Shown here: positions 1 to 64,000 of the stretch, piece by piece
How the letters are laid out: every line of letters begins with the position of its first letter
Numbering within the stretch: position 1 is the first letter of the stretch
Origin: Candidatus Limnocylindrus sp.
GTDB taxonomy: Bacteria; Chloroflexota; Limnocylindria; Limnocylindrales; Limnocylindraceae
Length of the DNA: 64,000 nucleotides
Direction: 5' to 3'
NCBI GenBank assembly: GCA_046081085.1
Contig: JBJTVF010000014.1
Span: forward strand, 14,207 to 78,206
Position numbers and translations under genes: made by a program
Notes under the pieces: generated by a model
The model's input: the letters and a program-made list of their open reading frames with translations, nothing else
Told to the model about the DNA's origin: nothing
Database searches by the model: none

Positions 1-1693
1 CCATGCGCGCCAACACTTCCGTCAGTGGCAGTTCAATCTCTCGGTAGAGTCGTTCGCTCCCAATCGACCGCAGTTCACGATCAAGTCCCGCGCGCGACGC
101 GAGCGCAACCACTGCGCAGAGTGATGCTGTCTGCAACGGCGTACGCCGTTCAGGAATGTCGGCTCCGAGGCGGGCCGCGGCAACCTCAACAAGCCCAGGA
201 TTGCGCAACGTCACGTTCCCAATCCAGCTCCCTAGCGCCACGTCATCAACGAGGCGGAGGGGGCGGTCAGCACCGATCGCAAGCAGCGCGCCAAAGATCT
301 CTTTTATGGCGAGCCCGACGAGATCACGACCGGCGCCGGCGACGAGCGTGAGCAGTCGATGGATTACGGCAGGGTCGTCGGCTGTGATCAGCCCCCCCTC
401 TTCATCAGCGACCGCAAAGGCCATAGGTCCTGATGGACCTCGGCGATTCACCCCCTCCCCGCCAAGTGCGAACACGCCATCACGCCGTAGCCCACCGAAG
501 AACTGGACCGCCTCTTCAGGTGACTGAGCGTGGAGCGCACCAGCCACGGCGAAATCGCCGCGTTTGAGTGCCTCGATCTGCGCGCTCAGAACAGGAGAGG
601 CTTCCAAAGGCGGGGTCGCGCCTGGTACTGCGTCTCCATGCTGGCCAGCAGCGCGATTCCCCTCGCTCACCGCATTGAAGTCGAAGCCGAGTTGCAGATC
701 ACCGCTCGTCATGCGTGACGGTGCACTAGCGAGTGATGAAGGACGCTCCTTCACGCCGCGGATTGCTGCACTTGCCGTCGCCGCGGCCACCGCCTCAGCC
801 GCGGTCTCCCGATCTTCGCCTTGAAGGGGCGGGAGGCGTCTAATGAGTGCACGGAATTCAAGCTCACGCAAAAGTGCAAGCGCAAGGTCTCGATCGTACT
901 CACCGATGGTGCCCCCCTCGCCAGGTAGCTGCAGAGGTGCATCACGATCAATGGTCATCAACCCTTGTCCGGCGAAGGCGGCGTCCTGATTCTGGCGAAG
1001 CAGCTCCCGAATTCGTACGGGTTCAACTTCATCAAGCCGCTGGTACAGCGCCTCAAGAGTGCCGAATGTTGCGATCAGTTTCGCCGCTGTCTTCTCTCCC
1101 ACTCCAGGGACACCAGGAATGTTGTCTGAGCTATCCCCTTTCAGCGCCTTGAAGTCGACAATTTGCTCTGGGGTCAATCCGTATCGCTCAAAGATCTTCG
1201 GAGGGTCATAGATCACCATCGCATCGGCGCCACCCTTCGCCGTGTGAAGCAGGGAGACGTTCGGTCCAACGAGCTGAAGCATGTCGAGGTCACCGGAGAC
1301 GATCATCACCTCCCACCCGGCCTCGCGCGCCTGCTCTGCGATCGTGCCAATCACATCGTCCGCCTCATATCCAGGCGCCTCGAGCAGCGGTAGGCCGAGC
1401 GCGGCAACAAGGTCTCGCACCAGTGGGACCTGTGATCGGAGCTCATCCGGCATGGAGGGCCGCTGCGCCTTGTATGCAGGGAAGCGCTCATGGCGGTGAG
1501 TTGCCCCAGGCGCATCAAAGGCAACGATGGCGCGCGCTGGCTTTGCGTCGGCGATCGCGCGAAGCAGGATGCTTGTAAACCCAAATGCCGCGTTGGTCAG
1601 GATCCCGCGACTGTTCGTCAGCGGAGGGATGGCGTGAAAGGCGCGGTAGATCAGGCCATAGGCATCAACGAGAAGGAGTCGCTTCGATTCCAC
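1..1693 (-). CDS. polA: DNA polymerase I, N-terminal 564 aa. It covers the 5'-3' exonuclease/FEN domain and the start of the 3'-5' exo-like domain. The ORF runs off the left edge of the window, so it is absent from the ORF track. Putative GTG start at 1693.
   Basis: Manual reverse-strand translation gives one continuous frame: VESKRLLLVDAYGLIYRAFHAIPPLTNSRGILTNAAFGFTSILL...GDSSDNIPGVPGVGEKTAAKLI...LYREIELPLTEVLARM. These are classic FEN/PolA N-terminal motifs. Confidence 0.8.
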   Translation of the reverse strand, partial: MESKRLLLVDAYGLIYRAFHAIPPLTNSRGILTNAAFGFTSILLRAIADAKPARAIVAFDAPGATHRHERFPAYKAQRPSMPDELRSQVPLVRDLVAALGLPLLEAPGYEADDVIGTIAEQAREAGWEVMIVSGDLDMLQLVGPNVSLLHTAKGGADAMVIYDPPKIFERYGLTPEQIVDFKALKGDSSDNIPGVPGVGEKTAAKLIATFGTLEALYQRLDEVEPVRIRELLRQNQDAAFAGQGLMTIDRDAPLQLPGEGGTIGEYDRDLALALLRELEFRALIRRLPPLQGEDRETAAEAVAAATASAAIRGVKERPSSLASAPSRMTSGDLQLGFDFNAVSEGNRAAGQHGDAVPGATPPLEASPVLSAQIEALKRGDFAVAGALHAQSPEEAVQFFGGLRRDGVFALGGEGVNRRGPSGPMAFAVADEEGGLITADDPAVIHRLLTLVAGAGRDLVGLAIKEIFGALLAIGADRPLRLVDDVALGSWIGNVTLRNPGLVEVAAARLGADIPERRTPLQTASLCAVVALASRAGLDRELRSIGSERLYREIELPLTEVLARM

Positions 1694-1741
1694 GAACGGA
1701 GCGTAGCGCAGCGGGGCGCGACCTCGGCGCGCGGCGAAGGC

Positions 1742-2251
1742 TTACGTGCGTCGGCGGCGGCGCGCACTCTCAGCGGCGAGAAGACTGGCGGCGAGTCCGA
1801 CTGCGCCTGCAATCAGGAGCCACGGGGTCTCTGTGAACGCCCCGACGGACTCTGCGGCGGCGACGTCATCCGCGGCGCGGCTTTCAAGGGGCTCGGCTCC
1901 AGAAAGCTCACTCATGACGGCAGCAGGGTCGCTTCGCAATGCTGACTCTACTGTTGGCTGCAGGGAGGCGAGCGGTACGCCTGTGACAAGGAGGGCCAGC
2001 GAGAGTGCCGCACCAGCGAGTGCCGGGCGTGGTGCGCTCCTGAGCCAGCGTGCGAGCCACGCGATCGGTCCGCCGTGATGTCGAGTTGCACGGGCGCCCG
2101 CCTCTTCTGCAATGAGTTGCTGGAGCGCCGCCCCGTGGAACGGGTCACGCTGACGGACCGGCTCCTCGCTGCGATAGGCAGCCAGGGCTGCCGCCTCAGC
2201 AGACTCCACTGATGCGTCATGCGGCGTAGTTGGGCGGCGCTCGTCACTCAT
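1742..2251 (-). CDS. Putative membrane-anchored anti-sigma factor. It has a single TM helix (LAGAALSLALLVTGVPLASL) and an Arg-rich C-terminus. It overlaps the upstream ECF sigma gene by 8 nt.
   Basis: It sits immediately downstream of an ECF sigma factor, overlapping it by 8 nt. It is a small protein with a central hydrophobic helix. There is no recognisable enzymatic motif. Confidence 0.5.
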   Translation of the reverse strand: MSDERRPTTPHDASVESAEAAALAAYRSEEPVRQRDPFHGAALQQLIAEEAGARATRHHGGPIAWLARWLRSAPRPALAGAALSLALLVTGVPLASLQPTVESALRSDPAAVMSELSGAEPLESRAADDVAAAESVGAFTETPWLLIAGAVGLAASLLAAESARRRRRT

Positions 2252-2915
2252 CTCTACCCCCTAACGGGCGCTCGCCGCCTTGGGTTCCCGGCCGCAAATC
2301 GGCGAGAAGGCTCCTCAACTCCTCGCGGCCACGGCTGATTCGACTCTTCACCGTTCCAAGGGAGCTCTCTGTGATCTCGGCAATCTCGGCATAGGTGTAT
2401 CCGTCCACATCAAGGAGGAGGATGGCGGTTCGCCTCTCCTCCGGGATCTCCCTGAGTGCCGCCCGTAGTTGTGCCGCAAGCTCGCGCCCCTCAACCACCC
2501 CTACAGGATCGCTCGCGCGCCCAGCGGGCAACTCAGCGGCACCCCTTCGCTCGGCTCCGCCCCCCTCTTCCTCGTGCGTCTGAATCTGGATCGTGGGGTG
2601 ACGCCGCTCCCGACGGCCCGCGTCGCGCGCCGCATTTTGAACGATTCGAACGAACCAGCCGCGCAGGTTACGAGGCTCCACCCGATCGAGAGCTCGGTAG
2701 GCGGAGATCAGCCCCTCCTGCAGTGCATCGTCGGCGCTCGCAGGCTCACCCGTGATCCGAAGTGCCATCCTCCAAGCGAGGTCAAGATCGGGGGTGAAGA
2801 GGGCACGGAAGGCCTCCGCGTCACCTGCCCGCGCGGCACCAAGGAGGCGAAGTCGCTCCTCCGGCTCGCGCTGCGACCGCCCCTTCAATACACCCATGCC
2901 GTAATGATGCCGCAC
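2244..2915 (-). CDS. ECF-type RNA polymerase sigma-70 family factor (regions 2 and 4). The true start is possibly a few codons downstream of 2915.
   Basis: LLGAARAGDAEAFRALF...ALQEGLISAYRAL (region 2) and LLLDVDGYTYAEIAEITESSLGTVKSRISRGREEL (region 4 HTH). Confidence 0.8.
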   Translation of the reverse strand: MRHHYGMGVLKGRSQREPEERLRLLGAARAGDAEAFRALFTPDLDLAWRMALRITGEPASADDALQEGLISAYRALDRVEPRNLRGWFVRIVQNAARDAGRRERRHPTIQIQTHEEEGGGAERRGAAELPAGRASDPVGVVEGRELAAQLRAALREIPEERRTAILLLDVDGYTYAEIAEITESSLGTVKSRISRGREELRSLLADLRPGTQGGERPLGGRDE

Positions 2916-2932
2916 CGCTAGGATTCAGGAGC

Positions 2933-3018
2933 GCCGAAGTGGCGAAATGGCAGACGCAACCGACTCAAAATCGGTCGACCGCAAGGTCATGTGGGTTCGA
3001 CTCCCACCTTCGGTACCA
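2933..3018 (+). tRNA. tRNA-Leu (anticodon CAA), class II with a long variable arm.
   Basis: Cloverleaf folded by eye: acceptor GCCGAAG/CTTCGGT; D-arm GCG-AAATGGCAGA-CGC; anticodon stem ACCGA/TCGGT with loop CTCAAAA; T-arm GTGGG-TTCGACT-CCCAC; 3' ACCA. Confidence 0.85.
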
Positions 3019-3045
3019 AGGCCACGACCCCGCTACAATCATGTA

Positions 3046-3132
3046 GCCGAAGTGGCGAAATGGCAGACGCATCCGACTTAAAATCGGCCGGTCGATGAGA
3101 TCATGCGGGTTCGAGTCCCGCCTTCGGCACCA
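3046..3132 (+). tRNA. tRNA-Leu (anticodon TAA), class II. It is a tandem paralog of the upstream tRNA-Leu.
   Basis: The 5' 27 nt are identical to the first tRNA. Anticodon loop CTTAAAA; T-arm GCGGG-TTCGAGT-CCCGC; 3' CACCA. There is one U-C mismatch at the base of the anticodon stem. Confidence 0.8.
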
Positions 3133-3162
3133 ACAAGGGGACGGCACCACCAAAGGGAAGCA

Positions 3163-3375
3163 ATGACTGAGAACAACCGAGCACGAGCTGACCGCGAAAC
3201 TCTCATGCGTGAGCATGCGCAGGCGCGCGCTGAACGTGCGTCCCTCACGCCTGGGTCGCCCGAGTGGCGAACCGCTGCCGCGCGTGTCGCTGCCATTGAA
3301 GTTGAGATCGCGAAGATCACCGCGCTGAGCACTCCCCCTGCGCGCGTTGCGAGGCCCGAGGCGAAGACGAAGTAG
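3163..3375 (+). CDS. Small hypothetical coiled-coil protein (70 aa). It resembles small actinobacterial DUF-type proteins.
   Basis: ATG at 3163 is preceded by AAGGGAAG. The sequence is MTENNRARADRETLMREHAQARAERASLTPGSPEWRTAAARVAAIEVEIAKITA... The longer track ORF (from 3103) would start inside the tRNA. Confidence 0.35.
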   Translation: MTENNRARADRETLMREHAQARAERASLTPGSPEWRTAAARVAAIEVEIAKITALSTPPARVARPEAKTK

Positions 3376-3404
3376 AACCGAAGACAGAACTACTGCTCGC
3401 TCGG

Positions 3405-4430
3405 CTAGATGCCGAGGAGCGTACCCAGAATTAGCCCAAAGAAAAGCGCACCCATCGCTGGGCGTCCCGCAAGGAATGCAGCGCCAACATGCCAGAGCGG
3501 CCAGAGCGGATATCCGACCGGCGGAGCACTCGGACGTGGCGCGGCAACGATCTTCATTGCAGGAAGTGCTGAGAGCGCACCGAGCCCGGCGAGCGGCGCA
3601 ACGATCCATGGAAAGATTCCGAGGAGACCGAAGAGCGCAACGCTGATGTAGCCGACACTAAGCAGGAGGAGTGTTCCGGCGCGCGCGCGGCGCTCACCGA
3701 TTCGCACCACAAACGTGCCAACTCCGCGCGAGCTGTCTGCCTCAATCTTGTCGAGGTGCTTCCCGAAGAGAACTGCGGTTGCAATCGCACCCCATGGAAG
3801 TGTTGCGAGCAGCACGGTTCCATCAATCGTCCCCGTTGCTGCAAGGTACGTGCCGCCACCCATGAGCGGCCCCCATACGAGGAGGACGGAGAGCTCACCG
3901 AGACCGCGTCGCTTCAGGCGAAGCGGTGGATCGGTGTACCCCCACGAAAGGATCAGCCCAGCAACTGCAAAGACTCCAAGGAGTGGCTCGCTGCGCATCA
4001 CCATCGCGAAGCCACCGAGAAGGGCGGCGAGGCCAGTGATGATCGCGATCACAAGGAACAGCGTCTTACTGGACATCGCCCCCGATGCGATCGGATGCGG
4101 TGAGTAGTCTGCGCGTGGATACCCTGGTCGATCAAGGCCGTCGTGGTAGTCGCGCCAATCGTTTGCCAAATTGTTCGCTGCATGAGCAAGGTTTGCGCCG
4201 ATGAATGCGGCGAACCCGAGAAGGAGTCCGCTCACTCCTGCGCTCGTGTCACTGATGCTCCCCCTCCACCATGCGTAGAGAAGCCCCTGTCCAGAGCCAA
4301 CGACCGTGAGCGGAAGAACGGAGGCGCGGGCGAGGAGAAGGGCGCGTGCGAGGCGCGGCATGCTATTCCAGTCAACGCCAGCGGGTGCCGACTGCCGAAG
4401 AAGGACCGAGGCGTATGTCTTCAAAGTCAT
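3405..4430 (-). CDS. UbiA-family aromatic prenyltransferase (MenA-like 1,4-dihydroxy-2-naphthoate polyprenyltransferase candidate).
   Basis: A polytopic membrane protein carrying NDWRDYHDGLD (the Asp-rich NDxxDxxxD motif of UbiA enzymes) and a second Asp-rich region, KHLDKIEADS. Confidence 0.7.
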   Translation of the reverse strand: MTLKTYASVLLRQSAPAGVDWNSMPRLARALLLARASVLPLTVVGSGQGLLYAWWRGSISDTSAGVSGLLLGFAAFIGANLAHAANNLANDWRDYHDGLDRPGYPRADYSPHPIASGAMSSKTLFLVIAIITGLAALLGGFAMVMRSEPLLGVFAVAGLILSWGYTDPPLRLKRRGLGELSVLLVWGPLMGGGTYLAATGTIDGTVLLATLPWGAIATAVLFGKHLDKIEADSSRGVGTFVVRIGERRARAGTLLLLSVGYISVALFGLLGIFPWIVAPLAGLGALSALPAMKIVAAPRPSAPPVGYPLWPLWHVGAAFLAGRPAMGALFFGLILGTLLGI

Positions 4431-4464
4431 GCCGCTATTCTGCCGCGTTTACGCAAAGTGCGCC

Positions 4465-7400
4465 TCAGGCAGCGGGGAGTGACTCGCCCTCAGGCACGAT
4501 GTCAAAGCGCACGGCGGATGGGCCCACGCGCCCGCGGATCGCAGCAGGGAAGCTCGGATCCCACGCTACCCCGCTGCGGATTTCCATGGGGAGGTGCTGA
4601 GCACCACCAGCCTGCGGAATGTAGACAACAACCTTGGTGTTCCCAGGGCGCGAACGGAGTTCAGACTTCACGACCTCCATTGCGCGGACCGTCTCCTCCA
4701 CCGATTGCCCAGGTTGAAAACGAATGTGTAGTGCTGCCCCAGCTGGCGCTTCGACAGGATCTGCCGGTGCCTCGCTGACCGGTACTACCGGACCCGACAT
4801 CCTGATCTCTCCTTCGCGCTCCTCGGGGACAAGTCCTCGGGAGAGTGTGCCGACCGGAGTGCTGTTGCGAGGTGCGAAGCGACGCGTCCCCCCTGTGTTC
4901 TTCGCCAAGTCCGCGGCGATTCCCTCGGGCGTGAGCGCTTGCGCCTCTTCCCACGGCAGAACGGATTCGCAGATGATTGACCATGTTTCACCACGAAGTT
5001 CAGGGCGGCCGGCAATGAGCAAAGGCTCGCCCTCGACCCATGCATCGCGCGTGGCCTCCCAGGTCTTTGGGAAGGCAACAACCTCAATACTCCCCGTCAA
5101 ATCTTCTACGGTGAGAATTCCCATTGCCGCCCCCGCCTTCGTCACCAGTGTTCGAACGTTGGTCACAATTGCGCCGATCGTCACTCGATCCTCACTGGTA
5201 GGTGACTCATCGGAGAAGTCGCCCACGAAGGCGTTGACATGCGGGGCGAGGAGCGGCGCGAGCGCATTCATCGGGTGGTCGGAGAGGTAGACGCCGAGGA
5301 GCTCTCGCTCCCAGCGGAGCCGCTCCCGAGTAGGTGCCTCCACGACGTGTGGCAGGGATGGAGCCATTGAGAGCGCGATGGCAGGGGCGGAGTCAAAGAG
5401 TGAAACCTGACCTGCAGCGCGCTCGCGTTGCGCGCTCGACCCTGCGGAGAGGGCTTCGTCGAGGGCCATCAAGATCTGGGCCGGGTGGCCAAACTTCTGC
5501 AGGGCTCCGACCTTTGCAAGCGCCTCGAAGACGCGCTTGTTTGCAAGTCGAAGGTCAATACGATCGCACAGATCCTGCAGGCTCTTGAATTCACCATCGT
5601 GCGTGCGCGCCGCAACGATGGATTCCGCCGCCCCAGCACCAACATTCTTGACCGCAAGAAGACCGAATCGAATCGCACCCCCCTCTGGTTCAAAGTCCAG
5701 CTGTGATCGTTCAATGTCAGGCGGAAGGATGGCTATGCCCAGCCTTCGGCACTCCGCAATTGCCGTAGCGACCTTGTCTTCCTTGTTGCGGAAGGCATTG
5801 AGGACGCTCGTCATGTACTCAACCGTGTAATTCGCCTTCAAGTAGGCAGTTTGGTAGGCAATGAGGCCATAACAGGTAGCGTGCGCCTTGTTGAATCCGT
5901 AGTCTGTAAACGGCTCAAACGCCTGGAATACCTGCTCGATCACGCTTGGGGCCACACCACGCCCTGCAGCACTCCGAATGAACTCCTGCTTGAGCCCAGC
6001 GAGCACATCCTTCTTCTTCTTGCGCACCGCATAACCCAAGGTGTCAGCCTTTGGCCCGGAGAAGCCACCGAGCGCCGATGCGGCCGCCATGATGTCCTCC
6101 TGGTATACGAACACGCCGTATGTTCGCTTGAGGAATGGCTCAAGAAGTGGGTGCAGGTATGTGACCGGCTCTGTTCCGTGCTTGCGACGGATATACGAGG
6201 GGATGTTCGCCATCGGTCCCGGCCGATACAGTGCAACCATGGCGGCCAGATCGAACACGCTCGTTGGGCGCAGTTCCTTGATGTAGCGGCGCATCCCAGC
6301 AGATTCGAGTTGAAAGATCCCGCTCGTTTCGCCCGAGGCCAAGAGGGCGAAGGTCTTTGCGTCATCCAGTGGAATCGTGTCAAGGTTGATTGAAACCCCG
6401 TAGGTTGCCTTGATGCGGTCCACCGCCGTCCGAAGAATCGTGAGGTTCGCGAGGCCTAGGAAATCAAACTTGAGGAGGCCGAGTGCCTCTACGCCGTGCA
6501 TCTCGATCTGCGTCATGACCCCGTCTGAGTTGGTGGCGCGCTGGAGCGCCATGATCTCTGTGAGCGGTTCGCGACTGATCACCACGCCAGCCGCATGAGT
6601 GGACGCGTTGCGCACCACCCCCTCAAGCTGCTCGGCAAGTTCAACGAGAGGCGCGTACTCTTGGCTCTCCGCGAGCGCCTTGAAGTCGGAGTCCCTGCGG
6701 GCCTGCGCGAGCGTGGTCCCCAGCTTCTCTGGAACCGCCTTCGCAAGCCGGTCAACATCGCTGTAGCTCTTCCCAAGAACTCGTCCAACATCGCGAATCG
6801 AGGCACGTGCCGCCATTGTCCCGAACGTGATGATTTGAGCGACTTGGCTTTCGCCATACTTCTGCGCAACGTAACGGATCACCTCCTCTCGTCTTCCATC
6901 TTCAAAGTCGATGTCAATGTCCGGCATCGTGACGCGGTCTTCGTTGAGGAAGCGTTCGAATGGAAGGTCATAGTGGAGTGGGTCCACGGGTGTGATTCCA
7001 AGTGCATAGGTGACGATCGAGCCTGGAGCACTCCCTCTGCAGGTTGTCGCGATCCCCTGCTCCCGTGCAAATCGAACGAAGTCAGCAACGATCAGGAAGT
7101 AAGCGCCATATCCCATCTTCAGGATCACCCCGAGTTCATATTCCATCCGTTCGCGCGCAGCCGTTGAGGCCGTCCCATAGCGACGGGCGAGCCCTCGCTC
7201 CGCCTCCTTTCGAAGCCAGCTATCAACGCTCTCCCCCTTTGGCACCTCAACGTCGGGCATGCGAAGTTGACCGAGGGCGAGGTTGAAATCAACCGCATCG
7301 CTGATCACTCGGGTGTTGCGGAGCAACTCAGGTCGGTCAGGGAAGAGCATGGCCATTTCTGCGGGCGACTTCAAGTAAAAGTCGCCACTATTGAAGCGCA

Positions 7401-8115
7401 TTCGATTCGGAGTCTCCAGATTCGACGCGGTTCCGATGCATAGAAGCACATCGTGTGCCTCTTGCTGCGTCGCCTTCACGTAGTGGAGGTCGTTCGTCAA
7501 CACGAGTGGGAGCCCAACCTCAGGGGCGAGCTTAAAGAGTTGCTCGTTCAGTCGTTTCTGTTCGGGGAGACCATGATCCTGTACCTCCAAATAGAACCGC
7601 CCCTTGCCGAAGATGTCACCGTAGCGCCCAGCAAGTGACCGAGCGTGTTCCCAGTCATCAACCTCGAGTGCACGTGCGATCTCACCGTTCAGGCAGCCGG
7701 AGAGTCCGATTAGTCCGTCCGAATACTTCGCGAGGTGGTCGTGGTCAATGCGAGGCTTGTAGTACATGCCGTCAAGGTGTGCGTCAGTGACGAGTCGGCA
7801 GAGGTTGCGATAGCCGGTTGCACTCGTGGCGAGCAAGACGAGATGGAAAGGCTGCTGGTCTGCCTTCCCCTCCTTGTCTCCCATGCCGCGACGCGCAACG
7901 TAGGTCTCCACACCGATGATCGGCTTGATTCCGCGATTTGTCGCCGCTTGGACAAACTGCACCGTTCCGTAGAGGGCACCGTGATCGGTGACCGCAATCG
8001 AGTCCATGCCGAGCGCCTTTGTCTCGTCCATGAGCGCGTCAATCTTGCTCATGCCATCGAGCAGGCTGAACTCGGTGTGGGCGTGGAGATGGGTGAAGTC
8101 GGGCTTCTTGCTCAC
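4465..8115 (-). CDS. dnaE: DNA polymerase III alpha subunit (DnaE1-type), with a roughly 150 aa Pro/Ala/Glu-rich tail after the OB fold.
   Basis: N-terminal PHP domain HLHAHTEFSLLDGMSKID...VTDHGALYG; polymerase core; OB-fold near aa 970-1060. Total 1216 aa. Confidence 0.95.
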   Translation of the reverse strand: MSKKPDFTHLHAHTEFSLLDGMSKIDALMDETKALGMDSIAVTDHGALYGTVQFVQAATNRGIKPIIGVETYVARRGMGDKEGKADQQPFHLVLLATSATGYRNLCRLVTDAHLDGMYYKPRIDHDHLAKYSDGLIGLSGCLNGEIARALEVDDWEHARSLAGRYGDIFGKGRFYLEVQDHGLPEQKRLNEQLFKLAPEVGLPLVLTNDLHYVKATQQEAHDVLLCIGTASNLETPNRMRFNSGDFYLKSPAEMAMLFPDRPELLRNTRVISDAVDFNLALGQLRMPDVEVPKGESVDSWLRKEAERGLARRYGTASTAARERMEYELGVILKMGYGAYFLIVADFVRFAREQGIATTCRGSAPGSIVTYALGITPVDPLHYDLPFERFLNEDRVTMPDIDIDFEDGRREEVIRYVAQKYGESQVAQIITFGTMAARASIRDVGRVLGKSYSDVDRLAKAVPEKLGTTLAQARRDSDFKALAESQEYAPLVELAEQLEGVVRNASTHAAGVVISREPLTEIMALQRATNSDGVMTQIEMHGVEALGLLKFDFLGLANLTILRTAVDRIKATYGVSINLDTIPLDDAKTFALLASGETSGIFQLESAGMRRYIKELRPTSVFDLAAMVALYRPGPMANIPSYIRRKHGTEPVTYLHPLLEPFLKRTYGVFVYQEDIMAAASALGGFSGPKADTLGYAVRKKKKDVLAGLKQEFIRSAAGRGVAPSVIEQVFQAFEPFTDYGFNKAHATCYGLIAYQTAYLKANYTVEYMTSVLNAFRNKEDKVATAIAECRRLGIAILPPDIERSQLDFEPEGGAIRFGLLAVKNVGAGAAESIVAARTHDGEFKSLQDLCDRIDLRLANKRVFEALAKVGALQKFGHPAQILMALDEALSAGSSAQRERAAGQVSLFDSAPAIALSMAPSLPHVVEAPTRERLRWERELLGVYLSDHPMNALAPLLAPHVNAFVGDFSDESPTSEDRVTIGAIVTNVRTLVTKAGAAMGILTVEDLTGSIEVVAFPKTWEATRDAWVEGEPLLIAGRPELRGETWSIICESVLPWEEAQALTPEGIAADLAKNTGGTRRFAPRNSTPVGTLSRGLVPEEREGEIRMSGPVVPVSEAPADPVEAPAGAALHIRFQPGQSVEETVRAMEVVKSELRSRPGNTKVVVYIPQAGGAQHLPMEIRSGVAWDPSFPAAIRGRVGPSAVRFDIVPEGESLPAA

Positions 8116-8142
8116 GGGGGGAGTCTACCGAGCGAGTAGGAT

Positions 8143-8664
8143 TTGCTCGTGGATGAGCGCGAACGCACGAGGATCAGGGGAGCGATCGACGCTGCCGAAG
8201 GGAGAGGCGCGCCCCCTCCCACCGACCATCAGCTTCGAACCCTCCTCGCCGAAAGCCGTACGATTGCGATCGTTGGAGCCTCACCGAAAGTTGATCGCCC
8301 ATCACACGGTGTCCTACTCGTCCTGAAGTCAGCAGGATGGCGCATCCTCCCCGTTAACCCTTCCGCGAAGGCCCTGACCGATGGAGTTGCTGGACTCCCC
8401 TGCTTCCCTGATCTTGCCACCGCAGCAGCCTCCCTTCCAAACGGAGAAGGCATTGATCTCGTTGATGTCTTTCGACGCCCAGAAGAATGCGTCGCGATCA
8501 CACGAGACGCAATCGCAGTTGGCGCGGGCGCGATCTGGCTGCAACTCGGCATCATCAGTCCGGAAGCTGCCGCGCTCGCCGCAGCTGCGGGAGTCTCGTT
8601 CGTGCAGGATCGTTGCACGGCAATCGAAGCGCAGCGACTAAGGGTTTCAGGCCCGGGCGCATAA
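8143..8664 (+). CDS. CoA-binding domain protein (YccU/YneT-like, CoA_binding_2 family).
   Basis: TIAIVGASPKVDRPSHGVLLVLKSAGWRILPVNP is a Rossmann-like CoA-binding signature. It is divergent from dnaE. Confidence 0.65.
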   Translation: MLVDERERTRIRGAIDAAEGRGAPPPTDHQLRTLLAESRTIAIVGASPKVDRPSHGVLLVLKSAGWRILPVNPSAKALTDGVAGLPCFPDLATAAASLPNGEGIDLVDVFRRPEECVAITRDAIAVGAGAIWLQLGIISPEAAALAAAAGVSFVQDRCTAIEAQRLRVSGPGA

Positions 8665-8672
8665 CGGAAGCG

Positions 8673-8954
8673 TCAGCGGAACGGCGGGAAGAGGGCGAGC
8701 GCAATCCCAACTATGGAGGCGACGCCAACGCCAGCGAGACGCTTCAGTCGCGAAACGATCATCTCTCCCTCAAGGCGGTCGAGAACATCGGGGCCAGCAC
8801 CAGGTGCACCGCGCCACTCGCTGTAGCGCTTCGCACCGCCGACACGCATCTGATGAAGGCGATACTGAGTCAGCAGCGGTGGGAGCTGACGTGCGAGATA
8901 GATAAGGCCAGCGACCCCAAAGCCCCCAGTAATGAGTCGAACGATGTCCAGCAT
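8673..8954 (-). CDS. Hypothetical small membrane protein (93 aa). It sits 2 nt downstream of gatB.
   Basis: Hydrophobic N- and C-terminal segments, co-oriented and tightly packed after gatB. There is no motif, so it could be spurious in GC-rich DNA. Confidence 0.3.
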   Translation of the reverse strand: MLDIVRLITGGFGVAGLIYLARQLPPLLTQYRLHQMRVGGAKRYSEWRGAPGAGPDVLDRLEGEMIVSRLKRLAGVGVASIVGIALALFPPFR

Positions 8955-8955
8955 C

Positions 8956-10389
8956 TCAACGATTGAGCGCTTCGCGAATCAATTCGCCAAGGAGCGCTGC
9001 ATCGCCGCGCCCTTTGCTCGCCTTCATCGCTTGGCCAACGAGGAAGCTTACGGCCTGCTGCTTCCCCGCCTTCCAGTCGGCAATCGCTTGCGGGTTTGCC
9101 GCAATGACCTCGGCGATGATCTTCTCGAGTGCACCCGCGTCACTGATCTGTCCCAGTCCTCGCGCGGAGATCGCCTCACGGACATTCAGCGGCGTCTTCA
9201 TCATTTCGGTGAAGAGCGCCTTCGCCGTAGTGCCGTTGATCTCCCTGCTCGCAACTGCGGCGACAAGCGCAGCAAACTGGACAGGATCTGGGTCAGCAGC
9301 ACCCTCTTTCGCCACACGTAGGTATTCACCGCTCACCCAATTCGCAAGCAGTTTCACGTCCAGTCCGCTCTGAGCGGAACGTGCCGCCTCAAAGAGTGCG
9401 GCGGCACGCGGTTCGGCAACGAGTACACCTGCGTCATAGTCGGTGAGTCCGAGCTCGCTGACGTAGCGCGCGCGCCTCGCCCCTGGGAGCTCTGGGAGAC
9501 CCACGGTGATCCCATTGAGCCAGGCGGGATCGATGTCGAGTGGCGGCAGGTCGGGCTCAGGGAAGTAACGATAGTCGTGCGAGTCCTCCTTCGCGCGCAT
9601 CGTGTAGGTGGTTTCGCTCCCCTCGTCCCATCCACGTGTCTCTTGCGTGACCTTCCCCCCCGCGTCCAGCACCTCTGTCTGGCGCGCAATCTCGTAGGCG
9701 ATCGCTCGCTCAACTGAACGGAACGAGTTCATGTTCTTCACTTCTACGCGGGTACCGAATGCGTGATCGCTTGAACGCCGCAGCGAAACGTTTGCCTCCA
9801 CGCGCATCTGACCGTTCTCCATCTCGGCGTCAGCCGCACCAATGGTTCGCAGGAGGAGTCGCAACTCTTCTGCATAGCGCCGCGCAGTCTCACCATCGCG
9901 GATGTCAGGCTCAGTCACGATCTCAAGGAGCGCTGCCCCCGATCGGTTGTAATCAATGAGGCTCGCCCTCGTCCCGTCGGCCCCCTTCTCATGTCGAAGT
10001 CTCGCCGTATCCTCCTCGAGGTGTGCGCGTCGAATCCGTACGGAACTGGAACCCGTACTCGTGATGACTGTGAGACTACCGTGCTCCGCGAGTGGCAGAT
10101 CAAGCTGGCTGATCTGATAGCCCTTTGGGAGGTCGGGGTAGAAATAGTTCTTCCGATCCCAACGAGTGGTTGCGGGGCTCTTCGCACCGATTGCGGCACC
10201 CACCGCGAGTACCCTCTCAATCGCAGTGCGGTTCGGCACTGGGAGGGCGCCTGGGAGCCCGAGGCACGTAGGGCAGGTGCGCGTGTTCGGCGCGTCTCCC
10301 TCGGTTGGGATCGCACACGGGCAGAACATCTTCGTAGCGGTGCGCAACTGCACATGGATCTCAATGCCGATCACCGCCTCCCAGCTCAT
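8956..10389 (-). CDS. gatB: Asp-tRNA(Asn)/Glu-tRNA(Gln) amidotransferase subunit B.
   Basis: MSWEAVIGIEIHVQLRTATKMFCPCA...; full-length, 477 aa. Confidence 0.95.
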   Translation of the reverse strand: MSWEAVIGIEIHVQLRTATKMFCPCAIPTEGDAPNTRTCPTCLGLPGALPVPNRTAIERVLAVGAAIGAKSPATTRWDRKNYFYPDLPKGYQISQLDLPLAEHGSLTVITSTGSSSVRIRRAHLEEDTARLRHEKGADGTRASLIDYNRSGAALLEIVTEPDIRDGETARRYAEELRLLLRTIGAADAEMENGQMRVEANVSLRRSSDHAFGTRVEVKNMNSFRSVERAIAYEIARQTEVLDAGGKVTQETRGWDEGSETTYTMRAKEDSHDYRYFPEPDLPPLDIDPAWLNGITVGLPELPGARRARYVSELGLTDYDAGVLVAEPRAAALFEAARSAQSGLDVKLLANWVSGEYLRVAKEGAADPDPVQFAALVAAVASREINGTTAKALFTEMMKTPLNVREAISARGLGQISDAGALEKIIAEVIAANPQAIADWKAGKQQAVSFLVGQAMKASKGRGDAALLGELIREALNR

Positions 10390-11570
10390 CGGGAAGCCGC
10401 CCGCAGCGACGCGACAAATCGCCCAATACGTACAAGCGCCTCTCGCAACCTCTCCTCAGAAACGGCGTAACAGATTCGCACATGACCGCGCCCGCTCTCC
10501 CCGAAGGCAGACCCAGGAACTACGGCGACTCGCTCCTCCTGCAGAAGTCGTTCAGCGAACGCCTCGTCACTGATACCTAACGCGGAAACGTTCGGGAAGG
10601 CGTAGAACGCGCCCTTCGGCGCTCCCGTAGGGAGTTTCAGTGCGGCAAGTCCATCCAGAACGATCCTCCGGCGACGTGCGTAGGCGGCGCGCATCTCTTC
10701 AAGCGCGGGTTCACCGTTGCGCAGCGCCTCAAGCGCGGCATCTTGAGATGGGGTGGGTGCGCTCATGATCGCGTACTGATGAATCTTTACCAGTCCAGCA
10801 ACGATCTCCGCTGGGGCACAAAGGAAGCCAACACGCCAACCCGTCATTGCGTACGACTTTGAGAAGCCGCCGATCAGTATCGTGCGCTCCTTCATCCCGG
10901 GATACGCCGAGACCGCCCGATGCGCGGGCCCCTCATAGACGAGCCGGTCATAGATCTCGTCGCTGATCACCAAGAGGTCGTGCTTCACTGCGATCTGCGA
11001 CAGTTCGACACGTGTTGCCTCATCAAGGGTCGCACCCGTCGGATTCGCCGGGTACCCAAGGAAGAGCGCCTTTGCGCCGCTCGCTGCAGCATCCACCGCG
11101 CTTGAATCCAACCGCCAGCCATCGTCCGCGCGTGTGGGAACTGAACGAACCTCCCCACCCGCAAAGATCACCGAAGGGAGATACGCAACGTACGAAGGCT
11201 CTGGCAGGATGATGCGATCCCCAGGATTGATCGTGCCGCGAATGGCAAGGTCAACCGCTTCGGATGCACCAATCGTCACGATGATCTCCGATGCGGGGTC
11301 ATATCGCACACCCGATCGCTCGAAGATCTTGTCTGAGATTGCCGCGCGCAGCTCCGGTGTCCCGTAGTTTGACGTGTAGTGCGTCCGCCCCGCACGAAGG
11401 CTACTGATCGCCGCTTCCGTGATGTGGCTCGGCGTATCAAAGTCCGGCTCGCCGACGCCAAGGCTGATGATGTCCTCCATCTGCGCCGCGATATCGAAGA
11501 ATCGACGGATGCCTGACGGGGGCACCGCATGCACGCGATCGGCGAGCGTGCGCTCGGCGAAGCTGCTCAT
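10386..11570 (-). CDS. PLP-dependent class I aminotransferase (aspartate/aromatic aminotransferase-like). It is inserted between gatA and gatB.
   Basis: GVGEPDFDTPSHI..., NPTGATL and SKSYAMTGWRVGF (the Lys-containing PLP attachment motif). Confidence 0.85.
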   Translation of the reverse strand: MSSFAERTLADRVHAVPPSGIRRFFDIAAQMEDIISLGVGEPDFDTPSHITEAAISSLRAGRTHYTSNYGTPELRAAISDKIFERSGVRYDPASEIIVTIGASEAVDLAIRGTINPGDRIILPEPSYVAYLPSVIFAGGEVRSVPTRADDGWRLDSSAVDAAASGAKALFLGYPANPTGATLDEATRVELSQIAVKHDLLVISDEIYDRLVYEGPAHRAVSAYPGMKERTILIGGFSKSYAMTGWRVGFLCAPAEIVAGLVKIHQYAIMSAPTPSQDAALEALRNGEPALEEMRAAYARRRRIVLDGLAALKLPTGAPKGAFYAFPNVSALGISDEAFAERLLQEERVAVVPGSAFGESGRGHVRICYAVSEERLREALVRIGRFVASLRAASR

Positions 11571-13108
11571 GCGGCACCTCCGAGCGTTGCGAGATCTGTC
11601 GGCTCAACTGCTCGCCATGGCGCATCAACCGTGAGCGCCTCATAGCCAGCGGCGATTGAGAGGAGACCAGCCTCACTCCAGGGGGCGCCGATCAGTTGCA
11701 GGCCGACTGGGAGACCGTCGGAGAGCCCGCACGGCGTGCTGAGCCCTGGGAGCCCCGCCATGTTCGTTGGGATCGTACAGGCATCGGCGAGATACATGGC
11801 GACAGGATCACTCAACTTTGCGCCAAACTTCCACGCGACTGACGGACTCGCTGGCGCGACGATCGCGTCATACCCTGCCGACCAGATGCGATCAAAGTCA
11901 CGGGCAATGAGCGTGCGCACCTTCTGTGCCTTGAGGTAGTACGCGTCATAAAAGCCTGCCGAGAGCGCATAGGTACCAAGCATGATGCGTCGGCGTACCT
12001 CGGGTCCGAAGCCGCGTCCACGCGTCGATAGGTAGCCACCAAGCAGATCGCCTCCGCCATGCTTCGACGCGCCGAACCTGATTCCGTCGTAGCGTGCAAG
12101 ATTCGCAGACGCCTCGGCCGGCGCCACGATGTAGTACGTGGCAAGAGCATGCTCTGTGGTTGGCAGGCTCACCTCATCAATGACAGCGCCAGCCGACTGC
12201 AGTGAAGCAACCGCGGCGCGAACCGCCGCCTCCACTCCCGGCTCCATCCCTGCGACGAAGTACTCCTTCGGGAGGGCAAGGCGCTTCCCCTTGATCGCAC
12301 TCGCCGCCTGGTCCCCATGAGGGAGCGTTAGCAGCGCTGCATCAATAGGGGTTGTGGAGCTCGTCGCATCCCGAGGGTCAGATCCAGCAATCGCGTGAAG
12401 CAGCAACGCGGCGTCCTGCGCGCTGCGCGCGAATGGTCCGATCTGATCGAGGGAGGATGCGAAGGCGACGATGCCATAGCGCGAGACGCGGCCGTAGGTT
12501 GGCTTCATCCCTGTGATCCCGGTTAGGCTCGCCGGTTGGCGGATTGACCCACCCGTGTCACTGCCGATGCTGAGTGGTGCATGGAACGCCGCAACTGCCG
12601 AAGCGGATCCGCCTGACGAGCCACCTGGGACGCGTTCACGATCCCACGGATTGACCGTGCGTCGGTACGCACTGAACTCGGTTGACGAGCCCATCGCAAA
12701 CTCATCCATGTTCGTCTTCCCGAGAATGAGCGCGCCCGCAGCCTTGAGCTTGGACGTGATCGTGGCGTCGTATGGACTAACGTAGCCCTCAAGCATCTTG
12801 GAGCCAGCGGTGGTTGGAGTGCCTCGCATGTTGACGAGATCCTTAAGCGCAACGGGGACGCCAAGGAGAGGTGCGAGTGCATGAACCGCGTCTGGTCGGT
12901 TAGCTCGGGCCGCCGCATACGCATCATCGGCGCGTTGCGCCTCCCCACGGACCTCATCCGTTCGTAGATGCAGCCACGCACCGAGTGCGGCATCTTCCTG
13001 TGTGATTGCGCCGAGGAGCTCGTCGACCACCTCGAGCGAAGTGAACGTACCGCTCCCATACCCGGCGCGAAGTTGAGCGGCGGTTGCCCGGCGAAGCTCT
13101 GCACTCAT
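11567..13108 (-). CDS. gatA: Glutamyl-tRNA(Gln) amidotransferase subunit A (amidase signature family).
   Basis: The GGSSGGSASAVAA amidase signature; 513 aa. It overlaps its neighbours by 4 nt. Confidence 0.9.
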   Translation of the reverse strand: MSAELRRATAAQLRAGYGSGTFTSLEVVDELLGAITQEDAALGAWLHLRTDEVRGEAQRADDAYAAARANRPDAVHALAPLLGVPVALKDLVNMRGTPTTAGSKMLEGYVSPYDATITSKLKAAGALILGKTNMDEFAMGSSTEFSAYRRTVNPWDRERVPGGSSGGSASAVAAFHAPLSIGSDTGGSIRQPASLTGITGMKPTYGRVSRYGIVAFASSLDQIGPFARSAQDAALLLHAIAGSDPRDATSSTTPIDAALLTLPHGDQAASAIKGKRLALPKEYFVAGMEPGVEAAVRAAVASLQSAGAVIDEVSLPTTEHALATYYIVAPAEASANLARYDGIRFGASKHGGGDLLGGYLSTRGRGFGPEVRRRIMLGTYALSAGFYDAYYLKAQKVRTLIARDFDRIWSAGYDAIVAPASPSVAWKFGAKLSDPVAMYLADACTIPTNMAGLPGLSTPCGLSDGLPVGLQLIGAPWSEAGLLSIAAGYEALTVDAPWRAVEPTDLATLGGAA

Positions 13109-13410
13109 CCGTCGGCCTCCTCACTCAGGATCGCCTGGACCTTCACATAGGCAACATTACGAGCGGGTGCGTTCTGCAGGGCCTCGTCGGCAGAGAGCGA
13201 AGGTTGCGGCGTGTCTACACGGAGTCGCATCGCTTGAACGATCGTCTGTGCGCTCGCCGGAACGCTTGAAGTATCCACCTCGGCGAGGCGAGACCACTGC
13301 TCGAGGATCAGGTTTAGGTCGACCTGCAACGCCTCAATCTCTTCGTTCGTAAGGCCCAGGCGAGCGAGTGCGGCTACCTTCTCCACTTCGGCTCGGGTGA
13401 GTTTGCTCAT
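13105..13410 (-). CDS. gatC: Glutamyl-tRNA(Gln) amidotransferase subunit C.
   Basis: MSKLTRAEVEKVAALARLGLTNEEIE... GatC N-terminus; 101 aa. It sits directly upstream of gatA. Confidence 0.85.
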   Translation of the reverse strand: MSKLTRAEVEKVAALARLGLTNEEIEALQVDLNLILEQWSRLAEVDTSSVPASAQTIVQAMRLRVDTPQPSLSADEALQNAPARNVAYVKVQAILSEEADG

Positions 13411-13419
13411 GCGAGCATC

Positions 13420-18155
<4,736 letters not shown>

Positions 18156-18219
18156 GAAAAGATTCTACCGCCCGTACCCCATGGATCACGCACTCCCATG
18201 TTCTGTAGCCGGAACGGCG

Positions 18220-18250
18220 CGAGGGCTCCCAGCCCTGCTGGGAGCCCTCG
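18220..18250 (-). terminator. GC-rich hairpin (14 bp stem, 3 nt loop) 24 nt downstream of the groEL stop. It is a candidate intrinsic terminator with no U-tract.
   Basis: CGAGGGCTCCCAGC-CCT-GCTGGGAGCCCTCG is a perfect inverted repeat. Confidence 0.4.
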
Positions 18251-18273
18251 CACACCTGCGTCTGTGATGGCTA

Positions 18274-19908
<1,635 letters not shown>

Positions 19909-19960
19909 CTACTTTCTCTCTCTACTTCAATTGATTGTTTAACCGTGTTCGACTATCGCG

Positions 19961-20260
19961 CTACTCGACGATCGCGAGGATGTCCTTCGCGCCGACGATT
20001 AGGTACTCCGCGCCGTCGAGTTTGAACTCGGTGCCGGCGTACTTCGCGTGGAGTACGCGATCCCCCACCTTCACGTCAATTGGCTCGCGCTTCCCGTCAT
20101 CAAGGATGCGGCCTGGGCCAACGGAGACGACTTCGCCCTCTTGCGGCTTCTCTTGTGCCGTGTCAGGAAGGATGATCCCGCTCGCAGTCTTCTCGTCGCG
20201 CGGGACCGGCTTGACGACCACGCGGTCGCCGAGGGGTCGGAGTGATGCCTTCTTCGCCAT
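19961..20260 (-). CDS. groES: Co-chaperonin GroES (Cpn10).
   Basis: MAKKASLRPLGDRVVVKPV...; 99 aa. Confidence 0.95.
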   Translation of the reverse strand: MAKKASLRPLGDRVVVKPVPRDEKTASGIILPDTAQEKPQEGEVVSVGPGRILDDGKREPIDVKVGDRVLHAKYAGTEFKLDGAEYLIVGAKDILAIVE

Positions 20261-20341
20261 GGTTAACCTCCTGCTGGGCAGCGGGCACTTTGCCAGCTGC
20301 GGATACTCACAGCGCGCACGAACCGTGCGCTTGAGGGGATG

Positions 20342-20368
20342 TTAGCACTCTCGCCTGGAGAGTGCCAA
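20342..20368 (-). promoter_or_regulatory. CIRCE operator (HrcA-binding inverted repeat) in the groES leader.
   Basis: TTAGCACTC-N9-GAGTGCCAA on the plus strand. On the groES sense strand it reads TTGGCACTC-N9-GAGTGCTAA. It matches the consensus TTAGCACTC-N9-GAGTGCTAA at all but one position. Confidence 0.85.
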
Positions 20369-20376
20369 CAGCATGT

Positions 20377-21240
20377 TCAGGCTGAGCGTGGAGTCAGGTC
20401 AGGCCGAGGCCGACTGCGCGGGAATGTTCGGTCGTAGTTCGCACTGATCGCCGCAGCGAGGAGCTCGATCGGTTCAGCACGCCGCTCCGCGATCCAAGCG
20501 AGGGTCAGAGCAACGTTCGCTGGCTCGTTACGGCTCGGGTCTGGGGCACCGGGCATCGCAAGCCAGGGCGCGTCCGTCTCCGTCAAGAGTCGGTCGAGCG
20601 GGATGCTGCGAACCCAACCTTCGGTGGCGCGCTCTTCCGGGCGAAAGACGAGTCCCGAGAGTGAGACCACACCGCCGAGCGCGAGCCCTTCGTTGATGTA
20701 CTCGGCGCTCCCTGAGGCGCTATGCAAGATGAACGGAGGGCGGTCGTTGAAGGCCGCGCGGCCTTGTGCGCCCGTGATCGCCGACCCCTTCAGCGTCTTG
20801 ATCAACAGCCGCTGCGCGTCATCAGCGTCACCCGCAGATCGGCAGTGGAGGATCAGCGGCTTCCCAAGCATTACAGCAACCTCGATGTGTGCCTCAAGGT
20901 TCGCCACCTGGTCGGCAATCGGCGCGAAGTTCCGCTTCGTGTCGATCCCCGTCTCGCCGATCGCCACAATCTCTGGCGCATCGGCCCCCGCCAGAAGTGT
21001 GGCCCGCAGATGCGCCTCGTCCGCCGCGTGGTGTGGATGGATGCCAATCGCCGCATCCATCCACGGGTTTGCCTGCACGATCTCTTGTGCGCCGCGCGAA
21101 CTCGCTGAACTCCAGGACGGAACGAGAAGCCGCGTCGCCCCCGCAGGAATCAGTCTCGCGATCACCTCTTCGCGATCGGCGTCGAAGCGCTCGGCCTGAA
21201 GGTGGCCGTGCGCGTCAGTCAGCGGAAGACGTGGGCTCAT
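20377..21240 (-). CDS. tatD: TatD-family metal-dependent hydrolase/DNase. The start is probably the internal Met (MSPRLPLTDAHGHL); the ORF-track N-terminal extension overlaps metG.
   Basis: TDAHGHL and ...HCR... with the downstream SAS/E/D metal ligands match the TatD motifs. Confidence 0.8.
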   Translation of the reverse strand: MSPRLPLTDAHGHLQAERFDADREEVIARLIPAGATRLLVPSWSSASSRGAQEIVQANPWMDAAIGIHPHHAADEAHLRATLLAGADAPEIVAIGETGIDTKRNFAPIADQVANLEAHIEVAVMLGKPLILHCRSAGDADDAQRLLIKTLKGSAITGAQGRAAFNDRPPFILHSASGSAEYINEGLALGGVVSLSGLVFRPEERATEGWVRSIPLDRLLTETDAPWLAMPGAPDPSRNEPANVALTLAWIAERRAEPIELLAAAISANYDRTFPRSRPRPDLTPRSA

Positions 21241-22861
21241 CAGCGTCAAGTCGAGGGAAGAGTGGTGTTGGCTCTCCGAGCGGACCGCTACGGGTTGCAC
21301 TCCCCCACCCTGCAAGATCACTTCGCGGGGTAGCACCGTGCCCAGAAGCGTCATACGGCCACTGATAGCCGAGCAGGCTCCAGATCTTCTCAGACACCGT
21401 CGGGATCACCGGAGCCGCATAAAGCGCGACGAGTCGGCACGCTTCAAGGAGATCACCGAGCACATCGGCGAGTCGTGCCCGCGCCTCCGCATCGCCCGCC
21501 TTCGCCGCCTTCACCAACTCCCACGGCTTCTCTCCGTCAACATATCGGTTTGCAGCTCCAACGAACTCCCAGAGCGCACCGATCCATTCGTGAAGCGCGA
21601 GGACGTTCATCGCCTCCTCGCTCTTATGGCGCGCAGACTCCCAATCAGCGGCGAGCGACGAGTCTCCCGCTGCACGCGGCGCGGGCGCATCTCCCCCGAA
21701 CACACGATTCGCCAGCGTTGACGCACGGTTCACAAGGTTCCCAAAGTCATTTGCAAGCTCTGCGTTGTAGCGGCGGATGATGGAGTCCCAACTTACATCT
21801 CCATCGCGATCAAACGGAACCTCACGCAAGGCGACAAAGCGAGCACCATCCGCACCGAGCGCAGCAACGGCATTATCGGGATCAAGGAAGTTTCCGCGAC
21901 TCTTGCTCATCCTTTCGCCACTGGAGAGAAGCCATCCGTGCACCCAGATCTTCTTCGGTGCAGGGAGTCCAGCGCTCCACAGCATCGCCGGCCAGAAGAC
22001 TGAGTGGAAACGATTGATGTCCTTCCCGATGATGTGCAGATCCGCGGGCCACCATGGTGCTCCACTTGGATCGGCTGGGAAGCCGGCACCCGTGAGGTAG
22101 TTGATCAGCGCGTCGTACCAAACATAGATAGTCCCCGCGGCAGGGTCACCGCTCCCGTCAGCGCCGAGCGCACTCGTCCCGTCTTCGTAAATCGGGAAGG
22201 GGATGCCCCAGCTTCCGCCTTCACGGCTAATGGAGAAATCTTCAAGTCCTTGGCGAACGAACCCGAGCATCTCGTTGCGCCGATACTCAGGCTGTACCGG
22301 CGAAGGATCCTGATTCAGCCACGCCTCAAGTCGCTCCTGGTACGCGCTGAGTCGGAAGAACCAGTTTCGCTCTTTGAGCCACTGAAGTAGAACACCTGGA
22401 TGATTAGGACAGACCGTCGCACTCCCCTCGCTGACCACATCGCCCGCTGCACGAAACCCTTCGTTTGGGCAGTACCACCCCTCATAGGTTCCAAGGTAGA
22501 TGTCCCCGGTAGCAAATGATCGGCGCACCATCTCCTGCGCTGCGAGGGTGTGATCCGCATCGGTGGTGCGGATAAAGCGATCTGGAGTGATCAGTAGCAG
22601 TGCCTCGCTCTCCTTGAAGAGGGCAACGTTGCGATCAACGAAGGCCTTCGGCGAGAGCCCCTCCTCTTCTGCGCGGGCGGCGATGTTCACGGAGTACTCG
22701 TCGGTGCCGGTGAGGAAGCGCACCTCGTCGCCGCCCATCCTTCTCCAGCGCGCGATGACATCCGCCCCAATCACCTCATAGAGCGTGTGCAGGCCAGGCT
22801 TGTTGTTTGCGTAGGCGATGGCCGTCGTCAGGTAGTACCGCATCGCGACCGAGTGTCGCAC
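21215..22861 (-). CDS. metG: Methionyl-tRNA synthetase (short form without a C-terminal dimerisation domain).
   Basis: A class I aaRS HIGH-like region near the N-terminus (YLTTAIAYANNKPGLH) and the KMSKS motif (ERMSKSRGN); 548 aa. Confidence 0.93.
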   Translation of the reverse strand: MRHSVAMRYYLTTAIAYANNKPGLHTLYEVIGADVIARWRRMGGDEVRFLTGTDEYSVNIAARAEEEGLSPKAFVDRNVALFKESEALLLITPDRFIRTTDADHTLAAQEMVRRSFATGDIYLGTYEGWYCPNEGFRAAGDVVSEGSATVCPNHPGVLLQWLKERNWFFRLSAYQERLEAWLNQDPSPVQPEYRRNEMLGFVRQGLEDFSISREGGSWGIPFPIYEDGTSALGADGSGDPAAGTIYVWYDALINYLTGAGFPADPSGAPWWPADLHIIGKDINRFHSVFWPAMLWSAGLPAPKKIWVHGWLLSSGERMSKSRGNFLDPDNAVAALGADGARFVALREVPFDRDGDVSWDSIIRRYNAELANDFGNLVNRASTLANRVFGGDAPAPRAAGDSSLAADWESARHKSEEAMNVLALHEWIGALWEFVGAANRYVDGEKPWELVKAAKAGDAEARARLADVLGDLLEACRLVALYAAPVIPTVSEKIWSLLGYQWPYDASGHGATPRSDLAGWGSATRSGPLGEPTPLFPRLDADEPTSSAD

Positions 22862-22962
22862 ACGATACGTCCGCCGTATGCGCGCAAGGGGATGCTTCGT
22901 GCACGGAGCGGGTAAAGGCGCAGGGTGAGACCCCTGGGGCCCGCCTCGAGAGAGGAGCCACG

Positions 22963-23358
22963 ATGAACAAGGTGATGCTGGCAGGGAGGATGACCAAGCC
23001 GGTGGAGATCAAGTCTCTGCCTTCGGGGAGCAAGGTTGCGGTGGGGAGCCTCGCCAGCCACGACTACCGAGGCGGCGAAGAGCGGACGGAGTTCCACCGC
23101 CTTGTCTTCTGGGAGAAGCTCGCGGAGATCGCGGCCACCCACCTACAGGCCGGGTCACTCGTTGCGATCGATGGGCGACTGAAGGCGCACGAGTGGGAGA
23201 GTGAAGGGGCACGGCGCTGGATGACGGAGGTCATCGTCAACCGTCTCGAATTCCTCGGCCCGAAACCCCAAAGTGCGGAGCCCGTCGCGCAGGGTGGCGA
23301 ACCGACTGATCTATGTGAGGCGGAATACGGCGAGGAGATCGCTCCGGTTCGCGCGTAG
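22963..23358 (+). CDS. ssb: Single-stranded DNA-binding protein paralog (OB fold, 131 aa). It lacks the canonical Gly-rich linker and the acidic DDDIPF tip.
   Basis: MNKVMLAGRMTKPVEIKSLPSGSKVAVGSLASHDYRGGEERTEFHRLVFWEKLAEIAATHLQAGSLVAIDGRLKAHEWE is the SSB OB-fold signature. An AGAGGAGCC RBS precedes the start. Confidence 0.8.
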   Translation: MNKVMLAGRMTKPVEIKSLPSGSKVAVGSLASHDYRGGEERTEFHRLVFWEKLAEIAATHLQAGSLVAIDGRLKAHEWESEGARRWMTEVIVNRLEFLGPKPQSAEPVAQGGEPTDLCEAEYGEEIAPVRA

Positions 23359-23365
23359 CGTTGGC

Positions 23366-23395
23366 GCGGCCGAGCGGTTACTCCCCCTCGGCCGC
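23366..23395. terminator. Candidate bidirectional hairpin between the convergent ssb and rsmI genes.
   Basis: GCGGCCGAG-N12-CTCGGCCGC, 8 nt after the ssb stop. It overlaps the last codons of rsmI. Confidence 0.3.
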
Positions 23396-24265
23396 GTCGC
23401 GGTGCGCCAGCGACCAGAGTCTGCGCCTGTCGAGCTTCCACGCTGCCGCGATCGCTCGAACCGCATCACTGCGAGAAGAACCTTCCGCGATGCGCTGCTC
23501 AACAGCAGCAAGCGCAGCAAGATACGCGCCGTCAACGTCGGATTCGGTGACATCCGCGATTGACTCACCAAGCACGATGACAAACTCACCGCGACCATCA
23601 ACCGCTCCAGACTCAACGAGCCCTGCGAGCGCTGCGAGAGAGCCGCGTCGGATCTCTTCATGCATCTTCGTAAGCTCCCGACAGAGTGCCGCGGGACGGT
23701 CTGGACCTGCCGCCTCCACTAAATCTCGCAGGGTTTCAGCCACGCGGTTCCCCGCCTCGTAAATCACGCTCGCGCGAAGATCCGCTGCGAGCGCGCCAAT
23801 GGCACGTCGACGATCCGAACCGCTACGAGGGAGGAAGCCTTCGAAGTTCCAACGTGCACCAGCAACGCCAGATGCGACCACGGCAGCGAGGAGCGCGGAT
23901 GCGCCAGGGATCGGAACGATGCGGACTCCTGCGGCGATCGCCGCTCGCACAAGCTGCGCTCCAGGGTCGCTGACCAACGGGGTCCCAGCATCGCTAATGA
24001 GCGCTACTGCCTCCCCCGCCAGAAGCCGAGCGATGATTGGCGCAATTCGATCCGATTCATCAAAGCCAGGGAGCGATGTCGTCTCTGTGTTCACTTCGAT
24101 GGATGAGAGCAACACCCGTGCAACGCGCGAATCCTCCGCGAGGATTAGGCGTACCTCGCGCAACACGGCCACAGCCCGGGGCGAGAGATCGGCGAGATTT
24201 CCGATTGGCGTGGAAACGATGTGTAGTGCTCCTGGAGTTGCGCCGCCGCCTCGGCCGTCACCCAT
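23378..24265 (-). CDS. rsmI: 16S rRNA (cytidine1402-2'-O)-methyltransferase.
   Basis: Tetrapyrrole-methylase fold, LHIVSTPIGNLADLSPRA...ILAEDSR...ISDAGTPLVSDPG. Confidence 0.9.
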   Translation of the reverse strand: MGDGRGGGATPGALHIVSTPIGNLADLSPRAVAVLREVRLILAEDSRVARVLLSSIEVNTETTSLPGFDESDRIAPIIARLLAGEAVALISDAGTPLVSDPGAQLVRAAIAAGVRIVPIPGASALLAAVVASGVAGARWNFEGFLPRSGSDRRRAIGALAADLRASVIYEAGNRVAETLRDLVEAAGPDRPAALCRELTKMHEEIRRGSLAALAGLVESGAVDGRGEFVIVLGESIADVTESDVDGAYLAALAAVEQRIAEGSSRSDAVRAIAAAWKLDRRRLWSLAHRDAAEGE

Positions 24266-24288
24266 CTTTTGACGACCAGCTCAACAAA

Positions 24289-25101
24289 CTACGTGGTGAT
24301 CCTGGGGAAGGGTGGCATCTCCCGCTTGAACTGCGATGCGGCAATCATCTTCTGAATTCGCGCAACCAACGCCGGCTCAAATCCATCTGCGACGACCGCG
24401 TCAGCGCTCAACCCTCGGTCAACCAAGCGGATGAGGATTTGATCGAGCGTAGGATAGTCAAAACCACCCTCCCCTTCGTCGGTCTGGCCAGGCCAGAGGT
24501 CCGCGCTGGGCGCTTTGGTCAGGATTGCATCGGGAACTCCGAGATGAGCGGCGAGAGCTCGGACCTGACTCTTGTAGAGATCGCCGATCGGATTGATTGC
24601 ACACGCGGCATCACCGTGGAGCGTGGTGTAGCCGATCATCGCCTCAGATTTGTTCCCAGTTCCCATCACGATGCCATCATGACGAGCAGACTCGTGATAG
24701 AGCGTGATCATGCGCACGCGAGCGGCTATGTTGCCACGCTGAATCGGCGTAATCGGACTGCCTGCTGGCAGCGCAGACTCTACGGCGTCCACGCCAGCGC
24801 TGATCGGCACCTCTTCAACGCTGCACCCAATCGCGTGCGCCACGGCGAGGGCGTCTTCACGAGAGCGTGCGGCAGAGGTGCGGTACGGAAGAGTGTATGT
24901 GCGAAGTCGATCAGCGCCAATGGCGTCTGCAGTCAGAAATGCGACAAGTGCTGAATCTATTCCTCCGGAGAGACCTAAGATCGCGTTCCGAACGCCGATC
25001 TTCTTGAACTCGTCAACAATGAACGCTCGGCAGACGGCGTGGACCGCGTCAGCATCAATGAGAAGTTCGGGAGGTATGCTCCATTGACGCGCGTCGCTCA
25101 T
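24289..25101 (-). CDS. nadE: NH3-dependent NAD+ synthetase.
   Basis: The LGLSGGIDSALV PP-loop (SGGxDS); 270 aa. Confidence 0.9.
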   Translation of the reverse strand: MSDARQWSIPPELLIDADAVHAVCRAFIVDEFKKIGVRNAILGLSGGIDSALVAFLTADAIGADRLRTYTLPYRTSAARSREDALAVAHAIGCSVEEVPISAGVDAVESALPAGSPITPIQRGNIAARVRMITLYHESARHDGIVMGTGNKSEAMIGYTTLHGDAACAINPIGDLYKSQVRALAAHLGVPDAILTKAPSADLWPGQTDEGEGGFDYPTLDQILIRLVDRGLSADAVVADGFEPALVARIQKMIAASQFKREMPPFPRITT

Positions 25102-25109
25102 CAGTGTCC

Positions 25110-27038
25110 TTACTCCTTACTCCATGTTTCAATCGACCACGCATAGAGCAGGCTTGCGGCATCGGTCTCTCGCGTTGGCCACGTAAACGTTGTGTCGAGA
25201 AGTGTATACCCAGCATCTGCCCAGAGCAAGAGGTAGGGACGCTCGCTGCGACGTAGTGCCTGAAACTCTGCATAGATCGGCGCGCGCACTTCTTCACTGG
25301 AACCGGTCACCGCCTGGCGCAAGAGGCTGTCCGCGCGCTCGCTCTGCCAACAGACGAAGTTCTTCCCCGCGGGCGCATCTTCCGTGGGGCAAGCCTCAGA
25401 CCCAAACAGATCGGTGTCATCAGGGTCGAGACTCCACTGCCAGCCGCCGATGTAGGCGTCGAAATCAACTGGATACTGGAGTCTCGGCAGGATTCCGCTT
25501 CGATACGGCTGCACAGAAACGGTAATGGAGAACCCGCATGCCGACGCCTGATCCGCAATAGATTGCGCAGCGCTCAGGCGAGCGCTCAGCCCCTCTCGAA
25601 CGAGGATCTCTCCTTCGAGTCGTGTGCCAAGCTTGGCGAAGACCCCATCACTCTCCTCTTGCCACCCATCTGCAAGAAGGGCACTTCGTGCTCCGCTTGG
25701 ATCAAACGAGGCTTCGCGAATACTCGCGGCCGGCAACGCCCAGGATCCCGGGGTTACCGTGCTACTGACTGAGAAGCTAGCGCCACTTGTTGCACTCTGC
25801 GCGACATCCTCTAATTCAACGCACGTGCTGAGGGCGCTCCGAACCAAGTTGTCAGCGAATGGTCTTCCCGGCCGCAGATTGAAGGCGAGATATGTGTAGC
25901 CACGCGATGACGGGCCCTCCATGAGCTCGCCACCGTCAGGAACACTCACGCCCGCAAGGCTCGTACCACTCAGGTACGGAACCCAGTCAACCTGAGATGA
26001 CTGGAACGCGGCAACTGCGGCCGACTCGCTTACGAATCGGTTGATCCTGATCTGGCGAATCTTTGGGGTGCCGAGCGCGAACGCGCGAAACGCATCGAGA
26101 AGCACTGAAGCCCCCGGTACTCGTTCGTTGAATTGGAATGGACCGGCGCCAATCGGCGCGAGCTGGATGTCCAGGAGCGGATATGCAACCGCCAACTGAC
26201 TCTCTGCAGGTGCAAGTAGGTACGCCTCGAGGGTGATCAGTCGCGCGTAGAGATCACGAGCGTAAATCTCATCACTTTGTGAGGTAAGGATCTGACTGCC
26301 GTTGCTTACCCCAGGGAAGATGCGTACATCTGGAAGTTGAACACCAGACGCGTTGAGCACGCGCTCCAGTTCTCCAATAAATGCCGCGTACTGACAATTC
26401 CCATCGCCTGTTGTTGCGCACGCGGTTGCCTCAAGTTGCGCGACGATGTTCTCGCGTACCGTTGTGACGAGCGTACGGTCCACTCCGCTGATCCCATCGT
26501 GGAAACGCTCGAGCGACTCCTCAACCGCCCGCCGTGGGAGGATCGGAATCGTCAAGCCGCGGGTACGCCATGGCGCCCAACTTGAGATCAGGCGAAACCG
26601 GACGACGTTGGAACTGTCTGATTCTACCGATTCAAGGTGCGTCCTCACCACATCACAAATGTCAGGTGCAAGCGGACACTCCCCACTCTTCGCAAGTTCA
26701 TAGGTAAAGAGAACATCTTTCGCGCTCACCGGCGAACCGTCATGGAAGGTCAATCCAGGCTTTAAGGTCACCTGAAACGTCGTTCCTCCAGCTGATGAGA
26801 GCGGCGCCCCCTCAGCGAGAACTGGTTGCGGAAGAAGCCTGGCGTCCGGCCGATAGAGCCCCGCATGCACCAGCCCGCCTACGAACGCTGACGCTTCGTC
26901 TTGGTAGGCGGCACTGAGGTTGACTGGTTCAGCAGTCAGCGCGACACGAAGCGCTGAACCACCCACGATTGAACAGGCGGCACTAGAGACCGCGATCAGA
27001 AACGCCAAAGAGAGCGGTCCGATCGTTCGACGAGTCAT
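25110..27038 (-). CDS. ABC-transporter family-5 solute-binding lipoprotein (peptide/nickel/oligosaccharide type). The start is probably the internal Met (MTRRTIGPLSLAFLIAVSSAAC). No cognate permease or ATPase genes lie nearby.
   Basis: Signal peptide with a lipobox-like SAAC, then a large periplasmic SBP_bac_5-like body (about 640 aa). Confidence 0.7.
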   Translation of the reverse strand: MTRRTIGPLSLAFLIAVSSAACSIVGGSALRVALTAEPVNLSAAYQDEASAFVGGLVHAGLYRPDARLLPQPVLAEGAPLSSAGGTTFQVTLKPGLTFHDGSPVSAKDVLFTYELAKSGECPLAPDICDVVRTHLESVESDSSNVVRFRLISSWAPWRTRGLTIPILPRRAVEESLERFHDGISGVDRTLVTTVRENIVAQLEATACATTGDGNCQYAAFIGELERVLNASGVQLPDVRIFPGVSNGSQILTSQSDEIYARDLYARLITLEAYLLAPAESQLAVAYPLLDIQLAPIGAGPFQFNERVPGASVLLDAFRAFALGTPKIRQIRINRFVSESAAVAAFQSSQVDWVPYLSGTSLAGVSVPDGGELMEGPSSRGYTYLAFNLRPGRPFADNLVRSALSTCVELEDVAQSATSGASFSVSSTVTPGSWALPAASIREASFDPSGARSALLADGWQEESDGVFAKLGTRLEGEILVREGLSARLSAAQSIADQASACGFSITVSVQPYRSGILPRLQYPVDFDAYIGGWQWSLDPDDTDLFGSEACPTEDAPAGKNFVCWQSERADSLLRQAVTGSSEEVRAPIYAEFQALRRSERPYLLLWADAGYTLLDTTFTWPTRETDAASLLYAWSIETWSKE

Positions 27039-27412
27039 GCGGTGAGCTTGTCGTATCCCGCCGCGTCGAGGAGCAGGTCGAGCTCTGTGGGATCTCCTAA
27101 CCGTATCTCTAGGAGCCAACCTGAACCGTATGGATCGGCGTTGATCGACTCCGGCGCAGTTGAAAGCGCTTCATTTCGCGCAATTACGCTGCCGGAGATA
27201 GGGCTGAAGAGGTCGCTGACAGCCTTCACCGACTCAACTGCGCCGAAGATCGCAAACTGCTTGATCGTGGCTCCCACTTGGGGAAGGTCGACAAAAACGA
27301 CGTCCCCCAGTTCATTGGCGGCATGTGCGGTGATGCCAATCACGGCAACGTCTCCCTGCACACGTACCCACTCATGCTCCTTTGAGTAGCGAAGCTCGAC
27401 CGGTGAACTCAT
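27035..27412 (-). CDS. gcvH: Glycine cleavage system H protein (lipoyl carrier).
   Basis: ...ESVKAVSDLFSP... lipoyl-lysine region; 125 aa. It overlaps gcvT. Confidence 0.9.
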   Translation of the reverse strand: MSSPVELRYSKEHEWVRVQGDVAVIGITAHAANELGDVVFVDLPQVGATIKQFAIFGAVESVKAVSDLFSPISGSVIARNEALSTAPESINADPYGSGWLLEIRLGDPTELDLLLDAAGYDKLTA

Positions 27413-28574
27413 CGTGTACCTCCCATGCTCTTTCGGTTCCGATCACTCCCTTAGGAACAAATGGTACGCCAGTCACTAATGCTGCGACTCGCTCCTCGCG
27501 AATGAGCACCTCAAGCGATGTGCCCAGTGGGTACGGTCCTGCAGACGCAATGAGATCAGCGAGTGCGATTGGGAAGCCGAGCGTTGGCGAATGAGTCCCC
27601 GAAGTGATGTGTCCAATCAGACCCCCACCGGGGAGATGTACTCCATGCCCGTGGCGAGCGATCCCGCGGCCAGTGATCTTCAATCCAACAAGAACTCGTC
27701 CAACCTGTGCCCCCGCGGTGGAACGTGCGGTGAGCGCCGCGTCGCCAACGAAACCCTCTCCCTTGTTGAATCTGACGATTCGTCCGAGCCCTACATCAAA
27801 TGGGGTGAGATCTTCGCGCAACTCATTGCCGAAGAGTGGCATCCCCGCCTCCAACCGCAGCGTGTCTCGGGCACCGAGTCCGATCGGATGCGGCAGAGGC
27901 GCTCCCGGTCTGCCAGGGGTTAGGAGTGCCCGCCAAACGGTGGTCGCGGAATCCGCCGGAAGATAGCACTCAAAACCGTCTTCACCGGTGTAGCCGGTAC
28001 GCGCAACGACGAGCGGAATTCGGCTGCCGGCAACGAGTGCAACACTCCTGAGACAGGCATAGTTGCCTAACGCGCGAACCGCGTCCGCCTCCTCTGGTTC
28101 GAACAGAGCCGCGACAGCATCGCTGCTACGCGGTCCTTGAATCGCGATCATTGCAGTCGGTTCACTCTCATCGGAAACGCTCGCGGAGGCGCCGATGCGC
28201 TGAGCAAGGAGGGTCGCGACGCGGGCGGTGTTAGACGCGTTGGCCACAACCAGCCACTCCTCATCCGCGACCCGGTAGACCAACAGGTCGTCGACCATTC
28301 CTCCCGCGTCATTCACGATGATGCTGTACTGCGCCCGTCCAAGTTTCAGTGCCGATGGCAGCGAGACAAGGGCCCGGTCGAGGGCGGCGCCTGCATGAGG
28401 GCCACGAACCCAAATCTCTCCCATGTGACCGAGATCGAAGATTCCGACGTTCGCTCGAACGGTTTGATGTTCTTCAATCACACCGGCGTACTGCACTGGC
28501 ATCTCCCACCCAGCGAAGTCAACCATGCGGGCACCGAGCCTGAGATGCTCGTCATGGAGAGCGGTGCGACGCAT
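27372..28574 (-). CDS. gcvT: Glycine cleavage system T protein (aminomethyltransferase).
   Basis: [29 protein letters not shown]... is the canonical GcvT N-terminus. Confidence 0.92.
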
Positions 28575-29011
28575 CAGGTCAGGGTCAGTGCATCATAGGC
28601 GCGCTGGACCAGCGCGCTCTCAGTCTGGAAGTCCAACAAGGCGATGGCTTCGTCCATTGGCACCCAACGCAACTCTTCAAACTCTTTGTCATAGGCATCA
28701 AAGCTTCCGCCCACCTGCTCCATCAGGTAGTAGTGCACCGTCTTTTCAATGCGCTCGCCAGTGCGGACAAACGAGTACGAGATTGCGGCGAAGTACGAAA
28801 GGATTCGAACCTCTAGTCCCGACTCCTCCCGAACCTCGCGCAGGGCGGTCTCCTCGCGGGTCTCTCCCTCTTCGGGAGTTCCCTTTGGGAGCGACCAGAC
28901 GTAACCATCGCGCTCTCGGCGCCGTCGACCAACGACGATCTCTGGCCTTCCCGCAACGGCACGAATGACCAGCCCTCCCGCGGAGACCGCGGTGCGCTTC
29001 GTAAGCGGCAT
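28574..29011 (-). CDS. Nudix hydrolase. It is translationally coupled to gcvT through a 1 nt TGATG overlap.
   Basis: The Nudix box [25 protein letters not shown] (GX5EX7REUXEEXGU). Confidence 0.85.
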
Positions 29012-29154
29012 AGATGCTCCTGTCTCATCAGGCTCAAGCTCCCGAAGGAGCGTTTCGTTGCGTCAATGGTAGCCCCTCGTGACGGGGCGTATCGTGTGGC
29101 TGCGCGCTACGCTACGAGAGACCCGCGCAGCTGCGGTGAGCGAGAGGAGGGGCT

Positions 29155-31836
29155 TTGGCCAATCGATTACACACGCGCACGAGCCTCGGCGCTGGCCTCC
29201 CAGATCGGATCGCACTTGAGCGTCTCCCAGCGCCGGCCACTCCATGGGATCAGCTCCCGATCATCCTCAAGATCCTGATCGAAGGAGCTGCGAGACGGTC
29301 CGGGAACGGTTTTGTCCGTGACGAGGATGTCCACGCGTATCTGGCATGGAAGCCCGGGGCCGCGGCCGCGTCTTCAGGCAACGAACGTGAGCTCCCCTTC
29401 TCTCCTGCACGTGTCGTGCTTCAGGACTTCACGGGCGTCCCAGCAGTGGTTGACTTCGCAGCGCTCCGTGATGCGGCGCGTGAACTTGACACTGATCCTG
29501 AACGCATCAACCCTCAAGTCCCAGCTGATCTTGTGATTGACCACTCGGTACAAGTCGATCGATGGGCAACCGCGGAAGCGCTCGAGCAGAACGTGGCACG
29601 AGAATACGAACGCAATGCCGAGCGGTACCAGTTGCTCCGCTGGGCCCAAGGCGCGTTTGACAGGTTCCGCGTCGTTCCCCCAGGCGCAGGAATCGTGCAC
29701 CAGGTAAACCTCGAGAGCCTGGCCACGGTGGTCCGCGTGGAGGAGGTCGAGGGGGGGCCACTCGCATTCCCAGATACCTGTGTCGGCACGGATTCGCACA
29801 CCACGATGATTTCTGCGCTTGGAGTCCTCGGCTTTGGCGTCGGCGGCATTGAGGCGGAAGCGGTACTCCTCGGCGAGCCACTCTTCTCCCCGCTGCCGAA
29901 GATTGTCGGGCTCAAGCTCACAGGGAAGCTCCCTGCGGGAACTACGGCAACCGATCTTGTCCTGACCGTAACCGAGCGACTCCGCGCACATGGCGTGGTC
30001 GGTGCATACGTCGAGGCATTCGGTGACGGCCTCTCCACCGTCTCCCTCGCCGATCGAGCGACCATCGCCAACATGTCGCCAGAGTTCGGCGCTACGACGA
30101 CGCTCTTCCCGATTGACGAGATCACCCTCGATTACCTGCGCGTGACTGGTCGCGAGAGCGCGCAGATTGCGTTGGTTGAAACGTATGCCAAGGCGCAGGG
30201 CCTCTGGCGAGTCAGTGGGCAGGAGCCGCTCTACGACGAAGTGGTCGAGATCAGTCTTGCCGAGATCGTTCCGTCGCTCGCCGGACCGAAGCGCCCGCAG
30301 GATCGAGTCCCCCTCCCCGATCTCGGGAAGGGCTTTGAGGAGACCTACCCAGATCGCGCGGGATCGAAGGCACACAGCGCCACGGTTGGGGGAGGAACCA
30401 TGCGCGATGGAGCGGTCGCGATCGCTGCGATCACCTCGTGTACCAACACCTCAAACCCCTCGGTGATGATCGCCTCTGGTCTACTGGCGAGGAACGCGGT
30501 GGCGCGCGGGATGCGCGTACCAGCATGGGTGAAGACGAGTCTCGCTCCAGGGTCACGTGTCGTCACCGCATACCTAGAGCGCGCGGGACTCTTGGAACCG
30601 CTCGCCACGCTCGGATTCACCGTGGCTGGCTACGGCTGCACGACGTGCATCGGGAACTCAGGGCCGCTCGACGAAGTGATCGCCACCGCGGTGGAGCGTG
30701 AAGAGCTCCTTGTTGCTGCCGTCCTCTCGGGGAACAGGAACTTTGAAGGACGCATTCATCCTGCGGTGCGTGCCGCCTACCTCGCCTCCCCACCACTCGT
30801 GGTCGCCCTCGCGCTGGCGGGCAACGTGGTGACGAATCTTGATCAAGACCCGATCGGCAACGATCGAGACGGCACTCCCGTCTTCCTTCGCGACATCTGG
30901 CCCGCAGATGAAGAGATCGCAAGAGCGGTCGCCGCGGCGGCGGATGCCACCCTCTACAAGAAGAGCTACGCCGATCTCTTTGCAGGCGACGCCCGCTGGC
31001 GGGCGCTGACGGTGCCAACCGGTCGCACCTACGAATGGGATCCCGCCTCAACATACATCGCCCGCCCAGCGTTTACGGAACAGATCCCCATGATCGCCTC
31101 ACCGATTGCCGATGTCCACGATGCCCGCGCGCTCCTCCTCCTTGGTGACTCCGTCACCACCGATCACATTTCGCCTGCGGGTTCCATTCGCGCGGACTCC
31201 CCTGCTGGCCGCTGGATGATTGAACGCGGGGTTGCTGTTGGCGACTTCAACTCGTATGGAGCACGACGTGGCCATGACCAAGTGATGATGCGCGGAACCT
31301 TCGCGAATACGCGTCTGCGCAACACACTCGCCGGAGGCAAAGAGGGACCAGTGACCAAGCATCTCCCCAGCGGCGAGCTCCTAGCGGTCGCCGACGCGGC
31401 AGCTCGCTACAAGGAGGAGGGAACGCCGCTGATCATCATTGCGGGGAAGGAGTACGGCTCAGGTTCAAGTCGAGACTGGGCTGCAAAGGGGACGCAGATG
31501 CTCGGCGTCCGCGCCGTGATCGCCGAATCACATGAGCGCATCCACCGTTCCAATCTGATCGGCATGGGCATCTTGCCTCTGCAGTTCCTCCCCGGCGAGA
31601 GCGCCGCGAGCCATGCGCTGGATGGCAGCGAGCGATTCACGATTGTAGGCCTCACCGCGATCAGCCCCCGTGGCCGCGTGAAGGTTCAGGTCGCCTCAAC
31701 CGGCATTGGTGATGAATCGACCAACAACAGGCGGTCCATTGAGCTGATCGTCCGCCTGGACGGTCCGATGGAACTTGCAACATACCGCGAAGGCGGCATC
31801 ATGCCGGCGGTGCTCCGACGGATGGCGAGGCAGTAA
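29155..31836 (+). CDS. acnA: Aconitate hydratase A. It has a TTG start with a strong GAGAGGAGGGG RBS.
   Basis: The N-terminal LPIILKILIEGAARR matches the aconitase LPxSLKVLLENLLR. It also has QDFTGVPAVVD and the Cys ligands CTNTSN and GCTTCIGNSG; 893 aa. Confidence 0.95.
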   Translation: MANRLHTRTSLGAGLPDRIALERLPAPATPWDQLPIILKILIEGAARRSGNGFVRDEDVHAYLAWKPGAAAASSGNERELPFSPARVVLQDFTGVPAVVDFAALRDAARELDTDPERINPQVPADLVIDHSVQVDRWATAEALEQNVAREYERNAERYQLLRWAQGAFDRFRVVPPGAGIVHQVNLESLATVVRVEEVEGGPLAFPDTCVGTDSHTTMISALGVLGFGVGGIEAEAVLLGEPLFSPLPKIVGLKLTGKLPAGTTATDLVLTVTERLRAHGVVGAYVEAFGDGLSTVSLADRATIANMSPEFGATTTLFPIDEITLDYLRVTGRESAQIALVETYAKAQGLWRVSGQEPLYDEVVEISLAEIVPSLAGPKRPQDRVPLPDLGKGFEETYPDRAGSKAHSATVGGGTMRDGAVAIAAITSCTNTSNPSVMIASGLLARNAVARGMRVPAWVKTSLAPGSRVVTAYLERAGLLEPLATLGFTVAGYGCTTCIGNSGPLDEVIATAVEREELLVAAVLSGNRNFEGRIHPAVRAAYLASPPLVVALALAGNVVTNLDQDPIGNDRDGTPVFLRDIWPADEEIARAVAAAADATLYKKSYADLFAGDARWRALTVPTGRTYEWDPASTYIARPAFTEQIPMIASPIADVHDARALLLLGDSVTTDHISPAGSIRADSPAGRWMIERGVAVGDFNSYGARRGHDQVMMRGTFANTRLRNTLAGGKEGPVTKHLPSGELLAVADAAARYKEEGTPLIIIAGKEYGSGSSRDWAAKGTQMLGVRAVIAESHERIHRSNLIGMGILPLQFLPGESAASHALDGSERFTIVGLTAISPRGRVKVQVASTGIGDESTNNRRSIELIVRLDGPMELATYREGGIMPAVLRRMARQ

Positions 31837-31845
31837 CGCCCAACA

Positions 31846-31922
<77 letters not shown>

Positions 31923-31965
31923 GAGAGGTGGATTCTAGACGAATCCTGCGCGTACTTGCGTCTCG

Positions 31966-32208
31966 CTAGAGGAGGCGACGCAGGAACTGTAGGAGGATCA
32001 TCACCACAATCGGAGAGAAGTCAATCCCTGCAGTAGTCGGAAGGATTCGACGAACTGGCCCGAGGATCGGCTCACTCATGTCAACCAAGATTCGGGAGAC
32101 GCGCCCGCTCCCAGAGCGGTCTACCCATGAGACCAGCACGCGTGCGAGCACAACAAACCAGAGTGTCTGCAAGATCAAATCGGCTGCGAGCTGCGGCGTG
32201 AAGCCCAT
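31966..32208 (-). CDS. yggT: YggT-family membrane protein (division-cluster associated).
   Basis: 80 aa with two TM segments. It sits directly downstream of yggS and ftsZ. Confidence 0.75.
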   Translation of the reverse strand: MGFTPQLAADLILQTLWFVVLARVLVSWVDRSGSGRVSRILVDMSEPILGPVRRILPTTAGIDFSPIVVMILLQFLRRLL

Positions 32209-32217
32209 GGCTAAAGG

Positions 32218-32937
32218 TTAACCGCGTGCGCCGAAGAGTGCGCTGCCAAGCCGGACCTGTGTCGAGCCCTCTTCAACCGCGACCTCAAAATCGCCGCTCA
32301 TCCCCGCTGAGAGGAGGGGGCCAACATGGAGACCAACATCCGCCGCCGACGCTCGGAGGGAGGTCGCATAGGAGACAAATGCGGCAACGCTTCGCCGTGC
32401 CGCAGCCTGGTCATCCGTGAGCCGGCCGATCATCATCAATCCATCAATCACCACCTTCGAGCCGCGAAGAAGTGTCGCGACATCGGGCAGTGCATCGCGC
32501 AGCGCTGCAGGTGCGAAGCCCGCCTTTGCGGGGTCCTCGTCACTGTTCACCTGCAGCGCGATGGAGGTCACTCCTGGGGCGTCGTTCGACGCCCCGACTA
32601 GCCTCGTTAGAAGATCCATACGATCAACGGAAGTTATGCGATCGGCAACAGCGAGCGCGCGGCGCAGCTTGTTGCTCTGGAGTGGTCCGATGAGCTCCCA
32701 AATCGTCTCAGCTCCCGGACGAAGGAGGGTGACGGCTGCCCGCTTCTCCTCAAGTTCCTGCACACGATTTTCGCCAAAATGGTACTGGCCAGCATCAATC
32801 GCCTCGGCCACACGTTCGGCAGAAACACCCTTGCTCACGGCAAGGAGTGCGCAGCTCTCTGGCGGACGACCAGCGCGCTCCTCAGCGGCACGAATCTGGG
32901 CGCGAAGGGTTGCAAGCTGTTCCGCAATCGATCGCAT
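32218..32937 (-). CDS. yggS: YggS/PLPHP-family pyridoxal phosphate homeostasis protein.
   Basis: FGENRVQE and the HxIGxLQSNK-like HLIGPLQSNK motif. Confidence 0.88.
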   Translation of the reverse strand: MRSIAEQLATLRAQIRAAEERAGRPPESCALLAVSKGVSAERVAEAIDAGQYHFGENRVQELEEKRAAVTLLRPGAETIWELIGPLQSNKLRRALAVADRITSVDRMDLLTRLVGASNDAPGVTSIALQVNSDEDPAKAGFAPAALRDALPDVATLLRGSKVVIDGLMMIGRLTDDQAAARRSVAAFVSYATSLRASAADVGLHVGPLLSAGMSGDFEVAVEEGSTQVRLGSALFGARG

Positions 32938-32943
32938 TGAAGG

Positions 32944-34236
32944 CTAGGAGCGGCGACGGAGAAAGGCGGGAATCTCCAGCTCGTCACTCGGAACGGGCGA
33001 CGGCGTCACCCCAGCATCAGCGGGTTGCGCAGGATCTCCCAGTGGCTGCGAAACAGCAGGGTGCGTGACCGGAGTCCAGGATGGCGTGGTTGAAGGCTGC
33101 GCGACCGGGGTCACGCCACCTGCCGACCCCGCGCTCACCGATGGAGCTGCGGCTTCCGTGGCTGGGCTCCAGCGGGGAGCTGGATCATCCGCACCCCCAA
33201 ACGGGTATTCGGCGCGCTGACGGGCAGCAGCGGATGACTGGCTGCGTGAATTCCCTGCGAATCCTGTCGCGATCACCGTGATCTGAACTTCGTCTGCGAG
33301 CGTCTCGTCAAGCGACGTACCGAAGATGATGTTCGCCTCTGGATCGGCTCGCTCCGTAATGTGGTTGATGGCCTCATTCACTTCGTGTAGCGTCACCGTG
33401 GAGGACGCAGCGACGTTCACCAGCACGCCTGTCGCACCCTGGATGTCAAGCTCAAGGAGCGGTGACAAGATCGCGAGTTCAGCGGCGGCTCGGGCACGGT
33501 TCTCTCCGCTGGCGCGTCCTATTCCCATCAATGACGAACCGGCATCTTTCATGATGCTCCGCACATCGGCGAAGTCAAGATTGATGATCCCAGGAACGGT
33601 GATCACGTCGCTCACCCCCTGAACGGCCTGACGGAGCACATCGTCGGCAATCCGGAAGGAGTCTTCCATCGAGGTTTGGCGACTCACCACGCTAAGGAGT
33701 CGCTCATTGGGGATTACGATGAGGGTGTCAACGTACTTGCGCAGCTCTTCAGCCGCGGCGTGAGCAACGGCCGCGCGTCGCTTCCCTTCAAACTCAAATG
33801 GCTTTGTAACGATTCCGATCGTGAGCGCGCCGAGATCCTTGGCAACCTTCGCGACGACTGGTGCCGCCCCAGAGCCAGTCCCACCCCCCATCCCTGCGGT
33901 GACAAAGACTAGGTCGGACCCATCAAGCGCTTTGCGGAGATTCTCCAGGTCCTCATGCGCCGCACGTTCACCAACTGCAGAGTCACCCCCTGCGCCAAGG
34001 CCACGAGAGATCGCATCGCCAATTCGGATGCGCGTAGGAGCATGAGACTTAACCAGCGCTTGCGCATCGGTGTTCACCGCGATGAACTCAACGCCGAGGA
34101 GTTCCGCACGGATCATGCGGTTCACCGCATTGGAGCCCGCGCCGCCGACGCCGACCACGCGGATCAGCGCAAAGTTCTCAGTCTGCGAAGCCATCGGCCT
34201 CTCCCTCCGCTTACTGCCGAACGTCGGACGCGCCAC
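32944..34236 (-). CDS. ftsZ: Cell division GTPase FtsZ.
   Basis: The GGGTGSGAAPVVA tubulin signature (GGGTGTG-like) and NTDAQAL; 430 aa. Confidence 0.98.
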   Translation of the reverse strand: MARPTFGSKRRERPMASQTENFALIRVVGVGGAGSNAVNRMIRAELLGVEFIAVNTDAQALVKSHAPTRIRIGDAISRGLGAGGDSAVGERAAHEDLENLRKALDGSDLVFVTAGMGGGTGSGAAPVVAKVAKDLGALTIGIVTKPFEFEGKRRAAVAHAAAEELRKYVDTLIVIPNERLLSVVSRQTSMEDSFRIADDVLRQAVQGVSDVITVPGIINLDFADVRSIMKDAGSSLMGIGRASGENRARAAAELAILSPLLELDIQGATGVLVNVAASSTVTLHEVNEAINHITERADPEANIIFGTSLDETLADEVQITVIATGFAGNSRSQSSAAARQRAEYPFGGADDPAPRWSPATEAAAPSVSAGSAGGVTPVAQPSTTPSWTPVTHPAVSQPLGDPAQPADAGVTPSPVPSDELEIPAFLRRRS

Positions 34237-34371
34237 AGGGCCTTCCCTGAAGTCGCGACCGCCCTCCCGTCGGCTTGCCGAAGTGTAGCAGCGTCGCCTG
34301 GAGTACAGAAGGGTTTCTCGGCACGGATAAACGAGGGGAGCCGGGCGGGCTCAGCCGCGGCTCGATCGAGT

Positions 34372-35610
34372 TCAGCCGCGGAGGCGTGAGAGGAGGCTCT
34401 TGAGGCCGCTTGTGATCCGACCACCGATGCCGGCCTGAGGCTCCTCGGTGATTCCGATCTCTCCCATGCTTCTGGCAACCCACGAGAAGAGTCCGAGGGT
34501 CGCGGCACTTGACGGGCCCTGGAAGTCATCAAGGATGCCGAGAAGCGGCCCATCCGGAGCGGCAACACGGACTGGGGCCTTCAGGATGTCCCGTGCGAGC
34601 GTCGTGATCCCGTCGAGCTGAGAACCACCACCCGTCAACACGACTCCAGCGCTGGTCGCCTCAGGTCCTGCAACGGCAATCACTCCAGCGATGAGTTCAA
34701 ACATCTCACTCATACGAGACTCGATGATGCGCGCGAGTTCAATGCGCTCAATTCGACGTCCACCCGGTTCGTTTGGCACCGTGTATTGCTCGCTCACGCT
34801 CACGGTCCGAAGGTCGCATGTTCCATAATTGATCTTCAGTTCTTCAGCAGCGGCGATGCTCGTCTTGAGGCCAATCGCGACGTCGCGAGTCACAAAGGCG
34901 GCACCAATCGGCAGGACGGCGCTGTGAACTACCGCATTGTTGTGGAAGATCGCGATGTCACACGTCTCTGCGCCGATATCAACCAGCACCGTTCCCAATT
35001 CGCGTTCAGTGTCGGTGAGCGTCAACTCAGACGCAGCGAGGGATGACGGCACATAATCATCCACGGCGATGCCAGCCGCCTGCACGCACTTCTCAAGGTT
35101 TTGGATTGCGGTTGCGCCAGCGGTGATCAGGTGGGCACGTGCTTCAAGACGGAAGGCGACCATGCCGCGTGGCTGCTGAATCCCCTCTTGACCATCGACA
35201 ATGTACGAGGAGGGAAGCACATGCAGCAGCATGCGTGATCCTGGAACCTGGACGGCGCGACAAACTTCAAGGACGCGATCAACGTCGTCATCACGGATCT
35301 CTCGATCTGGATTTGAAACGGCAACCTGCCCACTGGAGTTCTGTCCTTCCACATGGCTGCCCGATACCGAGATGGTCGCGTGCTCAATGTGGTAACCAGA
35401 GAGTCGCTCCGCTGCATCAACCGCCGCCTTGATCGCGGCGCCAGTCTTCTCAATGTCAGTGACGACGCCCTTACGCATGCCAGTGTTCACCGCGGTCCCC
35501 TTGCCAACGACGGTGATTGAGCCACCATCCCCACCAATGTGGGAAATGCCGCAGCTCACCTTAGAGGTGCCGATGTCAATGACGGCAATCGTCGCGTAGC
35601 GCTCATCCAT
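34372..35610 (-). CDS. ftsA: Cell division protein FtsA (actin-like ATPase). The start is chosen at the second Met (MDERY), which follows a GGGGGTGGA RBS.
   Basis: IAVIDIGTSKV...; SHSP70/actin fold motifs. Confidence 0.9.
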   Translation of the reverse strand: MDERYATIAVIDIGTSKVSCGISHIGGDGGSITVVGKGTAVNTGMRKGVVTDIEKTGAAIKAAVDAAERLSGYHIEHATISVSGSHVEGQNSSGQVAVSNPDREIRDDDVDRVLEVCRAVQVPGSRMLLHVLPSSYIVDGQEGIQQPRGMVAFRLEARAHLITAGATAIQNLEKCVQAAGIAVDDYVPSSLAASELTLTDTERELGTVLVDIGAETCDIAIFHNNAVVHSAVLPIGAAFVTRDVAIGLKTSIAAAEELKINYGTCDLRTVSVSEQYTVPNEPGGRRIERIELARIIESRMSEMFELIAGVIAVAGPEATSAGVVLTGGGSQLDGITTLARDILKAPVRVAAPDGPLLGILDDFQGPSSAATLGLFSWVARSMGEIGITEEPQAGIGGRITSGLKSLLSRLRG

Positions 35611-35688
35611 GCGTCCACCCCCCATACGCTTCGGTCGACCTCGTTGCGCTGATCATAGCGGGGCGATGGAGGAGGCGGAGTTGTGTCG

Positions 35689-36723
35689 TCATGGGAGGAG
35701 CGAGCTCGGCGACGCGGGCGGGATCGGCGGCGGAGGTGGTCGCACCCCAGGATCCGTAAAGGTCCCAGCCTGACCATCGGCAAGAATCACCCATCCCACG
35801 CTCCGTTCCCGCTCCGCGAGAAGGCTACGGAGGAGACGCACCTGGCCGGGAAGCATGGCAACGGGCCGGATGGTTGCCGAATAGATGCCAAAGACAGCGT
35901 TCCAGGTGAAGCCTTCACCAGTTCCTTGGAGCAGGTAGCCGTATTGCGGATCGCGCTGAATCGTAAGCTTCTGCGCGCTGCTGCCAAGATCGGCTGGGGT
36001 GAGCGACGCCAGCCGAGTCACGACATCTAGGTCAACAGGGCTGATCTCTTCGCCGACGCCGACAAATGGAACGGTCGACGCATCCATGACAATCGGGAGG
36101 GAGGCCGCCGCTTCCGCGCCGCGCGCGGAGAGAAGTGGCGAATCGATCCCTCCAACGACTCGACCAGAGCCGCTCACCAGAAGTGTCTCGTTCCCCCGCT
36201 GCCACCGCAGAAGGAGTGGAGTCTCACGTATTTCAATGTGGAGGACACCAGGAATGCCAATGCGGGCCCGAGCACGGGCGACAAACGGAGCGGCCTCGAT
36301 GGCGCGCTCAGTCGCCAGAAGATCAATTCCAAGGAGGCTCTCCCCGAGGCGGATGTCAGCAAGATCGGAGATCGCCTCTTCGTTTAGCCATGAAAGGCCA
36401 TCGATCCTCACCTCGTCAACTACGAGTCGACCGCTGGTTGCGAGTGCGGGTGGAGCCATGAATGCAGCAATCAAGAGCAGCACCAGCCCAAATCGCCGCA
36501 GCAGAACCATGGACTCTGGTCGAAACCGGCGGCGTCGGTCGGAGCGCTGCTTCTGCGGACTGGAGAACTTTTCGCGCCGCTCCAACAGCCGCACACCAGC
36601 ATCCGCCCCCGCCCTCCGGCGCTGTCCACTGAGCCCTGGACGAACGCCGAGAGGCGCTTCGCCGGGAGCAAACGGACGAGCGCCACTTGATGGTCGGAGC
36701 TGCTGCTTGCTGCGTTCGCTCAT
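35689..36723 (-). CDS. ftsQ: Cell division protein FtsQ/DivIB, with a long Arg/Pro-rich cytoplasmic N-terminus.
   Basis: Single TM (LRRFGLVLLLIAAFMAPPALA) followed by a POTRA domain (VDEVRIDGLSWLNEEAI...). Confidence 0.8.
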   Translation of the reverse strand: MSERSKQQLRPSSGARPFAPGEAPLGVRPGLSGQRRRAGADAGVRLLERREKFSSPQKQRSDRRRRFRPESMVLLRRFGLVLLLIAAFMAPPALATSGRLVVDEVRIDGLSWLNEEAISDLADIRLGESLLGIDLLATERAIEAAPFVARARARIGIPGVLHIEIRETPLLLRWQRGNETLLVSGSGRVVGGIDSPLLSARGAEAAASLPIVMDASTVPFVGVGEEISPVDLDVVTRLASLTPADLGSSAQKLTIQRDPQYGYLLQGTGEGFTWNAVFGIYSATIRPVAMLPGQVRLLRSLLAERERSVGWVILADGQAGTFTDPGVRPPPPPIPPASPSSLLP

Positions 36724-37841
36724 CGCCCCGCCTGCCTCTGCACGAGTGCAGTCCGCACAAGATGGAGAGAGAGATCAGCAAAGCTCATCCCCGACGCCGC
36801 AATCAGTGCAGGGAAGAGCGAGATTGGTGTGAAGCCTGGGAAGGTATTCACCTCTGAGATGTACCACTCCCCACGCTTCGAACCCGACGCACGCATCAGG
36901 AAATCCATCCGCGCGAGGCCTCGACCGCCAAATCCGTGGAAGAGGCTGATCGCCGATCTGTGCAACTCATCTCGAAGCGCGTCGCTGATCTCTGGGCTGA
37001 CAGTCGTCCGTGAGACGCCGCTCGCATACTTCGCGTCATAGTCGTAAAACTCACGACCAGGGAACACTTCACCAGGACCAAACGCGCGAACGGAACCGTC
37101 GGGAAACTCAAGGAGCGCAACCTCAAGCTCTCTCGGACGGTCGAGGTACGGTTCAAGGAGGGCTCGCGCTCCATACTGCAGAGCGAGGTCAACCGCCGCC
37201 GCCCACTCTTCGCGGCCGCGCGCGATGCGCATGCCAATGGACGAGCCGTGAGCCGCCGGTTTCCCGATGAGCGCACCCCCCTCACTTTCACGAGCGGCAA
37301 AAACTGCGATTCGTGAGAGCGCCGCCTCTCGGTTACTCGTCCACTCTTCGACTGTGACGATGGCATGCGGAAGTGTGGGCACGTTGAGTGTGCTCGCGAG
37401 ACGCTTGAACGCATCCTTCTCCATCCCAAGGCGAGCGGCGGCAGGTGCGGCACCAACGAATGCGACGCCAGCAGCAGAGAGCGCCTCCTGAACGACTCCC
37501 GACTCGTCACCAGGACCGTGCAGTGCAGGAATGTATACCGCGTCTGGCTGCTCACGCAGCACCTCACTCAGTAGTGCGCCCAGCGGGCGAAGCGGTGCAT
37601 CCGTGAGCGTCGCTGCGCGGCGCTCGGTCGTGTACTCGCTTGGGAGGCGCTCGCCCCGAAGGTGGCCCTCTGGCAAGAGCGCGGCGAGACCTTCGCGCGT
37701 GATCAGTAGCTGGTCAACCGAGAGTCCCTCTTCAATGAGGGCTGCCGCGATGGCGCTTCCAGAGACGACCGAGATCTCCGCTTCGGCACTCAGTCCTCCG
37801 TAGAGGATCACCACGCGCGGGTACGTTTCGCGCGGGCTCAC
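36720..37841 (-). CDS. ddl: D-alanine--D-alanine ligase.
   Basis: VVILYGGLSAEAEISVVSG... N-terminus and the ATP-grasp body; 373 aa. Confidence 0.9.
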   Translation of the reverse strand: MSPRETYPRVVILYGGLSAEAEISVVSGSAIAAALIEEGLSVDQLLITREGLAALLPEGHLRGERLPSEYTTERRAATLTDAPLRPLGALLSEVLREQPDAVYIPALHGPGDESGVVQEALSAAGVAFVGAAPAAARLGMEKDAFKRLASTLNVPTLPHAIVTVEEWTSNREAALSRIAVFAARESEGGALIGKPAAHGSSIGMRIARGREEWAAAVDLALQYGARALLEPYLDRPRELEVALLEFPDGSVRAFGPGEVFPGREFYDYDAKYASGVSRTTVSPEISDALRDELHRSAISLFHGFGGRGLARMDFLMRASGSKRGEWYISEVNTFPGFTPISLFPALIAASGMSFADLSLHLVRTALVQRQAGR

Positions 37842-38785
37842 GCAGGCTCCTCACCAATGAACTGAATCTCCGACTCTAGGGTGAGCCCAGCGTGCCGCTG
37901 GACCTCGTGAATGCATAGGTCGTGCAGCTCACGAATCGCCGCAGCCGTAGCGCCACCGCGATTCAGGATCCAGTTGGCATGCATCGTCGAAACCTCGGCC
38001 CCACCAATCGCGCGGCCCTTGAGGCCGGCCGCCTCAATCAACGCACCCGCGCTCGGCCCTGCGGGCGGATTCCGGAAGACACTCCCCGCACTTGGGATGC
38101 CGAGCGGTTGATGCTCGCGTCGCCAGCGTCGGATCTCTTCGAGCCGTGCCTTGATCTCTGTCGGTTCGCCAGCCCGCAGCAGCATGGTCGCTCCGAGAAT
38201 CACCTCGCCGCGACCAACCTCCTCTTTGAATCGTGAGTGCCGATATGAAAGGTTTAGGGCATCAAAGGTGATCTCCTCTTCGCGCCCATCAGGCCGCATG
38301 ATCACGACCCGCTGGAGGATCTGTGACATCTCGCCACCGTGCGCACCCGCGTTGGCCCAGATTGCACCGCCGAGATTTCCTGGGATCGCCAGAGTAAACT
38401 CGGCACCGGTAAGGCCGGCGTCAGCGGCGACGGTTGCAAGCTTCGCCATGGCGAGTCCGGAGTCAGCGCTGATCGTTCGAGCCTCTGCATCAATCGTCAC
38501 ATCGGCACTCCGGTTGAGCAGGACAATTCCTCGTACGCCCACGTCACTGATCACGACGTTGCTCCCGCGTCCGAGAATCCTGAGTGGCCACCCCTTGCTT
38601 TGCGCAAGGCGAACTACTCCACGAAGTGTGAATCGGTCGCGCACGGTGATGAGCAGATCTGCTGGCCCGCCAACGCGCATCGTCGTGTGTTCAGCGAGTC
38701 TCGCGTCGCGCTCCGCGCGTAACCCAACTCTTCGCTCAAGCTCCCGTGCAGCCTCGTCTTTGGCCCCCCAGGTTCTCTCGCTCAT
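37838..38785 (-). CDS. murB: UDP-N-acetylenolpyruvoylglucosamine reductase.
   Basis: FAD-binding ...GGPADLL...LGRGSNVV... and the C-terminal MurB domain; 315 aa. Confidence 0.9.
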   Translation of the reverse strand: MSERTWGAKDEAARELERRVGLRAERDARLAEHTTMRVGGPADLLITVRDRFTLRGVVRLAQSKGWPLRILGRGSNVVISDVGVRGIVLLNRSADVTIDAEARTISADSGLAMAKLATVAADAGLTGAEFTLAIPGNLGGAIWANAGAHGGEMSQILQRVVIMRPDGREEEITFDALNLSYRHSRFKEEVGRGEVILGATMLLRAGEPTEIKARLEEIRRWRREHQPLGIPSAGSVFRNPPAGPSAGALIEAAGLKGRAIGGAEVSTMHANWILNRGGATAAAIRELHDLCIHEVQRHAGLTLESEIQFIGEEPA

Positions 38786-39888
38786 CCATGCCTCCCGAGG
38801 CGCAACAGGATCTCCACGATCTCCTCAGCGGCACCTGGCCGCGCAAGAGAGGCCGCAGCCGCCCCGACTTGTTGCCGAACGGAAGACTCAGACAGTTTTG
38901 CCACCTCTCGTTGAAGGACTTCAGACGTGAGCGCTGCATCGTCAATCACGATCGCTCCACCCACTGCCGCTAGTTCTTTCGCATTCGCACGCTGATGGCC
39001 GCCCGCATACGGATACGGCACGATAATGGATGCCAACCCGAGCGACGCAGCCTCCGCAAGCGTTGACGCACCAGCGCGTCCGAGGAGAAGATCTGCCGAA
39101 AATAGGGCATCCTCCATTGCGCCACCCTGGAGAAAACGTACAGGCATATAGCGCGACTGCAACTCATCAGGGAGTGCCGCGCGAATCGCTTCGGCACGAT
39201 CGAGCCCGTCCGCCGCAACATGCATCACCTGCCACTGACGGAGCAGTTCAGCGAGGGAGCCCGCGAGTGCGCCTTCAAACCGCAACACACGCTGTGAGCC
39301 CCCGAAGACGAGGAGGAGCGGTGTATCTGGAGCTATGCCGAGCCGGTTGCGCGCGGCGCTGCGATCACGATCTCCAAAGCCTCGCACGGGTGTACCGGTC
39401 ACGTAGGTGTTGGGGCGGTTCCATGGGGCATGCTCAGCAGTGGAGGGCCACGCGAGGGCGCGCGCAGAGGCGAGTGGCGCAACGAGGCGATTGCTCCGCC
39501 CCGCCAGTACATTCCCCTCCCAGATCAGGCTCGGCGTCCGTGTCACCAACGCAGCGAGCAGCGCAGGGATCGCAATGTAGCCACCAGTAGAGAAGAGGAC
39601 ATCCGGTCGAACGCGGCGCAGGTAGCGGATCGCTTGCGGAATAGAGCGCGCGAGGGCCACAGCATCACGAAGATTCACCAGGGGACCAGCCGCGCTCTCG
39701 CGCAGGCTTGGGGCACTGAGCAGTGTCAGCGGGTATCCCTCATTCGGGATGACTTCGCGTTCAATGCCGCGCTGGCCGCCGAGCCAGTGAATCTCAGTGT
39801 CTGGTCGTTGACGTTGGAGCGTACGAGCTACGGCGAGGCCCGGAAAGAGGTGTCCCCCCGTACCGCCGCCCGCGATCACCACGCGCAT
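38782..39888 (-). CDS. murG: UDP-GlcNAc:undecaprenyl-PP-MurNAc-pentapeptide GlcNAc transferase. The start is at the internal Met (MRVVIAGGGTGGH).
   Basis: GGGTGGHLFPGLAVA is the MurG G-loop. Confidence 0.9.
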   Translation of the reverse strand: MRVVIAGGGTGGHLFPGLAVARTLQRQRPDTEIHWLGGQRGIEREVIPNEGYPLTLLSAPSLRESAAGPLVNLRDAVALARSIPQAIRYLRRVRPDVLFSTGGYIAIPALLAALVTRTPSLIWEGNVLAGRSNRLVAPLASARALAWPSTAEHAPWNRPNTYVTGTPVRGFGDRDRSAARNRLGIAPDTPLLLVFGGSQRVLRFEGALAGSLAELLRQWQVMHVAADGLDRAEAIRAALPDELQSRYMPVRFLQGGAMEDALFSADLLLGRAGASTLAEAASLGLASIIVPYPYAGGHQRANAKELAAVGGAIVIDDAALTSEVLQREVAKLSESSVRQQVGAAAASLARPGAAEEIVEILLRLGRHG

Positions 39889-41110
39889 TGAGCCCTCCGT
39901 TCTCTTGAGCCCCCATCGTCTCACGCGAGACTGAGAGGAGCAGTCCAATGGCACACATCAAGACAAATAGTGACGACCCACCCTGTGACAGGAGCGGGAG
40001 CGGGATGCCAGTGACGGGAAGAATTGCGAGCACCACGCCTATGTTCAGGAACGCCTGCCCGCAGATCCAGACGACGATCCCGGTTGCGAGAAGTGCTCCA
40101 AACGTGTCCGGCGCACGTCTGGCAACCCGTAGGCCTCGAATGGCAATCACAATGAATGCACCGATCACCACAATTGCTCCCAAGAAGCCAAGCTCCTCAC
40201 CCACCACCGCAAAGATGTAGTCATTCCACGCGTACGGAATGATCACTCCACCCGGCTGCTGCGACGTCCCAATACCCGTGCCGAAGATTCCACCAGTCGC
40301 GATCGCGATGAGACCTTGAAGTGTCTGATAGGAGCCACCTGTTGGGTCACTGAATGGGTCCAACCAATTGTTCAGCCGCGCCGCCTGATAACCGCGGTTC
40401 GCGATTCCGATCACACTGACCGCCACCGCCATCAACGCTGTGCCGAAGACCCAGCGGAGCGGTGCTCCTGCGGTGAAGAAGAGCGCAAAGCCGATCCCGG
40501 CGACCACGGTTGCCGTACCAAGGTCAGGTGCGATCAGCACGAGGAAGAAGGTGCCTGCGATCGCGACCAGCGCTGGATAGAGGGTGCTCTCGTGCGCCAT
40601 CAGGTGTCCACGATTTGCAAAGAAATTGGCGAGGAAGAGCGTCAGTGCAAGTTTTGCAACTTCCGCCGCGTGAACGCTGATCGGACCGACGGAGAGCGAT
40701 CTCCTAAGTCCTTGCTCCGTTGGAACGCCAGGGATGAGTACGAGAATGAGTAGGGCGATTGAGCCAAGGAGTGCGGGGGTGGCAAACGTGCGCCAACGGC
40801 GGTAGTCAGTGCTCGAGAGGATTGCGAGTGCCCCTACACCCATGGCGGCGAAGAGCAGCTGTCGCATCCCCATGCCGTATGCATCATCGGTGCTGATCAG
40901 GGCGTTCAGCGCAGATGAGGAGAAGACCATCAAGACGCCGAGCCCCACGAGGAGAAGTGCGGGGAGGAGAATCCACTGATCTTCTGGCGGACGCTTCACT
41001 TGCAGAATGGACGCGACGGCCCGGCGTGGCGAGAACGTGGAGCGGTGCACAGGCGCGCGCCGCGCACCGTCAAAGGGCGTCGCTGCAGCTCGCCGTACGA
41101 TGCGACTCAT
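39794..41110 (-). CDS. ftsW: Peptidoglycan glycosyltransferase FtsW (SEDS family).
   Basis: A polytopic SEDS membrane protein located between murD and murG. Confidence 0.88.
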   Translation of the reverse strand: MSRIVRRAAATPFDGARRAPVHRSTFSPRRAVASILQVKRPPEDQWILLPALLLVGLGVLMVFSSSALNALISTDDAYGMGMRQLLFAAMGVGALAILSSTDYRRWRTFATPALLGSIALLILVLIPGVPTEQGLRRSLSVGPISVHAAEVAKLALTLFLANFFANRGHLMAHESTLYPALVAIAGTFFLVLIAPDLGTATVVAGIGFALFFTAGAPLRWVFGTALMAVAVSVIGIANRGYQAARLNNWLDPFSDPTGGSYQTLQGLIAIATGGIFGTGIGTSQQPGGVIIPYAWNDYIFAVVGEELGFLGAIVVIGAFIVIAIRGLRVARRAPDTFGALLATGIVVWICGQAFLNIGVVLAILPVTGIPLPLLSQGGSSLFVLMCAIGLLLSVSRETMGAQENGGLNARGDRGRRYGGTPLSGPRRSSYAPTSTTRH

Positions 41111-42690
41111 CGGCGCTCCACAGCGGGGAGGGCGTGAACTGCCTCACGGAACGCTTCCCCGCGTGCGCCGAATGGATTGTTGAACATGTCGAATGATGAT
41201 CCGATCGGACTCAGGAGGACGGTTGCGCGCACCTCGCTCTCATGAGGTGTTGTGCTGGGACTCACCTCGGTTGCGGATAGAAGCTTTCGGGCGAGCGCCC
41301 CTCCTCGCGCGACCGCATCAGGAATGCTCGATGCCCTGTCAATCTCGGTCAAGCCTGCCGCTCGAAAGAGGCGCTCCAGCTCTTCTGCAAGTTCACCGAA
41401 CAGCACTGCCCCACTGCATTGGCGCGCGACGATTGGCGCGAGCTCTTGGAGGTCCAAGCCCTTACTCCGACCTCCTGCGAGGAGGATCAGCGGCTTCTGG
41501 AAGCTTGAGACGGCAGCGGCGACCGCGTCTGGTTGCGTCGCCTGCGCATCATTCACATAGCGGATGCCGTCAAGGACCGCGATCGTTTCAAGTCGGTGCG
41601 GTACACCACGAAAGGTGGCGACCGCGGCACGAATGGCGTCGGGTGCAATCCCTGCAACCAATCCCACACTCACGGCAGCAAGAACATTGCTGATGCTGTG
41701 CTCACCGAGGAGTGCAATCTCGTCCACCGGAAGGATTCGTCCGCCCGGTCCAGTTGCGGCAATCCCGCCTCCGCAACGTGCGGAGCGCGGCACTCCCGCT
41801 GCAACGATCCACCCATCAACAATGCCGACTCCCCCCGGGACGGGCCGCTCTCTGCGATACCCGATGGTGGTCACACGGCCGATCCCAGCGAGCGACGCGG
41901 TGACGGGGTCGTCAAGGTTCACGATCAGCAGGCCACCTTCTACGACACGGTCGGCGAGGAGCCGCTTCACCTTGCGGTAGCCGTCTACGGTGCCGTGCCG
42001 ATCGAGGTGATCCACGGTGATGTTGGTATAGACAGCAACGTCAATGCTGCTGTGAAGCGATGGGAGCTGCAGCTCTGAGAGCTCGAGGACGACGCGCGCG
42101 TCATGCGAAAGTTCCATCGCCTTGCCAATCAGAGGCACCCCGTTGTTCCCGCCGAGCTCTGCAGGGTGAACGGTGTCCGCCGCAAGGATCTGTGCGATCA
42201 GGTTGCTGGTCGTGGTCTTCCCCTTCGTCCCCGTGATGCCAACTCGCCACCGAGCGCCTAGGAGTCGAATGGTCCACTCGGGCTCGCTAATCAGGATCGG
42301 ACCTTTGAGTGCAGGATCTGCTGTCGGCCCAATCGCTCGTTCCGCGTACTCCGCAAGCGGTTGAGCGACCTGCGGCTTGACGGTCGGAAAGCCAAGCGTC
42401 ACGGCAGGACTGTGCACCACAAGATCTGCGATCGCTAGCAGTGGAACAAGGTCCGCGGTCGCTCCGAAGGCCAGTGCCACGCTTCCACCAGAGAACTGAT
42501 CGGCTGCAGCGGCAAGTGTGTTCGGCTCGGCACTGTCGTGAAGGGTTACGCGCGCGCCATGCACAGCCGCAAAGGCGGCGACCGCCCGCCCCGTTCGTCC
42601 AGCGCCGAGTACAACCACGTTCGCATTGCGGAGGCTCCCCCCTGCAACGGCGCTGGGTTCAAGATCGGCAAGTGAGAGTGCGGCGGGCAC
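41107..42690 (-). CDS. murD: UDP-N-acetylmuramoylalanine--D-glutamate ligase. Likely GTG start near 42690; the ORF-track N-terminal extension overlaps mraY.
   Basis: N-terminal Rossmann VVVLGAGRTGRAVAAF, P-loop GITGTKGKTTT, and its position between mraY and ftsW. Confidence 0.8.
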   Translation of the reverse strand: MPAALSLADLEPSAVAGGSLRNANVVVLGAGRTGRAVAAFAAVHGARVTLHDSAEPNTLAAAADQFSGGSVALAFGATADLVPLLAIADLVVHSPAVTLGFPTVKPQVAQPLAEYAERAIGPTADPALKGPILISEPEWTIRLLGARWRVGITGTKGKTTTSNLIAQILAADTVHPAELGGNNGVPLIGKAMELSHDARVVLELSELQLPSLHSSIDVAVYTNITVDHLDRHGTVDGYRKVKRLLADRVVEGGLLIVNLDDPVTASLAGIGRVTTIGYRRERPVPGGVGIVDGWIVAAGVPRSARCGGGIAATGPGGRILPVDEIALLGEHSISNVLAAVSVGLVAGIAPDAIRAAVATFRGVPHRLETIAVLDGIRYVNDAQATQPDAVAAAVSSFQKPLILLAGGRSKGLDLQELAPIVARQCSGAVLFGELAEELERLFRAAGLTEIDRASSIPDAVARGGALARKLLSATEVSPSTTPHESEVRATVLLSPIGSSFDMFNNPFGARGEAFREAVHALPAVERR

Positions 42691-42692
42691 CG

Positions 42693-43667
42693 CTAGATCC
42701 CCACGCCGCGCGTGGCGAGAAAGGTGACGATCCCAAGGATCCCACCGATCGCGCCGATCACCCAGAAGCGGAAGGTGATCTGCGTCTCCGCCCATCCGAG
42801 TCGCTCAAAGTGATGATGGATCGGGGTGAAGAGGAAGAGGCGACGACCAGTGAGCTTCATGCTCGCCACCTGCAAGATCACCGAACCCGTCTCAACGACG
42901 AAGATGATCCCGATGAGCGGGAGGAGGAGGATGTGTCCGGTGACAAGACCGGTCACCGCGAGCGCGGCTCCAAACCCCAGCGCGCCCGAATCTCCAATGA
43001 TCACACTGGCCGGATGGATGTTGAACCAGAGGAATCCGATCAGTGCGCCGGCAATCAGCGCACAGAGAATGGCGACATTCAGCTGGCCAGGCGCATTCAG
43101 GAGCGCGATCACCATGTAGCTGATCCACGCAAACACCATCGTGCCACCAGAGAGTCCATCGAGGCCGTCGGTCAGGTTCACGCCGTTACTCGTGGAGACG
43201 ATTGCAATGATTGCCACCGCGATCCAGATTGCAGGGGCGATCGGCACCTCGCCCACGAATGGGACGACGAGTGAGGCGAAGGCGAAGTGTTGCTGGATAT
43301 AGATCGCGGAGATCACCGAGACGCCGATCTGCCAGAGCAACTTCTGTCGAGCGGAGATCCCGATCCCGGTTCGTGCATTGAGCCAGTCATCAAACGCACC
43401 AACAAGTGAGACGCCAAGGAGCGCGAGGAGGATCGCGTAGGTAGAGGCATCAACGGCGTCCAGTAGGAGCGCGAGCCCGATCACGACGCCAACAAGGAGG
43501 AGCCCCCCCATCGTGGGAGTCCCCTCCTTCACGATGTGCCAGTCGGGTCCGAACTCGCGACGAACTCGCTTGCCGAAACCGCTGTGGCGGAGAAGGCGAA
43601 GATATGGCGGCATCAGAAGTGCCACACATGCGAACGCGAGGACGAGTGCCTGCACGATCGCGATCAT
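42693..43667 (-). CDS. mraY: Phospho-N-acetylmuramoyl-pentapeptide transferase.
   Basis: MraY/WecA family membrane protein; 324 aa. Confidence 0.92.
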   Translation of the reverse strand: MIAIVQALVLAFACVALLMPPYLRLLRHSGFGKRVRREFGPDWHIVKEGTPTMGGLLLVGVVIGLALLLDAVDASTYAILLALLGVSLVGAFDDWLNARTGIGISARQKLLWQIGVSVISAIYIQQHFAFASLVVPFVGEVPIAPAIWIAVAIIAIVSTSNGVNLTDGLDGLSGGTMVFAWISYMVIALLNAPGQLNVAILCALIAGALIGFLWFNIHPASVIIGDSGALGFGAALAVTGLVTGHILLLPLIGIIFVVETGSVILQVASMKLTGRRLFLFTPIHHHFERLGWAETQITFRFWVIGAIGGILGIVTFLATRGVGI

Positions 43668-45157
43668 GCGACACCACCATTCAGACGCTCTCGGAGTGCC
43701 GTAACCAGACGCTCAAGCGCCACTGAGCGTGACGCCTTGATCAAGACCGTGTCTCCTGTACGCGCGCGATCAGCGATGAGCCCAGCGCCCGCCGCGATCC
43801 CGCGCTCGTCAGCAGAGAGCCGAACGATCTGATCGACGGGCATGCCTGCACTCCGAGCGCCCTCTGCAATGCCGTCCGCCTCGGTGCCAAAGACCAGCAG
43901 AGCCGTCAAGCCGCTCTCGGCGGCGGCTCGGCCAATGGCAAGATGCGCCTCCGCCGAGTAGCTGCCCAGCTCACCCATTGCACCAAGCGCGGCGAATCGA
44001 GCACCACGCGCAGTTCCGAGGGTTGCGAGCGCCGCCGCCATGCTGGTCGGTGCAGCATTGTAGGAGTCGTCAATGATGCGCACCCCGCCAAGAGTTTGCA
44101 CCGCGGTGCGACCTCCAGGGAGTTCGAAGGCGGAGAGTCGCTGAGCCGCGAGGTGGAGATCGACGCCACAAACGTTCGCAACGCCGATGGCAAGCGCAGC
44201 GGCTCGGGCGAAGTGCGCGCCGAAGAGTGGGAGATCAACGGCAATCTGCTCGCCTGCGATCGAGAGCACCACCGCCGTGCGTGCGCTCGACTGGTCCAGT
44301 TCGGCGGAGAGGATCCTGATATCTGACCCCTCCGCGTTTCCAACGAGGATGACGTGCGCCGCCGTGCGCGCACGAAGTCGGAGGACGCGCGGATCATCAG
44401 CGGCGAGCAGCGCGAACCCGTCTGCTGGGAGCTCCTCCACAAGCTCCCCCTTTGCGGCCTCGATGGCATCAAGATCACCCGCCCGCTCCGCGTGCACAGC
44501 ATCGATGGCGGTGACAACCCCAATTCGCGGGCGTGCGAGCGTACAGAGCGACCGGATCTCTCCGCCCACGTACATTCCCATCTCTGCCACAAATCGCTCT
44601 GTTCCGTCTGGCATGTTCAGGAGGGCGAGTGGGAGGCCAATCTCATTGTTCGCATTCCCTGGCGTTGCGGCAACGTCTGCATCCGCGCCGCCGAGAGCCA
44701 CACGGATCGCCTCCTTCGTGGTGGTCTTCCCCACAGAGCCAGTGACGCCAGTCACCTCAATGTCAAAGCGAGCACGCCAGTGCGCCGCAAGTTGTGCGAG
44801 TGCGTGAGGCCCATTAGGAGTTTGCAGCACACTTACGCCACGCTCGCACGCGCGTTCCTGCGCGATCTGAATCTCATCACGCACCGACTCGCTCTCCGCA
44901 CCGCTCTGAATGATCAGCGCGTGAGCGCCGGCGTCCATCGCGGCGCTGAGATAGAGACGGCCGTCCGTTGCTGCTCCAGGGAGTGCGAGGAAGAGCGCGC
45001 CAGGATGTTCCGCGAGTCGCCGCGAGTCAACACGTGCACCGCGAACAGGGAGCGTGCCGTCAACCAATAGCTCAGCGCCCGTGATAGCGGCAAGCTCAGC
45101 CCCCGCGACTGCCAGGTGCCCTCCTACACGAGAAGGTCGGGCGGTGGCCACGCTCAT
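43664..45157 (-). CDS. murF: UDP-MurNAc-tripeptide--D-Ala-D-Ala ligase. The start is at the internal Met (MSVATARP), with an ATGA overlap onto the ftsI stop. The ORF-track N-terminal 95 aa are spurious.
   Basis: ARVDSRRL, GNANNEIGLPLALL, IIDDSYNAAP and LIKASRSVALE are MurF-specific motifs. Confidence 0.88.
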   Translation of the reverse strand: MSVATARPSRVGGHLAVAGAELAAITGAELLVDGTLPVRGARVDSRRLAEHPGALFLALPGAATDGRLYLSAAMDAGAHALIIQSGAESESVRDEIQIAQERACERGVSVLQTPNGPHALAQLAAHWRARFDIEVTGVTGSVGKTTTKEAIRVALGGADADVAATPGNANNEIGLPLALLNMPDGTERFVAEMGMYVGGEIRSLCTLARPRIGVVTAIDAVHAERAGDLDAIEAAKGELVEELPADGFALLAADDPRVLRLRARTAAHVILVGNAEGSDIRILSAELDQSSARTAVVLSIAGEQIAVDLPLFGAHFARAAALAIGVANVCGVDLHLAAQRLSAFELPGGRTAVQTLGGVRIIDDSYNAAPTSMAAALATLGTARGARFAALGAMGELGSYSAEAHLAIGRAAAESGLTALLVFGTEADGIAEGARSAGMPVDQIVRLSADERGIAAGAGLIADRARTGDTVLIKASRSVALERLVTALRERLNGGVA

Positions 45158-47079
45158 GCCCGCCGTGTCACTCGCTCGACGCGAATTAGGTCCCCGCCCA
45201 CCGACAGACCCACCAGAGCGGAGGGTTCTGGCGCCCTGTGGTGGGCGGGGGAAGTCATGCCGCGACCCGTCGACGGGGACGCGGGGGCCATCTTGAAGAG
45301 CATCGTGAGATCCTCCGCGACCCGACGGAAGAGTTCGTAGGACTCGATGTTGTTGAGGATCACGCCTGGGCGATTCACCACCGGTGGCACGCGTCGAAGC
45401 GAGACAGCGATCACATATTCTGGCGCGGTCTGGCCGATCCAACCCACATAGCTGAAGTTGTAGTGGCGCTTATCCCAGCCCGCCTCGCCGCCGTTGAGCT
45501 CTTTGCTCAACCAGATCTGTGCGGTGCCACTCTTCCCGCCGGATGCGTAGTTTGGAATGTTTGCAAGTCGGTTGTAGATTGGAACAAGCTTGGTTAGTCC
45601 TGTACTCATCTCAGCGATCTGCGCGGACACTCTCGGCGTTGTTGCCCTCCCTCTTGTGACGATAGGTTGCGCGACGCCATCTACCGCCTGAACAACACGC
45701 GGCCGTACAAGTACACCACCGTTTAGCATCGCGGAGTAGGCGGCGGCTAGTTGGATTAGCGTTGTTCCTACACCCTGACCGAACGAGCCATTCGCAAGAT
45801 CGAGCTCGCTCCACCTCTTCTGGTCTGGACTGTTGACGAGGCCCTGACTCTCGCTCGCGAGATCTATTCCGGTCTTTCCACCAAAGCCGAACTTGAGCCA
45901 CGTCCCATAAAGGCGCTGCGATGCCTCGCTCGTGCTGCCCCCCAAGGAGAGGGCAATCTTTGAGAAGACGATGTTGCGACTCCACGCGAATGCAGCGGCA
46001 AGTGTCATCTGACCCTTGGAGCGTCGATCCGCATTGCGAACCTCATTGACACCATGGTCCAGTTTGAGGACTGACTGATCAGCGATGATGCTAGAGGGCG
46101 AATACGAGCCGCTCTCGAGCGCAGCGACACTGGTGATCGCCTTCATGACCGAGCCAGGCTCATAGACGCTGCTGATTGCTGGGTCGAAGAACCGTGATGG
46201 GTCGCGCGCGGCGACAACGCCGTAGCGGTTCGCATCATACGAGGGCCATGACGCGGAGGAGAGGATGTCACCCGAGTAGGGATCCATGATGATCACGCTT
46301 ACCGATTCGGCCTGATTCGCCACACCTGCTGCCGCTGCCTCTTGCTCGACAAGGGTCTGAAGTCCCGCATCAATGCTGAGTTGAAGGTCGACGCCTTCGC
46401 GAGCATCGCTCACAATGACCGGTCGTTCGATGCCGTCTCCCCCGCGCTCAAGCTGGGTTACCTGCGCGCTCCCCGCCAGTTGATCGTTGTAGTACTCCTC
46501 GACTCCGTATTGGCCAGTTCCAGCGGCATTGACGAATCCGAGGATGTGACTCGCGAGGCTTGTCTCAGAGGCGCCACCAGGTTGTGGATAGAGACGCGTG
46601 CGCACCTCGCGTAGCGAGATCCCAGGGAGGAGGCCAGTGGTCGAAGCGGCTCGGACCGCATCGGCGGCTGGTTCATCGAGGGCTGGTAGTAGGAGGCTCC
46701 AGGTACGTCGCGCCGCAAGCCCGGCTCGAAGCCGCGCCGTATCAATATCGTCAAGCGATAGAACCTCGAGGAGTGTTGACTCAACCGCCAATCGATCTGA
46801 GTCACTCAGCGCGCTTGTCTCCGCGATCAGCTGATATCGCATCACGGTGGTCGCAAGTACAACCGAACCAGTGCGATCCATGATGGTTCCGCGAAGTGGT
46901 TCAGCGCTCTGCGTAAGGCTCAATCTGCTCCCGGCGACTTCAAGGAGTCGATCTCGTTCAATCAGCTGCCACTGCGCGAGCCGCCCAACGCAGAGCAACC
47001 CCGCGAGGACGAGGGCGATCCCGATGACCAGGCCACGCCCGACGCGATCCGATCGGACGGCTCGCGATTCACCGCTCAT
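45154..47079 (-). CDS. ftsI: Division-specific transpeptidase (penicillin-binding protein FtsI/PBP3-type).
   Basis: N-terminal TM anchor, SVMK (SxxK), SRN (SxN) and KSGT (KTG). Confidence 0.9.
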   Translation of the reverse strand: MSGESRAVRSDRVGRGLVIGIALVLAGLLCVGRLAQWQLIERDRLLEVAGSRLSLTQSAEPLRGTIMDRTGSVVLATTVMRYQLIAETSALSDSDRLAVESTLLEVLSLDDIDTARLRAGLAARRTWSLLLPALDEPAADAVRAASTTGLLPGISLREVRTRLYPQPGGASETSLASHILGFVNAAGTGQYGVEEYYNDQLAGSAQVTQLERGGDGIERPVIVSDAREGVDLQLSIDAGLQTLVEQEAAAAGVANQAESVSVIIMDPYSGDILSSASWPSYDANRYGVVAARDPSRFFDPAISSVYEPGSVMKAITSVAALESGSYSPSSIIADQSVLKLDHGVNEVRNADRRSKGQMTLAAAFAWSRNIVFSKIALSLGGSTSEASQRLYGTWLKFGFGGKTGIDLASESQGLVNSPDQKRWSELDLANGSFGQGVGTTLIQLAAAYSAMLNGGVLVRPRVVQAVDGVAQPIVTRGRATTPRVSAQIAEMSTGLTKLVPIYNRLANIPNYASGGKSGTAQIWLSKELNGGEAGWDKRHYNFSYVGWIGQTAPEYVIAVSLRRVPPVVNRPGVILNNIESYELFRRVAEDLTMLFKMAPASPSTGRGMTSPAHHRAPEPSALVGLSVGGDLIRVERVTRRA

Positions 47080-47080
47080 C

Positions 47081-47623
47081 TCAGCGTTCCTCCACGATTA
47101 GCGGATCGGTAAGCTGCCCAATTCCAAGTTCAAAGGCACGCCGTCGAACGGCTGGCTCTCGCCCCACTCGACTCATCTCGGTTTCACCGGCACGGATTTG
47201 CTCAACGATCTTTGCCTGCTCGTTCTTCAGCCGTTCAATGCGAGTGGCAGAGGTGGTGACCTCAAGACTGAGGATCAGCGCAAGGAACAGCGCCGCAAAG
47301 ATCAGCGCGCCCCCCGTTACAACCTGCGCGAGCTGAATGCCAAAGAGCCCAGAGCGCTGCGTTGCGCTCCATGCGGAGAGGCCAATTCGACCGCGAGGGA
47401 GCGCCCCTGCCGTGATGGCTGTGCGAGGACGTGCCGCGCCTGCCGCTGGGCGAGGGCTGGTTCGAATCGAGCCGGTTCCATGTTGCTCCGCGAGCGGCTG
47501 GAACGTCTGCCGAATTGCGGCGCGCTGTCGCGCAGCCGCTGCAAGCCGTCCATCAGGGACGCGCTGCTGGACAATCGGAGCGATCAGCTGTGCGCCGCGA
47601 AGCGGGCGACCGATCGCCGTCAT
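47081..47623 (-). CDS. ftsL: Cell division protein FtsL-like (bitopic, with a coiled coil).
   Basis: TM GGALIFAALFLALILSL followed by ERLKNEQAKIVEQIRAGE. Its position between rsmH and ftsI supports the call. Confidence 0.6.
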   Translation of the reverse strand: MTAIGRPLRGAQLIAPIVQQRVPDGRLAAAARQRAAIRQTFQPLAEQHGTGSIRTSPRPAAGAARPRTAITAGALPRGRIGLSAWSATQRSGLFGIQLAQVVTGGALIFAALFLALILSLEVTTSATRIERLKNEQAKIVEQIRAGETEMSRVGREPAVRRRAFELGIGQLTDPLIVEER

Positions 47624-48594
47624 GCCGCCACCTCAATGCGCTCAGCGACGCGCATCTTTGCACTTCGGCTCCGTGGATTTTTCGCAACCTCCTCTTCTGT
47701 TGCGGTGAGCGGCTTGTCTGTGATCAGTCGCAGTGAAGGCCTGACGCCACATCCGCAACGCGGGACCTTGGGCGGACAGATGCAGCCCTTTGCTGCGGCG
47801 GCAAAGGCGTTCTTCACAATTCGATCTTCGAGGGAGTGATACGTAAGCACCACGATGCGACCGCCAACGGCAAGCAGGCGGATAGAAGCATCAAGCGCGA
47901 TTGCGAGTGCGCCGAGTTCATCGTTGACCGCAATGCGTAGCGCCTGGAAGACGCGCGTTGCTGGGTGGATGCGCGATGGCTTCCCTGGGCGCGTGGCAAC
48001 CTCTGCCACAAGAGCGGCAAGCTCTTCTGCTGTTGTCACGGGCATAGCAGCACGCCGCGCAACGATTGCGCGAGCAATCTTTCCCGCCTGCGGCTCTTCA
48101 CCAAACTCACGAAGGAGTTTGGTGAGCCCTGGAACCGTAATGTGCGCAAGGAGTGCCGCTGCGCTCTCACCCTCTGTGGGGTTGAAGCGAAGATCAAGCC
48201 TTCCGCCGGTGCGAATTCCAAAGCCGCGATCACGGTCTACAAGTTGATCAGACGAGAGACCAAGGTCAAAGAGGATGCCATCGACGCCGTGAAAACCTGC
48301 CGCCGCGGCGGCCTCAGCAATTCGCGCGCTACTTCCGTGGAACGTCTTCAGTCGCGCGCCGAAGCCGGAGAGTCGTGCCGTCGATCGTGCGATCGCCGAT
48401 GCGTCAGCATCAATGCCGAGCAGCGTTCCGTTCGGAGCGCTTGCCGCAAGCACTGCCGCAGCGTGACCGCCGCCGCCAAGATTCGCATCGATGTATGCGC
48501 CGCCGCTTCGTGGTGCGAGTGCCTCAATCGTCTCGCGGAGGAGAACGGGCTCATGCACGCTGACTGCCTGCGCAGCGCCACGTGCCTCGTGCAT
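47620..48594 (-). CDS. rsmH: 16S rRNA m4C1402 methyltransferase (MraW).
   Basis: HEPVLLRETIEAL...YIDANLGGGGHA...DLGLSSDQL. Confidence 0.92.
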   Translation of the reverse strand: MHEARGAAQAVSVHEPVLLRETIEALAPRSGGAYIDANLGGGGHAAAVLAASAPNGTLLGIDADASAIARSTARLSGFGARLKTFHGSSARIAEAAAAAGFHGVDGILFDLGLSSDQLVDRDRGFGIRTGGRLDLRFNPTEGESAAALLAHITVPGLTKLLREFGEEPQAGKIARAIVARRAAMPVTTAEELAALVAEVATRPGKPSRIHPATRVFQALRIAVNDELGALAIALDASIRLLAVGGRIVVLTYHSLEDRIVKNAFAAAAKGCICPPKVPRCGCGVRPSLRLITDKPLTATEEEVAKNPRSRSAKMRVAERIEVAA

Positions 48595-49022
48595 TAGAAA
48601 CCGAGCCCTTCCAGCTGTGCAGCGAGTGCGTCAGACGACTCCATCGAGCCGCGATATACATCCCATCGCGTTGGCGTCCAAATTTCGGCATGATCACGTG
48701 CGCCGACCACCATCGCCTCGCCCTCTAGTTGGCTCCAACTGCGCAACGTGGACGGGAGAAGGAGGCGTCCCTGCGCATCGAGTTCAACCTCAAACGCACT
48801 GCCGAACAGGAATCGTCCGAACTCGCGCGCACTCGCGTTACCGGTTGGAAGCGCCGCAACCTTTGCGGCGAGGTCGTCCCATGCGGCACGAGGGAAGATC
48901 GCAAGGCAGTTATCCAGCCAGCGGGAGACAAATGCGCCGTCGTCGAGCTGTGCGCGGAAGCGCGCGGGGACGGCGACCCGTCCCTTGCCGTCGATCGTAT
49001 GGCGGTACTCGCCGGTAAACAC
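48594..49022 (-). CDS. mraZ: Transcriptional regulator MraZ. GTG start with a GGAGGGGG RBS; the longer track ORF extends into the operator.
   Basis: VFTGEYRHTIDGKGRVAVPARFR plus a second DxxGR repeat. Confidence 0.85.
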   Translation of the reverse strand: MFTGEYRHTIDGKGRVAVPARFRAQLDDGAFVSRWLDNCLAIFPRAAWDDLAAKVAALPTGNASAREFGRFLFGSAFEVELDAQGRLLLPSTLRSWSQLEGEAMVVGARDHAEIWTPTRWDVYRGSMESSDALAAQLEGLGF

Positions 49023-49057
49023 GTTTATCCCCCTCCGCGTGGCCCTCGGGGGTGGTT

Positions 49058-49122
49058 CCCCCACCACACCCCACTTGCAACCACTTCAATGCATTCTGCC
49101 CCCACCTCCCCCACATGTCAAG
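49058..49122 (-). promoter_or_regulatory. mraZ/dcw promoter. On the mraZ sense strand it has -35 TTGACA (49116-49121), a 17 nt spacer and a -10-like CAGAAT (49093-49098). Three GTGG[T/G] direct repeats at 10 bp periodicity (49060-49084) form a putative MraZ operator.
   Basis: Sense-strand read: TTGACATGTGGGGGAGGTGGGGGCAGAATgcattgaaGTGGTtgcaaGTGGGgtgtgGTGGGgg. Confidence 0.55.
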
Positions 49123-49227
49123 TGACGCAATGGGGAGGAGGGCCTTGAGGGGAAAGCGCGGCAAGGGGTGCGAGTGGGCGACCAGCTCATGGGGGGCGGG
49201 CGTGGCGTGGGGGGTTCCGTTGACGAA

Positions 49228-49578
49228 TGAAGCCGGCGAGATGGTCTATAAGCCGGGTTCTGTCCCCCCTTGCGGGAGCGACGGCCATCCATCTAGGCCA
49301 CCGATTACTCAGTGGCTCGAGCGATCAACCCGAGGACCCTGGCGGTGCGCCAGTTCCAGCCACAAGGGCTGAAGTGTCCCCCTATTTGACCTTGCTCCAG
49401 GCAGAGTTTGCCGCGTTTCACCCCACCATCGAACCGAAGTTCGCGGTGGACTCGTCTCTGTGGCACTAGTCCGCGCCTCGCGGCGGACGGGCGTTACCCG
49501 CTGCCTTTCACCTTGGAGCCCGGACTTTCCTCGAACGAGCCCGAAGGCTCTCTCGCGACCGTCCGACCATCTCGCCGG
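49228..49578 (-). ncRNA. rnpB: RNase P RNA, bacterial type A.
   Basis: The sense strand has the P4 5' strand AGGAAAGUCCGGGCUCC and the P4 3' strand ACAGAACCCGGCUUA. The P1 stem CCGGCGAGAUGGUC pairs with GACCAUCUCGCCGG. Length is about 350 nt. Confidence 0.92.
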
Positions 49579-49587
49579 AGGGGGAGT

Positions 49588-50913
49588 CTAGCGCGCTGCG
49601 ACCTCCACGACGAGCCCGTCAAATCCGGCGAGCACCCCTTGAGGGAGACGCGCGGAGAGCTCCTGGTAGTCAAGATCGTGATCCAAGTGGGTGAGGATTG
49701 CGAGTCGTGGCTTCAGCGCGGCGATCAGGACGAGTGCCTCATCCACCGTCTGATGCGTTGGATGCGGTAGGTCTCGGAGGGCAGAGACGATCAATACTTC
49801 TAGGTTCAGCAGTCGCTCTCGTGAGGCTGGCGAGACGGCAGCGACATCGGTGAGATAGGCAACTGCGCCACTCCGCCACCCGTGGGCAGGGCGACGGCCG
49901 TGAATCAGCGGGATGGCCTCGAAGGCACGTCCGCCGAGCTGTATGTGTGGCACCGCCTCGACCAGCCGCAGGGAAGGGATCCCGTGACCCGGTGCCGTAC
50001 GACCGTCAAACGCGTACTCCCATCGGCGCAAAAGTTCCGTACATGTCTCAGGTCCCGCACCAACATCGAGCACCTCCTCTTGCGCGTCCGTATACGCGCG
50101 CAACTCATCGATACCACCAGTGTGATCAACATGGATATGGGTGATCAGCGCCCCATCCAATCGAGTGATGCCGAATCGCATAGCTTGCTGCCGCAGGTCC
50201 ATCCCTGGATCAACGATCACGGCTCGCGAGGTCGCGGTCACGGCATCTCGCCACTCCATCAGCAACGAACTGCGGAGTCGTTGGTTACGCACATCCTTTG
50301 AGATGCACACTTCGCAGCGGCAGCCGACGCGCGGCACGCCACGAGAGGCCCCAGTTCCAAGAAGCGTCAACGTAGTGGCAGAACGACTTGATCCACCATC
50401 TTCGATCGCGAGGCCATTCGGCGAGGAGACCCCGCGAGAGCGTGCGACGTCATCTGGGCGGCGAACCACCCACGCGGGGCCACCTCGCATGGCGCGATCA
50501 AGCCCTTCGTTCGCAAGCGCGTCGGCCTGATGATTCTCTTCGCGTGGAACATGGGTTGCGCTCCACACGGCAAATCGAGTCAGGCGAGCGCGCGCTTCAT
50601 CACAGAGCGGCGCGAGCTTTGCATCGCGCACACGCCACCTTCCGTTGAGTTGCTCGACCACAAGCCTGCTGTCAAGAAAGAGCTGCAGTTCAGACGCTCC
50701 CAGTTCGGCGGCAAGTTCAATGGCCGAAATGACCGCCTTCCACTCCGCAACGTTGTTCGTCGTTGTTCCAATCGCGGCGGAGATTGTGGCATCGGGCTGC
50801 GCGGAAGGGTGAGCGGCGCCGTCACACGATGCGTCGTAGAGTGCAACGCCAATGGATGCGGGGCCGGGATTCCCTCGGCAGGCGCCGTCCGTTCGGGCGA
50901 TCAGCGCGCGCAT
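49588..50913 (-). CDS. Bifunctional fusion: N-terminal RNase HI-like domain (about 160 aa) and C-terminal MBL-fold PhnP-like phosphodiesterase domain (about 270 aa).
   Basis: N-terminal TDGACRGNPGPASIGVAL...NNVAEWKAVISAIELA...HVPREENHQADALA are the RNase H DEDD-region motifs. C-terminal LTLLGTGASRGVPRVGCRCEVC (a PhnP-like Cys-rich N-motif) and ITHIHVDHTGG (HxHxDH). Confidence 0.75.
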   Translation of the reverse strand: MRALIARTDGACRGNPGPASIGVALYDASCDGAAHPSAQPDATISAAIGTTTNNVAEWKAVISAIELAAELGASELQLFLDSRLVVEQLNGRWRVRDAKLAPLCDEARARLTRFAVWSATHVPREENHQADALANEGLDRAMRGGPAWVVRRPDDVARSRGVSSPNGLAIEDGGSSRSATTLTLLGTGASRGVPRVGCRCEVCISKDVRNQRLRSSLLMEWRDAVTATSRAVIVDPGMDLRQQAMRFGITRLDGALITHIHVDHTGGIDELRAYTDAQEEVLDVGAGPETCTELLRRWEYAFDGRTAPGHGIPSLRLVEAVPHIQLGGRAFEAIPLIHGRRPAHGWRSGAVAYLTDVAAVSPASRERLLNLEVLIVSALRDLPHPTHQTVDEALVLIAALKPRLAILTHLDHDLDYQELSARLPQGVLAGFDGLVVEVAAR

Positions 50914-50919
50914 CGCGCG

Positions 50920-51615
50920 CTAGCCGCGGCTACCAATCGCCGTAGAGACCTCAAGGATCGCCTTGGTGATGTTGATTCCACGAGGACAAGCGTCGACGCA
51001 GTTGAAGGTGGTGCGACAGCGCCAGACGCCGTCTTCGTTGCTCAAGACCTCTAGGCGCTCCTCCGCCCCCTGGTCACGTGAGTCAAAGATGAATCGGTGC
51101 GCGTTGACGATTGCAGCCGGGCCAACGTATTCAGGCTGCGCCCAGAAGCTTGGGCATGAGCTCGTGCAGGCGGCACAGAGGATGCACTTGGTGGTGTCGT
51201 CGTAGACGTCCCGCTGCTCTTGAGACTGCAGGCGCTCCCCCGTCCCCTCCGGCTCGTCGGCAATAAGGAAGGGGAGCACCGAGCGGTATTTACCGAAGAA
51301 TTCGTCCATATCTACGACGAGGTCCTTGACGACTGGGAGTCCAGGAAGCGGGGCAACGCTGATGCTCTTTCCGAGCTGCTCGACGCGAACCTTGCAGGCG
51401 AGGCGGTTGCGCCCATTGATCAAGAGCGCGTCAGAGCCACACACGCCATGCGCGCATGAACGTCGGAAGCTGATGCTCCCGTCGAGCCGTTCCTTTGCGC
51501 GTGTCAGCACGTCCAGCACGCGATCCATCGGCTCGACGGGGACGCGATACTTCTCCCAGTGAGGGGCGGTGTCACTCTCGGGATCGAATCGCTGGATCTT
51601 TAGCTCAACATCCAT
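50920..51615 (-). CDS. sdhB: Succinate dehydrogenase/fumarate reductase iron-sulfur subunit. The start is at MDVELKIQRF, after a GAGGTGG RBS.
   Basis: [2Fe-2S] CxxxxCxxC...C (CAHGVCGSDA) and [4Fe-4S]/[3Fe-4S] cysteine clusters (CILCAACTSSCP; CRTTFNCVDACP). Confidence 0.92.
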   Translation of the reverse strand: MDVELKIQRFDPESDTAPHWEKYRVPVEPMDRVLDVLTRAKERLDGSISFRRSCAHGVCGSDALLINGRNRLACKVRVEQLGKSISVAPLPGLPVVKDLVVDMDEFFGKYRSVLPFLIADEPEGTGERLQSQEQRDVYDDTTKCILCAACTSSCPSFWAQPEYVGPAAIVNAHRFIFDSRDQGAEERLEVLSNEDGVWRCRTTFNCVDACPRGINITKAILEVSTAIGSRG

Positions 51616-51625
51616 CAGGCCACCT

Positions 51626-53405
51626 CTAGTAGACACGCGGCTTCGGCTCAAACTTGGTGATCGTCACCGGCTTGTAGTCAATCTTGGTTGCTGGCGCGTC
51701 CCCAGCCCCCCGCCAGACCAGCGTGTGCGCCAGGTACTTCTCGTCATCGCGCTCAGGGTAGTCCTCGCGGCTGTGCGCGCCACGAGACTCCTTACGCGCC
51801 AGGGCGGAGACCGCAGTTGCCTCTGAGGCATCGAGGAGGTAGCCGAGCTCGCGCGCTTCAAGAAGGTCGGTATTGAAGACGCTCCCCGTGTCTTCCACGC
51901 GCACTCGCTGATACTCATCCTTCAGCCGCTGGATCTCCTTCACCGCGTTCGTGAGGAGTGTCTCGTCTCGATAGACGCCGACGCCCTCCATCATCACATC
52001 AGCCAGGGCTCGACGGATCTCTGCCGGCCGCACACCTTCAGGTCGCGTGGAGAGGGCGAGCATCTCGTCGCGAATCGCCCGCTCGGCCCCTGCAACGTGC
52101 TTCGGGGCGGCGGTTTTCTTGCAGATCTCAGCCATGCGCCTCCCTGCTCGCTTACCAAAGACGAGAAGGTCAACGAGTGAATTCGTGCCGAGGCGATTCG
52201 CGCCGTGGACACTCACGCAGGCAACCTCTCCTGCGGCGAAGAGACCAGGGACAACGCCGCCCGCAGCGTTCGCAAGCACTTCGGTTTCGAGGTTGGTTGG
52301 CACGCCGCCCATCGCGTAGTGGGCCGTTGGCTGCACGGGGACGGGCTCGCTGATTGGCTCTACACCCTGATAGACACGCGCTAAATCGGTAATGTCAGGG
52401 AGTTTCTCCTCAATCACCTTGCGACCGAGGTGTCGCACGTCAAGGAACACGTAATCCTTGCCGTTGATGCCGCGCCCAGCGCGGATCTCCTGGTACATGG
52501 CGCGCGAGATCATGTCACGCGGCGCAAGCTCCATCAGTTTCGGCGCGTACGTCTCCATGAACCGCTTTCCTTCGCCGTTCAGCAGGTAGCCACCTTCGCC
52601 ACGCGCCGCCTCAGAGAGAAGAATGCCAATCCCCACAATGCCCGTTGGGTGGAACTGATAGAACTCCATGTCCATTAGCGGAACGCCGTGACGCCAGGCA
52701 AGCGCCAACCCGTCACCTGCGAGCGAATGCGCATTTGAGGTCACGCGCCATGCGCGACCGTATCCACCAGTCGCAAGGAGTACCGCTTTCGCGCGCAGCA
52801 CATGGAGTGAACCGTCAGCAATCTTGTAACCAACGACGCCACTGCAACGTCCACCTTGATCGGCACTGCCGCCCTCGAACAAGAGATCAACGACGTGGTA
52901 CTCGTCATAGAACTTGACGCCCGCCTTGATGCACTGCTGATAGAGCGTCTGCAGGATCATGTGTCCGGTGCGGTCAGCCGCGTAGCAACTGCGTCGCACT
53001 GGCCCTTCACCGTAGTTACGTGTGTGACCACCGAATCGTCGCTGATCAATCTTCCCGTCTGGTGTGCGATTGAATGGGAGCCCCATCCGCTCCAACTCAA
53101 TCACCGCGGGGATCGCTTCGCGAGCGAGTACTTCAGCCGCGTCTTGATCGGTCAGGTAGTCGCCACCTTTAATGGTGTCGAACATGTGCCACTCCCAGTG
53201 GTCTTCTTCCACATTGCCAAGCGCAGCGCAGACTCCACCCTGGGCTGCGCCCGTGTGTGATCGCGTTGGGTAGAGCTTCGTCAGTACGGCGGTTGGGATC
53301 CCTTCACGCGCAAGCTCAAGTGCCGCCCAAAGGCCGGCACCACCCGCGCCAACGACAATTGCATCAACGGCGAGCTGTCCCGCTTCGGCTCGCAGTGCAC
53401 TACTC
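51626..53405 (-). CDS. sdhA: Succinate dehydrogenase flavoprotein subunit. The start is at MSSALRAEAG; the ORF-track N-terminal 110 aa overlap sdhD and are spurious.
   Basis: FAD-binding VVGAGGAGLWAALE and RSHTGAAQGG (the His covalent FAD site). It is in the sdhCDAB order. Confidence 0.93.
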
Positions 53406-53415
53406 ATCTCTCGAC

Positions 53416-53805
53416 CTAATCGAATGGAAGCGCGATAACGACCTGGGTGCCCAAGACAAAGAGGATCAGTGCAAGCAGGTAGAGCGCGCCGAGTGAGAGG
53501 CTGCGAACCTTCGACGGAGCGTAGTCCTGCACCACCGTGCGCATGCCGAGGAAACCGTGCACCAGCACCGCCATCAGCATCCCCCAGTCGAGCGCGCGTA
53601 GGGCCACGGAGTTCCATCGCGTCTGGCGCACCCACTCTGCGCTTTGGTCCGCAGGGTCGAAGACGAAGTGTGTCATGGTGAAGTGAGCGAGGGCGAGGAC
53701 AAAGAGTGCGAGTGAACTGAGGCGCACGGCGTACCAAACGTACAGGTCCAGCTTGGATCCGGTCGGTCGCGGGCGCCCCGCGATTGAGTACTTCTGAACG
53801 CTCAT
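53416..53805 (-). CDS. sdhD: Succinate dehydrogenase hydrophobic membrane anchor subunit. The start is at MSVQKYSIAG, with an ATGA overlap onto sdhC.
   Basis: Three TM helices with a conserved His. It lies between sdhC and sdhA. Confidence 0.7.
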   Translation of the reverse strand: MSVQKYSIAGRPRPTGSKLDLYVWYAVRLSSLALFVLALAHFTMTHFVFDPADQSAEWVRQTRWNSVALRALDWGMLMAVLVHGFLGMRTVVQDYAPSKVRSLSLGALYLLALILFVLGTQVVIALPFD

Positions 53806-54215
53806 CCGACAGCCTCCCAGATCGGCTTCAGGATGATGTAGGCGCCAGGGAGCCCGATTGCGAAGAAGACGATCCATACGATCCGCCACATCTGGCGGTG
53901 GTATGCGGTGAGTGCCGGCCAGAAGTCCATCACCACAATGCGCATGCCATTCAGCGCGTGATAGAAGAGTGCCGCGCCGAGGAGGGTCTCCATGACGCGC
54001 CCCGGAGGACTGGAGTAGATCTGGCCAAGGTAGTCGTATAGCTCGGGGTTCGCTCCAATCAACCAGATGTCAATGACGTGGAGGATGATGAAGAGCCAAA
54101 CACCGATGCCGGAGATGCGGTGAAATGCCCAGGCGACCATCCCCTCGCCGCCCCGATACGAGGGGTAGCTGCGAAGCTTCTGGGGCGAAGCGAGCGGTCC
54201 AGATCCTCGCGACAT
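53802..54215 (-). CDS. sdhC: Succinate dehydrogenase cytochrome b subunit. The start is at MSRGSGPL.
   Basis: The HRISGIGVWLFIILH heme-ligand helix and three TM segments. Confidence 0.75.
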   Translation of the reverse strand: MSRGSGPLASPQKLRSYPSYRGGEGMVAWAFHRISGIGVWLFIILHVIDIWLIGANPELYDYLGQIYSSPPGRVMETLLGAALFYHALNGMRIVVMDFWPALTAYHRQMWRIVWIVFFAIGLPGAYIILKPIWEAVG

Positions 54216-54358
54216 GGGCAACTCCCCTCTGCTCCGGCCGGCGACTCTGCCGCTCCGTGACCGTTGAACACATTCTAGCCGCGACGGTTGGGACCTGCAC
54301 GCGTACACTCCCCCATGACAACTCGGGCGGGTGCCCATCAGCAACAGACGGAGGCGAG

Positions 54359-55531
54359 ATGAAACTGCACGAGGCAGAGGCCCGCGAACTCCTTCGTCGC
54401 GCTGGTCTCCCCGTCCCTGACGGCGAGGTCGCAACAACCCCAGCCGCCGCCCGAGCCACTGCAGAGCGACTCTTTGCTGGCGGTGCCACAAAGGTTGTCA
54501 TCAAGGCCCAGGTGCTCGTTGGCGGTCGCGGCAAGGCGGGCGGCGTCAAGCTCGCTGGGAGCGCCGAGGAGGCGGAGAAGATCGCGGCGCAGATCCTTGC
54601 ACTCACTATCAAAGAGCTCCCAGTGCGTCGCGTGCTCGTGGCTCCCGCGTCGGAAATCCTCCGCGAGATCTATCTCTCCGCACTAATCGATCGCAGCAGC
54701 CGCGGCATCCTCCTCATGGCATCGGCCGCCGGTGGTATGGAGATTGAAGAGGTGGCCGCAAAAGATCCGACGGCGATCATTCGCGAGAACGCGCATCCGC
54801 ATGCAGGTCTCCTCCCCTTCCAGGCGCGACGCCTCGGGCTCCGCATCGGTGCACGCGGCGATCTCCTTAAGCAGTTCGTCGCAATCGCAACAGGACTCGT
54901 CCGGGTTGCACGAGAAGCAGACGCCGATCTCGTCGAAGTGAATCCGCTCGCTGTTGTTCCAGCGCCCGAGCTTCCAGGCGGCGAACGACTCGTCTGCCTT
55001 GATGCGAAGGTCACAATTGACGACTCCGCACTTGACCGTCACCCAGAGCTTGAAGCGTGGCGCGACGAAGATAGTGAGGATCCTATTGATCGCGAGGCGC
55101 GGGAGATGGGGATCGCCTATATCCGACTTGACGGCAGCATTGGCTGCATGGTGAACGGCGCGGGTCTTGCCATGACCACACTCGACCTTGTGACTCGTGC
55201 TGGCGGTACGCCAGCAAACTTCCTAGACATTGGCGGCGGTGCTCGCGCCGATAAGGTTGCCGCCGCCATGCGCATCATCCTTGCGGACACAGGAGTTAAC
55301 GCAATCCTCGTCAACATCTTCGGCGGTATCACGCGTGGCGATGAGGTTGCGCGCGGACTCATTGAGGCACGTGGCCAGCAGGAGCGCACCGTTCCGATGG
55401 TGGTGCGCATTGTTGGCACGAATGCAAGAGAGGCGGCAGAGCTTCTCACCGCGGGTGGGTTTGCAACGGCATCAAGCCTTGATGAGGCGGCGGAGAAGGC
55501 GGTGGCTCTCGCCGCAGGAGGTGCGGTGTGA
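54359..55531 (+). CDS. sucC: Succinyl-CoA synthetase beta subunit. The start is at [11 protein letters not shown].
   Basis: ATP-grasp N-terminus [20 protein letters not shown] and a C-terminal CoA-ligase domain. Confidence 0.93.
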
Positions 55532-56427
55532 GCATCCTGGTTGGACCACAGACGCGCCTCGTCGTGCAAGGTCTCACCGGTCGCGAAGGCGGATTCCACG
55601 CCGCGCAAATGGCGGCCTACGGCACCAAGATCGTCGCGGGGGTGACTCCGGGTCGCGGCGGAGAGCGCGCACTTGATGACAGTGTCCCAATGTTTGACAC
55701 CGTGATCGACGCGGTGCGCGAAACGGGTGCCAACACGAGCTGCATCTTTGTTCCAGCTGCGGGAGCTGGCGATGCAATCGCCGAAGCGGCTGAGGCTGGC
55801 ATCAAGGTCATCTTCTGCATCACCGAAGGGATCCCCGTCCATGACATGGTCGGCGCGCTTGCCATCGTCCGCGCGCACGGCGCGCATCTCATCGGCCCGA
55901 ACTGCCCCGGTGCAACATCACCGGGCACAAACGGGAGCGGTACCAAGGTTGGCATCATCCCCGCCTCCATTCACCTTCCAGGCGACGTTGGGGTGGTGAG
56001 CCGATCAGGAACGCTGACCTACGAAGCGGTGCAGTCGATGACGGATGCGGGGATCGGTCAGTCCACCTGCCTCGGCATCGGTGGCGACCCGATCATCGGC
56101 ACCACATTCCGCGAGGCGCTAGAGCTCTTTTCTGAAGATTCAGCAACGCGCGCGATCGTCTTGATCGGCGAGATCGGTGGGTCTGCCGAGGAGGAGGCGG
56201 CCGCCTGGGCTGCTGAGAACTTGAAGCACCTTCCACGCGTCGCATTTATCGCTGGACGTGCCGCCCCTGAGGGGCGACGCATGGGTCACGCAGGGGCGAT
56301 CGTCTCTGGCGCCTCAGGGCGCGCGGTAGACAAGATCGCAGCCCTCGAGGCTGCCGGCTTCAAGGTGGCTGGCTCCCCGACCGAACTCCCCCGCCTTCTC
56401 ATTGAGGCTGGCTACAAGAAGTCCTAG
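55528..56427 (+). CDS. sucD: Succinyl-CoA synthetase alpha subunit.
   Basis: [11 protein letters not shown] and GHAGAI (the phosphohistidine loop). Confidence 0.93.
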
Positions 56428-56459
56428 CCGACGCGCGGCGCGCGCTCGGCGCTGAAGGC

Positions 56460-56957
56460 CTAACGAATCCGCAGTTCCGTCGGGTCTCCGTAGCCGAGGC
56501 GCTTCCACGCTGGGCCACCTGGCGCCTCAATCAACTCCACCAAGATGCCGTGACAACTCTTCGGATGCAGGAACGCGACCGGTCCCTCGACGCCCTCCAC
56601 GGCCACGGCGTTGATCAGCTGAACCCCAGCGCCCGCGAGACGCTGCAACTCTGCATCAATGTCAGCAACCTCAAGACAGAGGTGGTGAAACCCTTCGCCC
56701 TTGGACGCAAGGAAACGCGCGACACCGCTCGTGCTGTTCGTGGGCGCCACAAGTTCAATCTTTGAGTCACCCGCCGTAAGGAATGCGATGCGAACCTCCT
56801 GCGAAGGGACATCGGCGATCTGCTCGAGCGGAAGCCGAAGCACTTCAGCGTGGAACCTCACCGCCGCCTCAAGGTCCTTCACCACCGTCGCCACGTGATG
56901 GATGCGCCCCTGCACAGGGAGCGCGCCGAACCGATCAATGCGATCGCGCTCGCTCAC
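56460..56957 (-). CDS. Methylmalonyl-CoA epimerase (VOC/glyoxalase family).
   Basis: [18 protein letters not shown]...GFHHLCLEV is the VOC fold. It overlaps the mutase gene by 4 nt. Confidence 0.75.
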
Positions 56958-58591
56958 AAGACGAGAGACTCGCGATACTCACCCAAGATCTCGCGGAGTG
57001 CCGCACTGATCTCGCCGACGGTGAGACCAGCCTTCACACCGCTGATGAGGTGCGGCATCAAGTTCTCGCTGCCGCGTGCCGCGGCCTTGATTGCGTCGAG
57101 CATCTCCGCAACGGCCGTGGTGTCACGCGAGGCACGGAAGTTCTTGAGGGCCGTGACCTGTTCGCGCTCTCGTGCTGGATCAATGCGAGCGATTGGCGGC
57201 GTGGTGACCGCTTCGTCAACGAACTGGTTCACGCCGACAATGACGCGCGCCCCTGTCTCGACTTCACGCTGATAGGCAAACGCAGCATCTTGAATTGCGC
57301 GTTGCGGGAAGCCTGCCGAGATCGCTGCAACCGCACCACCGAGACGATCGGTCTCCGCGATCAGCGCGAGCACTTCGGTCTCAATCGCGTCAGTGAGCGC
57401 TTCAATGGCCCAACTTCCGCCTAGTGGATCAACCGTTCCAGCAACGCCTGCTTCATGGGCAAGCACCTGCTGCGTGCGCAAGGCGAGACGAGCCGACTCT
57501 TCCGTAGGAAGCGCGAGCGCCTCATCTTTTCCGTTGACGTGCAGGCTCTGCGCACCGCCAAGAACTGCGGCGAGCGCCTGGTACGCAGCGCGTACGACAT
57601 TGTTGTCGATGGATTGCGCGGTGAGGGCGGATCCCGCCGTCTGCACGTGGAAACGGCAATGCAGCGACTTCTCGCTGGTGGCGCCAAAACGCTCCTTCAT
57701 CAGGCGTGCCCAGATACGCCGTGCTGCGCGAAACTTTGCCGTCTCTTCCAGGATGTCGGTCCACGCCGCAAAGAAGAAAGAGAGTCGCGGTGCAATCGTA
57801 TCAACCTGCATCCCCCGCGCGACCGCCTCCTCCACATACGCGATGGCGTTGGCGAATGTGAAGGCAAGCTCCTGCGCCGCAGTCGCCCCAGCCTCGCGCA
57901 TGTGATACCCAGAGATGCTGATCGTGTTCCACTTTGGTAGCTCCGCGCTGCTCCACTCAACCACATCGGTGATCAGACGCATTGATGGTGCAGGTGGAAA
58001 GATGTAGGTGCCTCGAGCGATGTACTCCTTGAGCAGGTCATTCTGTGTCGTCCCAGAGAGGTCCGCGCGCGACACCCCCTGTCGCTCCGCCACCGCAACA
58101 TAGAGGGCGAGCAGGATCGGCGCGGTGGCATTGATCGTCATCGAGGTGGAGACTCGGTCGAGTGGGATTCCGTCGAAGAGTTGTTCCATATCGGCGAGCG
58201 AATCGATCGCCACCCCTACCCGGCCGACCTCCCCCTCTGCCTCTGGCGCGTCTGAGTCGTATCCCATCTGCGTCGGGAGATCGAAGGCAACCGAGAGCCC
58301 AGTCTGGCCCTGCTCCAGGAGGTAGCGGTAGCGGGCATTCGACTCCTTGGCGGTCGAGAATCCAGCGTACTGGCGCATCGTCCAGAGCCGCCCGCGATAC
58401 ATGGTTGGCTGGACACCTCTGGTGAAGGGGTAGGAGCCGGCCGCCCCCGTGGCATCTGCCGATCGCCCTGCGGCACTCTCGGGACCGTACTCCTGGCGAA
58501 GGGGGATGCCCGAGCTCGTCGAGGGACGCGCCGTCTCCCGCTTCCCGTCTCCCGACATCAAGGCCTCCCCGTTTGTTACATCCTCTGACAC
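56954..58591 (-). CDS. Methylmalonyl-CoA mutase family large (catalytic TIM-barrel) subunit, split form. It has no B12-binding domain in this polypeptide.
   Basis: [61 protein letters not shown] is the canonical MCM N-domain. The protein ends (545 aa) before any B12-binding (DxHxxG) domain. Confidence 0.85.
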
Positions 58592-58745
58592 CCGCTTCGG
58601 TGCGCAGATTCTCCCACACCCCCACCCCGTCAGAGAGCCTCACTGGGGCGCTGGCTGCGATCTACACGGACAGGGTGTCTGCGCGCCGTCCGTGTGCGCG
58701 GACAACGCGCACAGGCGGAGCTACGAACAAAGACAAGGGAGTAGG

Positions 58746-59570
58746 ATGCGCTTGGCGCAAAAGGCGGCACACCGCCAGCGCTCGCGGAGGGGGTTGATGG
58801 GGAAGGTCATTGCGGTCGCCAACCAGAAGGGCGGCGTTGGAAAGACGACCACGGTCGTCAACCTTGCTGGGGCACTCGCGGAGCGCGGTCTCAAGGTCCT
58901 CGCCATCGATATGGATGCCCAGGCGAACCTGACCGCGGGACTTGGCTTCAACCTCGCCGACGTCTCCCGCTCAACAGCAGACGTCCTCGTTTCGCAGGAG
59001 CGTGCCCTCGCTCCGATCATTCTTCACAGCGACTTCCCTGGCATTGATGTGGCTCCCGCCACCCTCGACCTCGCCTCGGCCGAGGTAGACCTATTCAACG
59101 CCATGGGTCGGGAGTACGCACTGCGCGAGGCACTTGAAGACGGCACGCGCGGCGCCTACGACTACATCCTGATCGACTGCCCACCAACACTCGGTCTGCT
59201 CACGATCAATGGCCTTGTGGCCTCAGACGCCGTGATCGTCCCGGTTCAGGCGCAGTACTACGCGCTGAAGGGGCTAAAGAACCTATTGAATGTCGTGAAG
59301 ACTATCCACTCCAAGCTGAATAAAGACCTCACCATTCTCGGGCTCCTCCCAACCTTCGTTGACCAGCGCACCGTACTTGGCAAGGAGATGCTCGCAGAGA
59401 TGCAGGGGTATGCAGACGCTCCAGTCTTCAAGACAATCATTGGCTCGACGGTGCGACTTGGGGAGGCTCCCCTCACCGGCAAGCCGATCACTGTCTACGC
59501 TCCGGTCTCAGAGGCGGCGGAAATGTATCGCGAACTAGCAGCGGAGGTGATCGCACGTGGCCAAGCCTGA
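58746..59570 (+). CDS. parA: Chromosome partitioning ATPase ParA/Soj. The start could alternatively be the Met at 58797.
   Basis: Deviant Walker A KGGVGKTT. The upstream ATG at 58746 has a GGGAGTAGG RBS. Confidence 0.9.
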   Translation: MRLAQKAAHRQRSRRGLMGKVIAVANQKGGVGKTTTVVNLAGALAERGLKVLAIDMDAQANLTAGLGFNLADVSRSTADVLVSQERALAPIILHSDFPGIDVAPATLDLASAEVDLFNAMGREYALREALEDGTRGAYDYILIDCPPTLGLLTINGLVASDAVIVPVQAQYYALKGLKNLLNVVKTIHSKLNKDLTILGLLPTFVDQRTVLGKEMLAEMQGYADAPVFKTIIGSTVRLGEAPLTGKPITVYAPVSEAAEMYRELAAEVIARGQA

Positions 59571-60627
59571 TTTCCGCGCAGCGGCGAGCCAGCGCCTCGC
59601 GCAGGAAGAGAAGCTCAGCGACTCCGTCCTTTCGCTGCTCAAGCCGGAGGGCGAACAACACGATCGCGCCGTACGGCAGATTGCCATTGACCGAATTAGA
59701 CCTAACCCAAAGCAACCAAGGATTGCGGCAGATCCGGATTCATTGAATGAGCTGACCGCAAGCATTCGTGAGCACGGCGTCCTGCAGCCGATCCTGGTTC
59801 GCCCACTTGATCGTGGGCACTACGAAATCGTCGCTGGTGAGAGGCGCTGGCGCGCGGTCACCGCACTCGCACTCGCAATGATCCCTGCGATCATTGAGGA
59901 GATGAGCGATGAGCAGGCAATCGAGATTGCGGTGATTGAGAACCTCCAGCGCGAAGACCTCTCTCCGCTCGACGAAGCGGCAATCTTTGCACGGATGACC
60001 ACCGAGCTCGGATACAGCATTCGAAAGCTTGCCGAAAAACTGGGAAAGGACAAGGGCTACATTGAGAACCGACTGCGTCTGGTTGCCGCGCCCGCCGATG
60101 TCCGCGCACTCGTTGCGGAGCGATCTGACACCATCAGCCATGCCTATGAACTGATGAAGATTGACGACCCTGCGCGTCGTGCCGAACTCGCGGCGCAGAT
60201 CGCACGCGGCGAACTCTCGCTCGCACGGTTGAAGAGCGTGGTGCGCGGCGAGAGCGACCGCCCAAGCCTGGGCGCGCCTGCCCCTGCGCCATTGAATCCT
60301 CCGCTGCAAGCTCCGATTGCTGATGCGGCCCCGACAGCGCCAGCGATAGCGGTCACCCAGCCAACGATCATTCAGAGCAGCAGTGTGCCTCTCGCAGGCG
60401 ATGTCACCTCTCCCCTTGCGGCAACGAGCGACGCTGGCCTTACGAATGCGCGCGAGGCCCTGGGGAGCGCCATCGATGAGCTCGCGACCATTCTGCATGC
60501 GATCGACCGCGCGGACGGCACCGTGAGGCTCAAGGCGCTCGACCGCATGAACATGGCGAAGTGGCTGCAGATCGCGCGCAACAAGCTCGATAACCTCGCC
60601 GCGATCCTTCGTCAAAAAGGCGAGTAG
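59557..60627 (+). CDS. parB: Chromosome partitioning protein ParB/Spo0J, with a Pro/Ala-rich linker and C-terminal dimerisation region.
   Basis: The ParB box GERRWRA and an HTH domain; 356 aa. Confidence 0.9.
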   Translation: MAKPDFRAAASQRLAQEEKLSDSVLSLLKPEGEQHDRAVRQIAIDRIRPNPKQPRIAADPDSLNELTASIREHGVLQPILVRPLDRGHYEIVAGERRWRAVTALALAMIPAIIEEMSDEQAIEIAVIENLQREDLSPLDEAAIFARMTTELGYSIRKLAEKLGKDKGYIENRLRLVAAPADVRALVAERSDTISHAYELMKIDDPARRAELAAQIARGELSLARLKSVVRGESDRPSLGAPAPAPLNPPLQAPIADAAPTAPAIAVTQPTIIQSSSVPLAGDVTSPLAATSDAGLTNAREALGSAIDELATILHAIDRADGTVRLKALDRMNMAKWLQIARNKLDNLAAILRQKGE

Positions 60628-60675
60628 CGCCGACCCTGGCTCAGCGGTCGCCCCGCGATGCCATGAAGAGCCCTG

Positions 60676-61044
60676 CTAGATGTAGACGACCTCTTCGAAG
60701 GTCGCCACGAGAAAATTGATCAGTCGACCCTTCCCTCGACCTCGGTCTATGGCGCGAGTTCCTGGCACAAGGGCCCAGAGCGCCACTGCGGGGAAGATCA
60801 AGCGTCCCTCCTCATCGCGGCCCATGGTGGCGGCGGCACCGCCTCCAGCCGTGAATGCTCCCGCGAGGCCATCGTCATCAAGACTTGTCGCCTTGCCGAA
60901 CTCGTGAACTGCCTGAACGACACCCTTCCGCTTGGCGATATCGCGGAGGGAGCTCGCTACCCAGGCGTCAATCTGCGCATCATCTTGAGCAAGGAGCTTT
61001 GCACGATAAGCAGCGGGAGTCTCGCTGAGTCCGGTTGCAACCAT
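60676..61044 (-). CDS. Hypothetical protein (122 aa), with no recognisable motif.
   Basis: An ORF with plausible composition between parB and tRNA-Asn. No family assignment is possible by eye. Confidence 0.35.
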   Translation of the reverse strand: MVATGLSETPAAYRAKLLAQDDAQIDAWVASSLRDIAKRKGVVQAVHEFGKATSLDDDGLAGAFTAGGGAAATMGRDEEGRLIFPAVALWALVPGTRAIDRGRGKGRLINFLVATFEEVVYI

Positions 61045-61083
61045 CTGCCCCCCTTGGAAATCTCTCGCACGTTGTATTGAATT

Positions 61084-61158
61084 TGGCTCCGGCGGTAGGG
61101 CTCGAACCTACGACCTAGCGGTTAACAGCCGCCCGCTCTACCACTGAGCTACGCCGGA
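61084..61158 (-). tRNA. tRNA-Asn (anticodon GTT).
   Basis: Reverse complement TCCGGCGTAGCTCAGTGGTAGAGCGGGCGGCTGTTAACCGCTAGGTCGTAGGTTCGAGCCCTACCGCCGGAGCCA. Anticodon loop CTGTTAA. Confidence 0.9.
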
Positions 61159-61203
61159 ACAGGTCGGCAGCGCAAGACCGCCAAGGGCGAAATGGTAGCA
61201 GGG

Positions 61204-61491
61204 TCAGGGACGACGAGAGGGGTCGCCGCGCTCCTCGCCTGCGCCACGAGCGCGGCGGGCAAGGTTCCGCTCTTCGCGGAGTTGCATGGCGTTGGCGCCG
61301 ATGGCGAAGAGCCTGCGACGTAGCCACGTGGCATAGAAGAGAGGTCCGATGATCGGCAGTCCGATCACGGGAAGCACTGACCAGAAGAGCGGACGCGGGA
61401 TCCCTGGGATGACATCCATGTCTCGAATAACACGCAGGGCTGGTAGCCACCATACGGCGACTACCAGCCCCAGGACGATCAGATCGCCCAT
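61204..61491 (-). CDS. Small membrane protein with a PLDc_N-like (phospholipase-D/cardiolipin synthase N-terminal) domain.
   Basis: Two TM helices. VLPVIGLPIIGPLFYATWLRRR resembles the PLDc_N motif. Confidence 0.45.
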   Translation of the reverse strand: MGDLIVLGLVVAVWWLPALRVIRDMDVIPGIPRPLFWSVLPVIGLPIIGPLFYATWLRRRLFAIGANAMQLREERNLARRARGAGEERGDPSRRP

Positions 61492-61537
61492 GCGTTCCCG
61501 CCTACGCCCAGAGAGCCGAGGCGGAAAGTTTCACGAG

Positions 61538-62755
61538 TTAGCGTCGGCCCTTTCCTGTGACCGGCGTGCGACCCGGGGTCGCAAGGTTCTGCGTGCGGAT
61601 CGCTGTTGCGAACAGCACGTAGTAGATCGCCGCAAAGACGACGCCGAGACCCAGGATCCCGAGAGGCCCTGTGCTTCCGCCCGCCGATGCGTTCGATGCC
61701 AACGTGAAGTTCAACAGATAGTCGATCAAGCCTGCGGAGAAGCCGAAGCCCTGAACCCAGTCGAGCTGAGCGCAGATTGCTAGGGCCGCACCGGCAAGGA
61801 GTCCGTGGATCGCGAAGAGCACTGGTGCTGCATACGCGAAGCTGAACTCAATCGGCTCAGTGATTCCGGTGAGGAACGAGGTGAAGCCTGCCGAACCCAT
61901 GATGGATCCGGTTGTCTTCTTCTCGCTCTTGTCTGCCGCCTGATAGATGGCGTATGCCGCGGCCGGGAGGCCGAACATCATCACCACGAACCAACCAGCC
62001 ATGAATGGACCCGCCGTTGGGTCACCAGCGAAGAAGCGGTTCAGGTCGCCGGTCACGACTGTGCCATCGGCCTTCGTATAGCTTCCGAGCTGGAACCAGA
62101 CGAACGTGTTCAAGATGTGATGCAAGCCCACCAAGAGGAGCATGCGGTTTGCGAAGCCGTAGAGAATGAGGCCGATGCCACCCAACGTCACGATCGCATC
62201 GCCGAAGCTCTGGATGGCAGCACCGATTGGTGGCCACACGAAGCCAGCGACGACACCAGCCGCCACCGACGCGAATGCCGTGACGATTGGTACGAAGCGT
62301 CGACCAGCGAAGAAGCCGAGGTAGCTCGGCAACTTCTGATCCTTGTAATTGTTGTATGCCCATGCTGCGATCACGCCGATCAGGATGCCGCCGAAGACTG
62401 ACATGTTCACCTTCGCAGGTGCCTCAGCCTTGTTCAGCACGTCGATCAACGAACCGACACCATTGATCTTCGCCAAGATCTGATAGCCGACTGCGGCGCC
62501 GAGGGCGGCCACACCAGCACCTTCGGTGAGGCCGACAGCCACACCGATGGCGAAGAGGAGCGCCAGGTTGCCGAACACAGCATCACCGGCGATCGTCATG
62601 ACGTTCCAGACGACCGTGAGGGCCGTCCCATCCGCGACCTTGAGGTCGCCGCTAAGGAGCACGCCGAAGCGGAGCAGAAGCGCCGCTGCAGGGAGCACCG
62701 CGATCGGGAGCATCAACGCCTTCCCGATCTTCTGTAGTTGCTCAAACATTCCCAT
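61538..62755 (-). CDS. PTS glucose/GlcNAc-family EIIC permease component. It is a stand-alone EIIC; the start is uncertain among a GTG and two ATGs at 62749-62764.
   Basis: MFEQLQKIGKALMLPIAVLPAAALLLRFG matches the PTS EIIC Glc-family N-terminus. It is a 10-12 TM protein. Confidence 0.85.
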   Translation of the reverse strand: MGMFEQLQKIGKALMLPIAVLPAAALLLRFGVLLSGDLKVADGTALTVVWNVMTIAGDAVFGNLALLFAIGVAVGLTEGAGVAALGAAVGYQILAKINGVGSLIDVLNKAEAPAKVNMSVFGGILIGVIAAWAYNNYKDQKLPSYLGFFAGRRFVPIVTAFASVAAGVVAGFVWPPIGAAIQSFGDAIVTLGGIGLILYGFANRMLLLVGLHHILNTFVWFQLGSYTKADGTVVTGDLNRFFAGDPTAGPFMAGWFVVMMFGLPAAAYAIYQAADKSEKKTTGSIMGSAGFTSFLTGITEPIEFSFAYAAPVLFAIHGLLAGAALAICAQLDWVQGFGFSAGLIDYLLNFTLASNASAGGSTGPLGILGLGVVFAAIYYVLFATAIRTQNLATPGRTPVTGKGRR

Positions 62756-62767
62756 TACCTCCACTTA

Positions 62768-62807
62768 AGCGTGAGGCCCTGCCCTTGCGGCCAGGACGGC
62801 TCACGCT
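62768..62807 (-). promoter_or_regulatory. Stable hairpin (8 bp outer stem, GC-rich interior) 13 nt upstream of the EIIC RBS. It sits within a 160 nt crr-EIIC spacer and is a candidate attenuator or processing element.
   Basis: AGCGTGAG-N24-CTCACGCT. The remaining spacer also contains AACCCT/AGGGTT pairing. Confidence 0.35.
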
Positions 62808-62925
62808 TGGGAACAACCCTACCTCCTGGGTAAGGGTATGGCAAGGGTTCTGATTAAGGTCCCTTTACCGTCCCCAGCCACGCTGCCCCTCCTCGTGGAT
62901 CGAGGGGATAGCGAGGAGGCTGGTC

Positions 62926-63393
62926 CTAGGCGGGGTGGACCACCATCAGGGGGTCTCCCGCCCGTACCTGTGTCCCGGCGGCGGCAAGGTGCTCAACCCG
63001 CTGTGCCTCGATCGCCACGATGGGGGTGAGGAGGGAGGTGCCGCCCGCACGGATGCTGGACGCCGCAAGCTCCACGAGGGGCTGGCCCGCAACGATCTGA
63101 TCTCCATCCCCTACGAGCGCCTTCAGGCCGACCCCCTTAAGGGAAACCGTGTCGAGCCCAAGGTGCAGAAGGATTGGTCCCGCCGAGCTCTCAATAGCGA
63201 TCCCGTGGCCGCCAGGGAAGACCTTCGCCACGTTCCCATCGCATGGGGCGAGGGCGGTCACACTTGCTACCTCTTCAGGGTCGAGTGCGACCCCGTCCCC
63301 CATGATCCCTTGCGCGAAGACTGGGTCGGGTAGGTCACCGAAGGCGACAACGCGAGCACTGAATGGGGCCAATACTGTGACGGGGGTGCCCAC
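62926..63393 (-). CDS. crr: PTS EIIA component, glucose family (Crr-like).
   Basis: GDGVALDP...HGIAIESSAGPILLHLGLDTVSLKG (the His active-site region); 155 aa. Confidence 0.88.
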   Translation of the reverse strand: MGTPVTVLAPFSARVVAFGDLPDPVFAQGIMGDGVALDPEEVASVTALAPCDGNVAKVFPGGHGIAIESSAGPILLHLGLDTVSLKGVGLKALVGDGDQIVAGQPLVELAASSIRAGGTSLLTPIVAIEAQRVEHLAAAGTQVRAGDPLMVVHPA

Positions 63394-63645
63394 TCAGCGC
63401 TTCATCTGACGGCGCATCTCGGACTCAATGTTGTCCGAGAGCGTGCCCATCACCACCTGGACCCCTTTACCGAACTTCACGACGGCGATCGCCCCAGCCT
63501 TCTTGAGCGCCGCCTCATTCATCTTTTTCATGTCGACAAGGTCGCAACGAATGCGCGTGATGCATGGCTCGCTCGACTTGATGTTGCTCGCACCACCGAG
63601 ACCCTTGATCACCGCCTTTGCGGTCGCAACCAGATCCTGGCCCAT
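63394..63645 (-). CDS. PTS EIIB component, glucose family, as a stand-alone polypeptide. The start is at the internal Met (MGQDLV), after an AAGGAGG RBS.
   Basis: NIKSSEPCITRIRCDLVD is the EIIB-Glc active-site Cys motif (CITRLR). It is about 84 aa. Confidence 0.85.
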   Translation of the reverse strand: MGQDLVATAKAVIKGLGGASNIKSSEPCITRIRCDLVDMKKMNEAALKKAGAIAVVKFGKGVQVVMGTLSDNIESEMRRQMKR

Positions 63646-63748
63646 CGCAACTCCTCCTTCTCCTGCCCCTGAGCGAACGCTCAGAGCCTCATTCTGCCTT
63701 GCCACGACGAGTCCTGGGGAGTGCTGGCGCGCCTCGTGAGACCGTCCG

Positions 63749-64000
63749 CTAGGAGATCTCGCCGATGAAGGTGGCAAGCCGCTCCGCCGCCTCCTCCGCG
63801 TCGCCGCCCTCCGCCTGAATGGTTACTTGGCTCCCTGCAGACGCCCCGAGCTGCAGAACTCCGAGGATGGACTTCCCATCGGCCGTCCGATCACCGCAGG
63901 TCAGGCGGATCGCAGACTCGAAGCCCGCCGCCATTTGCACGAAGAGCGCCGCCGGGCGGGCGTGCAGCCCAACCCCCTCAGGTACAAGTACCGTTGCCTC
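63749..64000 (-). CDS. ptsH: Phosphocarrier protein HPr. The N-terminus runs off the right window edge.
   Basis: Manual translation through the edge gives ...VLVPEGVGLHARPAALFVQMAAGFESAIRLT... (His15 region GLHARPA). It ends ...GDAEEAAERLATFIGEIS. Confidence 0.8.
   Translation of the reverse strand, partial: EATVLVPEGVGLHARPAALFVQMAAGFESAIRLTCGDRTADGKSILGVLQLGASAGSQVTIQAEGGDAEEAAERLATFIGEIS

Follow-up and report, generated by a model that had tools for sequence, protein, structure and literature searches.

An RNase HI–PhnP-family metallo-beta-lactamase fusion gene lying directly upstream of rnpB in Limnocylindria

The fusion gene and its occurrence

In the window (the whole stretch of 64,000 nucleotides that was analysed), which comes from the freshwater Chloroflexota bacterium Candidatus Limnocylindrus, an RNase HI domain and a PhnP-family metallo-beta-lactamase (MBL) domain are joined in one reading frame directly upstream of rnpB, the gene of RNase P RNA. 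This fusion is real and lineage-specific, and represents a modest variant of the known RNase HI fusions. We consider it moderately probable, taken as a whole, that the two modules act independently, that the MBL module is Fpd-like, that rnpB has its own promoter and that the compact layout was shaped by genome streamlining. The features of the locus are collected in Table 1.

Table 1. Positions of the fusion gene, its domains and the neighbouring elements in the window
Feature	Coordinates	Strand	Basis
Fusion ORF, 441 aa and TAG stop	49588..50913	minus	ORF list; Pfam/NCBIfam; full-length homologues
Type-1 RNase H domain, aa 1-150; catalytic D9, E57, D81, D131	50464..50913	minus	Pfam, alignment, PDB, Foldseek, pLDDT
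Inter-domain linker, aa 151-178	50380..50463	minus	Predicted disordered; pLDDT; alignment A1
PhnP-family (most likely Fpd-like) MBL domain, aa 179-441	49591..50379	minus	Lactamase_B_2; NCBIfam; PDB matches; Foldseek; A1
Last 12 ORF codons, putative rnpB promoter spacer and -35 region	49591..49626	minus	Synonymous constraint; junction alignment
TAGACT, putative rnpB -10 box; begins with the three bases of the ORF TAG stop	49585..49590	minus	Conserved hexamer
rnpB, RNase P RNA class A	49233..49578 (Rfam 49233..49574)	minus	RF00010; P1 probably to 49578
sdhB (context)	50920..51651	minus	Fer2_3 and Fer4 domains
Sdh_cyt ORFs (sdhC/sdhD context)	53419..53889 and 53805..54491		Domain matches

According to the ORF list, the gene starts with ATG and its stop codon occupies 49590..49588; the encoded order is RNase HI, linker and PhnP-family MBL. 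An earlier note on this DNA had described, with no strand given, a single 441 aa ORF that joins two domains, and this was confirmed, as the RVT_3/RNase_H and Lactamase_B_2 matches all passed the Pfam cut-offs. The HMM searches and structure prediction proposed there as a check also upheld the two-domain architecture, with catalytic and ligand residues intact. The AF2 model consists of two confident domains and a disordered linker, with a pTM of only 0.63. Its pLDDT fell below 50 at linker residues 156-176, and both the length and the sequence of the linker were strongly variable in alignment A1.

A survey of related genomes, likewise suggested in the earlier note, demonstrated that the fusion is kept. 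Among the best 80 GTDB-species loci, fetched as genome loci, 76 carried the fusion, all of them in Limnocylindria. Full-length homologues from Limnocylindria MAGs and independent assemblies showed 44-99% identity with an uninterrupted ORF, and a continuous fusion ORF of 417-495 aa was present across independent NCBI, JGI, ENA and Logan assemblies. The fusion stayed intact across ~75 species-level genomes, down to ~45% MBL identity. Between clades, identity was 57-69% for the RNase H domain versus 42-48% for the MBL domain. The fusion may have originated in one Limnocylindria sub-lineage, where an MBL gene would have come between rnhA and the rnpB promoter, lost its own start on fusing to rnhA and then been retained as part of the fusion. 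One possible cause of such long retention of an intact fusion is selection for physical coupling, as opposed to neutral persistence.

RNase HI domain

The N-terminal domain had been credited with a complete type-1 RNase H catalytic core, and all quoted motifs, namely TDGACRGNPG (aa 8-17), NNVAEWKA (aa 53-60) and HVPREENHQADALA (aa 121-134), were indeed found together with the four carboxylates. Pfam matches over aa 5-137 were obtained with RVT_3 (E=2.3e-19; 69.9 bits, cut-off 21.6) and RNase_H (E=2.4e-11; 44.4 bits, cut-off 25.8). In the alignment, D9/E57/D81/D131 paired with D10/E48/D70/D134 of E. coli RNase HI, and these DEDD residues were at least 90% conserved in A1 wherever the column was present. 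Sequence matches in the PDB included 4e19 and 3hst (E about 1e-25), to which Foldseek gave target-normalised TM scores of 0.92-0.94. The fold was predicted by AF2 with pLDDT >90 over aa 1-140.

Judging from its domain identity and intact catalytic residues, the N-terminal module is predicted to be an active type-1 RNase H of the Rv2228c/Halobacterium/LC11 subfamily, which would cut the RNA strand of RNA:DNA hybrids such as R-loops and primers. Similar standalone enzymes of this RVT_3-like DEDD subfamily are Halobacterium RNase H1 (4E19; 44% identity, target-normalised TM 0.94), LC11-RNase H1 (3U3G/4H8K) and Sulfolobus tokodaii RNase HI (2EHG). Unlike the fusion, these archaeal-type RNase HI enzymes are single-domain or, in the case of Halobacterium, have only an N-terminal extension added.

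Identity of the MBL domain

For the C-terminal domain, an MBL fold with a PhnP-type Cys-rich motif and HIHVDHTGG had been proposed. Both motifs are present (LTLLGTGASRGVPRVGCRCEVC at aa 182-203 and HIHVDHTGG at aa 259-267), and Lactamase_B_2 matched aa 230-409 with E=1.7e-25, above the curated cut-off. The metal site comprises HxHxDH at 259-264 (H259/H261/D263/H264) and the ligands H338, D356 and H409; a structural Zn site of the PhnP/Fpd-type Cys3-His form (CxCxxC...H) is made up of C198/C200/C203/H412. These metal- and Zn-site residues correspond to invariant columns in A1. In the more distant fused clade, the same alignment has HxHxDH with its final His replaced by Ala or Ser, and the chemistry of the MBL domain may therefore differ across the family. 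The domain belongs to the PhnP family in the broad sense.

A narrower identity, that of a PhnP-like 2',3'- or 1,2-cyclic phosphodiesterase, had also been put forward in the earlier note and did not hold up. The closest characterised relatives (35-38% identity, E ~1e-48) are the nucleotide diphosphatases Fpd and Brucella BAB1_1016. The PDB sequence matches of the domain were 6b9v with E=2.7e-48, 3py5 with 6.6e-45 and PhnP (3g1p) with 4.2e-14, and the NCBIfam models NF038231 (227 bits), PRK02113 (188 bits) and TIGR03307 (79.5 bits) all scored under their cut-offs.

The best solved match is Fpd of Koribacter versatilis (6B9V; Beaudoin, Li, Bruner, Hanson, Biochem J 2018), which aligned at 35% identity with a target-normalised TM of 0.90 and an rmsd of 2.0 Å. 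PMC7599082 refers to 6B9V as 'FAD photoproduct diphosphatase'. Fpd and the MBL domain have in common the CxCxxC...H structural site, HxHxDH and, following motif 2, the D/R/Y residues. Unlike Fpd, a standalone protein of ~255-270 aa, the domain here is fused to RNase HI and does not lie next to FAD-synthesis genes. Beaudoin et al. 2018 reportedly characterised Fpd as a diphosphatase of small molecules that has next to no activity as a cyclic phosphodiesterase. Fpd genes are reported to cluster with FAD synthesis/transport genes, the criterion by which Fpd was reportedly found. Among the locus neighbours of the fusion gene, neither ribF nor a flavin transporter was found. A homologue (P0261) that is 43% identical to the MBL domain is fused to a FAD synthetase (FAD_syn). 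Three unfused MBL homologues (L087-L089) had no consistent neighbourhood: DUF1844 occurred in two and glycolytic genes in one, and neither phn nor flavin genes were found beside any of them.

The second close relative, the 'beta-lactamase-like protein' BAB1_1016 of Brucella melitensis (3MD7, 3PY5, 3PY6, 3QH8), showed 37-38% identity and a target-normalised TM of 0.84-0.85. It has a binuclear Mn site, and its Asp96, Arg99 and Tyr127 are kept here as D269, R272 and Y300, as seen in the alignment; the three residues are invariant in A1. In the Brucella enzyme they hold the ribose and base of bound AMP or GMP from the other protomer, the ribose O2'/O3' being hydrogen-bonded by the partner-protomer Asp96 (PMC3169410). 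The same enzyme cleaved AMPPNP and GMPPNP to AMP and GMP, that is, between the alpha and beta phosphates (PMC3169410). Unlike the fusion, BAB1_1016 is standalone, has no CxCxxC motif and is located beside tatD and metG.

The C-terminal module would thus be a PhnP-family MBL hydrolase of the Fpd/Brucella BAB1_1016 subfamily with a binuclear metal site, probably of Mn2+. It most likely hydrolyses an NDP-linked small molecule to NMP (ADP-X -> AMP + X-P), and damaged FAD or ADP-sugars, for example, are candidate substrates. It is probably dimeric, since in relatives with solved structures it is the partner subunit that supplies the nucleotide-binding residues. The Fpd-like assignment is the most likely one, and as it rests on 35-38% identity with all NCBIfam equivalog cut-offs missed, the true substrate could differ. 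The substrate, activities and dimerisation of the protein are all predicted.

Relationship between the two domains

The pairing of the two domains had been regarded as a potentially coupled architecture for RNA/DNA-end processing, which our results do not support. RNase H leaves 3'-OH and 5'-phosphate ends, so there is no cyclic phosphate for the partner domain to process. In addition, the partners vary or are absent in relatives: in related genomes RNase HI is standalone or fused to a VOC, SnoaL or unknown domain, and whether fused or not it always lies within sdhB–rnhA–rnpB–mraZ. The flexible, poorly conserved linker would serve to tether the modules, which most likely act independently. A precedent is the mycobacterial RNase HI–CobC fusion, whose domains are functionally dissociated in vivo in M. 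smegmatis (PMC7466739; bioRxiv 2022.11.09.515703).

It is unlikely that, in the removal of primers or R-loops, RNase HI is joined by the MBL domain working on RNA or DNA termini. The task of the MBL domain might be, for instance, to take off terminal 2',3'-cyclic phosphates or 3'-phosphates, or to trim a 5'-triphosphate on primer RNA down to a monophosphate. That the fusion has persisted across deeply diverged genomes, none of the fused loci having split genes, is consistent with such a coupled role, and so is the occurrence of RNase Z among the MBL-fold relatives retrieved by Foldseek. PhnP itself hydrolyses 2',3'-cyclic nucleotides in vitro, which also counts for coupling. Cleavage of AMPPNP/GMPPNP at the alpha–beta phosphates by the Brucella homologue, whose gene adjoins tatD and metG, points the same way (PMC3169410). 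However, the ribose O2'/O3' contacts made by Asp96 in that enzyme fit a mononucleotide product rather than a polymer. No cyclic phosphate arises from RNase H, the closest characterised relative is reportedly a small-molecule diphosphatase (Beaudoin et al. 2018), and the RNase HI partner is variable or absent in sister lineages. The AF2 model, as judged from its pTM of 0.63 alone, predicted no confident inter-domain packing either.

It is quite unlikely that the MBL module, instead of being an independent enzyme of metabolite repair, shares one substrate with RNase HI; for example, it could strip the 5'-triphosphate or another NDP-linked end from primer or R-loop RNA as RNase HI cleaves the hybrid. 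If true, it would amount to a previously unknown one-polypeptide machine for primer/R-loop disposal, dimerised via the MBL domain. Two independently acting modules remain our preferred interpretation.

Gene neighbourhood and the rnpB promoter

The downstream gene was identified as rnpB by RF00010 with 250.3 bits (gathering score 100; E=2.5e-80; model positions 1-367). The ORF stop is 13 nt from Rfam position 1 of rnpB. Since CCGG at 49236..49233 has a complementary CCGG at 49578..49575, P1 can be extended, which reduces the gap to 9 nt. The distance of about 10 nt on the same strand given in the earlier note is therefore correct by either measure. The 4-bp CCGG extension was all that was present when the 13-nt gap was searched for a special RNA element or for leader-trailer pairing beyond P1.

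On the upstream side, the stop of sdhB lies 6 nt ahead of the fusion ATG, and sdhB is the last gene of sdhC-sdhD-sdhA-sdhB. This sdh synteny is kept in every locus that retains the upstream flank, and the whole block sdhA-sdhB-rnhA-rnpB-mraZ-rsmH is syntenic across loci. Adjacency to rnpB was likewise kept among related genomes: rnpB follows immediately downstream on the same strand in 75/75 fused loci with enough sequence, and the ORF–rnpB gap measures 12-13 nt in 37/37 measurable close-clade loci. In the distant clade, the gap is 43-140 nt, or ~690 nt with a GDSL-family ORF in between. However, loci with unfused RNase HI, or with RNase HI fused to other partners, show the same sdhCDAB–rnhA–rnpB–mraZ block. 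The rnhA→rnpB synteny is also seen where the MBL domain is missing, so proximity to rnpB is not a special feature of the fusion. The rnhA→rnpB order is older than the fusion, and the adjacency belongs to rnhA rather than to the fusion. A spacer of 12 bp is the median intergenic spacer of the family (PMC13212565). The fusion gene would close the sdhCDAB–rnhA block as its final cistron, and its tight layout with rnpB may be a product of genome streamlining.

A TAnnnT hexamer, in the form TAGACT or TAGAAT, was found at a fixed offset from rnpB in 76/77 loci, ending 6-7 nt before P1. Its background frequency is 0.0012 per position, and it is kept even in loci with gaps of 43-750 nt, where the upstream sequence is otherwise unalignable. 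The ORF stop codon is TAG in 38/38 close-clade loci, versus TGA in 32/36 distant loci. Over the last 12 codons, synonymous identity was 0.74 versus 0.55 upstream, a level reached by 0/118 upstream 12-codon blocks; by this measure, the last 12 codons are under extra constraint at the nucleotide level. No -35 consensus for rnpB, expected 16-18 nt upstream of the -10 box, was recognisable in either clade; at 17-nt spacing from TAGACT, the sequence here is TCGTCG (3/6 matches). A generic sigma-70 scan did not call the rnpB site and found only TTGACA-17-CAGAAT before mraZ. The conserved hexamer and the synonymous constraint nevertheless point to a promoter, and we infer that rnpB is mainly expressed from it, with a -10 box TAGACT that uses the TAG stop and an upstream part contained in the last ~12 codons.

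From the adjacency, co-transcription of the nuclease with rnpB had been suggested, and this suggestion stands only in part. No terminator was predicted between the ORF and rnpB and none fits in the gap, so read-through transcripts carrying rnpB probably exist alongside those from its own promoter. On the other hand, rnpB has its own conserved -10 box, and read-through co-transcription is not needed to explain the layout.

A functional link, in which the protein and rnpB would be obligatorily co-transcribed and the nuclease would help to mature or turn over RNase P RNA or the substrates of that RNA, is decidedly unlikely. It would agree with the position of rnpB directly downstream in each of the 75 fused loci whose sequence extends far enough, with the 12-13-nt close-clade gap devoid of a predicted terminator, and with the relationship of the MBL fold to RNase Z. 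Nevertheless, RNase HI genes that are unfused or joined to other partners show this adjacency as well, and the entire block from sdhA to rsmH is syntenic. The wide distant-clade gaps, the longest with its intervening GDSL-family ORF, also argue against such a link, as do the conserved -10 box 6-7 nt before P1 and a spacer that merely equals the family's median. A separate rnpB promoter embedded in the end of the ORF remains the favoured explanation.

Alternative readings of the C-terminal domain and of the ORF

It is very improbable that the C-terminal domain represents PhnP proper, which serves as 5-phosphoribosyl 1,2-cyclic phosphate phosphodiesterase in the phosphonate pathway of C-P lyase. 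Many homologues do bear the JGI automatic name 'phosphoribosyl 1,2-cyclic phosphate phosphodiesterase', and the domain resembles E. coli PhnP (3G1P) in its family-level fold, Cys3-His structural Zn site and HxHxDH. However, identity to E. coli PhnP is 24%, and in Foldseek the target-normalised TM is 0.76, versus 0.84-0.90 for Fpd and the Brucella enzyme. E. coli PhnP has no Asp equivalent to D269, and the 79.5 bits of TIGR03307 compare with a cut-off of 272.25. Unlike a phn operon, the locus has sdhCDAB, rnpB, mraZ and rsmH as neighbours and not phnG-M; the same is true of all related loci, and the unfused homologues examined are also without phn neighbours. The Fpd-like assignment is therefore preferred over that of a phosphonate-pathway enzyme.

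The chance that the single ORF is an artefact, whether through a frameshift, a chimeric assembly or two genes merged in gene calling, is practically negligible, and this reading was rejected. Merged calls are indeed known for this region in databases, such as the sdhB-RNase H merges P0102, P0111 and P0120, and the MBL frame is disrupted in two distant loci (L075 and L076). However, the same unbroken ORF recurs at 44-99% identity in numerous independent assemblies and MAGs, as well as in 76/80 best GTDB-species loci, and its linker is in frame without an internal stop or an alternative start signal.

Comparison with known fusions and significance

The architecture is distinct from the actinobacterial RNase HI-CobC fusion of the Rv2228c type, as had been recognised in the earlier note. 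The C-terminus is an MBL domain, and the whole-protein model PRK07238 was matched only at its N-terminus (positions 2-140 of 378; 125.8 bits versus a cut-off of 326). Rv2228c (M. tuberculosis), MSMEG_4305 RnhC (M. smegmatis) and SCO2299 share with the fusion the N-terminal RNase HI subfamily (3hst, E=2.5e-25, ~38% identity), followed by a variable linker and a C-terminal phosphohydrolase acting on a small nucleotide-like molecule, an activity that is predicted here. The two domains of the fusion evolve at different rates, as is the case for MSMEG_4305 (PMC7466739). Unlike in the Rv2228c type, the C-terminal fold is that of a PhnP-family MBL and not of a histidine phosphatase/CobC, and the host belongs to the Chloroflexota class Limnocylindria and not to Actinomycetales. 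A literature search for an RNase H-MBL/PhnP fusion returned nothing relevant, which is not proof that the fusion is undescribed.

If confirmed biochemically, the protein would be a second natural RNase HI-phosphohydrolase fusion, structurally unrelated to the actinobacterial RNase HI-CobC. This RNase HI subfamily appears to gain small-molecule or damage-control partners repeatedly (MBL, VOC, SnoaL and CobC), and a second example would help to decide between functional coupling and neutral fixation in compact genomes. The current names 'MBL fold metallo-hydrolase' and 'phosphoribosyl 1,2-cyclic phosphate phosphodiesterase' give no hint of the RNase HI domain, and they probably misstate the C-terminal activity as well. 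The host lineage is one of abundant freshwater bacterioplankton, and the predicted embedded promoter gives a directly testable transcription start. With a stop codon that would at the same time supply the first three bases of the rnpB -10 box, the junction suggests how streamlining can pack a promoter into coding sequence.

Fusion ORF and its distribution

As the earlier note had claimed, a single 441-aa ORF carries both domains. Pfam matches above the curated cut-offs were obtained for RVT_3 (E=2.3e-19) and RNase_H (E=2.4e-11) at aa 5-137 and for Lactamase_B_2 (E=1.7e-25) at aa 230-409, and all the motifs cited in that note were found in it. Full-length homologues with 44-99% identity occurred across many independent assemblies, the named ones being Candidatus Limnocylindrus, Chloroflexi or Chloroflexota. 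A scan limited to one genome for each GTDB species then gave 560 relatives, of which the best 80 loci were examined; with contig ends allowed for, both domains lay in one frame in 76 of them. L058 and L078 are contig-end fragments with one domain visible each, L013 lacks part of its 5' end, and L079 encodes a metallo-beta-lactamase-fold (MBL) protein that is unfused. A frameshift or assembly error, the objection raised beforehand, was looked for and excluded, since the fused frame recurs in independent assemblies.

When 1.84 billion representatives clustered at 50% identity were searched exhaustively with HMMER, the full architecture appeared in only two clusters, P0010 (93% identity) and P0079 (52%), while the other strong matches were nearly all standalone MBLs of ~255-270 aa (33-47% identity). 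The carriers comprise the freshwater Limnocylindrus/Aquidulcis clade and a distant clade, the latter largely MAGs labelled uncultured Chloroflexia or Limnocylindrales. The fusion is real, lineage-restricted and conserved within the class Limnocylindria, to which it is apparently confined. No description of an RNase HI-PhnP-family MBL fusion was found in the literature searched, and the protein is best classed as a new variant among the bifunctional RNase HI-phosphohydrolase proteins already known. Its interest is modest, with part of its practical use in an annotation correction, since the present annotation hides the RNase HI domain.

In two long-read soil MAGs, L075 (MBL match ending at 6149) and L076 (ending at 6110), the MBL frame is broken about two-thirds through the domain, which could reflect pseudogenisation or a sequencing frameshift.

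Coordinates of the fusion ORF and other features in the window
Feature	Position	Strand	Remarks
Fusion ORF	49588..50913	minus	441 aa, ATG start, TAG stop
TAGACT hexamer	49590..49585	minus	TAnnnT at fixed rnpB offset; first three bases are the ORF stop codon
rnpB, bacterial class A RNase P RNA	49233..49574	minus	Rfam, full length, 250 bits vs gathering score 100
sdhA ORF	51626..53737	minus	703 aa, TTG start, mechanical ORF listing
Two tandem tRNA-Leu (anticodons CAA and TAA)	2933..3018, 3046..3132	plus	27 nt apart
tRNA-Val(CAC)	31846..31922	minus	
tRNA-Asn(GTT)	61084..61158	minus	

Predicted activities of the two domains

The closest solved relatives of the RNase H domain were Halobacterium RNase H1 (4E19), the Rv2228c RNase H domain (3HST) and LC11-RNase H1 (E=1e-21 to 1e-26). 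Its AlphaFold model, with pLDDT >90, matched 4E19 and 3HST at a target-normalised TM of 0.92-0.94. Residues D9, E57, D81 and D131, kept throughout the fusion-family alignment, align with catalytic D10, E48, D70 and D134 of E. coli RNase HI, in a sequence whose numbering is self-consistent. Judged by sequence and model, the domain has all the features expected of a type-1 RNase H that would be active.

The C-terminal domain falls within the broadly defined PhnP family, with an MBL fold, the HxHxDH motif (H259, H261, D263, H264) followed by H338, D356 and H409, together with a Cys3-His structural zinc site (C198, C200, C203, H412) common to E. coli PhnP and the Koribacter diphosphatase Fpd (6B9V). 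All these residues except H264 are invariant in the alignment. The PhnP-like assignment made earlier therefore holds for the family and its Cys-rich zinc site, but not for PhnP itself: the TIGR03307 score, 79.5 bits, falls short of the 272-bit cut-off, and identity to E. coli PhnP was 24%. The best NCBIfam models, NF038231 and PRK02113, both scored below their own cut-offs, and no phn genes lie near the fusion ORF.

The closest solved structures were 6B9V and Brucella BAB1_1016 (35-38% identity, E ~1e-45 to 1e-48). The former bears the PDB title 'a New Diphosphatase from the PhnP Family' and is labelled 'FAD photoproduct diphosphatase', with Beaudoin et al., Biochem J 2018 as the source (PMC7599082). 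GMP co-purified with BAB1_1016, whose Mn centre is binuclear; the enzyme converts AMPPNP and GMPPNP to AMP and GMP, and the products are bound at the dimer interface, with Asp96, Arg99 and Tyr127 holding the nucleotide from the neighbouring protomer (PMC3169410). Their counterparts D269, R272 and Y300 do not vary within the fusion family and have equivalents in Fpd; in PhnP the Asp equivalent to D269 is absent. Fpd is reportedly an Mn2+-dependent diphosphatase that acts on ADP-sugars, FAD and ADP-ribose and is nearly devoid of cyclic phosphodiesterase activity. Another relative, P0261 (43% identity), joins a PhnP-family MBL to FAD synthetase. On homology at moderate identity, the MBL module would most likely be a dimeric Mn enzyme that hydrolyses a nucleoside-diphosphate-linked compound to NMP rather than opening a cyclic phosphate. 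The cyclic phosphodiesterase proposed before finds no support, the nearest solved relatives being of the diphosphatase type.

The H264 column (window 50122..50124, minus strand) holds His only in the Limnocylindrus/Aquidulcis clade (HIHVDH), and the distant fused clade (loci L039-L080 of the alignment) has HEHADA, HEHQDA or HEHQDS. The distant-clade MBL thus lacks one canonical metal-site-2 ligand and may differ in its chemistry or its metal content.

Relation between the two domains

The linker (aa ~151-178) is predicted to be disordered (pLDDT <50), and its length and sequence are highly variable in the alignment. The model reached a pTM of 0.63 although both domains are confident; hence no fixed inter-domain packing is predicted. 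Between the clades, identity is 57-69% for the RNase H domain and only 42-48% for the MBL. Sister lineages have RNase HI standalone (150-210 aa, 60-67% identity), and other partners include an N-terminal VOC/glyoxalase (P0104), a C-terminal SnoaL (P0113) and an unknown C-terminal region (P0119). Cleavage by RNase H yields 3'-OH and 5'-phosphate ends and thus supplies no cyclic phosphate to a partner. Actinobacterial RNase HI-CobC offers a known precedent: CobC removal left RNase H function in vivo unimpaired, the phosphatase phenotypes were independent of RNase H activity, and fixation of the fusion by drift was proposed (PMC7466739; bioRxiv 2022.11.09.515703). Taken together, linker, model, clade identities, partners, end chemistry and precedent favour two tethered modules that would act independently. 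Coupled function, for which the long-term stability of the fusion speaks, is a minority view, and the end-processing pair suggested in the earlier note is left unsupported by the linker, the other or absent partners and the RNase H ends.

In the distant fused clade, a well conserved Pro/Gly/Asp-rich motif, LEPGFDPGDxGPDPG, closes the otherwise variable linker (alignment columns ~250-270; for example L045 ORF 4446..6401, just before the MBL domain); it is absent from the window's clade. Among further relatives, P0247 is a GNAT-MBL protein, P0258 and P0289 carry two RNase H domains in tandem, and in P0368 three RNase H repeats come after a SAP domain.

Adjacency to rnpB

The stop codon lies 13 nt from rnpB by Rfam coordinates, or 9 nt when the complementary CCGG at 49578..49575 is counted as part of P1, in agreement with the same-strand distance of about 10 nt first noticed. 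Among the best 80 loci of the 560 relatives, rnpB was directly 3' of the gene on the same strand in 75; four exceptions are contig ends and the fifth is the unfused MBL. The sdhA-sdhB-(fusion)-rnpB-mraZ-rsmH block is syntenic in every locus with enough contig. The same icd-sdhCDAB-rnhA-rnpB-(LysM)-mraZ order, with rnpB confirmed by Rfam, surrounds RNase HI genes that are unfused or have another partner. Across the 37 measurable Limnocylindrus/Aquidulcis-clade loci the gap is always 12-13 nt; distant-clade loci have 43-138 nt or, in about a dozen with an inserted GDSL-family ORF, ~690 nt. Block synteny, the shared order and the longer gaps thus indicate that the adjacency is not fusion-specific. 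In freshwater Limnocylindraceae the median spacer between genes is 12 bp, and the longest spacers occur in the sister family CSP1-4 (PMC13212565); 13 nt is therefore a normal gap for this genome. A functional link, as once read from the adjacency, does not follow from a layout shared with unfused genes at ordinary spacing.

The GDSL insert in L045 (6417..7079, plus strand) is a 220-aa GDSL/SGNH-family hydrolase ORF (Lipase_GDSL_2, E=4e-16) between the fusion gene and rnpB, and it recurs at L047, L052, L053, L055, L060, L065-L067, L070, L071 and L075. Together with the MBL, VOC and SnoaL partners, it suggests that the rnhA flanks, above all the rnhA-rnpB-promoter slot, repeatedly accept inserted genes. 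The same icd-sdhCDAB-rnhA-rnpB-mraZ block, with an RNase HI ~65% identical, is present in L085 (GCA_035632595.1), a MAG assigned to another phylum as Candidatus Dormibacteraeota bacterium, which reflects either synteny beyond Chloroflexota or an imprecise MAG label.

A predicted rnpB promoter at the ORF end

When 77 loci were anchored on the conserved rnpB 5' end, a TAnnnT hexamer (TAGACT, TAGAAT, TAAGAT, TAGGAT, TACGAT, TACAAT, TAGCAT or TACCAT) stood at one fixed offset (±1 nt) in 76. It ends 6-7 nt short of the first P1 base, and the offset holds also in loci whose upstream sequence cannot otherwise be aligned. TAnnnT has a background rate of 0.0012 per position in these loci, which are related and hence not independent samples. 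The stop codon is TAG in 38/38 close-clade loci and TGA in 32/36 distant-clade loci, where stop and hexamer do not overlap. L085, with standalone RNase HI and a 14-nt gap, independently has the same TAG-in-TAGAAT overlap. In the last 12 codons of the fusion ORF, synonymous-site identity was 0.74 against 0.55 upstream, and none of 118 upstream blocks reached 0.74. The stop-codon split, the L085 overlap and the 12-codon constraint fit a promoter overlapping the ORF end, and rnpB is predicted to have its own promoter there. No -35 consensus was found for it, and a generic promoter scan did not call the site. As no terminator-like structure lies between the fusion ORF and rnpB, read-through from the sdh-rnhA transcript probably occurs as well; co-transcription by design is not required by the gene layout. 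The junction is also of practical value as an example, open to direct testing, of coding sequence that would hold a promoter as well.

The sole promoter-like call in 48500..54500 was a strong sigma-70-like site at 49093..49121 (minus strand; TTGACA, 17-nt spacer, CAGAAT; 10/12 matches), within the 165-nt rnpB-mraZ spacer, and is probably the promoter of the mraZ/dcw cluster. The N-terminal extension of the sdhA ORF (~110 aa) overlaps an sdhD-like ORF (53419..53889). Since tblastn matches in relatives start near residue 111 (MSSALRAEAG...), the true sdhA start is probably near that residue.
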